Assembly: GCA_003223555.1 (NCBI GenBank)
Contig: QHVM01000085.1
Span: 92,211 to 156,210 of the forward strand
Length of the DNA: 64,000 bases
Source of the DNA: Acidobacteriota bacterium
Lineage (GTDB): Bacteria; Acidobacteriota; Vicinamibacteria; Fen-336
Direction: 5' to 3'
Of the stretch, positions 1 through 64,000 are shown in pieces. Under the pieces are notes generated by a model, which saw only the letters and a list, made by a program, of their open reading frames with translations, searched no databases and was not told the DNA's origin. A program made the translations under genes and the position numbers. Numbering within the stretch: position 1 is the first letter of the stretch; each line of letters starts with the position of its first letter.

Positions 1-200
1 TGAACCACGGCGCGGTGCCGCACACGCTGGAGGACCTGGTGAGCGAAGGGCTGGTGGACCGCAGCTACCTGAAGGACCCCTGGGAGCGGCCCTTCCACTA
101 CGCGCTCACCGAGAGCGGCTACCTGCTGAGCGGAGTGGACGATACCGGCCGGACCACGCCGCCCGTGATCGAGAGGGTGCTTCCTCCCGAGAAGCCCTAG
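1..200 (+). CDS. 3' end of a type II secretion / type IV pilin-like pseudopilin (GspG-like); gene starts upstream of the window
   Basis: The frame is open to the window edge. The C-terminal motif LKDPWERPFHY...G.Y.L.S.G.D..G is typical of GspG pseudopilin C-termini. Stop TAG at 198-200. Confidence 0.55.
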   Translation, partial: NHGAVPHTLEDLVSEGLVDRSYLKDPWERPFHYALTESGYLLSGVDDTGRTTPPVIERVLPPEKP

Positions 201-213
201 AGGCCATCGCCCG

Positions 214-1149
214 ATGCAGGTGGTGCGCCTCGACTCCCTGGAGCCGCGCGGCTGGCCGGCGGCCGCGCTTGCGGTGGGGAACTTCGACGGTGTCCACCGT
301 GGCCATCAGGCGCTCGTGGCGCTGGCGGTGCGCGACGCGCGCGCGGCCGGCGGGACGGCGGTGGTGCTGACCTTCGACCCTCATCCTTCCCGGGTCCTCA
401 GCCCCGATCGCGCCCCCGCGAGCCTCATGACCCTCGGGCAGAAGGCGGAGGTCCTTTCGGGTCTCGGGGTCGACCGGCTGGCGGTGCTGCCCTTCACGGT
501 CGAGCTGTCCCGTCAGGAGCCGGAGGAGTTTGCCCGTCAGGTTCTGCAGTGCGCCCTGGGGGCGCGGGTGGTCGTGGTCGGGTCCAGCTTCCGCTTCGGC
601 CGGGGACGCGCCGGCGACCTCTCGACCCTGAGGCGGCTGGGTGACGAGCTGGTCTTCCGGGTCCACGGCCTGCGCCCGGTGATCGCCCTCGGCGGCCCGA
701 TCAGCAGCACCCGGATCCGGGAGGCGCTGTCGCGCGGCGCGGTCGATGCGGCCCGCGACTTCCTGGGCCGCCGGTTCTTCGTCGACGGCGTCGTGGTGAA
801 GGGAGAGGGCCGGGGCCGCCGGCTCGGGATCCCCACCGCCAACCTCGAGCTCCTCAACGAGACAGTGCCGGGGGGCGGGGTCTACGCGTGCTGGTGCCGC
901 GTGCTCGGCGACGCCTCGGCCGCGCGTGCGGCGGCGGTCAACGTCGGCCGCCGGCCCACCTTCGGGGGGGGCGAGATGACGGTCGAGGCCCACCTGCTGG
1001 AATACGAAGGGGACCTCTACGGGCGTACGCTCCGCGTGGAGTTCGAGCAGCGCCTGCGGGAGGAACGCGCCTTCCCCGGCCCCGAGGCCCTGGTGGCGCA
1101 GATCCGCAGCGACCTCGGCGAGGCGCGGCGGGTGCTGGGGTCGCCTTGA
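214..1149 (+). CDS. ribF: bifunctional riboflavin kinase / FMN adenylyltransferase
   Basis: N-terminal nucleotidyltransferase motif GNFDGVHRGHQ and C-terminal riboflavin kinase region (GRRLGIPTANL ... PTFGG ... EAHLL) over the full 311-aa length. Confidence 0.9.
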   Translation: MQVVRLDSLEPRGWPAAALAVGNFDGVHRGHQALVALAVRDARAAGGTAVVLTFDPHPSRVLSPDRAPASLMTLGQKAEVLSGLGVDRLAVLPFTVELSRQEPEEFARQVLQCALGARVVVVGSSFRFGRGRAGDLSTLRRLGDELVFRVHGLRPVIALGGPISSTRIREALSRGAVDAARDFLGRRFFVDGVVVKGEGRGRRLGIPTANLELLNETVPGGGVYACWCRVLGDASAARAAAVNVGRRPTFGGGEMTVEAHLLEYEGDLYGRTLRVEFEQRLREERAFPGPEALVAQIRSDLGEARRVLGSP

Positions 1150-1189
1150 CGCGTTATAGTCGCCCCATGCCGCATCCCTGGCCTCTCCG

Positions 1190-1555
1190 GTGAGCGAGCT
1201 GACCGTGGAGACGCGCGACGTCGAGGGGGTGACGCTCCTCTACCCCAGGGGCTTCATCAACGCCCACACCGTCCGCCAGTTCGAGGGGGAGATCCAGAAG
1301 GCGCTGGCGCAGGGCCACTTCAAGATCGTGGTCAGCTGCTCGGGCCTGGCCTACATCGCCAGCGCGGGCCTGGGCGCACTCATGGGAGCCATCGAGGAGA
1401 TCCGGGGCAACGGCGGCGACCTCCGCCTGGCCAACCTCAACGAGACCGTCCGCAACATCTTCGAGATCCTGGGCTTCAACCACCTCTATCGCATCTATCC
1501 TTCGGAGGTGGAGGCCATCACCAGCTTCCGCTCCGCGGGAGCGGCGGGGTGCTGA
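1190..1555 (+). CDS. STAS-domain anti-sigma-factor antagonist (SpoIIAA/RsbV-like)
   Basis: A 121-aa protein of STAS fold size with the SCSGLAYIASAGLGALMG motif. It sits immediately upstream of an RsbW-like kinase gene. Confidence 0.75.
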   Translation: MSELTVETRDVEGVTLLYPRGFINAHTVRQFEGEIQKALAQGHFKIVVSCSGLAYIASAGLGALMGAIEEIRGNGGDLRLANLNETVRNIFEILGFNHLYRIYPSEVEAITSFRSAGAAGC

Positions 1556-2055
1556 GGCCGGTGGCCCGCCGCGCGCCGCGCCGGTCGAACGTCGGAGAAG
1601 GAGCGGCGCCCGCCCCGCGCTCCGTCAAGGCCAGCCTCCGGCTGTCGATCCCGAGCCAGACGTCGTTCCTGGGCGTGGTGCGGGAGATCACGAAGAAGAT
1701 GGCGGAGTCGGCCGGCTTCTCGGCCGGCACCGCGGACCGGCTGGCCCTGGCGGTGGACGAGGCCGTCACCAACGTCATCGAGCACGCCTACCACGGCGCC
1801 GCGGACCGGGAGGTCGAGCTGCGCATCGAGGACCGGGGAGACGAGTTCCGGGTGGAGGTCGTCGACAGCGGGGCGTCGGTGGACCCCCGCGCCGTGCCGC
1901 GGGTGGACCTGCCGCGCTACGTCAGCGAGCGCCGCACCGGCGGCCTGGGCGTCCACCTGATGGAGAAGATCATGGACTCGGTGACGTTCCGGCGCTCGGC
2001 CCGGCGCAACGTCTGCTGCCTCGTCAAGCGCAAGGACTCGCCACCGGCCCGGTGA
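1549..2055 (+). CDS. anti-sigma regulatory factor, Ser-protein kinase (RsbW/SpoIIAB-like HATPase_c)
   Basis: Motifs AVDEAVTNVIEHAY and GGLGVHLM of the GHKL ATPase family. Overlaps the STAS gene stop. Exact start uncertain (GTG 1549 or 1561). Confidence 0.75.
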   Translation: MLRPVARRAPRRSNVGEGAAPAPRSVKASLRLSIPSQTSFLGVVREITKKMAESAGFSAGTADRLALAVDEAVTNVIEHAYHGAADREVELRIEDRGDEFRVEVVDSGASVDPRAVPRVDLPRYVSERRTGGLGVHLMEKIMDSVTFRRSARRNVCCLVKRKDSPPAR

Positions 2056-3824
2056 CCGTGAATACCCCCGTCGTCTACCAGTACCAGCGGGCCCTCGACG
2101 CCTTCCGACGCGAGGGAGGATCCTCGCCGCTGCTCAAGCGGATGTCGGAGCTCATCTCGCTGCTGGACCTCACCACCACGCTCAACTCCAGCCTTTCGGG
2201 GGCCGAGATCCTCGACGCCGCGCTCCTGATCGTGATGGGGGAGCTGCAAGCCACGCGCGGCGTTCTCCTCGTGCGGGCCGAGAGCGGGAGCTTCCGCGTC
2301 CAGGCCTCGCGGGGGCTGCCTCCGGGGGCGCCCGCTCAGGTGGAGCTGGGTCCGCTGGCGAGTCCGGAGGTGATCTTCCGCCGCCGGGGCGCGCACGAGG
2401 GGGTGTTCGAGGCCTGCGGCCTGGAGGTGCTCTGTCCCATCTTCAAGGCCGACCGGCCGATCGCCGTCCTGGGGCTGGGGCCACGCGCCGACGGCCGGCC
2501 CTTCGACGTGGAGGAGTCCTCCTTCCTGCAGAGCGTCGCCGCCTGCGCCGCCACTCCCATCGAGAACGGCCTCATCTACCACGAGCTGAAACGCGTGAAC
2601 CAGCGGCTGTCGGTCAAGGTCTTCCAGCTCCACAACCTCTTCGACCTCAGCCGCGAGCTGACCTCGAGCTTCGACGAAGAGGCGATCGAGACCCTCGTCG
2701 CCACGACGCTCATGGGCCACCTCATGGTCTCGCGCTGCGCCCTCTACCGGGCCGCCGAGGGCGGCCTGGTCGTCGCCCATGCGCGCGGCCTGCGCGGCGA
2801 CGAACTGGACCGCTCCATCCCGGCCGCCGAAGCCCGCGTGCTGCTCGGAGCGCTCCGCTCGCCTCTCCGGGTGGCCGAGCTGCCGCCGGGCGCTGCCCGC
2901 GAGCGGCTGGCCGCGGCGCGCATGGCCCTCCTGGTCCCGCTGGCGGCGGGGGAGTCGGTGCAGGGCTTCCTGGCCCTGGGCGAGCGCGTGTCGGGCCTGC
3001 CCTTCAGCGAAGAGGACCTCGAGTTCGCACTGACGCTGGCCCGCCAGGCGCTGGCCGCCCTCGAGAGCGTGCGGCTGCACCGGGTGCGCCTGGAGCAGCA
3101 ACGGCGCGACCGCGAGATGCAGATCGCGCGCGAGATCCAGCAGAGCCTCTTCCCCCGGTCGCGGCCCCCGGTCGCCGGCTTCGACCTGGCCGCGCTCAGC
3201 GATCCATGCCAGGAGGTGGGGGGCGACCATTACGATTTCATCCCCCTCGACGGCGGCCGGCTGGCCCTGGCGGTGGCGGACGTGTCGGGAAAGGGCGCCC
3301 CGGCGAGCATCCTGATGGCCTCGGTCCACGCCTCGCTGCGGGCCATGGCCGGATCGAGCCCGCCGGCGGCGCTGGTGGGGCGGCTCAACCGCTTCCTCCT
3401 CGCCAGCACCCAGGAGAACAAGTACGTGACGCTCTTCTACGCCGAGCTGGACCCGGCCGCCCGCCGCCTCGTCTACGTGAACGGCGGCCACGTGCCGCCC
3501 TGCCGGATCAGCGCCGATGGAGCGTGCGAGCGGCTGCTCGCCGGCGGGCCGGCCCTGGGCCTGCTCGAGCGCGCAGATTACGAAGCCGGCGTGACGGAGA
3601 TGGGAACGGGAGACGTGATGACGGTGGTGACCGACGGGGTGACCGAAGCCGCCTCTCCCGACGACCGTGAGTTCGGCGAGGAGGGGCTGCTTCGGGTGGT
3701 GCGCGCGAGCCGCCAGGAGGGAGCCGAGGCCATCCTGAACGCCCTCGTGCGGGCCGTGCACGCGTGGACGGGACCGGCCGGGTGCTCGGACGACCTGACC
3801 GCCCTCGTGCTGAAGGCCTCCTGA
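2052..3824 (+). CDS. GAF-domain PP2C-type Ser phosphatase (RsbU/SpoIIE family)
   Basis: N-terminal GAF-like regions and a C-terminal PP2C/SpoIIE core (GGDHYDFIPLDGGRLALAVADVSGKG ... VTDGVTEA). Completes a partner-switching trio with the two genes upstream. Confidence 0.8.
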   Translation: MTVNTPVVYQYQRALDAFRREGGSSPLLKRMSELISLLDLTTTLNSSLSGAEILDAALLIVMGELQATRGVLLVRAESGSFRVQASRGLPPGAPAQVELGPLASPEVIFRRRGAHEGVFEACGLEVLCPIFKADRPIAVLGLGPRADGRPFDVEESSFLQSVAACAATPIENGLIYHELKRVNQRLSVKVFQLHNLFDLSRELTSSFDEEAIETLVATTLMGHLMVSRCALYRAAEGGLVVAHARGLRGDELDRSIPAAEARVLLGALRSPLRVAELPPGAARERLAAARMALLVPLAAGESVQGFLALGERVSGLPFSEEDLEFALTLARQALAALESVRLHRVRLEQQRRDREMQIAREIQQSLFPRSRPPVAGFDLAALSDPCQEVGGDHYDFIPLDGGRLALAVADVSGKGAPASILMASVHASLRAMAGSSPPAALVGRLNRFLLASTQENKYVTLFYAELDPAARRLVYVNGGHVPPCRISADGACERLLAGGPALGLLERADYEAGVTEMGTGDVMTVVTDGVTEAASPDDREFGEEGLLRVVRASRQEGAEAILNALVRAVHAWTGPAGCSDDLTALVLKAS

Positions 3825-3827
3825 GGC

Positions 3828-5194
3828 ATGATCCTGCACAACACCCTCACCGGCCGGACCGAGCCCTTCGCCCCCGCCCTCCCGCCCCAAGTCCGGATGT
3901 ACGTCTGCGGCCTGACCGTGTACGGCCGGGGCCACATCGGCAACTACCGGTCCCTGGTCGCTACGGACCTCCTGCGCCGCACCCTGCGGTACAAGGGATG
4001 GCGGGTGAAGGAGGTCATGAACATCACCGACGTCGACGACCGGATCATCCAGCTCGGGAAGGCGTCCGGCAAGGACCTGCGCGGCTTCACCGCGGAGCAC
4101 ATCCGCTCCTTCGACGAGGACAGCGCCACGCTGCGCATGGAGCGGCCCGAGGTGGTCCCGCGGGCCACCGACCACATCCCGGACATGATCGGCCTCGTCG
4201 AGCGCCTCATCACCCGCGGCCACACCTACACCGCCGAGGGAAGCGTCTACTTCAAGATCGCGACCTTCCCCGAGTACGGCCGCCTGTCCCGCCTCGACGT
4301 GTCGGGGATCAAGGCCGGGGCGCGGGTGGACACCGACAAGTACGAAAAGGAGGACGCCCGGGACTTCGTCCTGTGGAAGGCCAAGGAGGACGAGCCGGAG
4401 TGGGCGCACTGGGACGCGCCCTTCGGCCGCGGCCGACCGGGGTGGCACCTCGAGTGCTCGGCGATGAGCATGAAGTACCTGGGCGAGACCTTCGACCTGC
4501 ATTGCGGCGGCGTCGACCTCATCTTCCCGCACCACGAGAACGAGATCGCCCAGAGCACCTGCGCCACGGGCAAACCCTTCGTGCGCCACTGGATGCACGT
4601 GACGCACCTGCTCGTCGACAACGAGACGATGTCGAAGAGCAAGGGAAACTTCTACACGATCCCGGACCTGCTGCAGCGCGGCCATCGGCCGGATGCGATC
4701 CGCTACCTGATCTGCGCGGCGCATTACCGCAAGCCCCTCAACTTCACGTGATCGACAAGGTCCACGGCTTCGTGCGCCGTCTGGACGAGATCGACCAGGA
4801 GGGTCCCCCGGCGCCGGCCGTCGAGAGCGCGGTGGCGAAGGCGCGCGAGGCCTTCGACCGCGCGCTGGAGGACGACCTGAACACGCCGGAGGCCCTGGCC
4901 GCCGTGCACGAGCTGGTCAACGAAGGCAACCGCCTGCTCGCGGAGGGCGCCCTGACGCGCGAGGGGGCGGCCCGGGTGCGCTCCCGGCTCGAGGCGATGG
5001 ATCAGGTCTTCGCGGTGCTTCTCCCGGGGGAGGACCGGCTCTCTCCAGAGGAGCAGGCCCTCTTCGACGCTCGCCAGGAGGCGCGGCGCAAGCGGGAGTT
5101 CCAGAAGGCCGACGAGCGCCGGAACGAACTGGAGGAGATGGGAGTGATCCTCGAGGACACGCCGAAGGGAACGCGGTGGCGGCGGAAGCACTGA
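3828..5194 (+). CDS. cysS: cysteinyl-tRNA synthetase, apparently interrupted by a 1-nt frameshift near 4749-4752
   Basis: The N-terminal two thirds (HIGN motif, class I catalytic core, KMSKS-like TMSKSKGN) are in the frame that stops at 4749-4751. The C-terminal anticodon-binding domain (DDLNTPEAL ... GVILEDTPKGTRWRR) continues in a second frame, represented by ORF 3764..5194. The junction is consistent with a single missing base. Confidence 0.85.
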
Positions 5195-5583
5195 AGGCGC
5201 TCGTCTCGCGCCTGGGCCGGGGCCCGCGCTCCGGTGGGCCGGGAGAGACGCTGGCCTGCCGCCACCTGGAAGGCCAGGGCTTCGTGATCCTGGCCCGGAA
5301 CTACCGCTGCCGGTCGGGCGAGGTCGACGTGGTGGCCCGCCACGGCGAGGCCACCGTCTTCGTGGAGGTGAAGGAGCGCCACGGCGCGTCGCACGGCGCG
5401 GGTTGCGACAGCGTGACCTTCGGCAAGCGCCGCCGCATCGTCCGCGCCGCGCGCTTGTACGCCGTGGCCCACGGCCTCGACGAGGCGCCGCTGCGCTTCG
5501 ACGTGGTGTCCATCGACTGGACGCAGGCCGGCGGGCCGCAGATCCGCCACGACCAGGGCGCCTTCAACGTCGACGGAGGCTGA
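5176..5583 (+). CDS. yraN: YraN-family (UPF0102) endonuclease
   Basis: Motif GEVDVVARHGEATVFVEVKER typical of YraN. GTG start overlapping the cysS end. Confidence 0.7.
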   Translation: MAAEALKALVSRLGRGPRSGGPGETLACRHLEGQGFVILARNYRCRSGEVDVVARHGEATVFVEVKERHGASHGAGCDSVTFGKRRRIVRAARLYAVAHGLDEAPLRFDVVSIDWTQAGGPQIRHDQGAFNVDGG

Positions 5584-5586
5584 GGC

Positions 5587-6153
5587 GTGAGGGAGCCAGT
5601 CTCGGCGGCGGCGCTCGTCGCATCCGCCGTCGCGTGCGCTGCGGTCGGCCTGGCCTGCCACCGCTCGCCGCCGGGCCCCGACGTGCCGGCCCTGCTGGCC
5701 CAGTTGAAGAGCGCCGATCCGGAAGTCCGCGGCAAGGCCAGCCTCGCCCTCATCCCGGTCGGCGAGCCGGCGGTTCCCGGGCTCATCGAGATGCTGAAGA
5801 GCGCCGAGCCCCAGCAGCGCGCAACCGCGGCCTCCACGCTCTTCGGCATGGGGCCCAGGGCCAGGGCGGCGGTGCCGGCCCTCGCGGACGCCCTCTCGGA
5901 TCCTGATCGGGAGATGCGGATGTCGGCCGCGATGGCGCTCGAGTCCATCGGCCCGGACGCGGCGCCGGCGGTCCTCGCGCTGGTGCGGGCCCTCAAGGAC
6001 CCCGAAGGGCTGGTCCGGCAACGGGCGGCCATCGCCCTCGGCAGCATCGGCCCGGGCGCGCGCGAGGCGCTGCCGGCCCTGCGGGAGGCGAGCCGCGTCG
6101 ACATCGTCCGGCCGGCGGCCGAGGAGGCGATCCAGAGGATCCAGGCTCGCTGA
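5587..6153 (+). CDS. HEAT-repeat (PBS-lyase type) lipoprotein
   Basis: Signal peptide with a lipobox-like VGLAC, followed by repeated units of the form ..AL..LKD.D..VR..AA.ALG.IG. Confidence 0.65.
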   Translation: MREPVSAAALVASAVACAAVGLACHRSPPGPDVPALLAQLKSADPEVRGKASLALIPVGEPAVPGLIEMLKSAEPQQRATAASTLFGMGPRARAAVPALADALSDPDREMRMSAAMALESIGPDAAPAVLALVRALKDPEGLVRQRAAIALGSIGPGAREALPALREASRVDIVRPAAEEAIQRIQAR

Positions 6154-6221
6154 GCCCGCGCCATGCACGACCCGTCGCCTGCTTGCGTTTCTCCGGGAGC
6201 AAGCGTACTGAAGGAGGACTG

Positions 6222-7826
6222 ATGCGCAGGCTTCGAGTCGCGATCCTGGACCTGCTGGAGAAGGGTCCCTGCCACTCCCTGTGGGCCCGGGTCATGGCGC
6301 CCAACTTTGCGAGCATCATGCCCCAGGTGATCGGCGTCTGGTGCGAGCAGGCCGGTCACGACGTCACCCTCGTCTGCTACACCGGCCGGGAGGACCTGGC
6401 CCGCGAGCTACCGGACGACACGGATCTGGTCTTCATCGCCTCCTACACGCAGACCGCCCACCTCGCCTACGCGCTGGCCAACGTCTACCGGCAGCGCGGG
6501 GCGGTGACGGCCCTGGGCGGGGCGCACGCGCGCTGCTACCCGCACGACGCGGCCCGGTACTTCGACTACGTCCTCGGGTTCACCGACCGGGCGATCGTCG
6601 ACGAGGTGCTGCGGGACTGCGCGCCCCATCGGCCCGCGGGATTGAGCCTTTCCGCCCGGCGGCAGCCCGCCCAGCTCCCGGGAGTCAGGGAAAGATGGAA
6701 GTTCATCGAGCCCACCATCGCCAGGGGGGCCGCCATCAAGATCATCCCCATGATCGGGAGCCTCGGCTGCCCCTACACCTGCAGCTTCTGCATCGACGCC
6801 ACGGTGGACTACCAGCCCCTGGACGCGGGCCAAATCCGCGACGACCTCCGTTTCCTGCTCGGGAAGCTCAAGCGGCCGATGGTGGGCTGGCACGATCCCA
6901 ACTTCGGCGTGCGGTTCGACGAGATCATGACCACCATCGAGGCCGCCGTCCCCGCCGATCGCATCGACTTCCTCGCCGAGAGCAGCCTGTCCCTACTCTC
7001 CGAGCCCCACCTGCGGCGGCTGCAGCGCAACGGGTTCAAGGCGATCCTGCCCGGGATCGAGTCCTGGTACTCGCTGGGCGGCAAGTCGAAGACCGGAAGC
7101 CTCACGGGCCTCGAGAAGGTGCGGCGGGTCTCGGACCACGTGAACACGATCCTGCGCTACGTGCCCTACGTCCAGGCCAACTTCGTGCTCGGCCTCGACG
7201 ACGACGCGGGCGAGGAGCCCTTCGAGCTGACCAAGCTCTTCGTCGACATGACGCCGGGCGCGTTCCCCGCCTATTCGCTGCTGTCCGCCTTCGGCCAGGC
7301 GGCGCCGCTCAACCTCGACCTGCAGCGCGACGGCCGCGTGCTCCCCACCCCCTTCCACTTCCTCGACAACAACCAGGCGACCAACGTCCGGCCCAAGAAC
7401 TACACCTGGCCCGCGCTCTACGACAACGTCATCGCCCTGCGGCGCCATTCGTTCTCCTGGCGCGTCATCGGGCGGCGGATGCGCGCGAACCGCGTCCCCA
7501 CCGCCCGGTGGATGAACGTCGTGCGGGCCGTGTCGGAGGAAGGCTTCGGCCGCATCCGCCACGACTCCATCGTCCGCCGGCTCCTCGACGACGACCGGTG
7601 CGTGCGCCGCTTCTTCGAGGGCGAGAGCGACGTCCTGCCCGCGTTCTACACGGATCGGGTCCGCAAGGACCTCGGGCCCTGGTGGGACGCCCTTCCCGAG
7701 GGCTCGCTGCGCCACGATCCCAACGCGTACCTCAAGGCATGCCAGGCGGCCCGGCCGCCCGGCCTCGAAGTCGCGCCGCCCCCGCCCGCCGCCCGTCCGC
7801 GCCCACCCCGGCCGTCGGCGCCGTGA
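6222..7826 (+). CDS. B12-binding-domain radical SAM protein (class B) with a long C-terminal extension
   Basis: N-terminal cobalamin-binding-like domain (RVAILDLL...), radical SAM CxxxCxxC (GCPYTCSFC), then about 250 aa of extra C-terminal sequence. Perfect RBS AAGGAGG 5 nt upstream of ATG 6222. Confidence 0.8.
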   Translation: MRRLRVAILDLLEKGPCHSLWARVMAPNFASIMPQVIGVWCEQAGHDVTLVCYTGREDLARELPDDTDLVFIASYTQTAHLAYALANVYRQRGAVTALGGAHARCYPHDAARYFDYVLGFTDRAIVDEVLRDCAPHRPAGLSLSARRQPAQLPGVRERWKFIEPTIARGAAIKIIPMIGSLGCPYTCSFCIDATVDYQPLDAGQIRDDLRFLLGKLKRPMVGWHDPNFGVRFDEIMTTIEAAVPADRIDFLAESSLSLLSEPHLRRLQRNGFKAILPGIESWYSLGGKSKTGSLTGLEKVRRVSDHVNTILRYVPYVQANFVLGLDDDAGEEPFELTKLFVDMTPGAFPAYSLLSAFGQAAPLNLDLQRDGRVLPTPFHFLDNNQATNVRPKNYTWPALYDNVIALRRHSFSWRVIGRRMRANRVPTARWMNVVRAVSEEGFGRIRHDSIVRRLLDDDRCVRRFFEGESDVLPAFYTDRVRKDLGPWWDALPEGSLRHDPNAYLKACQAARPPGLEVAPPPPAARPRPPRPSAP

Positions 7827-8007
7827 TGCCTCGCCGGTGACGGCCCATCCGGTCGCCCGCCACATTCCCCTCCCCACCGAGGGCGACCGCGGGCCTCGAC
7901 GGCGGCCCGCTTGATCACACCTGTCCTGCTCGTCGCCACTCGGGTGGACCCGATTCCAGCGCGCCAGGATCAGAGGCCGCCCAACAACTCCAGGAGGTGC
8001 CACGAGC

Positions 8008-8610
8008 ATGCGCCATCGCTTCGTGCTCTTCTCCATTGCGGTCCTCCACTCGCTCGCGATTCCGCTGCTCGCGCAGGCCCCGCGCCCCTCCCCCAGGCCG
8101 CAGCCCCGTCCTCACGTCATGCGCGTGGACGTCGATCCGCGAACGATCGAGATCGACGACGGCGACTCGGTGGTGATCCACTGGTCCCGGGAAGACTCCG
8201 AGATCGTGCGCATCCTGGGGATCGACACGCCCGAGACGCGGCACCTCGAGCACGACATTCCCTACAGCCAGGAGTTCGGAGAGCAGGCCACCGCCTTCGC
8301 GCGCGGCGCCTTCGCCGTCGCCTCCCAGGTCGAGCTGCTTCGCGCGGCGACGCTCGATCCCTACGGCCGCACGCTCGGGTATCTGTTCCTGAACGGGCGC
8401 AACTACTCGGTGCTGGTGGTGAGGGCCGGGCTGGCGGAGGAGAGCGTGGGCCGTTACGGCGACAACGGCCTGCCGCGCGAGGCCGCCGACGTCCTGGCCG
8501 CGGCGAAGGCCGCCGGCCCGGTGCCGTTCCAGTCTCCCGCCGATTTTCGCAGCCGCATGCGTGATCTCTCGAGCTGGATGAAGGCGCGGGGCATCTACCC
8601 GGATCGATAG
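8008..8610 (+). CDS. secreted thermonuclease (staphylococcal nuclease / SNase-like)
   Basis: Signal peptide, then SNase motifs (GDSVVIHW ... RILGIDTPE ... DPYGRTLGY). Confidence 0.75.
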   Translation: MRHRFVLFSIAVLHSLAIPLLAQAPRPSPRPQPRPHVMRVDVDPRTIEIDDGDSVVIHWSREDSEIVRILGIDTPETRHLEHDIPYSQEFGEQATAFARGAFAVASQVELLRAATLDPYGRTLGYLFLNGRNYSVLVVRAGLAEESVGRYGDNGLPREAADVLAAAKAAGPVPFQSPADFRSRMRDLSSWMKARGIYPDR

Positions 8611-9433
8611 CGGACCCCCCGCTGCCCACACCTCGAGGCAGCGGGCCTCTCCCTTCTCCCGCGGCCGAAATAGCATACCCCCCTATGGGCTGTTCATCGC
8701 CCCGCGCGAGGCGGCCATCAGGTGCGCGGAGCCGGACCACTCTGCCTACACGCCTGAATCCCCTCGGCCGCGTTCATCCACGTCGTGCGGGATCACCGAC
8801 GAATGGCTTGGGGTCGATGACGAGCCACGGCTTCCGCTGCGCCCGAAGCACGTTTAGAGGGCGGAAGGGATGCGCCACGGGTGACCGCCACAGGCGACGC
8901 AGAAGACGTGCGATGACGAGATCCTGCTCTGACTCTGGCCGCGTTCGCAGCGGCGTCCCTGGCTCGCAACGCTCAAGAAGACTGGCGCCGAGGTCGTCGT
9001 CCGCCTCGTAGAGCCGCACCGTCGGGTGTCCGTTCCAGAAACGCAGGCGTCTTGCTGCACGTCATTGCGAGCCTTCGTGGAATGGTCAGCATGCGTTCAT
9101 CGTGACCGGGGCCGTCGCTGGCCGCCAGGAGGGCGCGGCGCCCGGGGATCTCCGACCGCTTCTTTCCTCCCGAAATGCCACTCGAAGCGGCTCTTGAGCA
9201 CGAGCCCCGGCCCTTGCCCTCCGATATCGAACGATGGGACAACACCGCCAAGACGGCGACACCGCAGACCTCGCGCACGCAGATCTCCTCCTGACTGACC
9301 GGGAACGCACCATGAGGTTCTTGTGGGTAACGGTCGAGCTAGAAGGGTGGTGGGGCGTAGCCGGCGCGAGGGCACCCATGGTTGCGGACCGCGTGGATCA
9401 CGCAGCCAATTGGCGGCCGGTGGGCGACCGTCA

Positions 9434-9508
9434 TGGAGCGGGAAACGGGATTCGAACCCGCGACTTCGACCTTGGCAAGGTCGCACTCTACCACTGAGTT
9501 ATTCCCGC
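9434..9508 (-). tRNA. tRNA-Gly (anticodon GCC)
   Basis: Reverse complement reads GCGGGAATAACTCAGTGGTAGAGTGCGACCTTGCCAAGGTCGAAGTCGCGGGTTCGAATCCCGTTTCCCGCTCCA. Cloverleaf with anticodon loop CTTGCCAAG and encoded CCA. Confidence 0.9.
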
Positions 9509-9641
9509 CCTTGCGCATGACCATCTTACGAACGGTGGCCGGACGCGTCAACCCCGTCCCGTCGATACCTGGCCGAGGGAGCGCCTCCCGCCAGAGGATC
9601 TTGATCGACCTTTCGCCTTCTTCTATAGTGGGTTCCTCCGG

Positions 9642-9717
9642 GGCGGCGTAGCCAAGTGGTTAAGGCGGAGGTCTGCAAAACCTCTACTCTCCGGTTCAAG
9701 TCCGGACGCCGCCTCCA
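9642..9717 (+). tRNA. tRNA-Cys (anticodon GCA)
   Basis: GGCGGCGTAGCCAAGTGGTTAAGGCGGAGGTCTGCAAAACCTCTACTCTCCGGTTCAAGTCCGGACGCCGCCTCCA. Acceptor GGCGGCG/CGCCGCC, anticodon loop CTGCAAA, encoded CCA. Confidence 0.9.
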
Positions 9718-9752
9718 GCCCTTCTCATCTTCGTAACACGAGGCGGCCTGCG

Positions 9753-10250
9753 ATGAGCCTGGGTAAGCGCCTGCACGAGCACTATCATCGACAGCTCTCG
9801 CTCCGCCGCCAGATCGCCATCCGCGCGCTGTGCTCCTTCCTCGTGATGTTCTTGATCGCGAGGGCCTACACGTACTCGGTCCACTACCACCTGCTGCCGC
9901 TGCGCGACTTCGTCACCGCGAGTGGCCTGCACATCCACCATCTCTTCTGGGGGATCCTGCTCTTGATCGTGGTTGGCTTCGGGGCGCTGGCCTCGCGCGA
10001 CCCGCGGTGGCACCTCCGCCTGGCGGTGGTCTATGGCGTGGCGCTCGCCCTCACCCTGGACGAGTTCGCGCTATGGCTGCGGCTGGCCGACGTCTACTGG
10101 TCGCCGGAAGGGCGGGAGAGCGTGGAGGCGGTGGCGGTGGCGGCGTCCGGCCTCGCGCTCATGGCCGTCGGCGAGCCGTTCTGGCGGGCGGTCGCCCGTG
10201 AGGTCTGGCCCGCAGCGAGTCCATCGTCGGCGGATGGAGGAACGCCGTGA
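9753..10250 (+). CDS. hypothetical integral membrane protein
   Basis: Four predicted hydrophobic helices and no recognisable motif. Stop overlaps the next gene's start (GTGA). Confidence 0.5.
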   Translation: MSLGKRLHEHYHRQLSLRRQIAIRALCSFLVMFLIARAYTYSVHYHLLPLRDFVTASGLHIHHLFWGILLLIVVGFGALASRDPRWHLRLAVVYGVALALTLDEFALWLRLADVYWSPEGRESVEAVAVAASGLALMAVGEPFWRAVAREVWPAASPSSADGGTP

Positions 10251-11287
10251 AGACGGTCCGGATCGCGATGCTCGGATCGGGCTTCGTGGCGGAGTTCTAC
10301 CTGCAGGGGCTCGCCAATGTGAACGGCTGCGAGGTCCGGGTCAACTACTCCCGTTCCGCGCGCCGCGGCAAGGACTTCGCGGAGCGCTGGCGCATTCCCG
10401 GGACCACGCGCGACCTCGACGAGGTCGTCGCGCGCGGCGACATCGACCTCTTCGTCATCGCGCTGCCGAACGACGCCCACCTCCCGGTGAGCCTGAAGCT
10501 CTCGCGCGCGAAGCGGAACCAGGTCTGCACGAAGCCGCTGGCCCGGAACAGCAAGGAGGCGAGGGCCATGCTGGACGCCGCGCGGAAGTCGGGCGCTCTC
10601 CACGGCTACGCCGAGACCGAGGTCTTCGCCCCCGCGGTGGTGAAGGCGCAGGAGATCGTTCGCTCGGGCGGCATCGGGCGTGTCCTCTGGGTGCGCTCGC
10701 GCGAATCGCATGGCGGGCCGCACAGCGCCCATTTCTGGGACGTGACCCGGACCGGCGGCGGGGCGATGAACGACCTCGCCTGTCACACCATCGCCGCCGC
10801 GCGCTATTTCTTCGGCAAGGACGACCGGATCGTCGAGGCCATGGCCTGGGGCGATCGCCTCGTCCACCACGACAAGACCAGGGGCGAGGACAACGCCCTC
10901 CTCGTCCTCCGGTTCGCCAGCGGGGGGATCGGCCATTGCGAGCTTTCCTGGACCACGAAGGGCGGGCTCGACCTCCGCAACGAGGTCCACGGGAGCGAAG
11001 GCTCGATCTTCACCGACGTCACGCGATCGACGCCCATTGCCGCCTTCACCATGAAGCCCTCCGGCTACGTCGTCGAGAAGGCGGACATCGACTTCGGCTG
11101 GACGAAGCCGCTGCCCGAGGAAGCCTTCACGTACGGCTACCAGGCCGAGATGCGGCATTTCGTCGAATGCGCCCGGGACGGCGCGACGCCGCGCGAGACG
11201 TACGCGGACGGCTACATCGTCAACGTCGTCCTCGACGCCGGATACGAATCGATGAGGACCCGCAAATGGGTGCGCGTGAAGTACTGA
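10247..11287 (+). CDS. Gfo/Idh/MocA-family NAD(P)-dependent oxidoreductase
   Basis: N-terminal Rossmann MKTVRIAMLGSGFVAEFY and a C-terminal Gfo/Idh/MocA alpha/beta domain. Confidence 0.85.
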   Translation: MKTVRIAMLGSGFVAEFYLQGLANVNGCEVRVNYSRSARRGKDFAERWRIPGTTRDLDEVVARGDIDLFVIALPNDAHLPVSLKLSRAKRNQVCTKPLARNSKEARAMLDAARKSGALHGYAETEVFAPAVVKAQEIVRSGGIGRVLWVRSRESHGGPHSAHFWDVTRTGGGAMNDLACHTIAAARYFFGKDDRIVEAMAWGDRLVHHDKTRGEDNALLVLRFASGGIGHCELSWTTKGGLDLRNEVHGSEGSIFTDVTRSTPIAAFTMKPSGYVVEKADIDFGWTKPLPEEAFTYGYQAEMRHFVECARDGATPRETYADGYIVNVVLDAGYESMRTRKWVRVKY

Positions 11288-11370
11288 AAAACGGCGTCGC
11301 GCCACCCGCGAGTAGCCTCTCGACCCGGGGGCATGCTAGGCTTTCGCAACTCTTGCGCAGGAAGTAGTCG

Positions 11371-14007
11371 GTGGGTCTCGCTGCCCCGTGGGTCGGTCCG
11401 TACCGGATCCTGGAGAAGCTCGGAGCCGGGGCGATGGGCGAGGTATACCTGGCCGAGGACCCGCGCCTCCACCGCCGGGTCGCGCTGAAGACGCTCGCCG
11501 ATCCGGTCAACACGGCGCCCGAGGCGCGCCGTCGGCTGCTGCACGAGGCCCGCGCCGCCGCCCGGCTCAACCATCCCAACGTGGCGGCCATCTACGACGT
11601 CGTCGAATCCCCGGACAGCGTGCACCTCGTCATGGAGTACGTCCCGGGCGAGACGCTGGCCGCCCGGCTCCGCGGCGGGCGTTTGGACTCGGCGGCCGTG
11701 GTGGCCATCGGCGTCCAGCTCGCCGACGCGCTGGCCGAGGCGCATGCGATGGGGGTCATCCACCGCGACCTCAAGCCGGGCAACGTCATCGTGACCCCCG
11801 GGGAGCGGGTCAAGGTGCTCGACTTCGGCGTCGCGCGCACGCACGGGGTCCGTCTCGTCGACCCCGATTCGGGCTACAGCTCCAGCTCGCGGGACAAGTC
11901 TTCCGACGTCCGGACGATGGTCGGGACGCCGCCCTACGTCCCGCCCGAATGCTTCCTCGGCCAACCGGCCGACGCCCGAGGCGACATCTACAGCCTCGGG
12001 GTGACGCTCTTCGAGATGCTCACCGGCCGGCGGCCGTTCGCAGGGAAGGACGTGCAGGCCGTGGGTGTCGCCGCCCTCACGGAGGCGACGCCGCGCGCAC
12101 GGGGAGCCAACGACGGCGTGTCGTTCGGCCTCGACGCGATCGTGGCCCGGGCCATGGCGCGCGAGCCGCGGGACCGTTACGGCTCCGCCGCCGAGCTGGC
12201 CGCCGCGCTTCGAGACGAACAGGAGGCGCTGCGTGACGCCTCGACGCTGTCCGGGCCGGGGTGGCGCCTCCCGGACCTGCGTCGCTGGACACGGCCGCGG
12301 TCGGCCTGGGCGCTGATCACGGTCCTGCTGGCCGTCTACTCGTACAGCATCCTGCTCAAGGCTCGGCGCCCTCCGTCGAGCGCCGGCCCGCCCGGCTCCG
12401 CGGTCGTGGCCGTGCTGCCACTGGCCAACGCCACCGGCGATCCCGGCAACGATCACCTCGGCGCCGGCATCGCCGACGTCCTCATCGCCACCCTGGCCCG
12501 GGTCCCGGGCGTCACGATGATCTCGCGCAGCGCGACCCTCCCGTATCGGGAACGAAGGAAGGACGTCGCCTCCATCGCCCGCGAGCTGGGAGCCGACCTG
12601 GTGGTGGACGGGGCCGTGCAGGCCTCGGGGAAGGCGGTGCGGGTCACCCTCAGCCTGCTCCGGCCGCAATCGAACCTCGTCGCCTGGAGCGGCGCTTACG
12701 ACGGCGCGTTCTCCGACCTGTTCACGCTGCAGAACGAGGCGGCGACCGCCCTCAGCCAGGCGCTCCAGGTGACGCTCTCGCCCGAGCAGCGCCGCCGCAT
12801 CGGTCGTCCCCCGACGGCGAACGTCGAGGCGCTGGCGGATTACGTCCAGGCGCGTTCCTTCCTCCAGCGCCCGGACGTCAAGGGCGACAACCTCGAGCAC
12901 AGCATCGGCCTCTTCCAGAGCGCCCTGGCCCGGGACCCGAGATTCGCGGGCGCGCACGCCGGCCTCGGCCAGGCCTATTGGCTGCGGTTCGAGGAGATGC
13001 GGGAGGCGCAGTGGTCGGAGAAGGCCTTCGTCGCCATCACGGAGTCGTTGCGGCTGGACCCCGAGGACGCGGCCGCCCACCAGGCCCTGGCGATCGTCTA
13101 CCAGGGGAAGGGCCGGACCGATCAAGCCGAGGAGGAATTCCGCCGCGCCATCTCCCTCCTGCCCACCAGCGACGAAGCGCACAGCCTGCTCGGCCGGATG
13201 CTCTGCGAGCAGGGACGGCGAGAGGAGGGCATCGCCGAGCTGAAGAAGGCGATCGCGCTGAGGCCGAACTACTGGGGGCACCACTACGAGCTGGCGATCG
13301 CCTACTTCGACAGCGGCCGCTATCCCGAAGCGGCCGCCACCTGCCGGCGCGTCATCGAGCTCCAGCCCGACAGCTCTCGCGGCCTCCTGCTGCTGGGGAC
13401 GGTCTATTACGCCAGCGGCGACAACCGGCGAGCCATCGCCACGCTGCGGCAGGCGAACGCGCTCAGCCCGGACGCGGCCACCTACACCAATCTCGGCGCA
13501 GCGCTCCTGGCCGACCGGCGGTACGCCGAGGCCGCGCAGGCATTCGAGGAGGCGGCCCGGCGGGCGCCCAAGGCGCCGTCCAAGCAGCGGAACCTCGGCG
13601 AGGTGTACGAGCGTCTGGGCCGGGGCGAGGCTGCTCGGCAGGCCTACCGGCGCGCGGTCGAGCTCAGCCAGGAGCAGCTCCGGACCAACCCTCGTGACGC
13701 GCGCACGCTTTCCATGCTGGCCGTCGACGAGGCCAAGCTCGGCCAGTGGCCCGAGGCCCGGCGCCACGCGGACGAGGCCACGGCGCTGAGCCCGCACATG
13801 GCGGATGTCATCTACCGCAAGGCGGTCGTGCTCGCCCTGGCCAGCCGGCCGGACGACAGCCTGGCCGCTTTGGAGCAGGCGATCGCCGAGGGGTTCGGCC
13901 GCGCGCGGGCGGCGGGGGACGAGGACCTCAAGACCCTCCGCGGCCTTCGGGAGTTCCAGAGGCTGATCGGGGACGCGCCGGTCCCCGCGAAAGGAGGCTC
14001 CAAGTGA
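11371..14007 (+). CDS. Ser/Thr protein kinase with a C-terminal TPR-repeat domain
   Basis: Hanks kinase motifs (GAGAMGEVY, HRDLKPGNVIV, DFGVAR, PPYVPPE), a transmembrane segment, then multiple TPR repeats. Confidence 0.9.
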   Translation: MGLAAPWVGPYRILEKLGAGAMGEVYLAEDPRLHRRVALKTLADPVNTAPEARRRLLHEARAAARLNHPNVAAIYDVVESPDSVHLVMEYVPGETLAARLRGGRLDSAAVVAIGVQLADALAEAHAMGVIHRDLKPGNVIVTPGERVKVLDFGVARTHGVRLVDPDSGYSSSSRDKSSDVRTMVGTPPYVPPECFLGQPADARGDIYSLGVTLFEMLTGRRPFAGKDVQAVGVAALTEATPRARGANDGVSFGLDAIVARAMAREPRDRYGSAAELAAALRDEQEALRDASTLSGPGWRLPDLRRWTRPRSAWALITVLLAVYSYSILLKARRPPSSAGPPGSAVVAVLPLANATGDPGNDHLGAGIADVLIATLARVPGVTMISRSATLPYRERRKDVASIARELGADLVVDGAVQASGKAVRVTLSLLRPQSNLVAWSGAYDGAFSDLFTLQNEAATALSQALQVTLSPEQRRRIGRPPTANVEALADYVQARSFLQRPDVKGDNLEHSIGLFQSALARDPRFAGAHAGLGQAYWLRFEEMREAQWSEKAFVAITESLRLDPEDAAAHQALAIVYQGKGRTDQAEEEFRRAISLLPTSDEAHSLLGRMLCEQGRREEGIAELKKAIALRPNYWGHHYELAIAYFDSGRYPEAAATCRRVIELQPDSSRGLLLLGTVYYASGDNRRAIATLRQANALSPDAATYTNLGAALLADRRYAEAAQAFEEAARRAPKAPSKQRNLGEVYERLGRGEAARQAYRRAVELSQEQLRTNPRDARTLSMLAVDEAKLGQWPEARRHADEATALSPHMADVIYRKAVVLALASRPDDSLAALEQAIAEGFGRARAAGDEDLKTLRGLREFQRLIGDAPVPAKGGSK

Positions 14008-14513
14008 AGGGAGCAGCTCGGATCGCGATCACGTCCTGGTTCTCACTGGCCGTCTCGATGGCGCAGCCGGGCGCATCGGAGGTGACCCCCTCGCCTGGTC
14101 CGACCAACCATCCCGTGAAGATTGTCACCAAGGACAAGAACGGGAAATGCAGCGTCGACAGCTGGGGACCGAAGACAAGCCTGAGGGTGTCCGTCTCACG
14201 GAAGGACACCGTGACGTGGCAGTTCCAGAACGACTGCTCGAAGGACATGACCCTGGAGGTCGCGAACTTCCAACCGCACGGACCGTCGGTCAAGCCCGGG
14301 GAGCCCGCGGAGAAGGATCCACTCGACGACAAGTGCGCGCGCAAAGCGGCCGTGAGCCACCGGAAGACCGGCGAATTCAAGTGCGGGTTCAAGCTGACGT
14401 TCAAGGGGCCGAACGCGATCTACCACTACCCCGAGGATGCCCGAACCTACAAGTACGACATCCTGGGTGATGGTCAGCCGCTGCTCGATCCGGAGATCGA
14501 GGTCCGCCCCTGA
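14004..14513 (+). CDS. small secreted protein of unknown function
   Basis: GTG start 7 nt after RBS AAGGAGG, overlapping the kinase stop. Signal peptide KGAARIAITSWFSLAVSMAQP. Lower local GC. No recognised domain. Confidence 0.55.
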   Translation: MKGAARIAITSWFSLAVSMAQPGASEVTPSPGPTNHPVKIVTKDKNGKCSVDSWGPKTSLRVSVSRKDTVTWQFQNDCSKDMTLEVANFQPHGPSVKPGEPAEKDPLDDKCARKAAVSHRKTGEFKCGFKLTFKGPNAIYHYPEDARTYKYDILGDGQPLLDPEIEVRP

Positions 14514-14532
14514 CTCGCCGGCCAGCCCGAAG

Positions 14533-15189
14533 GGGCAGACGGTGAAGGTTCGCTTCGGGGAGTTCCTCTTCGATGACGATACGCGGCAGCTCCTGCGTGG
14601 CGGGGAGGTCGTGGCCCTGTCGCCCAAGAGCTTCGACCTCCTCCGCCACCTGCTGAAGCGACGCCCCGGCGCCGTCTCCAAGGCCGAGCTGCAGGCGCTC
14701 GTCTGGCCCGACACGCACGTGACCGGCGCCAGCCTGGCCAGCGCGGCCAGCGACCTGCGGGCGGCCCTCCAGGACCGGCGGCGCCGGCCCCGTTTCATCC
14801 GCACCGTCCACGGCTTCGGCTACGCCTTCTGCGGCGAGGCCGAGCCGTCGGGGAAGGTGAGCGAGCCGCGGCCGGCCGCAGGACCCGCGTACCGCCTGAT
14901 CTGGAACCGCCGCGAGATCGAGCTGTCCGAGGGCGAGAACGTCCTGGGCCGAGACCACGGCGCCGTGGCCTGGATCGACTCCCCGACCGTCTCCCGCCGG
15001 CATGCGCGCATCGTCGTCTCGGACGAGCAGGCCGTCCTCGAGGACCTGGGCAGCCGCAACGGGACGTGGGTCCGCGGGCGCAGGGTCACCGGCCGGCTAC
15101 GACTGGCCGACCTCGACGAGCTGAAGCTGGGCTCGGTGGTGATGGTCTTCCGGGTCTTCGAGCCGGACGAAACCGACTCCGCTCGCTAG
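14533..15189 (+). CDS. winged-helix (OmpR/CadC-type) DNA-binding domain fused to a C-terminal FHA domain
   Basis: N-terminal trans_reg_C-like region (FLFDDDTRQLLRGGEVVALSPKSFDLLRHL...VW). C-terminal FHA signature (GRDHGA ... SRRHARI ... DLGSRNGTWV). Start set at GTG 14533; the ORF track extends to 14437. Confidence 0.7.
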   Translation, partial: GQTVKVRFGEFLFDDDTRQLLRGGEVVALSPKSFDLLRHLLKRRPGAVSKAELQALVWPDTHVTGASLASAASDLRAALQDRRRRPRFIRTVHGFGYAFCGEAEPSGKVSEPRPAAGPAYRLIWNRREIELSEGENVLGRDHGAVAWIDSPTVSRRHARIVVSDEQAVLEDLGSRNGTWVRGRRVTGRLRLADLDELKLGSVVMVFRVFEPDETDSAR

Positions 15190-16019
15190 TCGGACCCGCG
15201 GGCGATCGGCAACGTGAAGGAGAAGGTCGCCCCGCGGCCCGGCGCGCTCTCGGCCCAGATCCGGCCCCCGTGCGCCTCCACGAGTCCCTTCGCGATCTTG
15301 AGGCCGAGGCCGGCGCCCAGGCGGGCGGTGCGCCTCGCCTGCCAGTAGGGCTCGAACACGTGCTCCAGGTCGCGCTCCGGAATGCCGGGCCCCTGGTCGG
15401 TGACCGCCACGCGGACCTGGCCGCCTTCCCGCCGGCCCGTCAAGGCGATGAGCCCTCCGCGAGGGGTGAACTTGATCGCGTTCCCGATGAGGTTGCCGAG
15501 CACCTGGCCGATCCGGTCCGGATCCGCCCAGACCGCCACGGGCGATTCCGGCAGCTCGCAGCCCACCACCTGCTCCTTGGCGCGGGCCTGGATGTGGAGC
15601 GCCTCGCAGCCCTCGCGCAGGAGCGACGCCAGCTCGACCGCTCGCGGCTCGACTCGGAGCGTGCGGCCGGCGTCGAGACGGCTCAGCTCCTGCAGATCCT
15701 TGATCATGCGCTCCATCCGGCTCGCCGCCCGCTTGATGATCTCCAGCACGTGGATCTTGCTCTCCTCGGGCTGAGCCGCGTCCTCGAGGAGCAGGGTCCC
15801 CATCGAGATGGCGCTGAGCGGCGTCCGCAGGTCATGGGAGACGATGGCAAGCACCTCGCCGCTCCGGCGGGGCGAAAGCCCCAGGACCCGCATCGCCGTA
15901 TGTCGCGCCATGAGCTCCTCCGATCCTCGGCCGGCCCCACGACCCGGCTCGAAGGCATTGACGGCGCCCGTCCAGGAGCGGTTCCCGGAGTCGACAAGCC
16001 TCCAGCAAACGATCAGCAA
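15186..16019 (-). CDS. sensor histidine kinase lacking a recognisable sensor domain
   Basis: HisKA H-box (SHDLRTPL) and HATPase_c N/G-boxes (GNAIKFT, DQGPGIP, GLGLKIA). Only about 50 aa precede the H-box. Start uncertain (15911 or 16019). Confidence 0.8.
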   Translation of the reverse strand: MLIVCWRLVDSGNRSWTGAVNAFEPGRGAGRGSEELMARHTAMRVLGLSPRRSGEVLAIVSHDLRTPLSAISMGTLLLEDAAQPEESKIHVLEIIKRAASRMERMIKDLQELSRLDAGRTLRVEPRAVELASLLREGCEALHIQARAKEQVVGCELPESPVAVWADPDRIGQVLGNLIGNAIKFTPRGGLIALTGRREGGQVRVAVTDQGPGIPERDLEHVFEPYWQARRTARLGAGLGLKIAKGLVEAHGGRIWAESAPGRGATFSFTLPIARGSD

Positions 16020-16105
16020 ACCGCCAGGATCGGGAGGAGAGAGCGGATGTGGGAGGCGCGCAACGGGCGCCCCCCAGCTTCGGGGAACCGGTCCGCGAAC
16101 GAGCG

Positions 16106-17221
16106 TCAGCGGAGGGCGCGCAGGTTCAAGATCTGCGTCAAGAGGCTCGTGAGGATGCTGTAGTTACCGTTGGAATACCGTCCATACTGAGAGCGGCCAT
16201 AGTAACCGTCCTCGTAACCGCGGCGGAAGCCCTCCCGGAAGTAGTAGTTGTACTCGGGCTGGTCGATGTACCGGCCCGTATAGCCGTAATTCGCATCCTG
16301 GTAGGCGTAGGAGCCTTCGGGATCGAAGCGCCAGCCGTCCTGCCGGTCGGCGCGGCCGGCCCGGAAGCCTTCCTCATATCCGTATCGGACCGCCTGCCGG
16401 AGCAGGTCCGCCCCGTACTGGTTCGTCTCGTAGTAGCGCCCGTCATAGGAGTAGCCGTAGCTGGGGGCGGTGTAGAAGTATGGGTCGTTGCTGTAGTCGT
16501 AGGAGCGCGCCAGCGCCAGACGCTGCTGGCGCAGGCGGCCCAGGTACTGCTCCTGGAAGCGGTACTGCGCGAGGCGACGCTGCTGCTCCAGGGCCTGTGC
16601 GCGCTGCTGGGCGAGGTTCAGCTGCTGCTCCAGCCGCTGGTTGTACGCCGCCGCGCGCTGGCGCTGCTGCTCGATGAGCTGCTGCTGGCGCTCCTGCGAG
16701 AGGCGCTGCTGCCGGAGCGGCTGTGCTGATGACACCTGCTGCTGAGCCTGCTGCTCTTGCCGGATCTGTCGCTGCGGCTGCTGTTGTTGGGCCTGTTGCG
16801 CCTGACGGGCCTGACGCTCCTGCTGGCGCTGGTGTTGAGCCTGCGGTTGCTGCTGCGCCTGCTGGGCCTGCCGCTCCTGGCGCTGCGCCTGCTGCCGGCC
16901 CTGCTCTTGCGCCTGTTGCTCCTGCCGGCCCTGCCGCTCCTGCTGGCGCTGCTGTTGAGCCTGCGGTTGCTGCTGTGCCTGCTGGGCCTGGCGCTCCTGC
17001 CGCTGCTGCTGGCGTTGCGCCTGCTGCTGAGCCTGTTGTTGCGCCTGTTGCTCCTGCCGGCCCTGCCGCTCCTGCTGGCGCTGCTGTTGAGCCGGCTGGG
17101 CCCGGCCTTGCTGCGGCTGATCCTGCTTCTTCTCCTTCTTGTCCTGCTCTCCCTGCTTCTGCCCCTCCTGCATCGCACTCACCAGCGCCAAGCTCGCGCG
17201 GTTCCAGCCGGTCATGATCAT
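16106..17221 (-). CDS. secreted Gln/Arg-rich tandem-repeat protein with a Tyr/Gly/Arg-rich C-terminal low-complexity domain
   Basis: Signal peptide MIMTGWNRASLALVSA. About 200 aa of imperfect roughly 40-aa repeats (QQERQGRQEQQAQQQAQQQAQRQQQRQERQAQQAQQQPQAQ...). Non-repetitive Y/G-rich tail (YGYSYDGRYY ... YGRSQYGRYSNGNY). The minus strand was chosen over antisense plus-strand ORFs because of the signal peptide and the complex tail. Confidence 0.55.
   Translation of the reverse strand: MIMTGWNRASLALVSAMQEGQKQGEQDKKEKKQDQPQQGRAQPAQQQRQQERQGRQEQQAQQQAQQQAQRQQQRQERQAQQAQQQPQAQQQRQQERQGRQEQQAQEQGRQQAQRQERQAQQAQQQPQAQHQRQQERQARQAQQAQQQQPQRQIRQEQQAQQQVSSAQPLRQQRLSQERQQQLIEQQRQRAAAYNQRLEQQLNLAQQRAQALEQQRRLAQYRFQEQYLGRLRQQRLALARSYDYSNDPYFYTAPSYGYSYDGRYYETNQYGADLLRQAVRYGYEEGFRAGRADRQDGWRFDPEGSYAYQDANYGYTGRYIDQPEYNYYFREGFRRGYEDGYYGRSQYGRYSNGNYSILTSLLTQILNLRALR
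16780..17110 (-). repeat. in-frame tandem DNA repeats (units of about 120-126 bp) encoding the Q/R-rich repeats
   Basis: Recurrent CTGCTGGCGCTG...GCCTGCTGGGCCTG blocks are visible on the plus strand. They are coding, not a CRISPR array (no spacer structure). Confidence 0.7.
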
Positions 17222-17357
17222 GAAAGCCTCCCGAGTATCACGTCCACGGATGTAACGGAGCAAGAAGCGCGCCAGTCAGGCCGCGCCGTAAACCGCGGGT
17301 TTCGAGGGCTTTGAGTCCCAAGCCGCCTGGGATAGTGTTGCTGCCGGAGGGCAACTC

Positions 17358-18497
17358 ATACCGCAAGAGAGCCCGTCTCGCGACCGCATCCTCGGCGTCG
17401 GGATCAGCGGCATCGGCTGGTGCGCGGCCGAGCACATCAAGGCATTCCTGCGCAACGCTCACGTACGCATCGTGTGGCTGCATGTCCGCGACGAGGCGCG
17501 GGCGCGGGAGAAACTGGCCCGGTACGGGGTGGCCGTGCCCGGCGTCCGTTTCACCCCGCGCTATGAGGACCTCCTGGAGTCGGCCGAGGTGGACATCGTG
17601 TCCATCACGACGCCCAACCACCTCCATGCCGGCCAGGCGGTGGCCGCCGCCCGGGCGGGCAAGCACTTCGTCCTCGAGAAGCCGACCGGCCTCGACACGC
17701 GGGAGCTGGTCCGGATCCGCAACGCGGTGCGCCGGGCGAAGGTCCGCACTATTGTCTCCTTCGAGCTGCACTACAACCCCTACCTCCGTTTCGTCCATTG
17801 GCTGCGCGCGTCGGGCCGCCTGGGCCGCCTCCGGTTCGCCCGGGTCCAGTACCTGTCCCGGGTCACCAACTGGTACTCGGGCTGGGGCTGGGTCCGGACG
17901 CGCAAGAGCGGGGGCAGCCACCTGCTGGCCGCCGGCTGCCACGCCGTCGACGCGCTGCGCTGGTGCTCGGGCCTGGAGGCGGAGGAGGTGAGCGCCTACC
18001 ACACGCGGTTCACGAAGGGCTACGAGTGGCCCACGACCATCGAGGCCAACGTGAAGCTCGGCAAGGGCGCGCTCGGCCACGTGACCAGCTCCACCGACTT
18101 CATGCTGCCCTACACGTTCGGGGTGGAGCTGATGGGCGACCGGGCGACGGTGCGCGACACGCTGATCACCTGGCTGAAGGAACAGCCGCTCGACCTCGAT
18201 GAGCTGAGGCGGGCGAACCCGTTCCCGGACGTCAAGCTCCTCGAGGGCCGCTACGGAAGCGAGAGCCCGGCCGTCCGCATCGAGACGCTCATGCCCGACT
18301 CCGCCGACGTCAGCCATCACCCCTTCCAGGGCGAGATCGACGAGATGGTGGACGCGGTACGCCGGGGCCGGGAGACGCACCTCAGCGTGTTCGACGCGCA
18401 GAAGACCATGGAGCTCTGCCTGGCCGCAGACCTCTCGGCCGAGAAGGGAGGCCGGCCGGTGAGGCTTCCCCTCATACCCGAGCACCGGCGGGACTGA
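17358..18497 (+). CDS. Gfo/Idh/MocA-family oxidoreductase without a canonical start codon
   Basis: The Rossmann motif RILGVGISGIGWCAAEHIKAF is in frame upstream of the ORF-track start (GTG 17472). No in-frame ATG/GTG/TTG lies between the stop at 17289 and the motif. The 5' end is uncertain. Confidence 0.7.
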   Translation: MPQESPSRDRILGVGISGIGWCAAEHIKAFLRNAHVRIVWLHVRDEARAREKLARYGVAVPGVRFTPRYEDLLESAEVDIVSITTPNHLHAGQAVAAARAGKHFVLEKPTGLDTRELVRIRNAVRRAKVRTIVSFELHYNPYLRFVHWLRASGRLGRLRFARVQYLSRVTNWYSGWGWVRTRKSGGSHLLAAGCHAVDALRWCSGLEAEEVSAYHTRFTKGYEWPTTIEANVKLGKGALGHVTSSTDFMLPYTFGVELMGDRATVRDTLITWLKEQPLDLDELRRANPFPDVKLLEGRYGSESPAVRIETLMPDSADVSHHPFQGEIDEMVDAVRRGRETHLSVFDAQKTMELCLAADLSAEKGGRPVRLPLIPEHRRD

Positions 18498-18659
18498 CCG
18501 GCCGCTGGGTCCTGGCGCACAGGTGACGGGCGTCACAGGATAGGCGCGCGGGGGCCCGGCGGTCCGAAGTTCCTGCCCCCGTCGGCTATCCTTTGCTCGA
18601 GCGGCGAGCCTTCCCGCCGATCAGGGGTCGCGTCTTGATCGGAGCGCGCCGCTCGAGGC

Positions 18660-20051
18660 ATGAGCGCGTCACGACTGCGGAACGCGGCCGTCTTCGTAGG
18701 CCTGGCCGGGCTCTACTTCGTGGCCGGCAAGCTCGGCCTGAGGCTGGCGTCCGTGAACGCGAGCGCCACCGCCGTGTGGGCCCCGACGGGCATCGCGCTG
18801 GCCGCCTTCCTGACGCTCGGTTACCGCGTCTGGCCGGCCATCCTCCTGGGCGCTTTCCTGGTGAACGTGACGACGGCCGGCTCGCTGGCCACCTCCGCCA
18901 GCATCGGCGTCGGCAACACCCTGGAAGGGGTCGTCGGGGCGTACCTGGTGAACCGGTTCGCCCGCGGCCGCGACGCCCTGCAGCGCGCGCCCGGCGTCTT
19001 CAGGTTCGCAGTCCTGACGGCGATCGTGAGCACGATGGTGAGCGCCACCTGGGGAGTGACGACCCTCTCGCTGGCCGGGCTCGCCGATTGGGCGAGCTAC
19101 GGGTCCATCTGGTTGACCTGGTGGCTCGGCGACGCCGGCGGGGACCTGGTCGTGGCGCCCTTCGCGATCCTCTGGAGCGCGAGCTCCCGCCTGCGATGGA
19201 GGGGGGCCCGGGCGTTCGAGGCCGCGTTCCTGCTGCTCTCGTTCTGCCTGGTGGGCGCGATCGTGTTCGGCGGGCTCGCGCCCTCGCCGGTCAAGAACGC
19301 CCCGCTGGAGTTCCTGTGCCTCCCGTTGCTCATCTGGGCGGCCTTCCGTTTCGGGCAACGCGAGGTGGCGACCGGGACCGCCATCCTGGCCGGGATCGCC
19401 ACCTGGGGGACGCTGCACGGCCTCGGGCCCTTCGCGCGGAGCGCGCAGAACGAGTCCCTGCTGCTGCTGCAAGCCTTCATGGCGGTGACCTCCGTGACGA
19501 CGCTGGCGCTGGCCGCCGTCGTATCGGAGCGCAAGGACGCCGAGAGGCGGCTGCGGCGCCTCGCGGTGAGCGACTCCCTGACCGGCCTCGGCAACTACCG
19601 CCGCATGATGGCCGCCCTCGCGGCAGAGATCGGGAGGTCGCAGCGCACCGGCCGGCCGTTCGCGGTCCTCTTCTTCGACCTGGACGACCTCAAGGGGATC
19701 AACGACCGTCATGGCCACCTCGCGGGCAACCAGGCGCTGCGCCGGGTGGCGGATGCGCTGCGCGTGTCCTGCCGGTCCATAGACACCGCGGCCCGTTTCG
19801 GGGGCGACGAGTTCGCGCTGGTGCTGCCCGAGACGCGCGAAGCCGCGGCCAGGCTGGTGGCGCGCCGCGTCTCGGACGAGCTGGCGCTGGACCTGGAGCC
19901 GCCGCGCCTGTCCTTGAGCGTGGGCGTCGCCGAGTACCCTCGGGATGGCGGGACGGCCGAAGAGCTGCTGGGAGCCGTCGATCACGCGCTATACCAGGCC
20001 AAGGCCGGCTTGCCGTCTCTCCGCTCCGCCCGGAGACGGTCACGACGCTGA
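18660..20051 (+). CDS. MASE1-domain diguanylate cyclase (GGDEF)
   Basis: N-terminal multi-helix MASE1-like membrane region. C-terminal GGDEF domain (RFGGDEF, LTGLGNYR). Confidence 0.85.
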   Translation: MSASRLRNAAVFVGLAGLYFVAGKLGLRLASVNASATAVWAPTGIALAAFLTLGYRVWPAILLGAFLVNVTTAGSLATSASIGVGNTLEGVVGAYLVNRFARGRDALQRAPGVFRFAVLTAIVSTMVSATWGVTTLSLAGLADWASYGSIWLTWWLGDAGGDLVVAPFAILWSASSRLRWRGARAFEAAFLLLSFCLVGAIVFGGLAPSPVKNAPLEFLCLPLLIWAAFRFGQREVATGTAILAGIATWGTLHGLGPFARSAQNESLLLLQAFMAVTSVTTLALAAVVSERKDAERRLRRLAVSDSLTGLGNYRRMMAALAAEIGRSQRTGRPFAVLFFDLDDLKGINDRHGHLAGNQALRRVADALRVSCRSIDTAARFGGDEFALVLPETREAAARLVARRVSDELALDLEPPRLSLSVGVAEYPRDGGTAEELLGAVDHALYQAKAGLPSLRSARRRSRR

Positions 20052-20098
20052 TCTGCGCCTAGCATCGGACCCCAACCGCGGTAAACTCGGAAACGACC

Positions 20099-20713
20099 AT
20101 GACCGGGCGCGCGCTCACCCGACGCACCGTGCTCCGGACCCTCGGCGCCGGGGCGGCGGCGACGGCCTTCATGCCGTGGCTTTCCGATGAGGGCCTGGCC
20201 GCCTTCGCCCACATCCAGGCCGCGAAGGCACCTCCCCGTCCGCGGGTCCTGTCCGTCCCGCAATACGCCACCGTGGAAGCGCTGGTCGAGGCGATCATCC
20301 CCGCCGACGAGCGCTCTCCGGGCGCCCGGGAGGCGAGGGTCGCCGATTACGTCGACCTCCTGCTGAGCGAGGCGGAGGATGCCGTGAAGCAGGAGTGGCT
20401 GGACGGCCTGACCGCGCTCGACGTGGACGCCACCCGGCGGTTCGGCGCCCCCTTCGTCCGCCTGGACCCCGGGCAGCTCGACGCCCTGCTCGCCGACCTC
20501 AGCCGCAGCGAGCGGACGGCGCAGAAGTCGCCCCTGGAGGCATTCTTCGCGATGACCAAGCAGGCGACGGTCCAGGGCTATTACACCTCCGAGATCGGCA
20601 TCCACAAGGAGCTGCGCTACAAGGGCAACCAGCTCCTGGCCGAGTTCACGGGCTGCCAGACCCAGGACGGCAAGGACTGCCCGTACTGCGGGCAGAAGGC
20701 AGAGGGTCGATGA
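20099..20713 (+). CDS. gluconate 2-dehydrogenase subunit-3-family protein (Tat-signal small subunit of a GMC dehydrogenase)
   Basis: Twin-arginine signal TRRTVLRTLGAGAAATAF and size and composition typical of this family. Stop overlaps the next gene's ATG. Confidence 0.7.
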   Translation: MTGRALTRRTVLRTLGAGAAATAFMPWLSDEGLAAFAHIQAAKAPPRPRVLSVPQYATVEALVEAIIPADERSPGAREARVADYVDLLLSEAEDAVKQEWLDGLTALDVDATRRFGAPFVRLDPGQLDALLADLSRSERTAQKSPLEAFFAMTKQATVQGYYTSEIGIHKELRYKGNQLLAEFTGCQTQDGKDCPYCGQKAEGR

Positions 20714-22527
20714 TGGCCGCCGATCCCACGCTGGACCTCGACCTGGCCGCCGTCACCGACGAGTCGCGGCGCCTGGCCTCATCGATCAAGCCGGGAAGCG
20801 GACCCTGGGACGTCATCATCGTCGGCAGCGGCGCCGCCGGAGGAATGGCCGCCTATCAGCTCGCGACCGCCGGCGTGAAGGTCCTGATGCTCGAAGCGGG
20901 GCGGATGCTGGACTATCCGAAGGAATACCGGACGATGGAGTGGCCCTACCAGTCGATGCGCCGCTCGCGCCTGCCGCCCGACCATCGCCCGATCGCGGTG
21001 GCCGAGTACAGCTTCCTGGACCGCCCCTACGGCAACAACCCGGTCTTCGACAAGTACCGGAAGATCACCTCGTACGCGGGCAACAGCTTCACCCGCAACT
21101 GGGTCGTCAACGAGAAGGAGCACCCGACGACGGGCACGCCCTACTCCTGGGTGCGGGCCCGCGTGCTGGGGGGCAAGACGAACTTCTGGGGCCGGGGCGC
21201 CCTCCGCTACGGCCCTCTCCAGTTCAAGGCGGCCAGCCGCGACGGCTACGACGTCGACTGGCCCATCGCGTACGAAGACGTAGCGCCGTACTACGACAAG
21301 GTGGACGTGCTGCTGGGGTGCTCGGGCACTAAGGAAGGCCTGGTGCAGGTGCCGGACGGCGTCTTCCAGCGGCCCACCAAGCTCAACTGCGTCGAGGTCG
21401 CCTTCCAGCGGGCGATTGCGAAGATGGGCCGCCACTACATCCCGGGCCGGGCCGGGGTGACGACCGAGGGCGTGCTCAACAAGTACCGCGCGCGATGTCT
21501 GGGCCGCGGGCGGTGCGGCCGCGGCTGCGACATCAGCGCCGCGTTCCATTCTCCGACCGCCCTCGTCTTCCCGGCCCGCGACACCGGGCACCTCAGCGTG
21601 CGTCCCTACTCGGTCGTTTCGGAGGTGATCCTCGATGGGACGACGGGGCGGGCGGCCGGGGTGCGGGTGATCGACGCCAACACGCGCGAGGTGATGGAGT
21701 TCAAGGCCCGGGTGGTCGTGCTCGGCGCGGGGACGCTGGACACGACGCGTATCCTGCTCAACTCGAAGTCCTCCCGCCATCCGGAGGGGCTGGGCAACTC
21801 GTCCGGGCGGCTCGGCTGCCACCTGAGCGAGCACGCGATGGGCCCCCGCGGCAGCGGCTTCATCCCCGTCCGCATCGGCACCGAGCCGACCCTCGACGAC
21901 GGCCGTCCCATCACGCCCTACGTCCCGCGGTTCCGCAACGTCACCGACCGCCATCCCGATTTCATCCGTGGATACCACTTCCAGGGCGGGGGCGGCTGCT
22001 ACGAATACCCGGGCCTGGCCCACGACCTTCCCGGCTACGGGAAGGCGTTCAAGTCGTCCGTCCGGAAGTACTACCCGGCGATGATCAGCCTCGGTGGCTT
22101 CGGCGAGGTGCTGCCGCGGCGCGAGAACCGGGTCATGCTCGATTCCGAGGTTAAGGACGCCTGGGGCATCCCGGTGCTACGCTTCGACTACCGATTCGGC
22201 GACAACGAGCTGAAGATGGCGAAGGACATGGCGGACACCGTGGAGGAAATGCTGGCCGCGGCCGGCGCCGAGTCGATCAAGGTGGAGCGGGAGCTGCTGC
22301 CGCCGGGCTGGTCGATCCACGAGATCGGGACCGCGCGCATGGGCGACGATCCGAAGCAATCGGTGACCGACAAGTTCTGCCGGCTGCACGACGTCGACAA
22401 CGTCTACCTGGCCGACGCGAGCCCCTTCGTTTCCGGCGGCACCCAGAACACGACCTGGTCGATCCTGGCCATGTGCTGGCGGACGATGGATCATCTCAAG
22501 GAACAGCTGCGCTCGGGCGAGCTTTGA
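20710..22527 (+). CDS. GMC-family FAD-dependent oxidoreductase (flavoprotein subunit)
   Basis: FAD-binding motif DVIIVGSGAAGGMAAYQLA. GMC C-terminal region with the conserved His/Asn area (IHEIGTARMG). Confidence 0.85.
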   Translation: MMAADPTLDLDLAAVTDESRRLASSIKPGSGPWDVIIVGSGAAGGMAAYQLATAGVKVLMLEAGRMLDYPKEYRTMEWPYQSMRRSRLPPDHRPIAVAEYSFLDRPYGNNPVFDKYRKITSYAGNSFTRNWVVNEKEHPTTGTPYSWVRARVLGGKTNFWGRGALRYGPLQFKAASRDGYDVDWPIAYEDVAPYYDKVDVLLGCSGTKEGLVQVPDGVFQRPTKLNCVEVAFQRAIAKMGRHYIPGRAGVTTEGVLNKYRARCLGRGRCGRGCDISAAFHSPTALVFPARDTGHLSVRPYSVVSEVILDGTTGRAAGVRVIDANTREVMEFKARVVVLGAGTLDTTRILLNSKSSRHPEGLGNSSGRLGCHLSEHAMGPRGSGFIPVRIGTEPTLDDGRPITPYVPRFRNVTDRHPDFIRGYHFQGGGGCYEYPGLAHDLPGYGKAFKSSVRKYYPAMISLGGFGEVLPRRENRVMLDSEVKDAWGIPVLRFDYRFGDNELKMAKDMADTVEEMLAAAGAESIKVERELLPPGWSIHEIGTARMGDDPKQSVTDKFCRLHDVDNVYLADASPFVSGGTQNTTWSILAMCWRTMDHLKEQLRSGEL

Positions 22528-22682
22528 CGCTCGTCGTCCTCGACTGAGGACGTCCGCCCCGCGGAGCTGGAATCATAAGCCCCGGGTTCTCAATCAATTG
22601 CACTCCCGCGGGCGTGGCACCCTTCCTGCTTCACGGCTCAGCGACAGCCGCCGCGGGTGGCGGAGAGACGAAGGAGGACGAG

Positions 22683-23402
22683 ATGGCGCGTCGAGCGATG
22701 GCCGTCCTGACCCTGGGGCTCGTGGCCGCCCTTCCCGCCTCGGCACGGGCCTCCAGCCTCGAGTTGCGGCTCGGCGGTTTCCTGCCGCGGGCCGACAGCA
22801 ACCTCTTCCGCGACGATGCCGACCTTTACGCGGTCACCGGCGAGTCCTGCAATTGCCTGCGAAAGCGCGACTGGGCGGGCTTCACCGGCGGGGCGGAGTT
22901 CACCTTCACGCCCGCGGATCACGTCGAGCTGGGCCTCCACCTCGACGGCTACGGCCGCCGCGTGGACACCAATTACCGTGACTTCACGCGCCCGAGCGGT
23001 GACGAGATCTTCCAGAGCCTGAAGCTCACGCTGGTCCCGTTCGGCGCAACCCTGCGCCTCCTTCCCGCCGACCGCTACGCGACCGTGTCGCCGTACGTCG
23101 GGATCGGCCCGGACATCGTGTTCTACCGTTATGAGGAGTTCGGCGACTTCATCGACTTCCAGAGCGCCAACCTCGACATCGCCTCGGACGACTTCGTGTC
23201 CGACGGCGTCGCGGCCGGCTTCCACGTGACGGGCGGGCTGCGGGTGCGGCTCGGCCACGACTTCAGCTTGCTCGGCGAGGCGCGCTACCTGTGGGCCAGG
23301 ACGAGGCTCGGCGACGATTTCCGGCCGCAGCCGGGGCAGGACGCGCTCCGTCTCGACGCGTCTGGCCTGACCGCGGTCGTGGGGCTGAGCATCCGGTTCT
23401 GA
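22683..23402 (+). CDS. outer-membrane beta-barrel protein (OmpW-like/porin-like)
   Basis: Signal peptide, alternating amphipathic beta-strand pattern, C-terminal Phe (LSIRF). Confidence 0.6.
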   Translation: MARRAMAVLTLGLVAALPASARASSLELRLGGFLPRADSNLFRDDADLYAVTGESCNCLRKRDWAGFTGGAEFTFTPADHVELGLHLDGYGRRVDTNYRDFTRPSGDEIFQSLKLTLVPFGATLRLLPADRYATVSPYVGIGPDIVFYRYEEFGDFIDFQSANLDIASDDFVSDGVAAGFHVTGGLRVRLGHDFSLLGEARYLWARTRLGDDFRPQPGQDALRLDASGLTAVVGLSIRF

Positions 23403-23503
23403 GCCGGGGGGCGGGCGGCGCACCGGCCAGACACCCGCTCCGCCCGCAGCTTTAGCCGCAAGCGGCGCGCGGGGAGTGCTAGGATGGAGCGGTTCCCGCC
23501 ACC

Positions 23504-25176
23504 TTGGCTTCGCGCAGGCCCGCGTCTTACTCCGTCGACCTCGGCCTGATCTTCCTCATCGGCGCGGTCGTCGTCGGCCTCCATCTCGGCCGCTCGTCGC
23601 TGCGGCCCTACGACGCGCCCGAGCTGGACCCGCGGCCGGCGCTCCTGCCCCTTTACCTCCTCTACTCGCTGGCCCGGCTGGCCGTGGCCTACCTCCTCGC
23701 GGTGGGGCTGGCGCTCGTCACCGGCCAGCTCGCCGCCCGCTCGCCTTTCGCCCGCCGGCTGATCCTGCCCACCCTGGACGTCCTGCAGTCGGTCCCGATC
23801 CTCGGCTTCTTCCCCCTGGCGGTGGGGTTCTTCATCGGCATCTTCCACGGCTCGGCCCTCGGCGTGGAGATGGCGGCGGTGTTCCTGATCTTCACCTCGA
23901 TGTTCTGGAACCTCGCCTTCGGCGTCTACGAGAGCCTCATCACGCTGCCGGAGGAGCTGGCGCTGGCCGCCGGCCAGTTCGGCCTGCGCGGCTCGCTGCG
24001 GTGGACGCGGCTCATCCTGCCCGCGGTGGTGCCCAGCCTGCTCTACAACTCGCTGGTGTCGTGGGCCAACGGCTGGTACTTCCTCATCGCGAGCGAGATT
24101 ATCGCCGTGGGCCCGGCCCGCTATACCCTGCCCGGCCTCGGAAGCTACCTGGCCCAGGCCGTGACCGTGGGCCGCAACCACGAGACCGTCCTCGCCCTCG
24201 GGGTCCTGATCGCGACCACGGTCGGCATGCACCTGCTGCTGTGGGGCCCGCTCCAGATCTGGGCCGAGCGCTTCCACTTCGAGGAGAGCGGCGACCGGCC
24301 GCGGACGCCGCGGATGGCCCGGGTGCTTGGCCGCAGCCGCCTGGTGCGCTGGCTGACCCGCACCGTCGTGGCGCCGGCCGGCCAGGAAGCCATCGCCGCG
24401 GCCGGCAAGCTGCTGGGGATGTGGGGAGCCTCCGGCTGGTGGGGCGGGGCCTTCGCCCTCCTGCTGCCCGCCTCCCTGCTCGTCGCCGTCTTCAAGCTGT
24501 ACGGCCTCTTCGTCTCCCGCCCGGCCTCGCCGGAGCTGGCCGGCATCCCGGTGGACCTGTTGCTGAGCCTGGTGCGGGTGGCTCTGGGGGTCGTGGTCTC
24601 CGCGGCGGTGTCGATCCCGCTCGCGTGGGCGCTGGCCCGGAGCACGCGCGTGCGGGGAGCGGCCATGGCCGTCATCCAGATCCTGGCCAGCATCCCGGCC
24701 ACCGCGTTCTTTCCCCTCATCGTCATCCTGCTGCGGTGGGGGATCGGGATGAACGCGGCCGCGGTGCTGCTCGCCCTCACCACGATGTTCTGGTACGTCC
24801 TCTTCAACGTCGCCGGCGCGGCCTACGCCATACCCAAGCAGATGGACGAGGCGGCGCTCGGCCTGGGGTTGCGTGGACGGCGCTACCTGCGGCGGGTGTT
24901 CGTGCCCGCCGTCCTGCCGAGCCTCATCACCGGCTGCGTGACCGCGTGGGGCGCGGGGTGGAACGCGATGATCCTCTGCGAGTACCTGGAGGCAGGCCGC
25001 CGGGTCTATCAGGTGCGGGGGATCGGGGCCACCCTGGACCGCGCGACCTACGTGACCGGCGACATGCAGGTCGTGGCGGCCAGCCTGGCGTCGATGGTGC
25101 TGCTGATCATCCTCGTCAACCGCTCCGTCTGGGATCCCGTCTATCGGCGCGTGGCCGAGCGCTATAAGATGGAGGC

Positions 25177-25180
<4 letters not shown>
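23504..25180 (+). CDS. ABC transporter permease, NitT/TauT (nitrate/sulfonate/bicarbonate) family, duplicated permease domains
   Basis: Two BPD-transporter-like halves, each with the conserved EAA-type loop region. Followed by the cognate ATPase gene. Confidence 0.8.
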
Positions 25181-25959
<779 letters not shown>

Positions 25960-25960
25960 G

Positions 25961-26458
25961 GTGACCCGCATGGCCGAGACCCTGCAGCCGCTGCCCCACG
26001 CGCCGATCGGCATGGTGCTGGGCCTGCTCGAGCACCTGAAGGACACCCCGGGCGGCAAGGAGGACCTCTACAAGCTCGGCGGACCGCTCGGCTACGAGCT
26101 GGACGACCTGCTGCCGGTGACCGAAGCCGCCAAGAGGCTGGGGCTCGTCCGCATAGCGGCGGGGGACATCGAGCTGACGGCGGAGGGGCGCGCGCTGGCC
26201 GCGGCCGAGGAGCCGGAGCGCAAGCAGCGCATGGGCCGGTGCCTCCGCAAGCTCTCGCTCATCGCCGAGATCCGCCGCGCCGTGGAACGCGCGGCGGGCG
26301 GGCGCGCGTCCCGCACGCTGTTCCTGGAGCGGCTGCAGGAGGGCTTCTCGGAGGCGGAGGCCGAGCGGCAGCTCTCGACGGCGCTCGACTGGGCCCGCTA
26401 CGGGGAGGTCTTCGACTTCGATCCCGACGCCGAAGAGTTCTTCCTTCCGCCCGCCTGA
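25961..26458 (+). CDS. stand-alone AAA-associated C-terminal domain protein (a domain usually fused to NitT/TauT ATPases)
   Basis: Similar in size and motifs to the C-terminal extension of nitrate/sulfonate ABC ATPases (LGLLEHL ... LGL ... AEGRAL). Immediately downstream of the ATPase gene. Confidence 0.5.
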   Translation: MTRMAETLQPLPHAPIGMVLGLLEHLKDTPGGKEDLYKLGGPLGYELDDLLPVTEAAKRLGLVRIAAGDIELTAEGRALAAAEEPERKQRMGRCLRKLSLIAEIRRAVERAAGGRASRTLFLERLQEGFSEAEAERQLSTALDWARYGEVFDFDPDAEEFFLPPA

Positions 26459-26472
26459 GGCCGGGGCCCTCC

Positions 26473-27108
26473 ATGCACAAGGTCGTCCTCTGGATCCAGT
26501 CCGTCGTCCTGCCCACGCTGGGGCCGGCCGGCCTCTTCCTGGTCGCCTTCTGCGACTCGTCCTTCCTGAGCCTGCCCGAGATCAACGACATCCTGGTCGT
26601 CACCTCGTCGTCCCTCCGGCCCCATGCCGCCTGGGTCCCCATCACGATGGCCACCCTCGGCTCGCTCGCCGGCTGCAGCCTGCTGTGGGAGATCGGCCGG
26701 CGGGGCGGGGAGCCGCTCCTGGAGCGCAGGTTCGGCAAGGCCCAGGTCGCCCGTACGCGGGCGGCCTTCGAGCGCTGGGACCTGCTCGCGCTGGTGATCC
26801 CCGCGCTGCTGCCGCCCCCGATGCCGTTCAAGATCTTCGTGCTGTCGGCGGGCGTCTTCGGGGTGCCGTGGCGGCGCTTCGCGGGAACGCTGATCGTGGC
26901 CCGCGGCATCCGCTACGTCTTCTGGGGCGCGCTGGGCATCCTGTACGGCGACGAGGCCCTGCAGCTCCTGCGCGCCGTCGACGCCTGGTTCTCCGAATGG
27001 GGCCTCGAGCTGCTGGGCGTGACGGCCGCCGCGGCCCTCGTCGCGCTGGCGATATGGGCCGTGAGACGGCGGTGGTCACGGCCGGCACCCCCGGCGGCCA
27101 AAGCCTAG
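26473..27108 (+). CDS. DedA/YqaA-family membrane protein
   Basis: Four to five transmembrane helices with the YqaA-like motif region (FCDSSFLSLPEINDILVV ... LIVARGIRY). Confidence 0.65.
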   Translation: MHKVVLWIQSVVLPTLGPAGLFLVAFCDSSFLSLPEINDILVVTSSSLRPHAAWVPITMATLGSLAGCSLLWEIGRRGGEPLLERRFGKAQVARTRAAFERWDLLALVIPALLPPPMPFKIFVLSAGVFGVPWRRFAGTLIVARGIRYVFWGALGILYGDEALQLLRAVDAWFSEWGLELLGVTAAAALVALAIWAVRRRWSRPAPPAAKA

Positions 27109-27143
27109 ACTCTGCTATCATCAAGCGGGAGGTCGCCGCCCTG

Positions 27144-28814
27144 ATGAAGAAGCTGACCCGCCTCGGAACCGTGAGCCTGGGGATCGTCGTCGCCTCGACC
27201 GTCGCCGGCGGGCTCTTCGGCGGGCGCGTCCTGGCCGGCACGAGCCGGCTGTCGGACCACCTGCGGATCTACACGGCGATCGTGAGCGCGGTCGAGGACA
27301 ACTACGTCGACGAGGTGAAGAGCGACCGCCTGGTCTCCTCCTCCATCCGGGAGATGCTGCGCACCCTCGACCCCCATTCGAACTTCCTGGAGGTCAAGGA
27401 CTACGCCACGATGCAGGAGCGGCAGCACGGCTCCTACTACGGCCTGGGAATCACGGTGCAGTCGGTCGACGGCAACATCACCGTCGTCTCGCCCTTCGAA
27501 GGGACGCCGGCCCACCGGCTCGGCATCCGGGCCGGGGACGTCATCTCCCGGATCGAGGACGAGGACGCGCGAGGCATGAGCATCGACGACGCGGTGAAGC
27601 GCCTGCGCGGTCCCAAGGGCAGGCCGGTGCGCATCACCATCGTCCGCCAGGGCTACGACCAGCCGCTGGAGTTCACGGTCATCCGGGACGAGATCCCCCT
27701 CCACGCGGTGCCGTTCTCGTTCATGGCGACCAGGAAGACGGGCTACATCCGCCTCGTGGACTTCAACGAGGTCACCGCTTGCCGCCCGGGCGAGGCCCGG
27801 GACTGCGAGCGGGAGCTGGAACGGGCCCTGCGCACGCTCACCCAGGGCGGGGCCACCTCCATCATCCTCGACATCCGCGACAACCCCGGCGGGCTGCTCG
27901 ACCAGGCCTTCGCGGTCTCGAACCTCTTCCTCAAGAAGGGCCAGATGGTGGTGTTCACGCGGGGCCGCAGCAAGCGCGACGAGTCCAGCTACGTGACCGA
28001 GGTGGAGGGCCGCTACGCGGAGGTGCCGCTGGTCCTCCTCGTCTCCAAGCACAGCGCCAGCGCCTCCGAGATCGTGGCCGGCGCGATCCAGGACCACGAC
28101 CGGGCGCTCATCGTGGGAGAGACGACCTTCGGCAAGGGCCTCGTCCAGACGATCATCCCGACCGCCCGTTACTACACGCCGTCGGGCCGCTCGATCCAGC
28201 GGGACTACGCGACGACCGCCCTCGAGGACTACTACGCGATGCCCAAGGAGCGGCGGACCTGCCACCAGTCGGGCGCCGACGCCAAGCTGACCGACGCCGG
28301 CCGCAAGGTCTATGGTGGCGACGGGATCACCCCCGATTATTGCGTGGAGCCGGCCACGCCGTCGAAGTTCGTGGCCTACCTGCAGGCCCGGCAGGCCTTC
28401 ATCGGCTTCTCGCGGAGCTACGCCGCCTCCGAGAGCGCCGGAGTGGCCGAGATCGCCGGCACCGGGTCGCGCTCCGGGGTCAGCTCGGGCAAGATCAAGC
28501 TCATCAGCCGCGACTTCCAGGTCGACGACAAGGTGCTGGCCGACTTCACGGCCTACCTCGACTCCCGCAAGCTGCGGCACTCGGCGGAGGACATCGCCGC
28601 CAACCGCGAGGCCATCTCCCGCCTGCTCCTCGAGGAGGTGCTGCGGCAGGTCTACGGCGAGGGCGAGGTCCGCCGGCGCACGATGGCCTGGGACCCGCAG
28701 GTGCAGAAGGCTCTTTCGCTGGTGCCGAAGGCGGAGGAGCTCCTCAAGGAGCCCCAGCGCTTCATCGCCGAGTACGAGGCGGAAGCGAAGGCGGCCGCTT
28801 CCCGGCCCCAGTAG
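27144..28814 (+). CDS. ctpA: carboxyl-terminal processing peptidase, S41 family (PDZ domain)
   Basis: Signal anchor, PDZ (GLGITVQ...GDVISRIED) and the S41 catalytic region (GGLLD...SASASEIVAGAIQDHDRALIVGETTFGKG). Confidence 0.85.
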   Translation: MKKLTRLGTVSLGIVVASTVAGGLFGGRVLAGTSRLSDHLRIYTAIVSAVEDNYVDEVKSDRLVSSSIREMLRTLDPHSNFLEVKDYATMQERQHGSYYGLGITVQSVDGNITVVSPFEGTPAHRLGIRAGDVISRIEDEDARGMSIDDAVKRLRGPKGRPVRITIVRQGYDQPLEFTVIRDEIPLHAVPFSFMATRKTGYIRLVDFNEVTACRPGEARDCERELERALRTLTQGGATSIILDIRDNPGGLLDQAFAVSNLFLKKGQMVVFTRGRSKRDESSYVTEVEGRYAEVPLVLLVSKHSASASEIVAGAIQDHDRALIVGETTFGKGLVQTIIPTARYYTPSGRSIQRDYATTALEDYYAMPKERRTCHQSGADAKLTDAGRKVYGGDGITPDYCVEPATPSKFVAYLQARQAFIGFSRSYAASESAGVAEIAGTGSRSGVSSGKIKLISRDFQVDDKVLADFTAYLDSRKLRHSAEDIAANREAISRLLLEEVLRQVYGEGEVRRRTMAWDPQVQKALSLVPKAEELLKEPQRFIAEYEAEAKAAASRPQ

Positions 28815-29196
28815 CCGGATCCCCCCACGCGGAGGGAGGGATGGCCTCGCTGATGCGCTGGGCCAGCTCCCGCAGCGTGTAGGGCTTGGCCAGGTGGCTA
28901 CGCACGCCCAGGGCGCCGAGCCGGTTGCGCGTCCGCCGGTCGGTCAGCGCGGTGAGGGCGATGACCGGGATCGCGTGCGTCTCGGGCCGGGAGCGCAGCC
29001 GGTCCAGCATCTCCGGCCCGTCCATGTACGGCATGATCACGTCGGTGAGGATCACGTCGGGGCGGCGGTCCAGGGCGAGGCGCAGGCCCTCGGCTCCGTC
29101 CCGGGCGGCCACGACGTCGTAGCCGAGCGACGAGACCTGATCGACGAGGAGGGCCAGCAGGTCCGGCTCGTCGTCCACGACGAGGATGAGGGCCAA
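28762..29196 (-). CDS. single-domain response regulator (CheY-like receiver)
   Basis: Receiver motifs (VDDEPD ... D52-equivalent in VILTDVIMP ... KP). Overlaps the 3' end of the peptidase gene. Confidence 0.8.
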   Translation of the reverse strand: MALILVVDDEPDLLALLVDQVSSLGYDVVAARDGAEGLRLALDRRPDVILTDVIMPYMDGPEMLDRLRSRPETHAIPVIALTALTDRRTRNRLGALGVRSHLAKPYTLRELAQRISEAIPPSAWGDPATGAGKRPPSLPPRTRR

Positions 29197-29325
29197 GGCG
29201 CCTCCGGGAGGGAGAGCATGGAAGGGGGAGTATAGGAGTTCCGCCCCTCCAGGGTAAAGAGGAAACTTCGGGCTCTTGAGGGCGGGGGGGACGCGTGCTA
29301 TCTTCGCGCCCTCAAGGGGGGCACG

Positions 29326-30063
29326 ATGTTCACCCGCATCGGCCGTTTCTTCAAGGCCGTCTTCAACGCCATCCTGGGCGAGGCGGAAGCCCGGGTGCCG
29401 GTCTCCATGCTGGAGCAGTCGGTGCGGGAGATGCTGGACAACCTCCGCGTCCTCCGCGAGGCGACCGCCACCACCATCGCCTTCGAGACCAAGGCCAAGC
29501 GCGAGCTGGACGCCCAGAACGCCCGGGTCAAGAACCTGGACGCCCAGGCCGAGGAGGCCCTCCGGCAGGGCAACGAGAAGCTCGCCCGCCGCGCGCTGCA
29601 GCTCCAGGTCGAGGCCAAGTCGACGCGGGAGCGCTCCGACCAGGTCTACAAGGCCGCCCGGCTGCGGGCCGACAACGCCCGGAGCAAGCTCAAGATCGAG
29701 GAGGAGCGGGTCGAGGGCAAGATCCGGCAGCTCGGCGAGCTGAAGGCGATCAACGCGATGAATCAGGCCCAGCGCCGTATGCAGGAGATCACCGACGAGT
29801 ACAACATCGACGGCGCGGTGTCGGTGTTCGACAAGACGGCCGGATCAATCCAGGAGCAGGCCGACAAGCTCTCGGCCATGGACACGATCGCCGTCTCGGA
29901 GGGCGAGGAGCTGGACCGGCAGCTCTCGGCGCTGGGCCGCAAGAGCGAGGTCGACTCCGCCCTCGACGCGCTGAAGGCGCGGCTCGGCGAGGCCCCGGCC
30001 GCGAGCTCGGCCGCCCCGGCCAAGGCCAAGGAAAAGGTCTCCTCGGCCTTCGACGAGAAATAG
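29326..30063 (+). CDS. pspA: PspA/IM30-family protein (phage-shock protein A-like)
   Basis: N-terminal [21 protein letters not shown] and the coiled-coil pattern typical of PspA/Vipp1. Confidence 0.85.
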
Positions 30064-30230
30064 CAATCGCCGCGCGCGGCGCGCGATTCACTCGCGCGAA
30101 GCAAACGGGGTTCAAGGGGGCGCGCGACAACTCCGGGCGCTCTCTGCGTCCTCCGCGTTGAACGGCCGGGGTGGTATGATTGGCGGTTGCGTTTTCGCGG
30201 CTGACGGCTGCGTGGGCGCACCCTGATTCC

Positions 30231-33029
30231 ATGGCCGAAGCCATCCTCGCCCGGGGCGTCCGCGTCCACAACCTCAAGAACATCGACCTCGCCATCCCCA
30301 CCCGCCGCCTGGTGGTGGTGACGGGGGTCTCCGGGTCGGGAAAGAGCAGCCTGGCCTTCGACACCCTCTACGCGGAGGGCCAGCGCCGCTACGTGGAAAG
30401 CCTCTCGGCCTACGCCCGGCAGTTCCTGGAGCGGATGGAGAAGCCGGAGGTGGACCTGCTCGACGGGATCTGCCCCGCCATCGCCCTGCGCCAGCGGCCT
30501 CCCTCGCGAAACCCGCGCTCCACGGTCGCCACCGCCACGGAGATCCACGACCACCTGCGGCTGCTCTTTGCCCGCGTGGGCCGCACGATCTGCGACTCGT
30601 GCGGCACCCAGGTGACCAAGGACACTGCCGAGTCGGCGGTCGAGCGGCTGCTGGGCTTGCCCGAGAACACGCGGGTGCTGGTGGGTTTTCCCCTGAGCGT
30701 GGGCGGCACGCCGCTGCCGGACCTCTTCGACCGGCTGCAGAAGCGCGGCTTCACGCGGCTGCTGGTCGGCAACGAGGTGACCAGCCTGGAGTCGCTGACC
30801 GCCGAGGGCCTGACGGGGGTGGAGCGCCGCCTCGGCGACCCCCTCGTCATCGTGGTGGACCGCGTCGCCGTCCGGGTCGACGCGCGCTCGCGCCTGACCG
30901 ACTCCCTCGAGACCGCTTTCGCGGAGGGCGGTGGCCAGGCCCTGGCCCAGGTCGTGGACGGACCGCGTCTGCGCTTCTCGGAGGGTTTCGACTGTGCCCG
31001 GTGCGCCCGGGCCTTCGAGGAGCCCCAGCCGCGGCTGTTCTCCTTCAACAATCCCTACGGCGCCTGCGCGACCTGCCACGGGTTCGGGAACCTGATCGAG
31101 ATCGACCAGGACCTCGTCATCCCCGACAAGGAGCGCTCGCTCGGCCAGGGCGTCATCGAGCCCTGGAACAAGCCCCATTACCGCGGGCTGCTGGCGGAGC
31201 TGAAGCGCTTCGCTCGCCGGCGGGGCATCCCCATGGACGTCCCGTGGTCCCGCCTGGCCGAGGAGCACCGGCGGCTCGTGCTCGAAGGCGACGAGGAGTT
31301 CCACGGCGTGGTGGGCTTCTTCCGGTGGCTGGAGACGAAGAAGTACAAGGTCCAGGTCCGCGTGTTCCTGAGCCGCTACCGCGGCTACCAGCTTTGCCCG
31401 GCCTGCGCGGGCGCCCGGCTGCGGCCGGAGGCGCTGCACGTCAAGGTCGGCGGCAAGAGCATCGACGACGTGTGCGCCCTGCCCGTCCGCGAGGCCCAGG
31501 TCTTCCTGGCCGGGCTCGAGCTGGACGAGCGCGAGGCGAAGATCGCCCGCAAGGTGGTGGCCGAGCTGCAGCGGCGATTGCGCTTCTTCGCCGAGGTCGG
31601 CCTCGACTACCTGACGCTCAACCGGCCCTTCGGCACGCTCTCGGGGGGTGAGGCCCAGCGCATCGCCCTCGCCACCTCGCTCGGCACCGGCCTCGTGGGC
31701 ACGCTCTACGTCCTCGACGAGCCGTCGATCGGGCTGCATCCGCGCGATACCGACCGCCTGGTCCGGATCCTCCAGGCCCTGCGCGACCAGGGCAACACGG
31801 TGGTCGTGGTCGAGCACGACCCCGGCATCATGCGGGTGGCCGACCACATCATCGACCTCGGCCCGGGAGCGGGAGAGCAGGGAGGCCGGGTCGTCTTCCA
31901 GGGCAGCCACGCGGAGCTGCTGGAGGACGGACGGAGCCTGACCGGCAAGTACCTGCGCGGCGAGCTGCAGATCCCGGTCCCGGCCAAGCGGCGCCGCGGC
32001 AACGGCCTCGCGCTCGCGATCCGCGGCGCCCGCGAGCACAACCTCAAGAACGTCGACGTGAAGATCCCCCTGGGGGCCTTCACCTGCGTCACCGGCGTCT
32101 CCGGCTCCGGCAAGTCCACGCTCGTCCACGACGTGCTCTGCGCGTCGCTGCTCCGCCGGCAGGGGCGGTGGGACCGCGGGGTGGGGGATCACGACGACGT
32201 CGAAGGGGCCGGCTACGTGGAAGAGCTGGTGCTCGTCGACCAGTCGCCGATCGGTCGCACGCCGCGCTCGAACCCGGTCACGTACCTGAAGGCCTTCGAC
32301 GGTATCCGGGAGCTCTTCGCCTCGACGCGGGAGGCTCGGGACCGGGGGCTCACCGCCGGCCACTTCTCCTTCAACGTCCCCGGGGGGCGGTGTGAAGCCT
32401 GCGGCGGCGACGGCCAGGTGAAGGTCGACATGCAGTTCCTGGCCGACGTGTACCTCGTGTGCGAGGCCTGCGGCGGGCGGCGTTATCGGCCCCCGGTGCT
32501 GGAGGTGCGCTGGCACGGGCGGACGATCGACGAGGTCCTCGACATGACGGTGCACGAGGCCTTGCACTTCTTCGGGGCGCAGCCCAAGGTGGTGCGGCGC
32601 CTCAGGCTCTTCGCCGAGATCGGCCTCGGCTACCTCCGGCTCGGCCAGCCGGCCACCACGCTCTCGGGGGGCGAGGCCCAGCGGGTGAAGCTGGCCGCCC
32701 ACCTGGCCCGCAAGGCGGGCCAGCGGGTGCTCTACGTCCTCGACGAGCCCACCACCGGCCTCCACATGGGCGACGTGGCCGAGCTGCTCCGCTGCTTCCA
32801 GCGCCTGCTGGAGGCCGGAGCGACGCTCGTCGTCATCGAGCACAACATGGACGTGGTGAAGCAGGCGGACTGGGTGGTCGACCTCGGCCCGGAAGGGGGC
32901 GCGGAGGGGGGCCACGTCGTCTTCCAGGGCACGCCCGAGGCGCTGGCGGCCGGCGGCCGGGGGCTCACCAGCCGCTACCTTCGCGAGGCGCTCGAGGGGG
33001 CGGCCCGCCACGCGGCCCTGCGCGGCTGA
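30231..33029 (+). CDS. uvrA: excinuclease ABC subunit A
   Basis: Two ABC ATPase modules ([14 protein letters not shown] ... ; [11 protein letters not shown]), zinc-finger cysteines, and about 940 aa length. Confidence 0.95.
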
Positions 33030-33058
33030 AAAGGATTGATCGACATTTCGGTTTTGCT

Positions 33059-34369
33059 ATGATCCGAGACGTGCGCGCCGCCGCCGTCTTCCTCCTCCTC
33101 TTCGCGGCTCCGTCGCTCGGCGCGGCCACCCGGCTCAGCTTCGAAGACCTGCTGGCCAACCTGAAGAGCCCCAACACCAGGACCCGGCAGGAGGCGGCCG
33201 AGGCGCTCGGCAAGAGCCGGCGCAAGGAGGCCGTCGCCCACCTGGCGCCCCTCGTCCATGACCCCGAGGCCAGGGTGCGGCTGGAGGTGGTGAAGGCGCT
33301 GCGGGCCCTGCGCGACCCTTCGGGCGTGCCGGCCCTGGTCACCTCGATGGGCGACGGTGACCCCGGCATCCGCGAGGAGGCGATCGGCACGCTGGTCGAG
33401 ATCTACTCCGATCGCGAGCGCGCCTCGCCCGTGAGCCGGTTCCTGGACCTCTTCTCCGACGAGTTCGACCGCTCCTCGATCCCGCCCTACGCCGTCGTCG
33501 AGCCGGCCGTCATCCAGGCCCTGGCCCGCGCGCTGCGCGACGAGGACAAGGACATCCGTGAGGAGGCCGCCCTCGCCCTCGGCATCCTCAACGGCACCGC
33601 GGCCCTGCGCGACCTGACGGCCGCCCTCCAGGACCCGGAGCCGGGCGTGCGGGGCGCCGCGGCCACCGCCATCGGCAAGATCGGCACGCTCCAGGAGGGC
33701 CGGGCCCTCGTCCCGCTCCTGTCCGACCCCGCCTCGTCGGTGCGCAACCGCGCCCTGCAAGCGATCGGCGTGCTGAAGGTGAGGGAGGCGGGCCCCGCGC
33801 TCCGCGAGATGTACGAAGCGAACCGGCGCAAGGAGCTGGGGTTCCGCGTGCTCGACGCGCTCACCCGCGTGGGCGACCCCGCCCAGGCCGACCTCTTCCA
33901 GCAGATCGTGCAGGATCCCGATCCCGAGAAGCGGCGGCTGGCCGTCGAGGGGCTGGGCCGGATCTCCGACGCCTCGCGCCTCGACGCCTTCAAGAAGGAC
34001 TACCAGCGCGAGCGCAGCGACGAGGTGAAGCTCGCCTACAGCTTCGCCCTCGCGCGCATGGGTGACCGCGCGTTCCTGGACAGCATCGTCCTCAGCCTTC
34101 CCTCGCGCAGCCTGGGCCCGCGAGCCCGCGGCTACCTGCTGGAGATGGGCCGCGGCGTGGTCGGCGACCTTTACCAGTACCTGAGCGACCCGGACGCCGA
34201 GGTCCGCGCCGGCCTCTGCGACGTCCTCGGCCAGATCGGCGACGGGGAGACCATCCGGCGCCTGACCCCGCTGCTGGCCGACCCGAGCGGCGGCGTGGTC
34301 GACCGGGCCACCCGCGCCATCGAACGGCTGCGCCGCGCGACCTCGGGCTCGCCTGCTCCTCCCGCGTGA
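33059..34369 (+). CDS. secreted HEAT-repeat (PBS-lyase type) protein
   Basis: Signal peptide, then more than 10 HEAT-like repeats (..D.D..VR..A..ALG.IG...A...L..LL.D). Confidence 0.65.
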   Translation: MIRDVRAAAVFLLLFAAPSLGAATRLSFEDLLANLKSPNTRTRQEAAEALGKSRRKEAVAHLAPLVHDPEARVRLEVVKALRALRDPSGVPALVTSMGDGDPGIREEAIGTLVEIYSDRERASPVSRFLDLFSDEFDRSSIPPYAVVEPAVIQALARALRDEDKDIREEAALALGILNGTAALRDLTAALQDPEPGVRGAAATAIGKIGTLQEGRALVPLLSDPASSVRNRALQAIGVLKVREAGPALREMYEANRRKELGFRVLDALTRVGDPAQADLFQQIVQDPDPEKRRLAVEGLGRISDASRLDAFKKDYQRERSDEVKLAYSFALARMGDRAFLDSIVLSLPSRSLGPRARGYLLEMGRGVVGDLYQYLSDPDAEVRAGLCDVLGQIGDGETIRRLTPLLADPSGGVVDRATRAIERLRRATSGSPAPPA

Positions 34370-35343
34370 GCCGGCGGGCGGGCCGCGCGGTGGCGGGCCT
34401 GCTCCTCCTCCTCTCCGGCGCCCGATGCCAGGCTCGCTCCACCACGTCGGGCGGCTCCGCCACGGCCACGACCCGCGAAGCGGAGGAGGCCCGGGCGCTC
34501 ATCGACAAGGGAGACGCCGACGGCGCCCTCGCCCGCCTGAAGGGCGCCGGTGACCCTGACTCCCTCTACCTGCAGGGCCGGGCGTGGGCGAAGAAAGCCG
34601 AGTCGGCCCCCCTGCCCACCCCCCCGCCTCCGGAGTCGCCGCTGCCGAAGGGCGCCCTGCCGCCCTCGGCGCCGGAGTTCAAGCCGGAGGAGCGCCAGGC
34701 CGTCGAGCTGCTGGAGAAAGCGGCGGCGGCGCGCCCTGACCTGGCCGCGGCGCACCTCACGCTGGGGCAGGTCCTCGCCCCCCACGCCATCCGCCAGCAC
34801 GAGCGCGAGCGTGAGGCCCTGGCGCGCCGACCGGCCGGCCGTCGTTCGCCGGAGCCGCCGCCGACGCCGGAACCCGGCATCGACTATAGCCCCGAGCGCG
34901 TCGTCCGCGAGTACGGCCTGGCCATCCGCGGCGATACGAGCCGGGTCCCGGTGGACGCCATGATCGGCTTCGCCGTGAAGGCCGGCCGCCTGGACGACGC
35001 CGAGGTCGGGTATCAGGAGCTCGTGCGCCGGATCAAGGAAAGCGGGGAGCCCTTCGCGCTCTACGGCGACTTCCTCGCTCAGGAGAAGAAGGACCCGGTG
35101 GCGGCGATCGAGCAGTACAAGCAGGCCCTCATCTGGCGTCCCGACGACGAGGCGACACGGGTCAAGCTGGCCGCCATCTACCTCTCGCGGGGGGTCGCGT
35201 TCTTCGACAAGCGGCAGTATTCGCTGGCCGAGACCCAGTTCACCGAGGCGGCCAAGTACGTGACCGACCGTGGCTCGGAGCAGGGCCGCATCCTCGAGCA
35301 GCACCAGGCGAAGCTGCGCGACATCCGCGGCACGACCCGCTAG
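34366..35343 (+). CDS. secreted TPR-like protein
   Basis: Signal peptide, Pro-rich linker, then TPR-like helical repeats. Overlaps the preceding gene's stop. Confidence 0.5.
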   Translation: MSRRAGRAVAGLLLLLSGARCQARSTTSGGSATATTREAEEARALIDKGDADGALARLKGAGDPDSLYLQGRAWAKKAESAPLPTPPPPESPLPKGALPPSAPEFKPEERQAVELLEKAAAARPDLAAAHLTLGQVLAPHAIRQHEREREALARRPAGRRSPEPPPTPEPGIDYSPERVVREYGLAIRGDTSRVPVDAMIGFAVKAGRLDDAEVGYQELVRRIKESGEPFALYGDFLAQEKKDPVAAIEQYKQALIWRPDDEATRVKLAAIYLSRGVAFFDKRQYSLAETQFTEAAKYVTDRGSEQGRILEQHQAKLRDIRGTTR

Positions 35344-35345
35344 CG

Positions 35346-35765
35346 TCACTCACTGACGCTGGTGAAGTCCCGCAGGACGTCGGCGGAGTCGAAGTAGAGG
35401 AAGTAGATCATGTCGCCGACCTGAACGACCCGGGTCTGCGGCCACTTCGATCCCTTCCGAAGGACCTCGGCGGCCCGGGCGGAGCCCCACCGGGCCGCGG
35501 CCTGGCGAAGGGCCGGCTCGCCGGAAGGAGAACCCAGGAGCTGCCCTCCTTCCGCGCGGAGCCCCTCGAGCACCGGCGCGACCGTCGGGTGCTTCTCCAG
35601 CAAGCGCGTCAGGCGCCCCTCGTGAAGGGACGACCGGCGGTAGTTGTAGGCCCAACCGCCGAGCAGGAGCACGACGAACAGGATCCCCGTCGTGACCAGG
35701 GACGCGGCAAGGGTGAACAGGAACCGCTTTGGAGCTTCTTCGGCCACGGTCTTGGAATTAGACAC
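35346..35765 (-). CDS. membrane-anchored hypothetical protein
   Basis: A single N-terminal transmembrane helix and a 139-aa ORF with plausible codon usage. No recognised motif. Confidence 0.45.
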   Translation of the reverse strand: MSNSKTVAEEAPKRFLFTLAASLVTTGILFVVLLLGGWAYNYRRSSLHEGRLTRLLEKHPTVAPVLEGLRAEGGQLLGSPSGEPALRQAAARWGSARAAEVLRKGSKWPQTRVVQVGDMIYFLYFDSADVLRDFTSVSE

Positions 35766-35880
35766 TCACGCGCGGCCATGGTTCCGGGGGCCGGACGTGG
35801 CGCCGCGCACATGGCTTTCGCGGGGCTGACGCGGCTCTGGCGTACCGTTCCCGTCCGTTTGCGTCTGGGCGGGCCGGCCG

Positions 35881-36369
35881 CTAGGACGGATTGTGCCCGA
35901 ACCCGTTCTCGTCGATGTACACGAACGCGCTCTCGTGGGGGGTGCCCGCGGTGTCGAGGACGGTCACGAAGTCGGTGAGGTTCTGTCCTCCGACGATGAG
36001 GCGGCCCGCCGTGATGCCGCCGAACTCGGTGTCGCGAAGGTAGGGGTCGTAGATCGCCACGACGTAGGGGTCGTCCTTGGGCGGGTAGTTGACGGGCACG
36101 TTGTGGATCACCCCTCGCCAGGCGAAGCCGCTCAGGCGCTGCAGCAGGATGCCCTGGCCGGTCGGCAACCAGCTGGCCAGGAACGCCACGTTGTCGTTGC
36201 AGTTGCTGGAGGAGTAGCAGACGTTCGGCTGCCGGTACTCGACCGTCACGTCCACGAGCGTGGGACGGAGGACCGGGCTGGCGTCCTCGGGCCCGGTCTG
36301 GTGGAAGCTGTAACAGCCGGCCGACAAGAGGCTGCCCGCGAGGAACAGCTTGAACGAGAGTGGTCGCAT
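35881..36369 (-). CDS. lipoprotein of unknown function
   Basis: Signal peptide with lipobox LLSAGC. Only the 3' 489 nt of the 572-aa ORF is used, because the rest is antisense to the sigma-54 activator gene. Confidence 0.55.
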   Translation of the reverse strand: MRPLSFKLFLAGSLLSAGCYSFHQTGPEDASPVLRPTLVDVTVEYRQPNVCYSSSNCNDNVAFLASWLPTGQGILLQRLSGFAWRGVIHNVPVNYPPKDDPYVVAIYDPYLRDTEFGGITAGRLIVGGQNLTDFVTVLDTAGTPHESAFVYIDENGFGHNPS

Positions 36370-36456
36370 ACCTTTGAGACGCACGACTTCCACCGGCGGC
36401 CGCTCGCGGCCGAGCGGTTGCCGCCATTTTCGGCCCGATGATACCATGCGCTGCTC

Positions 36457-37827
36457 ATGCCCCACCGCGACGGCGCCACCCTCATCATCGACGACGACGA
36501 GGCGGTCCGGCGCACCTGTGTGGAGATGCTCCGGGCGCGGGGCCACCAGACGCTGGCCGCCGCCTCGGTCGGCGAGGGTCTCCGGCTCTTCGGGGAGCGG
36601 CACCCGGCGGCGGTGCTCTTGGACCTGAAGCTTCCCGACGGCGCCGGCATCGACGTCCTGCGGGAGCTGCAGCGGCAATCGCCCGGCACCCCGGTCGTGG
36701 TGATCTCCGGCTTCGGCAGCGTCACCGAGGCGGTCGAAGCGATGCGGATGGGCGCCACCGACTACATCGAGAAGCCCATCTCCCGCGACCGGCTGTTCCG
36801 ACTCATGGACCGGATCCTCCAGCGCCCCCTGCCCGGCGGCGAGACCGACCCGGAGACGGTGGCCGACGGCTCGCGCTACGGCATGGTCGGCCGCTCGGAG
36901 CCGATGCGCCGGATCTATCAGCTCGTCGAGATGGCGGCCCCCACGAAATGCCGGGTGTTCATCTCCGGCGAGAGCGGGACGGGCAAGGAGCTGATCGCCC
37001 ATGCCATCCACGCCCGCTCTCCGCGGCGCGAACACCCGTTCATCGAGCTGAACTGCGCCGCCATCCCGGGCGAGCTGATCGAGAGCGAGATGTTCGGCCA
37101 CGTGAAAGGGTCCTTCACGGGGGCGGTGACCGACCGCAAGGGCCGGTTCGAAACGGCCCACGGCGGCACGCTGTTCCTGGACGAGATCGGGGACATGAGC
37201 CTGATGACGCAGGCCAAGCTCCTCCGCGTCCTCCAGGAAGGTGTCGTGACCCCGGTCGGCAGCTCCGAGACCCGCCCGGTGGACGTGCGCATCCTCTGCG
37301 CCACGAGCAAGAATCTCCAGGAAGAGATCGCCCAGGGCCGGTTCCGCGAGGACCTGTACCACCGCATCAACGTCCTCACGATCGCGGTTCCGCCGCTGCG
37401 CTCTCGCCGGGAGGACATCCCCGAGCTGGCCGAGCACTTCCTCCGCCTCTCCAGCGTCGAGAACGGCGTCAAGCCGAAGCGGCTGTCTCCGCGCGCGATG
37501 GATTTCCTCGTCCAGCTCCCCTGGCAGGGCAACGTGCGCGAGCTGCGGAACCTCATGGAGCGCGTCGTCGTGCTCGTCACCAAGGAGGTGGTGGGGCATT
37601 CCGACCTCATGGCGGTGCTCAACATGTCGGCGGCGGCCGCCGAAGAAGGTCCCCTCCCGCTGCGCGAGGCGCGGGCCCGCTTCGAGCGGCAGTACATCCT
37701 CTACCGCCTCTCCGCCAACGGCGGCAACCTGGGCGACACCGCGCGCGAGCTGGGGATCGAGCGGACGAACCTCTACCGGAAGATGAAGCAGCTCGGTATC
37801 CAGACGCGGCCGCGCCCGCGGCAGTGA
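36457..37827 (+). CDS. sigma-54-dependent response regulator (NtrC family)
   Basis: Receiver domain, AAA+ sigma-54 interaction domain (GESGTGKE, GAFTGA-like GSFTGA, ESELFGH-like ESEMFGH) and a C-terminal Fis-type HTH. Confidence 0.9.
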   Translation: MPHRDGATLIIDDDEAVRRTCVEMLRARGHQTLAAASVGEGLRLFGERHPAAVLLDLKLPDGAGIDVLRELQRQSPGTPVVVISGFGSVTEAVEAMRMGATDYIEKPISRDRLFRLMDRILQRPLPGGETDPETVADGSRYGMVGRSEPMRRIYQLVEMAAPTKCRVFISGESGTGKELIAHAIHARSPRREHPFIELNCAAIPGELIESEMFGHVKGSFTGAVTDRKGRFETAHGGTLFLDEIGDMSLMTQAKLLRVLQEGVVTPVGSSETRPVDVRILCATSKNLQEEIAQGRFREDLYHRINVLTIAVPPLRSRREDIPELAEHFLRLSSVENGVKPKRLSPRAMDFLVQLPWQGNVRELRNLMERVVVLVTKEVVGHSDLMAVLNMSAAAAEEGPLPLREARARFERQYILYRLSANGGNLGDTARELGIERTNLYRKMKQLGIQTRPRPRQ

Positions 37828-37941
37828 TGTTGCGCGGATGATAATCGGACGTTGAGCTTACGCATCAATCGTAGCCGCCCCGCGATGGGGCTGCGGCGAA
37901 CAAGCTCAATACATCCAAGTAGTTGCTGCCATTCGGGCTGC

Positions 37942-37958
37942 CTGGCATGGATCCTGCT
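37942..37958 (+). promoter_or_regulatory. candidate sigma-54 (-24/-12) promoter upstream of gmd
   Basis: TGGCATGGATCCTGCT matches TGGCAC-N5-TTGC with correct GG/GC spacing. It lies in a 370-bp gap downstream of the NtrC-family gene and about 250 nt upstream of gmd. Confidence 0.3.
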
Positions 37959-38178
37959 GCCTGTCGTAGTGGACAAGGGATCGCGTAGCCGGACAGCACA
38001 TCGTCGGCGCGTCGGGACCTTCCGCGGTGAACGGCGGGGTTTGGAGGGAGCCACGTCGGGAAGCGCGGGAACGACCGGTCGAGCGACCGGCCGGGGATCT
38101 TCGAGGCGCGGGCGGGTTGTTCGGCAACCGCGGTCCCTTTCCTTTGCTCTATACCTAGCTCCTTCCCAACCTTTTTGA

Positions 38179-40351
<2,173 letters not shown>

Positions 40352-40355
<4 letters not shown>

Positions 40356-41065
40356 GCGCTCACCACCGTGCGGACACGCCGGGCCAGCACCCCCCGGCGC
40401 TCGCGGAGGCGCTTCCGCCTCTCGCGGAGACCCTCCCGGAGGCGCTCGAGCGGCCGCAGCGGCGCCGTCACCACCCTGACCCGTCCGGAACGGATGGCGG
40501 CGAAGACCGCGGGGACCGTCCGGGCCGGCGCTTCCAGGATCGTGTAGGTCGTGCCGAGCTGCCAGAGGCGGTGGCAGTCGGAGGTCCCCACGAGGGGCAG
40601 CTCCATCCGGCGCGCATACTCGACCGCCCTCCGGTTGAAATCCCAGGTACGCGTATAGAAGTGCGAGAACTCGATCGCGTCGAACAGGTCCAGGTTCTCG
40701 CGCAGCTTGCCGTTCAGGCACTTGGGGGCGGGGAAGAAGGGGTGGGGCGCGATGACGAGGCCGCCCTCCTGCTTCAGCTTCCGGACGTGGTCGAAGCTGC
40801 GGACCCGCAGCCGGGAGTACGGCATGTCGAGGAGCAGCGTGTGCTTGCCTTCGATGGCCGCCTCCACGCCGGGGATCAGCAGGATGCCGAGGCCCTCGGC
40901 CCGCCGCCGCAGCTCCTCGGTATGGATCCGCTTGTTGTGGCAGGTGAAGGCCAGGACGTCGAAGCCCTGCCGGGCGGCCTCCTCCAGCAGCTCCAGCGCG
41001 GTGTAGCGGATGAAGTCGTGGGGGTCTTCGCGGGTGTGGATGTGGAAGTCCGCCTTGAGGAGCAC
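40352..41065 (-). CDS. PHP-domain metal-dependent phosphoesterase
   Basis: N-terminal ADFHIHT and later His/Asp PHP motifs (TCHN, DCH). Confidence 0.75.
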
Positions 41066-41093
41066 GCTCCCTCCGGGACAGCGAAACTCCAGT

Positions 41094-42782
41094 CTAACCC
41101 AACTCCTCCAGGGCCTGGACGCCCTTCCGCATCGGGGCCCAGAAGGTCACCGCGCTGAGCCCGACCGCGACGGCGGCGCAGAGGCCCATCCAGAGCCATT
41201 CCCCGGGGGCCAGGGACGTTTCGCGGAAGCGGTGCCAGAAGTAGACCGAGGAGGGCCAGGCCAGCAGGGCGATCATGGCCAGGATGTAGAGGACGGCCAG
41301 GACCATGAACGCGATCCCGCCGTAGGAGGCGGCCACCTGGGTCGTGTTCTCGGCGTTGAAGCGCGGGTACTGCGCCCCCATGCCGGTGGCCAGGCCCACG
41401 AGGGCGAAGCTCATGAAGAAGATCGCCACCGCGCCCACGGCGCGCAGCACCGGATCCGCGCCGAGGAAGTGGTTCGACACCACGGTGAGGGCCTCGGCCA
41501 TCAGCAGGATCGGCACGAGACCGGTCCAGAACTTGGACCACAGGAAGCTGCGCATCGGCACCGGCGCGCTGCGGATGATCCAGAAGGCCGGACCCTCCGC
41601 GGAGACGGCGGGGAAGACGAAGCGGACCGCCACCGCGGAGAGCACGAAGGCGGCCATGCCCAGGTTCACGAAGGCGTAGATGTTCTTGACCATCGCCCCC
41701 ATGTAGGGGATGCGCTCGAGGTCGAGGACCCGGAAGTTGTAGAGGTAGACCAGCACGAGGGCGACGAGCAGCAACAGCTGCGACCACTGCGTCGTGTCGC
41801 GCAGGAAGACCTTCAGGTCTTTCAGGAGGAGGCTCCGGCGCAGGGGGCCTCCGGGCAGGGCGCGGGCCAGGACATCCAGGGCCCGCCCGCGCGTGAAGCG
41901 GGCCTTGCGCGCTTCCTGGGCCTTGGTCCAGCCCGAAAAGTACCAGCGGTCGAAGGCGGCGCGGGCCAGCACGGTCAAGGCCAGCGCCGTCGTCGACAGG
42001 GCGCCGGCGTGCAGCCAGTCGACCCCGCCCCGCAGGGCCGTGAAGACCGTCTCGCCCGCCCAGAATGACGGGAGCAGGGGCGTCACCGGCGACTGCAGCG
42101 TGGCGAAGAACGCGGTGAGGTCGGGCAGGGTTTCGATGCTCAGCAGGCGTTCCGGGCGCAGGAAACGGAGCATCAGGACGAGGCTGACCGCGAAGAGCAG
42201 CCCCATGAGCATGAGGACGTCGCGGGCCCGCCGGGCCGGGAAGACGTTGACGAGGAAGAGCGTGACGACCGACCCGAGCGCCACCGGGATCACCACGAAG
42301 GGGAGCAGGCTCAGCAGGCCGACCGCGTAGTACAGGGGTCCCGCGCAGCGGGCCATGCCGACCGCGAGCAGCACCGGGGGCATGAAGGTCACCACCATCC
42401 ACGACGCCTGGGCCACGGTCTTGACGAAGCAGGAATAGAAGAGCCGGGTCCGGGAGACCGGGGCGGCCACGAGCAGCCGGAGGTCCTCGGAGAGGAAGAA
42501 GGTCGAGAGCGCGGTGACGACCCCGCTGAAGGCCAGGAAGGACAGGAAGGTCAGGAAGAGCCACGAGAGGCCGAGCCGGATCAGGTAGTCGCCGAGCTCC
42601 TCGTAGTAGTCGAGCTGCCAGGTGAGCCAGAAGACGACCGCGAAGATCACGGCCGCCACGCCGAGGCCGATGCCTCCGAAGAGGACCACCCGCGCGGAAT
42701 CACCCGGCTCCCGATGCCGGGCGCGGTTGCGCGCCGCCCACAGCGTGGGCAGGAGCAGGTAGGGAAAAGGCTGGCTCGTCAC
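41094..42782 (-). CDS. ABC-2-type exporter permease (large multi-helix membrane subunit)
   Basis: At least 10 predicted transmembrane helices, immediately downstream (same strand) of an ABC ATPase gene. Confidence 0.6.
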   Translation of the reverse strand: MTSQPFPYLLLPTLWAARNRARHREPGDSARVVLFGGIGLGVAAVIFAVVFWLTWQLDYYEELGDYLIRLGLSWLFLTFLSFLAFSGVVTALSTFFLSEDLRLLVAAPVSRTRLFYSCFVKTVAQASWMVVTFMPPVLLAVGMARCAGPLYYAVGLLSLLPFVVIPVALGSVVTLFLVNVFPARRARDVLMLMGLLFAVSLVLMLRFLRPERLLSIETLPDLTAFFATLQSPVTPLLPSFWAGETVFTALRGGVDWLHAGALSTTALALTVLARAAFDRWYFSGWTKAQEARKARFTRGRALDVLARALPGGPLRRSLLLKDLKVFLRDTTQWSQLLLLVALVLVYLYNFRVLDLERIPYMGAMVKNIYAFVNLGMAAFVLSAVAVRFVFPAVSAEGPAFWIIRSAPVPMRSFLWSKFWTGLVPILLMAEALTVVSNHFLGADPVLRAVGAVAIFFMSFALVGLATGMGAQYPRFNAENTTQVAASYGGIAFMVLAVLYILAMIALLAWPSSVYFWHRFRETSLAPGEWLWMGLCAAVAVGLSAVTFWAPMRKGVQALEELG

Positions 42783-42851
42783 GGTCAGGCGGCCAGCGGG
42801 AAGCAGGAGTACCGCGCGCCCTGGACGTCGAGAGGACGACGTGCCGAGCGC

Positions 42852-43604
42852 TTAGAGGTCTTCATCGATCTCTTGCAGCCCCGCCCCCCCGGTGAGCTTC
42901 AGGAAGACCGGCGTGAGGCGCTCGTCGGCGGTGCCGGCCAGCCGGCCCAGCTCCTCGACCGTGCCCCGGGCGATGATGCGGCCCTTCTGGATGATGCTGA
43001 TGCGGTCGCACATCTCCTGCGCGACCTCGAGGGTATGCGTGCTCATCAGGATGGCCACCCCGCGCCCGCTCATGTGGTGGAAGACCTGCTTGATGAGGCG
43101 CGCTCCCCGGGGGTCCAGCCCCACCATCGGCTCGTCCACCAGCACCGCCCGCGGGCGATGGAGGAAGGCCGCGCACATCACCAGGCGCTGCTTCATGCCG
43201 TGGGAGAAGCTCTCCACCAGCTCGCCCTCCCACCGGGTCAGCTCGAACAGCTCCAGCATCTCGGCGGCTCGGCGGCCGATGCCGTCGCCGTCCATGCCGT
43301 AGAGTCCCCCGTGGAAGCGGAGGAACTCGCTGGCGGTGAGCTTCTCGTAGATGAAGGGGCGGTCGGGGATGAAGCCCAGCGAGGCCTTGGCGGTTTCGGG
43401 GCGGGTGGCCAGGTCCGCGCCGTCGATGACCACCCGGCCGGAGTCGGGCTTGAGCAGCCCGGCGATGATGCGGATGGTCGTCGTCTTGCCCGCCCCGTTG
43501 GGCCCCAGGAAGCCGTGGATCTCGCCCGGCGCCACGTCCAGGCTGACGCCGTCCACGGCAGTGAAGGGGCCGTACTTCTTGACCAGGTCCTCGACGAGGA
43601 TCAT
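42852..43604 (-). CDS. ABC transporter ATP-binding protein (ABC-2 family)
   Basis: Walker A GPNGAGKTT, signature FSHGMKQRL, Walker B VLVDEP. Confidence 0.9.
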   Translation of the reverse strand: MILVEDLVKKYGPFTAVDGVSLDVAPGEIHGFLGPNGAGKTTTIRIIAGLLKPDSGRVVIDGADLATRPETAKASLGFIPDRPFIYEKLTASEFLRFHGGLYGMDGDGIGRRAAEMLELFELTRWEGELVESFSHGMKQRLVMCAAFLHRPRAVLVDEPMVGLDPRGARLIKQVFHHMSGRGVAILMSTHTLEVAQEMCDRISIIQKGRIIARGTVEELGRLAGTADERLTPVFLKLTGGAGLQEIDEDL

Positions 43605-45211
43605 CGGGGCGGCCGCGACCAGCAGCCGTGCCCACCCGCGTCGCGGTGGGGGATCGGGATGTCGATCGGCTTCATGTCGGAGGCGGCGCGTCCCACCAGC
43701 ACCGGCGTGGAGCCCGGCGTCACCTGCAGGTCCAGGATCCTCATGCGCGTCCGGCCGATCATGGGCAGGATCGCGGCCTGACGCTCGAGGCCGCCGCGGG
43801 CGAGCCGGATGTGGGTGGCGTCGGAGGGGAACTGGTTGAGCGTGGGGTCGACCGGGACCCAGGCGCCCCGGCCGCGCGCGGCGTCCTCGAGGTAGACCTC
43901 CGGCCAGGCGTGATAGTAGAAGGCGCCGTGGAGGTGGACGAGGCCGACCGCGATCCGAGCCGGGATGCCGAGCGAGCGGGCCATGGCCACGTAGAGGGCG
44001 GTGTGCTCGTTGCAGTCACCGACCTTGGTCCGCAGCACCTCGCGCGCGGAGGGCAGGCTGACCGTCGGCTTCTTCTCGAGCAGGGCGTTCACGTAGCGGA
44101 CGAGCCGCTCGGCCCGCGCGCGCGGGCCCTCCACTCCCTGCACGGCCTTGGCCGCCTCGGCCCGCACCTCGGGGGCGTCGCTCTCCAGGAACGGCTCGGG
44201 AGCCAGATAGCTCGCGGCGCCGGGGTCGGCCGGACCGGGGGGCAGCGTGCGCGAGTCGCGCACCTCGATCACGTCGCCGCTGGCCGTCTGGCCGGCGCCC
44301 TGCAGGTCCGCCTCGCCCACGCTGATGCCCTCGAGCCGCACGCGGAGCCGCTCGACCGCGGCCGGGTCGTCGATCTTCGGGCCCTCGGGCACCACGGCCG
44401 CCGCCTCCAGCATGTCGGTCTGGACGTCGCCCGGCACCGCCAGCGCGGTGGCCCGGTCGCGGGTCTCCTTCACCACGATGAGGCCCATGGGGCTCTCCTC
44501 GCGCACGACCTCGCCGACGTCGGTGATCCAGGAGGTGGAGACGAGGCCGCCGAACTGCATGCGCACCTTGAAGGCGGGGACGGGGCGTCCGGCCGCGCGC
44601 ACGAGCTCGCGGGCCTGGACGTCGAGCGACATCGGCGCGTTGCGCAGTGTGGCGGGGTCGAAGACCGCCATCTCGCGGTGCTGGCCGGTGGCCAGGCCCT
44701 CCGCGGCCAGGTGCCGCGACAGGTTGAGGGACAGCGCCGGGGGCTCGGCCAGGTCGCGGCTCTCCGTCCGCTTGCCCGAGGGTGTCTCCACCGTGAGGTC
44801 GAGCCGCCGGCCGTCCAGCGTGCCCTCGACCTTCACCGGGCCGCTGCCCGGGTCGAGCGAGAAGACGAACGAGCGCAGGGCGAAGGCCTTGTCGACGCGG
44901 GCGAGCGTGTGGATGCGGGCCGCGGTGGTGGCGCCGAGCAGGGCCATCTGGAGCTGGCCGTCTTCCTGGAGCTCGTAGCCGGCGGCGGTGGGGATCGTCT
45001 GGCCCACCATGAAGCCGATCTTCTCGCCCCGGTAGTAGACCCCCTTCCACTGCGCGGTCGAGCCGTAACGGGCCAGGTCGGCGGCGAGGTTGAGGGAGGA
45101 CGCCTGCAAGTAGGAGCGGTCGAGCAGCAGGCCCATCTGGGCCAGCCACGCCGCCACGATCAGCCAGGACGCGACGCGAGAGAGCGATCGCGGGATGGGG
45201 CGCAGGAACAC
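43601..45211 (-). CDS. membrane-anchored transglutaminase-like domain protein
   Basis: N-terminal transmembrane helix. C-terminal transglutaminase core Cys-His-Asp region (GDCNEHTALYVAMARSLGIPARIAVG ... YHAWPEVYL). Confidence 0.7.
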   Translation of the reverse strand: MFLRPIPRSLSRVASWLIVAAWLAQMGLLLDRSYLQASSLNLAADLARYGSTAQWKGVYYRGEKIGFMVGQTIPTAAGYELQEDGQLQMALLGATTAARIHTLARVDKAFALRSFVFSLDPGSGPVKVEGTLDGRRLDLTVETPSGKRTESRDLAEPPALSLNLSRHLAAEGLATGQHREMAVFDPATLRNAPMSLDVQARELVRAAGRPVPAFKVRMQFGGLVSTSWITDVGEVVREESPMGLIVVKETRDRATALAVPGDVQTDMLEAAAVVPEGPKIDDPAAVERLRVRLEGISVGEADLQGAGQTASGDVIEVRDSRTLPPGPADPGAASYLAPEPFLESDAPEVRAEAAKAVQGVEGPRARAERLVRYVNALLEKKPTVSLPSAREVLRTKVGDCNEHTALYVAMARSLGIPARIAVGLVHLHGAFYYHAWPEVYLEDAARGRGAWVPVDPTLNQFPSDATHIRLARGGLERQAAILPMIGRTRMRILDLQVTPGSTPVLVGRAASDMKPIDIPIPHRDAGGHGCWSRPPR

Positions 45212-45229
45212 GCCGAATTATATACTTTC

Positions 45230-45970
45230 GTGGTGGATCCGGCCGCCGTGGACGTGGTCCTCGTGCGCCCGCGCAACCCCGCCAACGTCGCCGCCGCATG
45301 CCGCGCGCTGAAGAACATGGGGCTGTGGTCGCTGCGCCTGGTGGGGGAGGACCCCGGGCTCGCCCGGCCCGAGGCGCGGAACCTCGCCTACGGCGCCTGG
45401 GACCTGCTCGACGCGGTGGTCTTCTTCCCCACGCTCGCCGACGCGGTGGCCGACGCCGCGCTGGTCGCGGGGACGTCGGGCCGCGACGATCCGGCCGCGT
45501 GGTCCCCCCGGCGGCTGGCCGTGGAGGGCGCAGCGCGAGCCGACGGGGGACGGACCTCGCTCGTGTTCGGTCCGGAGTCGAGCGGGCTCACCGGCGACGA
45601 GCTGGCGCGGTGCCACGTTCGCGTGCGTATCCCGGCCGACGCCGCGCAGCCGTCGCTGAACCTGGCCCAGGCGGTCCTGATCCTGGCCTACGAGGTCCGC
45701 CTCTCCGCGGAACAGGCGGCTCCGGCCGAGTCGGGGCCGCCGCGCGCCGCGGCCGGCGAGCTGGAGGCCGCGCTGCGCGAGCTCCGGGAAGGCCTCGTCG
45801 GAATCGGCTACCTGAGCCCGGCCAACCCGGACGCGATCCTGGCCGAGCTCCGCTTCCTCATCGCGCGCGCGGGCCCTACGCCGAGGGAGGCGGCCCTCCT
45901 GCGCGGCCTCGCCCGCCAGCTCTGCTGGGCGTCCGGCCGCATTGCGGGCAAGGATGAAGAAAACCGATAA
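45230..45970 (+). CDS. SpoU/TrmH-family tRNA/rRNA 2'-O-methyltransferase (TrmJ-like)
   Basis: VVLVRPRNPANVAAACRALKNMG and LVFGPESSGL motifs. GTG start right after the AT-rich TATACT. Confidence 0.75.
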   Translation: MVDPAAVDVVLVRPRNPANVAAACRALKNMGLWSLRLVGEDPGLARPEARNLAYGAWDLLDAVVFFPTLADAVADAALVAGTSGRDDPAAWSPRRLAVEGAARADGGRTSLVFGPESSGLTGDELARCHVRVRIPADAAQPSLNLAQAVLILAYEVRLSAEQAAPAESGPPRAAAGELEAALRELREGLVGIGYLSPANPDAILAELRFLIARAGPTPREAALLRGLARQLCWASGRIAGKDEENR

Positions 45971-46005
45971 TCGGCCACTGGCAGCGAGCTCCCGAGCGAG
46001 CGATC

Positions 46006-46467
46006 ATGACAGAACTTCGTGTCCCGACCGTGGCCATGGCCGCAGAAGTCACCTGCGCCGACGGCCGGACGTTCGCGGGACGCATCTTCGTGCCCGCGGC
46101 CGCCTCCCGCCACAGCGGTCCCACGCGGCCCGACGAGTGGATCAACGAGCCGCTCCCATACTTCCCCTTCCTGCCCGACGACGCGACGGTTCCGGTCATG
46201 CTGAACAAGTACACGGTGCTCGTAGTGACCGTCCAGGAGGACGAGGCGCAGGGCGAAGAGCCCCTCGGCATCCAGCGCCGCATCGCGGTCGAGTGCGGAG
46301 CCAGGCGGCTGGAGGGCATGCTGCAGATCGACATGCCCGAGAACCAGAGGCGAGTGCTCGACTGCTTGAACCGGTTCGAGCTGTTCCTGACCCTCCGGGA
46401 CGGGCCGCGCCGCCACCTCGTGCAGAAGCAGCACATCACCCGGGTGGTCGAGATCCGGGAGGAGTGA
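46006..46467 (+). CDS. hypothetical protein
   Basis: 153-aa ORF with a clean start and coding-like composition. No motif recognised. Confidence 0.5.
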   Translation: MTELRVPTVAMAAEVTCADGRTFAGRIFVPAAASRHSGPTRPDEWINEPLPYFPFLPDDATVPVMLNKYTVLVVTVQEDEAQGEEPLGIQRRIAVECGARRLEGMLQIDMPENQRRVLDCLNRFELFLTLRDGPRRHLVQKQHITRVVEIREE

Positions 46468-46473
46468 ACAAGG

Positions 46474-47031
46474 GTGTCCCTGGACCGGATCCTGCAAGCC
46501 ACCGTCAAGGCCGGCGGCCACGAGGTGCGCCTGGTGCCGGGCCGCCGCATCGTGATCCTCACCCCGGCGGGCGAGCGGGAGGTGCAGGGGCCGGCGCAGA
46601 CCCCCGCCGCCATCGATGATCTCATCGCGCCGCCGTTGACCGCCGACGCCCGCCGAGCGCTGGCCGACGGCCGTGCCGAATGGGCGGTCGAGGTGCCAGG
46701 GGTGGGAGCGGTGCGGGCCCGGGTAGATCGCCGGCCCGACGGCACCGTCGCTTCGCTCGCCGTAGGGCAGGCGCCCGCGGGCCGCCCCGCGGGATCCGCG
46801 GCCGAGATCGAGGAGCTCTTCCGGGCGATGGTGGAGATGAAGGCCTCCGACCTGCACCTCTCGGTGGGCTCGCTCCACACCTCTTCCGCCCCCTCGACGG
46901 TGGACCGGATCATCGACCAGTTCCCGGCCGACCACGCCAAGGCGGTGGACAAGGCGGGCCTGCTGAGCATGTTCAAGAAGGCCGGCATCGACACGTCCTG
47001 GGTGCCCGCCGAGGCCGCCCCCGGCACCTAG
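46474..47031 (+). CDS. stand-alone PilT N-terminal-domain-like protein (no ATPase domain)
   Basis: Residues 1-100 follow the PilT N-domain pattern (..VRL.PG..I....G.....P....A.......L........FEVPGVGA.R..V.....G....R). Residues 113-130 (IEELFRAMVEMKASDLHLSVGS) repeat the canonical start of PilT (..ASDLHL). The protein ends after 185 aa. Confidence 0.5.
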   Translation: MSLDRILQATVKAGGHEVRLVPGRRIVILTPAGEREVQGPAQTPAAIDDLIAPPLTADARRALADGRAEWAVEVPGVGAVRARVDRRPDGTVASLAVGQAPAGRPAGSAAEIEELFRAMVEMKASDLHLSVGSLHTSSAPSTVDRIIDQFPADHAKAVDKAGLLSMFKKAGIDTSWVPAEAAPGT

Positions 47032-47667
47032 TTGGAGCTCGTCGCGGTCGACCCCGAACATCCGGCGGAGGACGTCATCGCGCGCGCGGCGTCCGTGCTG
47101 AACGCGGGGGGGCTGCTGATCTATCCGACCGACACGCTGTACGCCCTCGGCGGCCTGGCCCGGGCACCGGAGGCCGCGCGGAAGGTCCGGGCCGCCAAGG
47201 GACGCGGTGAGGCCAAGCCGCTGCCCCTGATCGCGGGCAGCCTCGAGCAGGCGCGCTCGCTCTGCGCGGCCTGGCCCCCTTCTGCGTCGCGGCTGGCGGG
47301 ACGGTTCTGGCCGGGACCGCTGTCCCTGGTCCTGCCCGCGCAAGCGGCCGTGCCGGCCGAGGTCACCTCCGGCACCGGGAGCGTGGCCGTGCGCGTCCCG
47401 GCCTGCGCGCTGGACCGCCGGTTGTGCGCCACGGCCGGTCCCCTCATCGCCACCTCGGCCAACCGGGCCGGGCAGGACGCGCCGCGGTCGTGCGCGGAGG
47501 CGGTGGCCGCGGTGGGACGTTGGGCCGCGCTGGCCCTGGACGGCGGAGCCGGCCCGGCGGCCGCCTCCACGCTCGTGGACCTCACCGGCGAGTTCCCCCG
47601 CCTGCTGCGGGCCGGCCCCGTGCCGTGGGAGGACGTACTGGCCTCGCTCGGCGCGCGCTCCTGCTAG
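47032..47667 (+). CDS. tsaC: L-threonylcarbamoyladenylate synthase (YrdC/Sua5 family)
   Basis: YrdC motifs (LIYPTDTLYALG, KGRGEAKPLPLIAGS, IATSANRAGQ). Confidence 0.85.
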   Translation: MELVAVDPEHPAEDVIARAASVLNAGGLLIYPTDTLYALGGLARAPEAARKVRAAKGRGEAKPLPLIAGSLEQARSLCAAWPPSASRLAGRFWPGPLSLVLPAQAAVPAEVTSGTGSVAVRVPACALDRRLCATAGPLIATSANRAGQDAPRSCAEAVAAVGRWAALALDGGAGPAAASTLVDLTGEFPRLLRAGPVPWEDVLASLGARSC

Positions 47668-47700
47668 AATCGAGAAGGAAGAGAGAAGGCGAGAGCGACC

Positions 47701-48978
47701 ATCACCGACCGCACCGACCTCACGCCGGGCAACAACCCCGCCGAGAAAGCGCTCCTGGTCGGCGTCGCGAGCGGACCCCGGGCCCGGCTCGAGACCGAGA
47801 CCTCGGTCGAGGAGCTGGGCGCCCTGGCCCGCACCGCGGGGGCCCAGGTCGTGGGCACCATCGTCCAGGAGCGCAAGCGCAAGGACCCGGCGACGCTCAT
47901 CGGCCGCGGCAAGGTGGAGGAGGTGGCGCGGACGGCGGAGGCCAAGCGCGTCGACCTGCTGCTCTTCGACGACGAGCTGTCGCCCGCCCAGCAGCGCAAC
48001 CTCGAGCGCGCGGTGGGCCGCAAGACCCTGGACCGCACCCAGCTCATCCTCGACATCTTCGCCCGGCGGGCCCGGAGCCGTGAGGGCCGGCTGCAGGTGG
48101 AGCTGGCCCAGCTCGACTACCTCCTGCCCCGCCTGACCGGCCGGGGCGCGCTCATGTCGCGGCTGGGCGGCGGCATCGGCACGCGCGGACCGGGGGAGAC
48201 GAAGCTCGAGACGGACCGCCGCCGCATCCGCCACCGGATCCAGGCCGTCAAGCGGGAGATCGAGAAGGTCCGGCGCGACCGCCACACCCGCCGCGAGGCC
48301 CGGCAGCGCACGCAGGCCCCGGTGGTGGCGCTGGTGGGCTACACCAACGCGGGCAAGTCGACGCTGTTCACGGCCCTGACCCGGGCCCGGGCCGAGGTCT
48401 CCGACCAGCTCTTCATGACCCTCGACCCGCTCATCCGCAAGGCCGACTTCGGGCCCGGCCGCGAGGTGCTGGTCGTCGACACCGTGGGCTTCATCCAGAA
48501 GCTGCCCCACGCCCTGGTCGCCGCGTTCCGGGCTACGCTCGAAGAGCTGACCGAGGCCGACCTGCTGCTGCACGTGATCGACGCTTCGGCGGAGGACATG
48601 GAGGAGCGCGAGGCGGCGGTGGAGTCGGTGCTGCGGGAGATCGGCGCGGCGGACCACCCGCGCCTCCCGGTGCTGAACAAGGCCGACCTCGTCCCCCCCG
48701 CGCGCGCCGCGGGACTGCGGGCCGCGCGCCCCGACGCGGTGCTCGTCTCGGCGAGCACGGGTCGGGGGCTCGACGAGCTGGCCGCGGCCCTCAGCCGCCG
48801 CCTGGCCCTGGCGCCCCAGCGGGTCCGGCTGCGATTCCCCTCGCGGGACGCCCGCGCCATCGCCGGCGTGTACGCGGCCGGGAGGGTCGTGGCCCATGAG
48901 GTGCGCGGCGACGAGGTCACGCTCGAGGCGGAGATCCCCGAGCGCCTGCTGGAGCGGTACCGGGAGCATCTCTTGTGA
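47701..48978 (+). CDS. hflX: GTPase HflX; 5' end uncertain, with no canonical start codon
   Basis: The HflX N-domain (ALLVGVASG...SVEELGALARTAGAQVVG) is in frame upstream of the ORF-track GTG at 47851. It continues into the G-domain (GYTNAGKST, DTVGF, NKAD). The only stop upstream is the tsaC TAG, in the same frame. ATC 47701 follows a GAAGG/GAGAAGG RBS-like stretch. Confidence 0.8.
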   Translation: MTDRTDLTPGNNPAEKALLVGVASGPRARLETETSVEELGALARTAGAQVVGTIVQERKRKDPATLIGRGKVEEVARTAEAKRVDLLLFDDELSPAQQRNLERAVGRKTLDRTQLILDIFARRARSREGRLQVELAQLDYLLPRLTGRGALMSRLGGGIGTRGPGETKLETDRRRIRHRIQAVKREIEKVRRDRHTRREARQRTQAPVVALVGYTNAGKSTLFTALTRARAEVSDQLFMTLDPLIRKADFGPGREVLVVDTVGFIQKLPHALVAAFRATLEELTEADLLLHVIDASAEDMEEREAAVESVLREIGAADHPRLPVLNKADLVPPARAAGLRAARPDAVLVSASTGRGLDELAAALSRRLALAPQRVRLRFPSRDARAIAGVYAAGRVVAHEVRGDEVTLEAEIPERLLERYREHLL

Positions 48979-50288
48979 GACCGGACGCCGTCGCGCTGGC
49001 CCTCGCCCTCGGCGGGGCCGCGCTCCTGCCTACTTGCGCCCCTCCGCCGCGGGCGCCGCTGCCGGACACCGACGAATACGTGTTCCCGGCCTCGGCTCCG
49101 GGCCAGCTCTCGCCGTCCGAGTCCCAGCGCCTGCAGAAGGCCTGGGCGCAGATCCTGGCCGGCCGAGCGCTCGAGGCGCAGAAAGACCTCCAGAAGCTCC
49201 TGGCGAAGAGTCCCGGCCTGGTGCCGGCGGAGACGGCCCTGGCCTATGCCCGCCTGCGGGCGGGGCAGCTCGACGATGCGGCACGCAGCTTCGAGAACGT
49301 CATCGGGCGTCGCCCCGATTACGTGCCCGCCCGGGCGGGCGCCGCGGCCACTGCGGTGCGGCGGGGCGAGGCCGAGGCCGCCCTGCGGCTCTACCGCGGG
49401 GCGCTGGAGGCGGAGCCGGGCAGCGGCTTCCTCCGGCAGCGGGTGGCCGAGCTGCGCGTCCAGGTGACCGAGCGCCGCGTGGCCGGGGCCCGCGCCGCCC
49501 AGGCCGCGGGCCGCTTCGAGGAGGCGGTCGCGACCTATCGCCTGGCCCTGGAGGCGGCGCCGGAGGTCGCGGGCCTTCGGCTCGAGCTGGCCAACCTCCT
49601 GGCCTCCGGTGGAGACGTCGAAGCCGCCGTGGGGGTCCTGCGGGCCGACCCGACCGAGGATCGGCAGGTCCTGCTGCGCCTGGCGGACCTCGCGACGCAG
49701 CGCAAGGACTATCCCGGCGCGCTCGAGGCCTACCGCCGGCTCCTGGCCCGCGACCCGCACGACGCGGAGGCGCAGAGGCGCTCGCGGGAGGTCCGGGAGG
49801 CGGTCGAGCTGGAGCAGATGCCCGAGGAGTACCGGCGCATCGCGACCGCGACCGCGATCACGCGCGCGGACCTGGCGGCCCTGGTTGCGGTGAAGGTGAC
49901 CGCGCTTGCCCGCGTGCCCGCCGGCGAGCCCCGGGTGGCGGTGGACATCTCCGGGTCCTGGGCGCGCAGCCACATCATCAAGGCCCTGGCCTACGACATC
50001 GTGACCGTCTACCCCAACCATACCTTCCAGCCGGCCGCCACCGCCCGCCGCGGCGACCTGGCCCGCGCGGTGCAGCGTGTCCTCGACCTGTTGAAGTGGC
50101 CGGCGGGCCCCGCCCCCAACCCCACCGACATGTCGCACAGCAACGTCTACTACTACCCGGCCACCCGCGTGGTGGGGGCAGGGCTCATGGACCTGACGCC
50201 GGCCGGCGGCTTCGAGGCCTGGCGGCCGGCGTCGGGTCCGGAAGCGGTCGCGGTCGTCGAAGAGCTGGTCCGCCTGGTGGGGCCCTAG
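48975..50288 (+). CDS. lipoprotein with TPR repeats and a C-terminal SLH (S-layer homology) domain
   Basis: Signal and lipobox-like LLPTC, TPR-like helices, then an SLH-like region (ITRADLAALVAVKV ... YPNHTFQPAATARRGDLARAV). Confidence 0.6.
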   Translation: MRPDAVALALALGGAALLPTCAPPPRAPLPDTDEYVFPASAPGQLSPSESQRLQKAWAQILAGRALEAQKDLQKLLAKSPGLVPAETALAYARLRAGQLDDAARSFENVIGRRPDYVPARAGAAATAVRRGEAEAALRLYRGALEAEPGSGFLRQRVAELRVQVTERRVAGARAAQAAGRFEEAVATYRLALEAAPEVAGLRLELANLLASGGDVEAAVGVLRADPTEDRQVLLRLADLATQRKDYPGALEAYRRLLARDPHDAEAQRRSREVREAVELEQMPEEYRRIATATAITRADLAALVAVKVTALARVPAGEPRVAVDISGSWARSHIIKALAYDIVTVYPNHTFQPAATARRGDLARAVQRVLDLLKWPAGPAPNPTDMSHSNVYYYPATRVVGAGLMDLTPAGGFEAWRPASGPEAVAVVEELVRLVGP

Positions 50289-50314
50289 AGGCCGTACGAG
50301 ACTGAGCCAAGGCT

Positions 50315-50352
50315 GCGAGCGTAGCGGGATTCACTCCCGCGGAGCGAGCGGG
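50315..50352 (+). repeat. REP-like palindromic element, copy 1 (GCGAGCG-tAGCGGGATTCACTCCCGCgga-GCGAGCG)
   Basis: A hairpin GCGGGA/TCCCGC with a 5-nt loop, flanked by 7-bp direct repeats GCGAGCG. Matches copies at 54417-54454 (reverse orientation) and 57157-57209. Confidence 0.7.
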
Positions 50353-50356
50353 GGGT

Positions 50357-50420
50357 CTGGGGGGCGCGCCGCTAGCGCCCCCCAGCTGGATGAGGAGCGC
50401 GCCGCTAGCGCCCCCCAGCT
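50357..50420 (+). repeat. GC-rich hairpin (GGGGGGCGC-N7-GCGCCCCCC) followed by a 24-bp partial direct repeat
   Basis: CTGGGGGGCGCGCCGCTAGCGCCCCCCAG forms a perfect 9-bp stem. GCGCGCCGCTAGCGCCCCCCAGCT recurs 33 bp later. It lies between the TPR-SLH gene and crp. Confidence 0.6.
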
Positions 50421-50481
50421 CAATAACCGTGCTTGCCGTCCTTGACGGAGGCGTCTAATATCCTCACCGGAGGCCTCACCC

Positions 50482-51156
50482 ATGGACGAGAGGGAGGTCC
50501 TGCGGACCGTTCCCATCTTCTCGGAGCTGTCCGACGAGGACATCACGAGCCTGGCCCACCTGGCCCTCCGCAAGCGCTATCCCAAGGACACCGTCATCTT
50601 CTTCGAGAACGAGGAAGGCGATTTCTTCTTCACGATCCTCGAGGGGCGCGTCAAGGTCACGATCCTGGGCGACGACGGCCGCGAGGTCATCCTGTCCGTC
50701 CTGGGGCCCGGAGACTTCTTCGGCGAGATGGCGCTGCTCGACAACGAGCCGCGGTCGGCCACCGCAATTGCGGTCGAGGAGACGGAGCTGCTGTCGTTGC
50801 ACCGGAACGACTTCCAGACCGTCCTCAACGACAACCGCAGCATAACGACCGCCCTCATCCGCGTCCTCAGCGCGCGGCTGCGCCGGGCCAACCACCAGAT
50901 CTCGACCCTCGCGCTGCTCGACGTCTACGGCCGGGTGGCACGGGTCATCGTCGACATGGCCCGGGAGGAGGGCAAGCGGCTGCGCGACGGCCGCATCGCC
51001 TTCCGCCGCGCCACCCACCAGGAGATCGCCAACCGCATCGGGACGACCCGGGAGACGGTGACCCGCATGCTCAAGGACCTGGAGCGCCAGGGCCTGATCC
51101 ACGTCGAGGGCAAGGAGATCGTGGTCCAGCCCGACTTCGAGAAGGTCTTCGACTAG
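50482..51156 (+). CDS. Crp/Fnr-family transcriptional regulator
   Basis: cNMP-binding domain (GDFFGEMALLDNEPRSATA) and C-terminal HTH (HQEIANRIGTTRETVTRMLKDL). Confidence 0.9.
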   Translation: MDEREVLRTVPIFSELSDEDITSLAHLALRKRYPKDTVIFFENEEGDFFFTILEGRVKVTILGDDGREVILSVLGPGDFFGEMALLDNEPRSATAIAVEETELLSLHRNDFQTVLNDNRSITTALIRVLSARLRRANHQISTLALLDVYGRVARVIVDMAREEGKRLRDGRIAFRRATHQEIANRIGTTRETVTRMLKDLERQGLIHVEGKEIVVQPDFEKVFD

Positions 51157-51302
51157 GGCCTGGACCGGCCCTCCAACGCCGAGGACGCAGAGGAAAACGG
51201 AGAGGTCGCGGAGAACGGAGGGGAAGGATGGGGATCCCTTCTTAATTCCGTCTCTGCGTCCTCTCCGTTCCCCTCCGCGTCCTCTGCGTTAAAAGGCGAC
51301 AT

Positions 51303-52697
51303 CTAGAGCAGGCTCAGGAGGTGGTCCTTGATGCGGGCGCGGACGGCCTCGTCCCGCGTGGCCGTCAGGGCCATCTCCCACATCTCCACCGCCTTGCGCC
51401 AGAACTCCTGTTTCTGGTAGAGCGTGGCGAGGGCGGTGATCGCGTCGTAGAAGTCGGGCGTGATGTGCACCGCCCGCTCGTAGTGGTCGATCGCGTGGAA
51501 GACCATGCCCTTCTTCTCGTAGGCCAGGGCCAGGTAGTAGTGCAGCAGGTCGTTGAACTGGTCGATGGCCAGCCCGCGGCTGAAGGAGGCCACCGCGTCG
51601 TCGAGCCGCTCCTGCTTGAGCGCCACCACGCCTTCCTTGAGCTGCTGGCGCGCAGCCGCCTCCGAGCTGGGTGAGACCGCGGGGGCGCGGACCAGGAGCG
51701 CCTCCACGCGCCGCAGCAGCTCTGACGCTTCGAAGGGCTTCTCGAGATAGTCGTCCGCGCCGTACCTCTCCTTGACGTCGGCGGCGAAGCGCCAGCCGGT
51801 GTGGATCGCGGACACCATGATGACCGGGATGTGCCGGAAGCGCTCGCTCGTCTTGAGCTGGCGGCAGATCTCGAAGCCGTGCACTTCGGGCAGCATGCCG
51901 TCGAGCACGACCAGGTCGGGCGTGACCTCGCGCACCTTGGCCAGGGCCTCGCGCCCGCTGCGCGCGGTGACCACGCGGTACTTGCGGGACTGGAGGACGT
52001 GCTCCATCAGCTGCAGCACGGCCGGATCGTCGTCGACGGCCAGGACCGTCTGCACCTCCTCGACTGCGGGCACGCGCAGGGCGGCCGGGATCGGCACCTG
52101 GCGCAACGGGCTGCCGGCGAGCGTCTCGAAAACCGCGCGCTCCTTCTCCTCCAGCGGCACGATGGGCAGCGGCTTCAGCTCCTCGGGCTCCGGAGGGGGC
52201 GGGGCCGGCTCCGGCGCGCCCTCGCGCGGCCGCTGGACGTTCGGGGTGACGGTCCGCTGGCCGCTCTTCAGGGCCCGGCGCGCCTCGGCGACCGCATTCT
52301 TCACCGCCGACTCGAGCGCGATGAGGGGCGCGAGGCGGACGCCGGTCTTGAACTCGATCTCCGAGATCAGCGCGCGGTCGAGCGGGTCGGCCATCGCCAC
52401 CTGCAGCCGGGTCGCTTCCACCCGCACCGGGAAGACCAGGTGCCGCTCGCACAGCTCCAGGGGCACGATGTCGAGCAGGGACAGCTCGATCTCCGTCTTG
52501 GAGAGGTCGACGTGGGGGACCCCGAGCTGGCGGCCGAGGTAGGTCACCGCGAACTTCTCGGTCAGGATGTGCTGGCGCACCAGCACGCTGGCCAGCCGCT
52601 CCCCGTAGGTGCGCTGGAGCGAGAGGGCTTCGGTGAGCTGGGAAGGGGTGATGAGGTCGGCCTCGCGAAGGATCTCGCCCAGCTCCTTCCTAGGCAC
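51303..52697 (-). CDS. MshEN/GspE-N-terminal-like domain + response-regulator receiver + TPR protein
   Basis: N-terminal T2SSE_N-like region (GEILREADLITPSQLTEALSLQRTYGERLASVLV...VPLELCERHLVFPV). Receiver domain (VLAVDDDPAVL ... LVVLDGMLP ... KP). C-terminal TPR repeats. Confidence 0.7.
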   Translation of the reverse strand: MPRKELGEILREADLITPSQLTEALSLQRTYGERLASVLVRQHILTEKFAVTYLGRQLGVPHVDLSKTEIELSLLDIVPLELCERHLVFPVRVEATRLQVAMADPLDRALISEIEFKTGVRLAPLIALESAVKNAVAEARRALKSGQRTVTPNVQRPREGAPEPAPPPPEPEELKPLPIVPLEEKERAVFETLAGSPLRQVPIPAALRVPAVEEVQTVLAVDDDPAVLQLMEHVLQSRKYRVVTARSGREALAKVREVTPDLVVLDGMLPEVHGFEICRQLKTSERFRHIPVIMVSAIHTGWRFAADVKERYGADDYLEKPFEASELLRRVEALLVRAPAVSPSSEAAARQQLKEGVVALKQERLDDAVASFSRGLAIDQFNDLLHYYLALAYEKKGMVFHAIDHYERAVHITPDFYDAITALATLYQKQEFWRKAVEMWEMALTATRDEAVRARIKDHLLSLL

Positions 52698-53829
52698 CGG
52701 GCGCCGTCTCCTCCACGCTCACGGTGATGTCCAGCCGGCGCCGGCCGCGGGCGACCGTCAAGCGCAGCCGCGATCCGACCGCGGCCCGGGCCAGCTCGTT
52801 GCGGAGCTGGGCGGCGGACTCGACCGGCCGGCCCTCCACCGCCATCACCACGTCTCCCGGCGCGACCCCGGCCCGGTCCGCGGCGCTGCCCCTCAGCAGC
52901 TCCACCACCAGGACGCCTTGCCGCTCCGGCGCTCCCGGCAGCGTGTCCTCGTTGACATCGGCCACGCGGGTGATTCCCACGCTGCCTCGCACCACGCGGC
53001 CGTGGGCCACGATCTGGTCCACCACCTGCCGGGCGAGGTTGGCCGGCACGGCGAAGCCGATGCCCTGGTAGCCGCCGGTCTCCGAGTAGATCGCGGTGTT
53101 GATGCCGATCAGCTCGCCCCGAGCGTCGACGAGGGCGCCCCCGGAGTTGCCGGGGTTGATCGCGGCGTCGGTCTGGATGAAGTCCTCGTAATCCACGATG
53201 CCGATGTTCGACCGTCCGGTCGCGCTGATGATGCCCATCGTCACCGTCTGGTTGAGCTGGAACGGATTGCCCACCGCCACCACGTACTCGCCGACCTCGG
53301 CCCGGGACGAGTCGCCCCACGGGAGGGTGGGCAGCCCGTGGGCGTCCACCTTCACCACCGCGATGTCGGTCACGGGGTCGGTGCCCATCAACATCCCCCG
53401 CAGTCGTTGATGGGCGGCGGTGGTGATGGCGATGCGGCTGGCGTGCTCGATCACGTGGTTGTTCGTCACGATGACGCCGCCCTCGCCGACGATGACGCCC
53501 GACCCGAGGCTGGTCTTGCGCTCCTCCTGGGGGATGCGGAAAGGCAGGTCGCGGCCGAAGAACTCCCGGAAGAACGGGTCGGCGAGGAAGGGCGAGCCTT
53601 CCGTGCGGTACACCTGCAGCGCGGAGATGTTCACGACCGCGGGGGTGGCCCGGCGCGCGATCGCGCGGAAATCGGGGCCGGGAGAGGCGGCCGGCCCCGC
53701 GGCCGCGGGGATGGCCGCCGCGGCCCGCGTCGGCGCCTCGAGGCGGCTGGCGAAGCGCGCGCCGAGCAGCACGCCGGCGATCAGGGACCCCGAGGCCACG
53801 GTCAGCAGCACCGGCCGCCCGTGTCTCAC
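52690..53829 (-). CDS. degP: periplasmic serine endoprotease DegP/HtrA family (trypsin + PDZ)
   Basis: Catalytic triad context (TNNHVI, DIAVVKV, GNSGGAL) and one PDZ domain. GTG start overlapping the hsp20 stop (GTGA). Confidence 0.9.
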   Translation of the reverse strand: MRHGRPVLLTVASGSLIAGVLLGARFASRLEAPTRAAAAIPAAAGPAASPGPDFRAIARRATPAVVNISALQVYRTEGSPFLADPFFREFFGRDLPFRIPQEERKTSLGSGVIVGEGGVIVTNNHVIEHASRIAITTAAHQRLRGMLMGTDPVTDIAVVKVDAHGLPTLPWGDSSRAEVGEYVVAVGNPFQLNQTVTMGIISATGRSNIGIVDYEDFIQTDAAINPGNSGGALVDARGELIGINTAIYSETGGYQGIGFAVPANLARQVVDQIVAHGRVVRGSVGITRVADVNEDTLPGAPERQGVLVVELLRGSAADRAGVAPGDVVMAVEGRPVESAAQLRNELARAAVGSRLRLTVARGRRRLDITVSVEETAPGA

Positions 53830-54266
53830 TCGCGCTCCCGCCGCCAGCCGGCGCGCCCGTGCGTCTTGGGCAGCTCCAGGCGCAGGACGCCGTCGCGGAA
53901 CTGCGCGCTGACGCGCGCCGGGTCGACCTCCTCGGTGAGCTTGAAGGAGCGGAAGAACGGGCCGTGGCTGCGCTCCATGCGGTGGAACCGATCCGGCCGC
54001 TGGCCGAGCGCCCGTCGCTGGCCCTTCACGACCAGGACGTCGCCGTCGACCTGGACCTCGACGTCGTCCTCCTCGATCCCCGGCAACTCGACGTCGACCA
54101 CGAAGCCCTCCGGCATCTCGTAGGCGTCGGCCAGGGGCGTCCAGGTCGCCGAGCCCACCAGGGCCGGCTCCTCCAGCCGGCCGGCGAAGCTCTCCTCGAA
54201 GAGCCGGTTCATCCGCTCCTGCAGGGTCAGCAGGTCCCGCAGGGGATCCCACTTGCGCTCGGTCAC
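53826..54266 (-). CDS. Hsp20/alpha-crystallin-family small heat-shock protein
   Basis: RKWDPLRDLLTLQERMNRLF N-terminus and alpha-crystallin domain (GVLRLELPK). Start set at GTG about 54264. The ORF-track extension to 54383 would run through the hairpin repeats. Confidence 0.8.
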   Translation of the reverse strand: MTERKWDPLRDLLTLQERMNRLFEESFAGRLEEPALVGSATWTPLADAYEMPEGFVVDVELPGIEEDDVEVQVDGDVLVVKGQRRALGQRPDRFHRMERSHGPFFRSFKLTEEVDPARVSAQFRDGVLRLELPKTHGRAGWRRERE

Positions 54267-54324
54267 GGCCGTGCCTTCCGGTGGCAGATCGGCAACGATC
54301 GAGTGTACGGTCGGCGTGTCGTCT

Positions 54325-54427
54325 TGAGCAAGGGGGTGCTGGGGCGCGTCCCTTGAACCCCCGCTCCGCTCCTCATTGAGCAAGGGAGTGCTAGTGGCGC
54401 ACCCCCTTGAACCCCCGCTCGCTGCGC
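54325..54427 (-). repeat. two tandem roughly 51-bp units, each containing a hairpin (CAAGGGGGTGC...GCACCCCCTTG), in the hsp20 5' leader / mutS 3' region
   Basis: TTGAGCAAGGGGGTGCTGGGGCGCGTCCCTTGAACCCCCGCTC and TTGAGCAAGGGAGTGCTAGTGGCGCACCCCCTTGAACCCCCGCTC are direct repeats with internal inverted repeats. Confidence 0.65.
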
Positions 54428-54454
54428 GGGATTGAATCCCGCTCCGCTCGCAGC
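54417..54454 (-). repeat. REP-like palindromic element, copy 2 (reverse orientation)
   Basis: GCTCGCtGCGCGGGATTGAATCCCGCTCCGCTCGC is the reverse complement of the copy-1 pattern, including both 7-bp flanks. It sits 10 nt from the mutS stop. Confidence 0.7.
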
Positions 54455-54464
54455 CGTGGCCAAG

Positions 54465-57116
54465 CTAACCGCTCAGCTTCAGCCGCTTGCGGAGCTCGTC
54501 GAGCAGGGCCAGGGCCTGCAGGGGCGTCAGTTGCTCGAGGTCGAGCCGGCGCAGGTCCTCCAGCACCGACTCCTCCTGGCCGGCGAAGAGGGCGAGCTGG
54601 CGGCCGCCCTCGGCCGGCGCCGCCGGCTGATCGCTGCGGGCCAGGCGGGGCCGTCCTTCGCGGTCGAACTCGGTGCGCTCGAGGTTGCGCAGGATCTCCT
54701 GGGCCCGGGCCACCACCGGCACCGGAAGCCCGGCCAGCCGCGCGACCTGGATGCCGAAGGAGCGATCGGATCCCCCCGGCTCGATCTTCCGCAGGAAGAC
54801 GACGCTGTCCCGCCACTCGCGCGCCGACACGTGCAGGTTGCCGACCCCGGCCAGGTCCGCGGCGAGGTCGGTCAGCTCGTGGTAGTGGGTGGCGAAGAGC
54901 GTCTTGCCCCCCGCCGCGCGGTCGCGCGCGATGTGCTCCGCCACCGCCCACGCGATGGAGAGGCCGTCGAAGGTCGCGGTGCCACGGCCGATCTCGTCGA
55001 GAAGGATGAGGCTGCGCGCGGTCGCCTGGCGGAGGATGTGGGCCGTCTCCTGCATCTCCACCATGAAGGTGGACTGGCCGCGCAGGATGTGGTCGGTCGC
55101 CCCCACGCGGGTGAAGATCCGGTCGACGACGCCGACCTTGGCCTCCCGGGCGGGGACGAAGCAGCCCATCTGGGCCATGACCACGACGAGCGCGGTCTGG
55201 CGGAGGAAGGTCGACTTGCCGCCCATGTTGGGGCCGGTGAGGACGAGGAGCCGCGCCGCCCCGTCGCCCATCTTGAGGTCGTTGGCCACGAACGGCTCGG
55301 GCAGCACGCGCTCCATGACCGGGTGGCGGCCCTCGACGTACAGGAGCTCGTCGCCCGCTCCCACGCGCGGCTTGACGTAGTTGTAGCGCGCCGACACCTC
55401 GGCCATCGTCGCCAGGACGTCGAGGGTGGCCGCGGCGCGCGACGTGCGCTGGACGGCGCGGGCGGCGGCCGCCACCCGGCCGCGCAGGCCGTCGAAGATC
55501 TCCGCTTCCCGCTCCCGGATCCGCTCGTCCGCCCGCAGCACCTTCTCCTCGTACTCCTTCAGCTCGGGGGTGATGAAGCGCTCGCCGCCGGCGATCGTCT
55601 GCTTGCGCACGTAGTCGGGGGGGACGAGGCTTAGGTTGGACCGGCTGACCTCGATGTAGTAGCCGAAGACCCGGTTGAACCGCACCTTGAGCGAGGCGAT
55701 TCCCGTCCGCCCGCGCTCGCGCTCCTCGATGGCGGCGATGGTGGTCCGGCCGCCGTGGCTCATCTGCCGCAGCTCGTCGAGCTCGGCATCGACGCCGTCG
55801 CGCACCAGCCCGCCGTCGCGCACGGCGGCGGGCGGCTCGTCGACGAGGGTCGACTCGACGTCGGCCGCCACTTCCAGGGGGGGATCGAGGTCCTTCAGCT
55901 GGCCGCGCACCAGAGGGGCCGCGCAGCCTTCGGCGGCCGCGGCGGCGTCGGGCAGGGCCCGCAGCGAGCGGGCCAGGGCGACGAGGTCGCGGGGCGAAGC
56001 GGTGCCGAGGGTGATCCGCCCGACGATGCGGTCCAGGTCCTGCACGCCGTGCAGCGCCTCCCGCAGTCGCCCCCGCGCCACGGTGCGGAAGGCCAGCTCC
56101 TCGACCGCGTCGAGGCGGTCCTGGATCGGCTCCACGTGGACGAGGGGCCGGAGGATCCACTCGCGGAGCAGGCGCGATCCCATCGCGGTGGCCGTCTCGT
56201 CGAGCACGTCGAGCAGCGTGCCCCGCCGGCCCCCGTCGGCCAGGTTCTCGACGAGCTCGAGGTTGCGCCGGGTCAGGCCGTCGATGACGAGCCCGTCCTC
56301 CTGGTGACGCGTGCGGAGGGAGGTGACGTGGGCCAGGTCGCGCTTCTGGGTCTCCCGCACGTAGCGGAAGACGGCCCCCGCCGCCGCCGCGGCGCGGGGC
56401 AGCGACTCGCAGCCGAAGGCCTCCAGGCTGGCGACGCCGAAGTGGGCGACGAGGTCGCGGCGCGCGGAGCCCGGGTCGAACGCCGCCACGTCGAGGAGGG
56501 TCCGGGGCAGCGCGCCTTCCGGCTGGGCGGGGTCGGCGAGCCAGCCGGGCAGCTCGGCGCCCCGGGGCACCAGGACCTCGCGGGGGCGGGTGGCGCCCAT
56601 CTCGTCGCGGAGGCGGTCCCACCTTGCCGTCCCGGCCCACTCGCTCACGAAGAAATCACCGGTGGTGGCGTCGAGCCACGCCGCCCCCAGGAGGGCTTCG
56701 CCGGGCGCGAGGGCGAGGACGTAGGAGGTCTCGCCGGCGTCGAGGGCGGAGGCCTCGAGCTGGGTGCCCGGCGTGACCACCCGCACCACCTCCCGGCGCA
56801 CGACGCCCTTGGCGCTCCGGGGGTCCTCCATCTGCTCGCAGAGCGCGACGCGGAAGCCCTGCTTGACGAGGCGGGCCACGTGGGCGGATGCCGCGTGATG
56901 GGGCACCCCGCACATCGGGATGGCGGCGCCGTCCGGGTCCTTGGCGCGGGAGGTGAGCGCGATCTCGAGGGCGCGCGAGGCGACCACCGCGTCCTCGAAG
57001 AACAGCTCGTAGAAGTCACCCATGCGGAAGAAGAGGAGCGCGTCGGGGTGCTCGGCCTTCATCCGGTGATACTGCTGCATGGCCGGCGTGAAGGCAGCAG
57101 GGGTGGCGGCGGACAT
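54465..57116 (-). CDS. mutS: DNA mismatch repair protein MutS
   Basis: N-terminal TPMMQQY-like (TPAMQQYHRMKAEHPDALLFFRMGDFYELF), Walker A GPNMGGKST, 883 aa. Confidence 0.95.
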   Translation of the reverse strand: MSAATPAAFTPAMQQYHRMKAEHPDALLFFRMGDFYELFFEDAVVASRALEIALTSRAKDPDGAAIPMCGVPHHAASAHVARLVKQGFRVALCEQMEDPRSAKGVVRREVVRVVTPGTQLEASALDAGETSYVLALAPGEALLGAAWLDATTGDFFVSEWAGTARWDRLRDEMGATRPREVLVPRGAELPGWLADPAQPEGALPRTLLDVAAFDPGSARRDLVAHFGVASLEAFGCESLPRAAAAAGAVFRYVRETQKRDLAHVTSLRTRHQEDGLVIDGLTRRNLELVENLADGGRRGTLLDVLDETATAMGSRLLREWILRPLVHVEPIQDRLDAVEELAFRTVARGRLREALHGVQDLDRIVGRITLGTASPRDLVALARSLRALPDAAAAAEGCAAPLVRGQLKDLDPPLEVAADVESTLVDEPPAAVRDGGLVRDGVDAELDELRQMSHGGRTTIAAIEERERGRTGIASLKVRFNRVFGYYIEVSRSNLSLVPPDYVRKQTIAGGERFITPELKEYEEKVLRADERIREREAEIFDGLRGRVAAAARAVQRTSRAAATLDVLATMAEVSARYNYVKPRVGAGDELLYVEGRHPVMERVLPEPFVANDLKMGDGAARLLVLTGPNMGGKSTFLRQTALVVVMAQMGCFVPAREAKVGVVDRIFTRVGATDHILRGQSTFMVEMQETAHILRQATARSLILLDEIGRGTATFDGLSIAWAVAEHIARDRAAGGKTLFATHYHELTDLAADLAGVGNLHVSAREWRDSVVFLRKIEPGGSDRSFGIQVARLAGLPVPVVARAQEILRNLERTEFDREGRPRLARSDQPAAPAEGGRQLALFAGQEESVLEDLRRLDLEQLTPLQALALLDELRKRLKLSG

Positions 57117-57144
57117 GGGCTGGACCGGTTACCGTCGCGAGCTA

Positions 57145-57486
57145 TCAGCCACGGCCGCGAGCGGAGCGGGATTCATTCCCCCCGGGCCCGCAGAGCGGAC
57201 CCGCTCGCGACGTGCCGAGAATCGTCCCTCCCTTGGGGAGGATGCCGGTCACGGAGAACGAGGTCAGCGGCTCGACGTCGCCCTCGATCAGCCCCCGGAA
57301 GCCGTTGCGGATCCCCAGCACCTCCATGCTCGAGGACTGCGCGCGGCGCACCACGGCGCGGATCACCGCGTTGAGACCGGGGCAGTCTCCGCCGCCGGTC
57401 AGGATTCCGACTCTCACGAACGGAATTCCGTCACGGGCGAAAGTATAGACTAACCGCATCGTGCGCGTGCTGGCCGTGGACACCAC
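57145..57486 (-). pseudogene. pfkA: 5' fragment of 6-phosphofructokinase (about 95 aa of homology), truncated
   Basis: [26 protein letters not shown]...[12 protein letters not shown]...GGTILGTSR matches the PFK N-terminus. Homology stops at about 57207, exactly at REP-like copy 3, and mutS begins 30 nt further on. Confidence 0.7.
57157..57209 (+). repeat. REP-like palindromic element, copy 3 (degenerate)
   Basis: GCGAGCGGAGCGGGATTCATTCCCCCC...GCTCGCGA shares the 5' flank and hairpin core with copies 1 and 2. Confidence 0.55.
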
Positions 57487-58100
57487 GACCGTGCGGGGCA
57501 GCGTCGCGGTGGCCGAGGACGACGAAGTGCGGGGCGAAGTGCGCGCGGCGCCTCGTGCCCGCCATCGACTTCCTCCTCGCCTCGCTGGGGCTGCACCCGG
57601 TCGACGTGGAGGGCTTCGCCGTGACCACCGGCCCGGGTTCCTTCACCGGCCTCCGCATCGGCCTCAGCACCGTGCAGGGGCTGGCGCTCGCCTCGGACCG
57701 GCGCTGCCTGGGCGTGAGCGCCCTCGACGTGCTGGCGGCGCGCAGCGCGGGCCTCGCACCGGCGATCGTGGCCATGGTCGACGCCTACCGGGGCGAGGTC
57801 TACGGCGCGCTCTACGACGGCGCGGGCCGTCCGGCCGGCGCGGGCGCGGTGGAGCGGCCGGAGGCGCTCCTGGCCCGCGCCCCCGAAGGGGCCGCTTTCG
57901 TCGGCGACGGCGTGCTGCGCTACCGCGAGTTGATCCTCTACCGGCGGCCGAGCGCGCTGTTCCCGCCGCGCAGCCTCTACCTCGCCGGGACGCTGGCCCG
58001 CATGGCGGCTCCCCGCCTCGGCCGCGGGGAAGGCGTCCCGCCCGCGCAGCTCCGGCCGCTCTATCTCCGCGAGCCCGACATCCGCCGGCCGGCGTCATGA
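57461..58100 (+). CDS. tsaB: tRNA threonylcarbamoyladenosine biosynthesis protein TsaB (YeaZ), apparently frameshifted about 30 codons in
   Basis: [29 protein letters not shown] is in one frame. [15 protein letters not shown]...[13 protein letters not shown] continues in another frame (ORF 57555..58100). The junction lies in GCGCGCGGCGCCTCG. Stop overlaps the rimI ATG. Confidence 0.8.
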
Positions 58101-58576
58101 CCGAGCCGGGGCCGCTCCTGGAAGAGGGAGGGGCGGACGACCTCGACGCGCTCGTCGCGCTGGAGCGGGAGTCGTTCAGCCATCCCTGGACGCGGCGGAA
58201 CCTCAAGCATGCGCTGGAGCGCCGTCACCTCGTGGTGCTGCGCACCGCGGGCGTTCCCGGCGACCCGCGCCGCGGAATCGTCGGCTACTGCGTGTTCGAC
58301 GTCGCGGCGGGGGAGCTGCACGTGCACAACCTCGCCGTCGATCCGGGCCGGCGCGGCGAGGGCCTGGGGCGCCGGCTGCTGGAGATCGTGCTCTGGCTGG
58401 GAACGCGGCGCGGCGCCCGGGCTGCGCTGCTGGAGGTGCGGGAGAGCAACTGGCCCGCCTTGCAGCTCTACTACTCGGTCGGCTTCCAGAGCCTGCGGCG
58501 ACGGCGCAACTACTACTCCCATCCGACCGAGGACGCCCTTGAGCTGATCCTTGAATTCCCGGGGCCCGCGTGCTAA
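58097..58576 (+). CDS. rimI: ribosomal-protein-alanine N-acetyltransferase (GNAT)
   Basis: GNAT motifs (VHNLAVDPGRRGEGLGRRLL, ALLEVRESNWPALQLY). Classic tsaB-rimI arrangement. Confidence 0.8.
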   Translation: MTEPGPLLEEGGADDLDALVALERESFSHPWTRRNLKHALERRHLVVLRTAGVPGDPRRGIVGYCVFDVAAGELHVHNLAVDPGRRGEGLGRRLLEIVLWLGTRRGARAALLEVRESNWPALQLYYSVGFQSLRRRRNYYSHPTEDALELILEFPGPAC

Positions 58577-58663
58577 TTTGGCGTCGTGGGGGCTCCCCTC
58601 CCGCAACTCAAGCCACCGCGGCATGCTGTCGTCGCCAACATCCACCCGACCACGGAGGTGCCG

Positions 58664-58900
58664 ATGTCCCAGGACGCGCGCTTTCTCAGGGACCGTCTCC
58701 TTGCCCAGAGCGAGGAGTACCGCCGTCTGGATGAGCAGCACCACGAGTACGAGAGCCGGCTCGTGGCCCTGACCGGGAAGGCGGTCTTGAGCGATGAGGA
58801 ACAGGTCGAGGAGACCACCCTCAAGAAGAAGAAGCTCCAGGTGAACGACCGGATGGAAGCCATCGCCCGGCAGATGCGGGAGCCGGGGGCCCATCCCTAG
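58664..58900 (+). CDS. DUF465 (YdcH-like) small protein
   Basis: LRDRLLAQSEEYRRLDEQHHEYESRL...LSDEE pattern typical of DUF465. RBS GGAGG 5 nt upstream of ATG 58664. Confidence 0.65.
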   Translation: MSQDARFLRDRLLAQSEEYRRLDEQHHEYESRLVALTGKAVLSDEEQVEETTLKKKKLQVNDRMEAIARQMREPGAHP

Positions 58901-58929
58901 CGCCGAGCCCAACCCCGCCGGGCCTCCCG

Positions 58930-59556
58930 ATGTCGATCGCACGTGAAGGCTGGCCCCTCGTCCTCGTTCCCCTCGGGCTGGCCACGGCGCTGTTCCTGTT
59001 GCGCTGGCCCTGGATGGGCGGCGTCTTCCTCCTCCTCGGCCTGTTCATCGCCTTCTTCTTCCGGGATCCCGAACGGCCCGTGCCCGCCGACCCGCGCTTG
59101 GTCCTCTCGCCGGCCGACGGCAAGGTGATCGTGGCCGGACCGGCCCCGGCCGGCAACCCCCTGGGCGAGGACGCCACCCAGGTCTCCATCTTCATGTCGG
59201 TGTTCGACGTCCACGTGAACCGCGCGCCCATGGGCGGCCGCATCAGCCGCGTGGACTACAACCCGGGCGCATTCCTGCCCGCCTTCCAGGACAAGGCATC
59301 GCTCGCCAACGAGCAGAACAGCGTGACGATCGAAGACGGCGGCCACCGCGTGCTGTTCAAGCAGATCGCCGGTCTCATCGCGCGGCGCATCGTCTTCAAG
59401 AAGAAGCCCGGCGATCAGGTGGCGGCCGGCGAGCGGGTCGGGATGATCAAGTTCGGGAGCCGGGTCGACGTCTTCCTGCCGCGCGACGTGCGGCTGCGGG
59501 TGCAGAAGGGCGACCGCGCGGTGGCGGGCGTCACCGTCGTCGGCGAGCGACCGTGA
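58930..59556 (+). CDS. psd: phosphatidylserine decarboxylase family protein (short, archaeal-type)
   Basis: FFRDPER...ADG ... VHVNRAP..G ... GS.V motifs of PSD proenzymes. About 208 aa. Confidence 0.8.
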   Translation: MSIAREGWPLVLVPLGLATALFLLRWPWMGGVFLLLGLFIAFFFRDPERPVPADPRLVLSPADGKVIVAGPAPAGNPLGEDATQVSIFMSVFDVHVNRAPMGGRISRVDYNPGAFLPAFQDKASLANEQNSVTIEDGGHRVLFKQIAGLIARRIVFKKKPGDQVAAGERVGMIKFGSRVDVFLPRDVRLRVQKGDRAVAGVTVVGERP

Positions 59557-60332
59557 GCGAGGCGGTGCGGCCCCGCCGCTTCCGGCGGGGCGCGGCCATC
59601 TTGCCCAGCCTGTTCACGACCGGCAACCTCTTCCTGGGCTTCTGGTCGATCGTCAAGACCCTCCACGGCGAGTACGGCGAGGCGGCGCCGCTCATCGCGT
59701 GGGCCATCGTCCTCGACATGCTCGACGGCCGGATCGCGCGCATGACGGGAACCACGAGCGAGTTCGGCGGGGAGCTGGACAGCCTGGCCGACGTCATCTC
59801 CTTCGGCGTGGCCCCCGCCCTGCTCGCCTACGCCTGGGCCTTCGGCACCATACCCCGGGTGGGCTGGCTGGCCGCCTTCCTCTTCGTGACCTGCGGCGCG
59901 CTGCGGCTGGCCCGGTTCAACGTCCAGCGCCACGTCAGCGACGGCCGCTACTTCGTGGGCCTGCCCATCCCCGCCGCGGCGGCCCAGGTCGCGGTCTGGG
60001 TCCTTGTCGCGCCCCAGCCGCTGGCCGAGAAGGGCCAAGCGCTGGCGGTCCTGGCCTTGCTGGTCACGCTGGCCTTCCTGATGGTCAGCACGCTGCGCTA
60101 CCAGTCGTTCAAGAAGCTCGACCTGCGCAGCCGGCAGAGCTACATCATGGTGCTCGGCATCGCGCTCGCCCTCGTCCTCATCGCCCTCCATCCCAAGTCC
60201 GTGCTGCTTGTGCTGGCGAGCCTGTACTGGCTGTCGGGTCCGACGAGCTACGTGCTCGGCCTCGGTCGCCGGCGCGGCCAGCCGCCGCCGCTGGCGGGAG
60301 GCGAGACCACCGAGCTGTCGCGCCCGGCGTGA
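59553..60332 (+). CDS. pssA: CDP-diacylglycerol--serine O-phosphatidyltransferase (CDP-alcohol phosphatidyltransferase family)
   Basis: CDP-OH P-transferase signature D..DG..AR......G.ELDSLAD......AP, multiple transmembrane helices. Adjacent to psd. Confidence 0.85.
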   Translation: MSEAVRPRRFRRGAAILPSLFTTGNLFLGFWSIVKTLHGEYGEAAPLIAWAIVLDMLDGRIARMTGTTSEFGGELDSLADVISFGVAPALLAYAWAFGTIPRVGWLAAFLFVTCGALRLARFNVQRHVSDGRYFVGLPIPAAAAQVAVWVLVAPQPLAEKGQALAVLALLVTLAFLMVSTLRYQSFKKLDLRSRQSYIMVLGIALALVLIALHPKSVLLVLASLYWLSGPTSYVLGLGRRRGQPPPLAGGETTELSRPA

Positions 60333-60793
60333 GCGGGGTCGATCACCCGGCGGTCGGCGTCGGCGCCGTCCTCATCCATCGCGGGAAGGTGCTGTTGATC
60401 CGCCGGGGCAAGGAGCCCCTGCGCGGCCGGTGGGTCATTCCGGGCGGCACCGTCGAGGTGGGCGAGACGCTGCACGAAGCGCTCGTCCGCGAGATCGAGG
60501 AGGAGACCGGGATCGTCGTGCGGCCGCTCGACGTGGTCACCGTCTTCGATCGCATCGAGCGCGACGCCGGCGCCGTTCGCTACCACTACGTCATCGTCGA
60601 CTACCTCTGCGCGTACGTGTCGGGAGAGCCGCGGGCCGCGTCCGACGCGGAGGCGGTGGCCTTCGTGGCGAAAGGCGAGCTGCCCGCCTACGACCTTCCG
60701 GACAAGGCCCTGGAGGTCGTCCTCGAAGGCTTCCGCCGCGCAGCCAGCGACGGCGGCCGCCGGGGCCTTGCCAGGGCCCCGCGGAAGGGATAG
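60329..60793 (+). CDS. NUDIX hydrolase
   Basis: Nudix box GGTVEVGETLHEALVREIEEETG. GTG start overlapping the pssA stop. Confidence 0.8.
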   Translation: MSGVDHPAVGVGAVLIHRGKVLLIRRGKEPLRGRWVIPGGTVEVGETLHEALVREIEEETGIVVRPLDVVTVFDRIERDAGAVRYHYVIVDYLCAYVSGEPRAASDAEAVAFVAKGELPAYDLPDKALEVVLEGFRRAASDGGRRGLARAPRKG

Positions 60794-60849
60794 CATCTCC
60801 TCAAGTAAAACTTCCACCGCGGGCCGTAAGTTTTTGCCACGGAGGGAAA

Positions 60850-61071
60850 ATGAAGCTCCTGATTGGATCCCTGGCCCTCGCCCTGATCGTCGGCACGGTC
60901 CCGAGCGAGGCACTCTCGCTGCACATCGGCAAGCGGCGCTGCCTGCCGCGGGCCACCGATTGGCCCATCGTGCGACCCCATGTGAAGGAGTCCCACAAGC
61001 CCGGCAACAAGGCGAAGCATCCTCCCGTCTGTTCGCTGGGGGTCGTGGCGCCGTCGATCGCCAGCGCCTGA
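60850..61071 (+). CDS. small secreted Cys-containing protein (73 aa), unknown function
   Basis: Strong RBS GGAGGG 5 nt upstream of ATG 60850. Signal peptide MKLLIGSLALALIVGTVPSEA. Three Cys. AT-richer upstream region. Confidence 0.5.
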   Translation: MKLLIGSLALALIVGTVPSEALSLHIGKRRCLPRATDWPIVRPHVKESHKPGNKAKHPPVCSLGVVAPSIASA

Positions 61072-61096
61072 GCGCCGGGGGGACGTCCTCGACGGT

Positions 61097-63988
61097 CTAG
61101 AGTCCCACCGCCCGCCCGGCCTCGTCCTCGGCCGGGAGCCAGAGGATCGCCCGCGTTCCTTCGCGGCCACCGCTCTCGAGGGACACGCCGCCCCCGTGGT
61201 CCTCGGCGATCTTCTTGACCAGGGCCAGGCCGAGTCCGCTGCCGCTGGTCTTCGTGGAGAAGAACGGCTCGAAGATGCGGCTGCGGATCTCGGGATCCAC
61301 CCCCGGGCCCGAATCGCGCACCTCGATCATCACCCGGCGCCGGCCGTCTTCCGACCGCAACCCCACCCTGATCCAGCCGCGCTCGCCCACCGCCTGCAGC
61401 GCGTTCTCGAGCAGGTTGACGATCCCGCGCTCGAGCAGCCGGCGATCGGCCCGCACGCGCGGGACCCCGGGCTCGATCTCCACCACGAGGTGCACCTCCG
61501 GCGGCAGCGCGGACTGGTAGGGCTCGACGACCTCGGCCACGATCGCGGCCGGGTCGTGGGACTCGAGCCCGGGGGAGGGCGGACGGGCGAAAGCGGAGAA
61601 CTCGGTGACCATGCCCCTCAGGATCCGCACCTGCTTCAGGATCGTCTGGGTGCACCCCTCCAGGGTGGCCGCGAAGTCCTCGCTGCGGTCGCGCCAGACG
61701 CGGCGCAGGTGCTCGGCCGAGAGCTGGATGGGCGTGAGCGGGTTCTTCACCTCATGGGCGACCTGGCGGGCCATCTCGGCCCAGGCCGCCAGGCGGTTGC
61801 TGCGCTCGAGGTCCCGCCGCTGGCGCTCGAGGTCGCCCGCCATCTTGTTGAAGGCCTCGACGAGCCTGCGTAGCTCGTCCTGGCTCCGGGTCTCGACGCG
61901 GGCGCCCAGGTCGCCCCCCGCCACGCGTAGCGTGGCCCGGGTGAGGTCGGAGATGGGCCCGGAGATGCGCCGGGCCACCGAGCGCGCCACCACCGCGGCC
62001 AGGACGAGGAACACGAGCGAGGCCAGGCGCATCGTGCGGTCGAGGTCCTCGAGCGCGGATTCCACCTCCCGCTGGCGCAGGGCGAGGGGGATCGAGAGGA
62101 TCCCCGGCTCGGCGCCGTCGAGGCGCACGGGCACCGAGGCCACGTCGTAGGAGAAGTCCCCGATCCGCTCGGTGCGCAGGGCGGAGGGCTGGCCCTCGAG
62201 GACGAGCGCGCGGTAGACCGGCCCCGACACTCGCGGCGCGAGCAGGCCCGAGGAGTACAGCTCGCGCTTGCTCGAGGCGAGCAGCCGGCCGCGGTCGAAC
62301 AGGTCCAGGTCGTTCCGGATGATGCTCGCCACCCAGACGAGCGCCTCGTCGGTGACCGGCTTCTCGCCCGCCGCCTCCGGCCGCTTGTAGTAGGCGTAGT
62401 CGTCGACGATCTTCTTGGCGAAGGCGGCGCGGTCGAGGGCGTCGTCGGCCGCCTCCCGGCGCAGCCGGTCGGACACGAAGTTGCGGACGACGACCTGGAG
62501 CACGATGAGCGCCACCACCGCCACCGCGATGAAGGCCACGAAGAGCCGGACGGCGAACCGGCGGTTGACCTCGCCGGCGATCGAGGGCAGCGACAGGCGG
62601 GACCGGCGCAGGACGGTACGGACGACGGCGACGGCGAGCAGGGCCGCGAGCGCGATGAGGGTGAGCGACGCCGTCGCTTCGAGCAGGTCGGCGGCGAAGC
62701 GGCCGGCGGTGACGGCGGGGAAGGCGAGCGCGTACACGGCGGCGCCTCCGGCAAAGACGTAGGCGTGGTGGGGGACGTCGTCGACGGCGAGGGTGGTCCA
62801 GAAGCCGGGCCGGTCGCCCAGCCGCGCCAAGGCGGCCGCGGAGTCGACCACCGGCGGCCGGCTGGCGGAGCTGAAGACGACGTCGCGCGAGAACGGGTCG
62901 TAGGCGACCAGCGCCACCGGCCGGTCGCGCACCACGCCCCGGGCGGCGGTCCGGAACAGGACCGAATAGGGGTCGCTGCCGCGGAGGAAGCGCAGGTTCC
63001 AGAAGTCGTCGCCGACATCGACCTGTATCGCCCCGTGGACCTCCCCGTGATAGACGAGCCGGTGCCGCGCCCGCAGCACGGTGTGCTCGTCGCTGGCCAC
63101 CGTCACGCGCTCCGAGGAGACCTCCCACGCGTCGGTGGCGGACAGCGGCCGGGCGGGACCGGCGAGCGACGGCAGGTTGAGGGCGAAGCGGCTGAGCACG
63201 GCGCCGGAGGGCGTCTGGATCTCGATGGCCGAGGAGAAGCCGAAAGAGGCCAGGTCGGTGTGCGACCATACGGCGAAGGCGAGCTCCTCCAGGCCGGGGG
63301 GGGCCGGCCCCGGCGGCGTCTCCTCGAGGACGCTCATGCCGTCGATCTGCCGCTCGGTCTCGCGCAGCACGAACTGCCGCCACTGGCCCTGGCGCACGAC
63401 CGCCGGCGCATAGCTGCGCTCGACCTGCAGACGCGTGCTGCGGGCGGCCAGCGAGACGAGAGCAGGATAGAGGTCGAGGGTCAGAGCCGACACGGCGAGG
63501 ACGGCGAAGGCGGCCCGGGCCTCCAGAGGGCGGGCGGCCAGCCAGCCCCGCCACCGCTCGCGCGTCGCCCCGACCGCGGCGCCCATGGCGAGCAGCGCGA
63601 GAGCGCAGCCCATCGGCGCCGCATCGAGGCCGGGCGGCGGGAGCAACCACGCGAGGAGACCGGCCACCGCCGCCGCGGCCACCAGGCTCCGCCGGCCGCC
63701 GCGTCCGGCCGGCGGGCGCCCGGCCAGCGCGAAGAGGGCCGCCGCCGTCATCGCCGCCGCCGCGAGGACCAGCACGAGCGAGACCTGGATCGTAAGGTGG
63801 GCCGGGCTGCGGGGCCCGAGCGGAACCGCCTCGACGTCGAGCGAGCAGTTGGCCACCGTATCGGCCACGAACGCGAAGGCTCCGGCAACGACGGCGTAGC
63901 CGGCCGCGGCGGCGGCCGCCGGGGCCAGCCACGAGACGACGAGCGGCGCCCGTCGCATGCTGCCCGAGAGCAGGACGGCCGCCGCCAT
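61097..63988 (-). CDS. NtrY-like sensor histidine kinase with a large N-terminal membrane/periplasmic region (may extend past the window edge)
   Basis: HisKA H-box HEVKNPLTPIQLSAEHLRR (NtrY-type), HATPase_c (NLLENALQA, DSGPGVD, GSGLGLALVKKI), HAMP-like linker and multiple N-terminal transmembrane helices. Confidence 0.85.
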   Translation of the reverse strand: MAAAVLLSGSMRRAPLVVSWLAPAAAAAAGYAVVAGAFAFVADTVANCSLDVEAVPLGPRSPAHLTIQVSLVLVLAAAAMTAAALFALAGRPPAGRGGRRSLVAAAAVAGLLAWLLPPPGLDAAPMGCALALLAMGAAVGATRERWRGWLAARPLEARAAFAVLAVSALTLDLYPALVSLAARSTRLQVERSYAPAVVRQGQWRQFVLRETERQIDGMSVLEETPPGPAPPGLEELAFAVWSHTDLASFGFSSAIEIQTPSGAVLSRFALNLPSLAGPARPLSATDAWEVSSERVTVASDEHTVLRARHRLVYHGEVHGAIQVDVGDDFWNLRFLRGSDPYSVLFRTAARGVVRDRPVALVAYDPFSRDVVFSSASRPPVVDSAAALARLGDRPGFWTTLAVDDVPHHAYVFAGGAAVYALAFPAVTAGRFAADLLEATASLTLIALAALLAVAVVRTVLRRSRLSLPSIAGEVNRRFAVRLFVAFIAVAVVALIVLQVVVRNFVSDRLRREAADDALDRAAFAKKIVDDYAYYKRPEAAGEKPVTDEALVWVASIIRNDLDLFDRGRLLASSKRELYSSGLLAPRVSGPVYRALVLEGQPSALRTERIGDFSYDVASVPVRLDGAEPGILSIPLALRQREVESALEDLDRTMRLASLVFLVLAAVVARSVARRISGPISDLTRATLRVAGGDLGARVETRSQDELRRLVEAFNKMAGDLERQRRDLERSNRLAAWAEMARQVAHEVKNPLTPIQLSAEHLRRVWRDRSEDFAATLEGCTQTILKQVRILRGMVTEFSAFARPPSPGLESHDPAAIVAEVVEPYQSALPPEVHLVVEIEPGVPRVRADRRLLERGIVNLLENALQAVGERGWIRVGLRSEDGRRRVMIEVRDSGPGVDPEIRSRIFEPFFSTKTSGSGLGLALVKKIAEDHGGGVSLESGGREGTRAILWLPAEDEAGRAVGL

Positions 63989-64000
63989 CGCGACGACGGA

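Follow-up and report, generated by a model that had tools for sequence, protein, structure and literature searches.

The stretch of DNA analysed here, which we call the window, is 64,000 nucleotides long and carries on its - strand, between tsaB and an intact mutS, an ORF (57145-57486) that runs in the ORF listing from 57486 down to a TGA at 57147-57145 and that encodes only the beginning of a phosphofructokinase (PFK). The features of this locus are as follows.

57461-58100, + strand: tsaB, the divergent neighbour of pfk, in two frames (57461 onward and 57555-58100).
57431-57456, TTAGTCTATACTTTCGCCCGTGA on the - strand: conserved motif between the divergent tsaB and pfk, a presumed bidirectional promoter.
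57193-57417, - strand: pfk remnant, with a GTG start at 57417-57415 and PFK codons 1-75 of an ATP-phosphofructokinase of about 335 aa.
57193-57198, - strand: CCGCTC, a candidate 6-nt microhomology at the junction, from comparison with the related locus L167.
57145-57198, + strand: partial copy of a REP-like repeat (copy C), with module 1 canonical at 57145-57180 and degenerate to about 57198, and module 2 (the G+C hairpin) missing.
57145-57192, - strand: non-PFK tail of the ORF, which in translation is the repeat read in frame to the TGA at 57147-57145.
57117-57144, - strand: mutS leader spacer of 28 nt, from the stop of the remnant to the mutS ATG, orthologous to the proximal mutS leader of relatives.
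54465-57116, - strand: mutS, intact, 883 aa with all five MutS domains (Pfam), ATG at 57116-57114.

The PFK identity of the ORF, proposed in a preliminary description of this DNA, was borne out by profile, translated and structure-based comparisons. PF00365 (PFK), the sole Pfam match in the remnant ORF (E = 5.6e-25), aligns ORF residues 25-97 with profile positions 1-73 of 277, and the remnant aligns with residues 4-73 of E. coli PfkA (1pfk, 320 aa) and residues 3-74 of Bacillus PFK (3pfk/4pfk, 319 aa). The homologue list obtained from the PFK fragment consisted mostly of contig-end fragments and included no full-length sequence; as tblastn queries we used eight full-length PFKs (341-357 aa) translated from related metagenome loci. 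The window is matched by their first 74-82 residues only, from 57417/57414 down to 57193, or to 57181/57169 for three of the eight, and no other piece of pfk was found in the 64 kb, all remaining tblastn matches having E >= 0.067. The GTG at 57417-57415 aligns with Met1 of PFK orthologues and is the real start of the remnant, the part of the ORF upstream of it being read-over of the intergenic region. From the DNA alignment to the related locus L083 and from the protein, codons 1-71 (57205-57417) are certain and codons 72-75 (A-G-P-L) probable. The preliminary description had similarity ending at about 57207, which is right for the certain part, up to codon 71 (R, 57205-57207), but similarity plausibly continues to codon 75 (P-L, 57193-57198), since TSRAGPL resembles the TSRANPL/TSRHDPL of intact PFKs. 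It also had the frame running through the repeat to a stop, as it indeed does, to the TGA at 57147-57145; mutS then begins after 28 nt, not 30. That these 28 nt are orthologous to the leader of relatives was judged by comparing the sequences of the window, L164, L163 and L167. A 1-nt deletion frameshifts the non-PFK tail in L169, giving a 109-aa variant, and the tail is therefore not conserved as a protein.

What is left of the enzyme is well preserved, with 86.7% amino-acid identity to residues 1-75 of the intact PFK of L165, and it includes the nucleotide-binding motif GGGD(A/C)PG(M/L)N, within profile positions 1-73 and 1pfk residues 4-73. The full catalytic domain (about 320-340 aa; 277 profile positions) is absent, only profile positions 1-73, or residues 1-75 of 335-342, being present. 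About 22% of the enzyme is encoded and about 260 codons (about 780 nt, where some 700 had been estimated), or about 78%, are missing. IAVGGDGT, VPKTIDND and EVMGR, all found in intact L165 and L083, lie beyond residue 75 and so are absent from the window. In E. coli PfkA, the GGDG motif, the catalytic Asp127 (in PKTIDND) and the binding sites for fructose-6-phosphate and effectors all belong to residues 74-320. Because the stub amounts to about one-fifth of a Rossmann-like domain, without the catalytic and substrate-binding motifs of its intact orthologues, it cannot function as a kinase; as a protein it most probably has no activity of any kind.

MutS homologues at 77-91% identity are common in soil metagenomes, one source labelling a member Vicinamibacteria, and the loci around them show what the window has lost. 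In these relatives, NUDIX, pssA, psd, DUF465, rimI and tsaB lie on one strand and mutS, hsp20, htrA and a response regulator on the other, and the flanking gene order of the window is the same. In L165 (91% MutS identity) and L172 (77%), tsaB and mutS are separated by an intact pfk of 335-336 aa, and pfk is found directly upstream of mutS in L166 (91%) and L167 (89%), both of whose contigs start inside pfk. The divergent tsaB-pfk pair is also present in L083, which has tsaB and at least 194 aa of a pfk 96% identical to that of L167, and in L085, L088, L093, L096 and L098. From these intact loci, distant divergent tsaB-pfk pairs included, it follows that the order with pfk is ancestral, namely rimI-tsaB <- -> pfk -> mutS -> hsp20. 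Comparing the synteny of tsaB-rimI, pfk and mutS, as had been recommended, thus puts an intact pfk exactly there in L165 and L172, and a pfk-mutS pair in L166 and L167. It also disposes of the idea that the short ORF is conserved among relatives, which have either an intact pfk of 335-336 aa or different deletions. A genome-contig search with MutS, which extended to 600 stretches and so probably missed closer genomes, returned, among the matches listed, only distant relatives (<=59% identity), none with pfk beside mutS, and was of no help for synteny; a literature search on Vicinamibacteria and phosphofructokinase found nothing relevant.

The spacer between pfk and mutS is 51 nt long in L165 and L166, 91 nt in L172 and 123 nt in L167. 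It holds no repeat in L165, L166 and L172, a full repeat in L167 and a partial one in the window and in L164; since it is missing from the same spacer in three relatives, the repeat is an insertion. About 90 of the 123 nt in L167 are repeat, full and in reverse orientation, with module 2 beside the pfk stop and module 1 beside mutS. This state of L167, with an intact pfk, a full repeat and mutS, is the predicted precursor of the window.

The repeat at the junction, already noticed in the preliminary description, belongs to a family that we know here from four copies in 64 kb. Its 26-nt core, GCGAGCGGAGCGGGATTCAATCCCGC, has three matches in the window at <=2 mismatches versus 0 expected, and an nhmmer profile built from the full copies finds four copies, at 30061 (+), 50303 (+), 54463 (-) and 57145 (+), the last being copy C. 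The other three are as follows.

54324-54463, - strand: copy B, module 1 and two module-2 hairpins, directly after the mutS stop.
50303-50425, + strand: copy A, module 1 and two module-2 hairpins, intergenic, directly after a stop codon.
30061-30130, + strand: copy D, directly after a stop codon (nhmmer E = 6e-9, model positions 3-73).

Full copies are modular, with a module 1 of about 50 nt, in which a GCGGGA-TTCAN-TCCCGC hairpin is flanked by two GCGAGCG repeats, and beyond it one or two G+C hairpins, for example GGGGGGCGC...GCGCCCCCC. A solitary G+C hairpin module (TGGGGGGCGCGCC..GCGCCCCCCAGCT) was found at 16050-16079 (+), again directly after a stop codon. Copy C, which we delimited by alignment with copies A and B and with the copy of L167, matches the profile at E = 9e-5 over model positions 2-37 of about 92 and also matches the core pattern. 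Copy B is inverted relative to it, so that the two bracket mutS; copy A, at a distance of 7 kb, points the same way as copy C. At the site of copy B, the mutS-hsp20 spacer, the repeat is found in the window lineage only and is absent in all eight relatives examined, which makes copy B a lineage-specific insertion. Presence/absence polymorphism of this kind at orthologous sites indicates that the element is mobile. The predicted fold of copy B is more stable than those of shuffled sequences (z = -3.2, beating 200 of 200 shuffles) and that of copy A has z = -1.9; copy C, with z = -0.4 and -1.35, is no different from shuffles. A 10-bp inverted repeat around copy C, CGTCGCGAGC (57133-57142) and GCTCGCGACG (57203-57212), dominates the predicted - strand fold (z = -1.35), one of its arms being pfk codons T-S-R; we set it aside as probably fortuitous. 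At gathering thresholds, Rfam matches nothing at the repeats, the only matches in the window being two divergent tRNA genes, 9437-9508 (-) and 9642-9714 (+). The family is probably undescribed, though of familiar type.

Two other kinds of repetition were seen. A second short repeat, unrelated to this family, occurs at 664-701 of L164, in its pfk-less spacer, and at 4010-4048 of L163, in the rimI-DUF465 spacer (39 nt, 92% identical). In the window, 16658-17110 is dense in CTG/CTGCTG-rich direct repeats (families D1 and D2) with periodicities of 9 to 120 nt and is presumably low-complexity coding sequence.

The junction between pfk and the repeat is found, base for base, in three further ENA assemblies with two assembler naming styles (scaffold_ and k141_). 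L081 (ERZ28573530, scaffold_9784) is identical to the window through the junction and encodes an identical MutS protein; L082 (ERZ27315388, k141_753555) differs from the window by 30 SNPs in 12.8 kb and L169 (ERZ28573528, scaffold_24087) by a 1-nt deletion within the repeat, with the junction unchanged in both. Because the junction recurs in these three loci together with variants of their own, the assemblies argue that the truncation is real in the organism and not a misassembly. The full-length pfk that, according to the preliminary description, a corrected assembly might bring back does not appear in any of them. L081 and the window are otherwise colinear except for about 300 nt that do not align (L081 11901-12199 versus window 46608-46880), either a local difference or, possibly, low-complexity or masked sequence. 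The 104-aa product forms a 90%-identity cluster of five sequence variants on about ten contigs and stands in NCBI as PYQ12881.1 and PYQ21154.1, "hypothetical protein DMF80_17315 [Acidobacteria bacterium]". Each of the four assemblies keeps the reading frame open, which is compatible with translation of the stub.

Upstream of the remnant, the tsaB/pfk intergenic motif TTAGTCTATACTTTCGCCCGTGA contains a near-palindromic, -10-like TATACT/TATAGA; the tsaB start is 4 nt away from the motif on one side and the pfk start about 15 nt away on the other. Its 26 nt are 100% conserved in L164, 41 nt are 92.7% conserved in L083, and L163 and L165 match exactly over shorter stretches, all this despite a coding dS of 0.5-0.9 (near-saturated synonymous sites); in the pfk-less L170, a TATACT-containing remnant is found about 20 nt before mutS. 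Strict scanning of 56900-57700 for sigma-70 promoters and terminators called nothing, so it is conservation that suggests a bidirectional promoter here. Such a promoter would explain why each pfk deletion halts short of the motif, and in pfk-less lineages it would read into mutS, in the window via the stub and the repeat. The stub probably persists because of this retained region, its 5' end overlapping a conserved divergent promoter region that would be needed by tsaB and would now also lead to mutS. The position of the promoter would also make tsaB a candidate leaderless or near-leaderless gene.

The tsaB of the window has an oddity of its own. Between 57543 and 57544, 23 nt (CCTGCTCAGCCCCGACGGCCACT in the tsaB sense) are missing in the window only; they are present in L081, L082 and L169, each with an intact 220-aa tsaB, and the Pfam match to TsaD falls in the second piece of the window tsaB only. 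tsaB is normally essential. Either the window has a variant of its own here, or the consensus of its assembly is in error.

The window is not alone in having lost pfk. L163 (90% MutS identity) retains the pfk ATG and 16 further codons (1-17), fused in frame to the last five (331-335) and the stop.

L163, 5291-5359: 22-codon mini-ORF, the first 17 and last 5 pfk codons, left by an internal deletion.

Since the window keeps codons 18-75, lost in L163, and L163 keeps codons 331-335, lost in the window, the two deletions are certainly independent. L164 (89% MutS identity) has no pfk; its 285-nt spacer holds the promoter motif, other repeat material and, before mutS, the same partial module 1 as the window. 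Among more distant relatives (about 80% MutS identity), tsaB and mutS are 42-193 nt apart in L168, L170/L171 and P0134, with no pfk gene called between them, and comparison of the DNA found no pfk relics in the spacers of L168 and L170. On a MutS neighbour-joining tree (no bootstrap), taxa without pfk fall among those with an intact gene: L167 has L164 as its sister, L163 and the window lineage each stand separately and the intact L172 branches close to the base. With L164 and the 80% group included, pfk has been lost independently at least three or four times.

Taken together, these findings make it very probable that the locus is a young pfk pseudogene, formed by deletion of the rest of the gene along with part of a repeat that lay before mutS. 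In the ancestor, a REP-like repeat would have inserted in reverse orientation into the short pfk-mutS spacer, the state kept in L167. A single deletion of about 0.83 kb would then have taken pfk from codon 72/76 through codon 335 and its stop, together with the G+C hairpin module and the distal end of module 1. Left in place would be the promoter region between tsaB and pfk, then 71-75 codons of pfk fused in frame to about 36-54 nt of repeat, with mutS 28 nt further on. That both partners are truncated argues for a deletion from the gene into a pre-existing repeat rather than for insertion of a repeat into the gene. The youth of the event is read from substitution rates. Over codons 2-71, dN/dS (Nei-Gojobori) between the remnant and intact orthologues is 0.07-0.11, compared to 0.08-0.09 between intact pfk genes and 0.10-0.12 for mutS, at dS of 0.5-0.96. 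Since the value of the remnant equals those of the intact gene and of mutS, the divergence predates the deletion and the loss is recent on the window branch.

As to how the ends were joined, L167 has CCGCTC in two places 835 nt apart, one in pfk codons 74-75 (position 209), the other where module 1 of the repeat ends distally (position 1044), and a deletion from one to the other would join codons 1-75 of pfk to the proximal portion of module 1, as in the window. The deletion may therefore have been joined through this 6-nt direct repeat, by replication slippage or illegitimate recombination, a proposal that we make tentatively and rate somewhat below an even chance. Between the last certain codon and CCGCTC, the window has GCGGGT (codons 72-73) where L167 and L083 have CACGAC, matching pfk at one of six positions; the exact breakpoint is thus uncertain within 57193-57205, and joining by microhomology requires that codons 72-73 read A-G in this lineage specifically or that filler DNA was added. 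Small indels relative to the other copies (about 2 nt lost and about 7 nt gained) also mean that copy C is not the clean product of an L167-type repeat, and L167, at 89% MutS identity, is a sister lineage and not a direct ancestor of the window. We rejected a junction at CGTCGCG, a sequence common to pfk codons 69-71 and to the loop of module 2 in the repeat of L167, since the downstream sequence that it predicts mismatches the window.

Whether the repeat took part in the deletion or merely received its end is a closer question than what the object is. The preliminary description suspected a rearrangement or deletion associated with the repeat and had homology end exactly at it. A deletion junction ending in the repeat is what comparison with L167 supports, and the end does lie in partial copy C, but this coincidence does not prove a mechanistic role, because the end point is partly forced by spacer geometry: with about 90 of 123 spacer nt taken up by repeat in L167, a deletion sparing mutS would most likely end inside it anyway. 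A plain illegitimate deletion, with the repeat mechanistically uninvolved and holding the end because it fills the available space, is accordingly a reading to which we give serious weight, if slightly less than half. Other pfk deletions, internal in L163 and precise in L170, did without the repeat; against this, REP sequences are known to border deletions in E. coli, 11 of 14 in one study (PMC4872102). It is a variant of the best explanation that present data do not separate from it, and no competitor as to the identity of the object. A rearrangement proper, in which the repeat inserted into pfk and recombination between copies, for instance an inversion between B and C, carried the 3' part away, might be suggested by the inverted copies flanking mutS and by copy A lying 7 kb off in the same orientation as copy C. 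We consider it extremely improbable, as no pfk 3' sequence occurs by any of the four copies or elsewhere in the 64 kb, and the repeat of L167 lies outside pfk, not within it. The B/C inversion was itself rejected, given that gene order and orientation, including those of mutS and its hsp20/htrA neighbours, are as in all relatives and that no pfk 3' piece adjoins copy B. Chimeric joining of contigs at the repeat, in a genome that really has a full pfk, can hardly be the explanation either. The join does sit at a multi-copy repeat, and the 23-nt tsaB deletion is a private oddity of the window nearby; yet the three further assemblies carry the junction along with independent SNPs and an indel, copy C shares only about 36 nt with the other copies and is unique beyond, and the flanking gene order is exactly that of relatives.

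Much the same holds for the reading of the 104-aa ORF as a small protein with a function of its own, such as a nucleotide-binding half-domain or a regulator, which we regard as very unlikely. It could draw on the ORF being open in every assembly, on its annotation as a protein in NCBI and on its low dN/dS versus intact PFKs, but that ratio, accumulated over dS of 0.5-0.9, is the intact-gene value and reflects history before the deletion. Changes since the deletion, within the population, are two non-synonymous SNPs and one frameshifting indel, too few for a test of relaxed constraint. Both SNPs fall in the remnant of L082, one changing R to K and the other G to D in the invariant GGGD to give GDGD, and the indel frameshifts the tail; such changes look like a poor fit to a functional protein. 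Moreover, sister lineages have cut pfk down to 22 codons or to none, and alignment to the 319-320-aa structures suggests that this one-fifth of a domain would need the remainder to fold. A pseudogene left by deletion is thus the reading that we retain.

That pfk has been lost repeatedly from a single locus, in a soil lineage that is abundant and uncultured, is a modest curiosity. The deletions, at least three of them independent in the clade with 89-91% MutS identity and one or more in the 80% group, could mean that removal of pfk was selected rather than neutral, either because loss of the ATP-PFK was advantageous or because it placed mutS under the tsaB/pfk promoter, with the REP-like element serving as a recombination substrate in some events. 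We think this combination unlikely. Were it true, expression of mismatch repair would have been altered, or loss of ATP-PFK favoured, in soil Vicinamibacteria-like bacteria. This pfk may be dispensable there. More practically, a domain-based pipeline would score the remnant as a PFK and the public record has it as a hypothetical protein, when the population has in fact lost this pfk. Since this and several sister populations have lost the gene, the glycolytic capacity of these abundant uncultured soil Acidobacteriota needs checking gene by gene. The locus also offers an example of stepwise gene loss in which intact gene, repeat-bearing precursor, truncated product and parallel deletions can be lined up, and it documents a modular, mobile REP-like repeat family in the lineage; it reveals no new mechanism.

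Both components of the object are of known kinds, the one a pseudogene derived by deletion, the other an intergenic repeat family of REP/BOX type. With the PfkA family (PF00365; 1pfk, 3pfk/4pfk) the remnant shares its N-terminal 71-75 residues, including the nucleotide-binding motif, and a site beside tsaB that is orthologous to the intact pfk of relatives, but it has nothing past E. coli residue 73 or so and is a pseudogene, not a functional member. It resembles other partial-deletion pseudogenes in its truncated ORF, in the intact orthologues of close relatives, in the varied deletion ends of sister lineages and in a possible short microhomology; it differs from them in that precursor, product and parallel losses have all been recovered, which is unusual for an uncultured lineage, and in that public databases continue to list the remnant as a protein. 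The repeat is like REP/BIME, BOX and ERIC elements in being short (about 90-140 nt), G+C-rich and multi-copy, as well as intergenic, usually right after stop codons, and polymorphic in presence among close relatives; it may also form stem-loops, as predicted for copy B. Its module 1 followed by one or two hairpin modules recalls boxA-boxB(n)-boxC, but its sequence has no relation to the curated families, as no Rfam match was found. REP/BIME families typically come with a RAYT (IS200/IS605-like) transposase and number tens to hundreds of copies per genome; here four copies were seen in 64 kb.

The flanks of mutS are also polymorphic in the mutS-rpoS region of enterobacteria. There, as here, the surroundings of mutS vary among close relatives through insertions and deletions, although genes, organisms and elements are all different and the likeness is one of analogy only.
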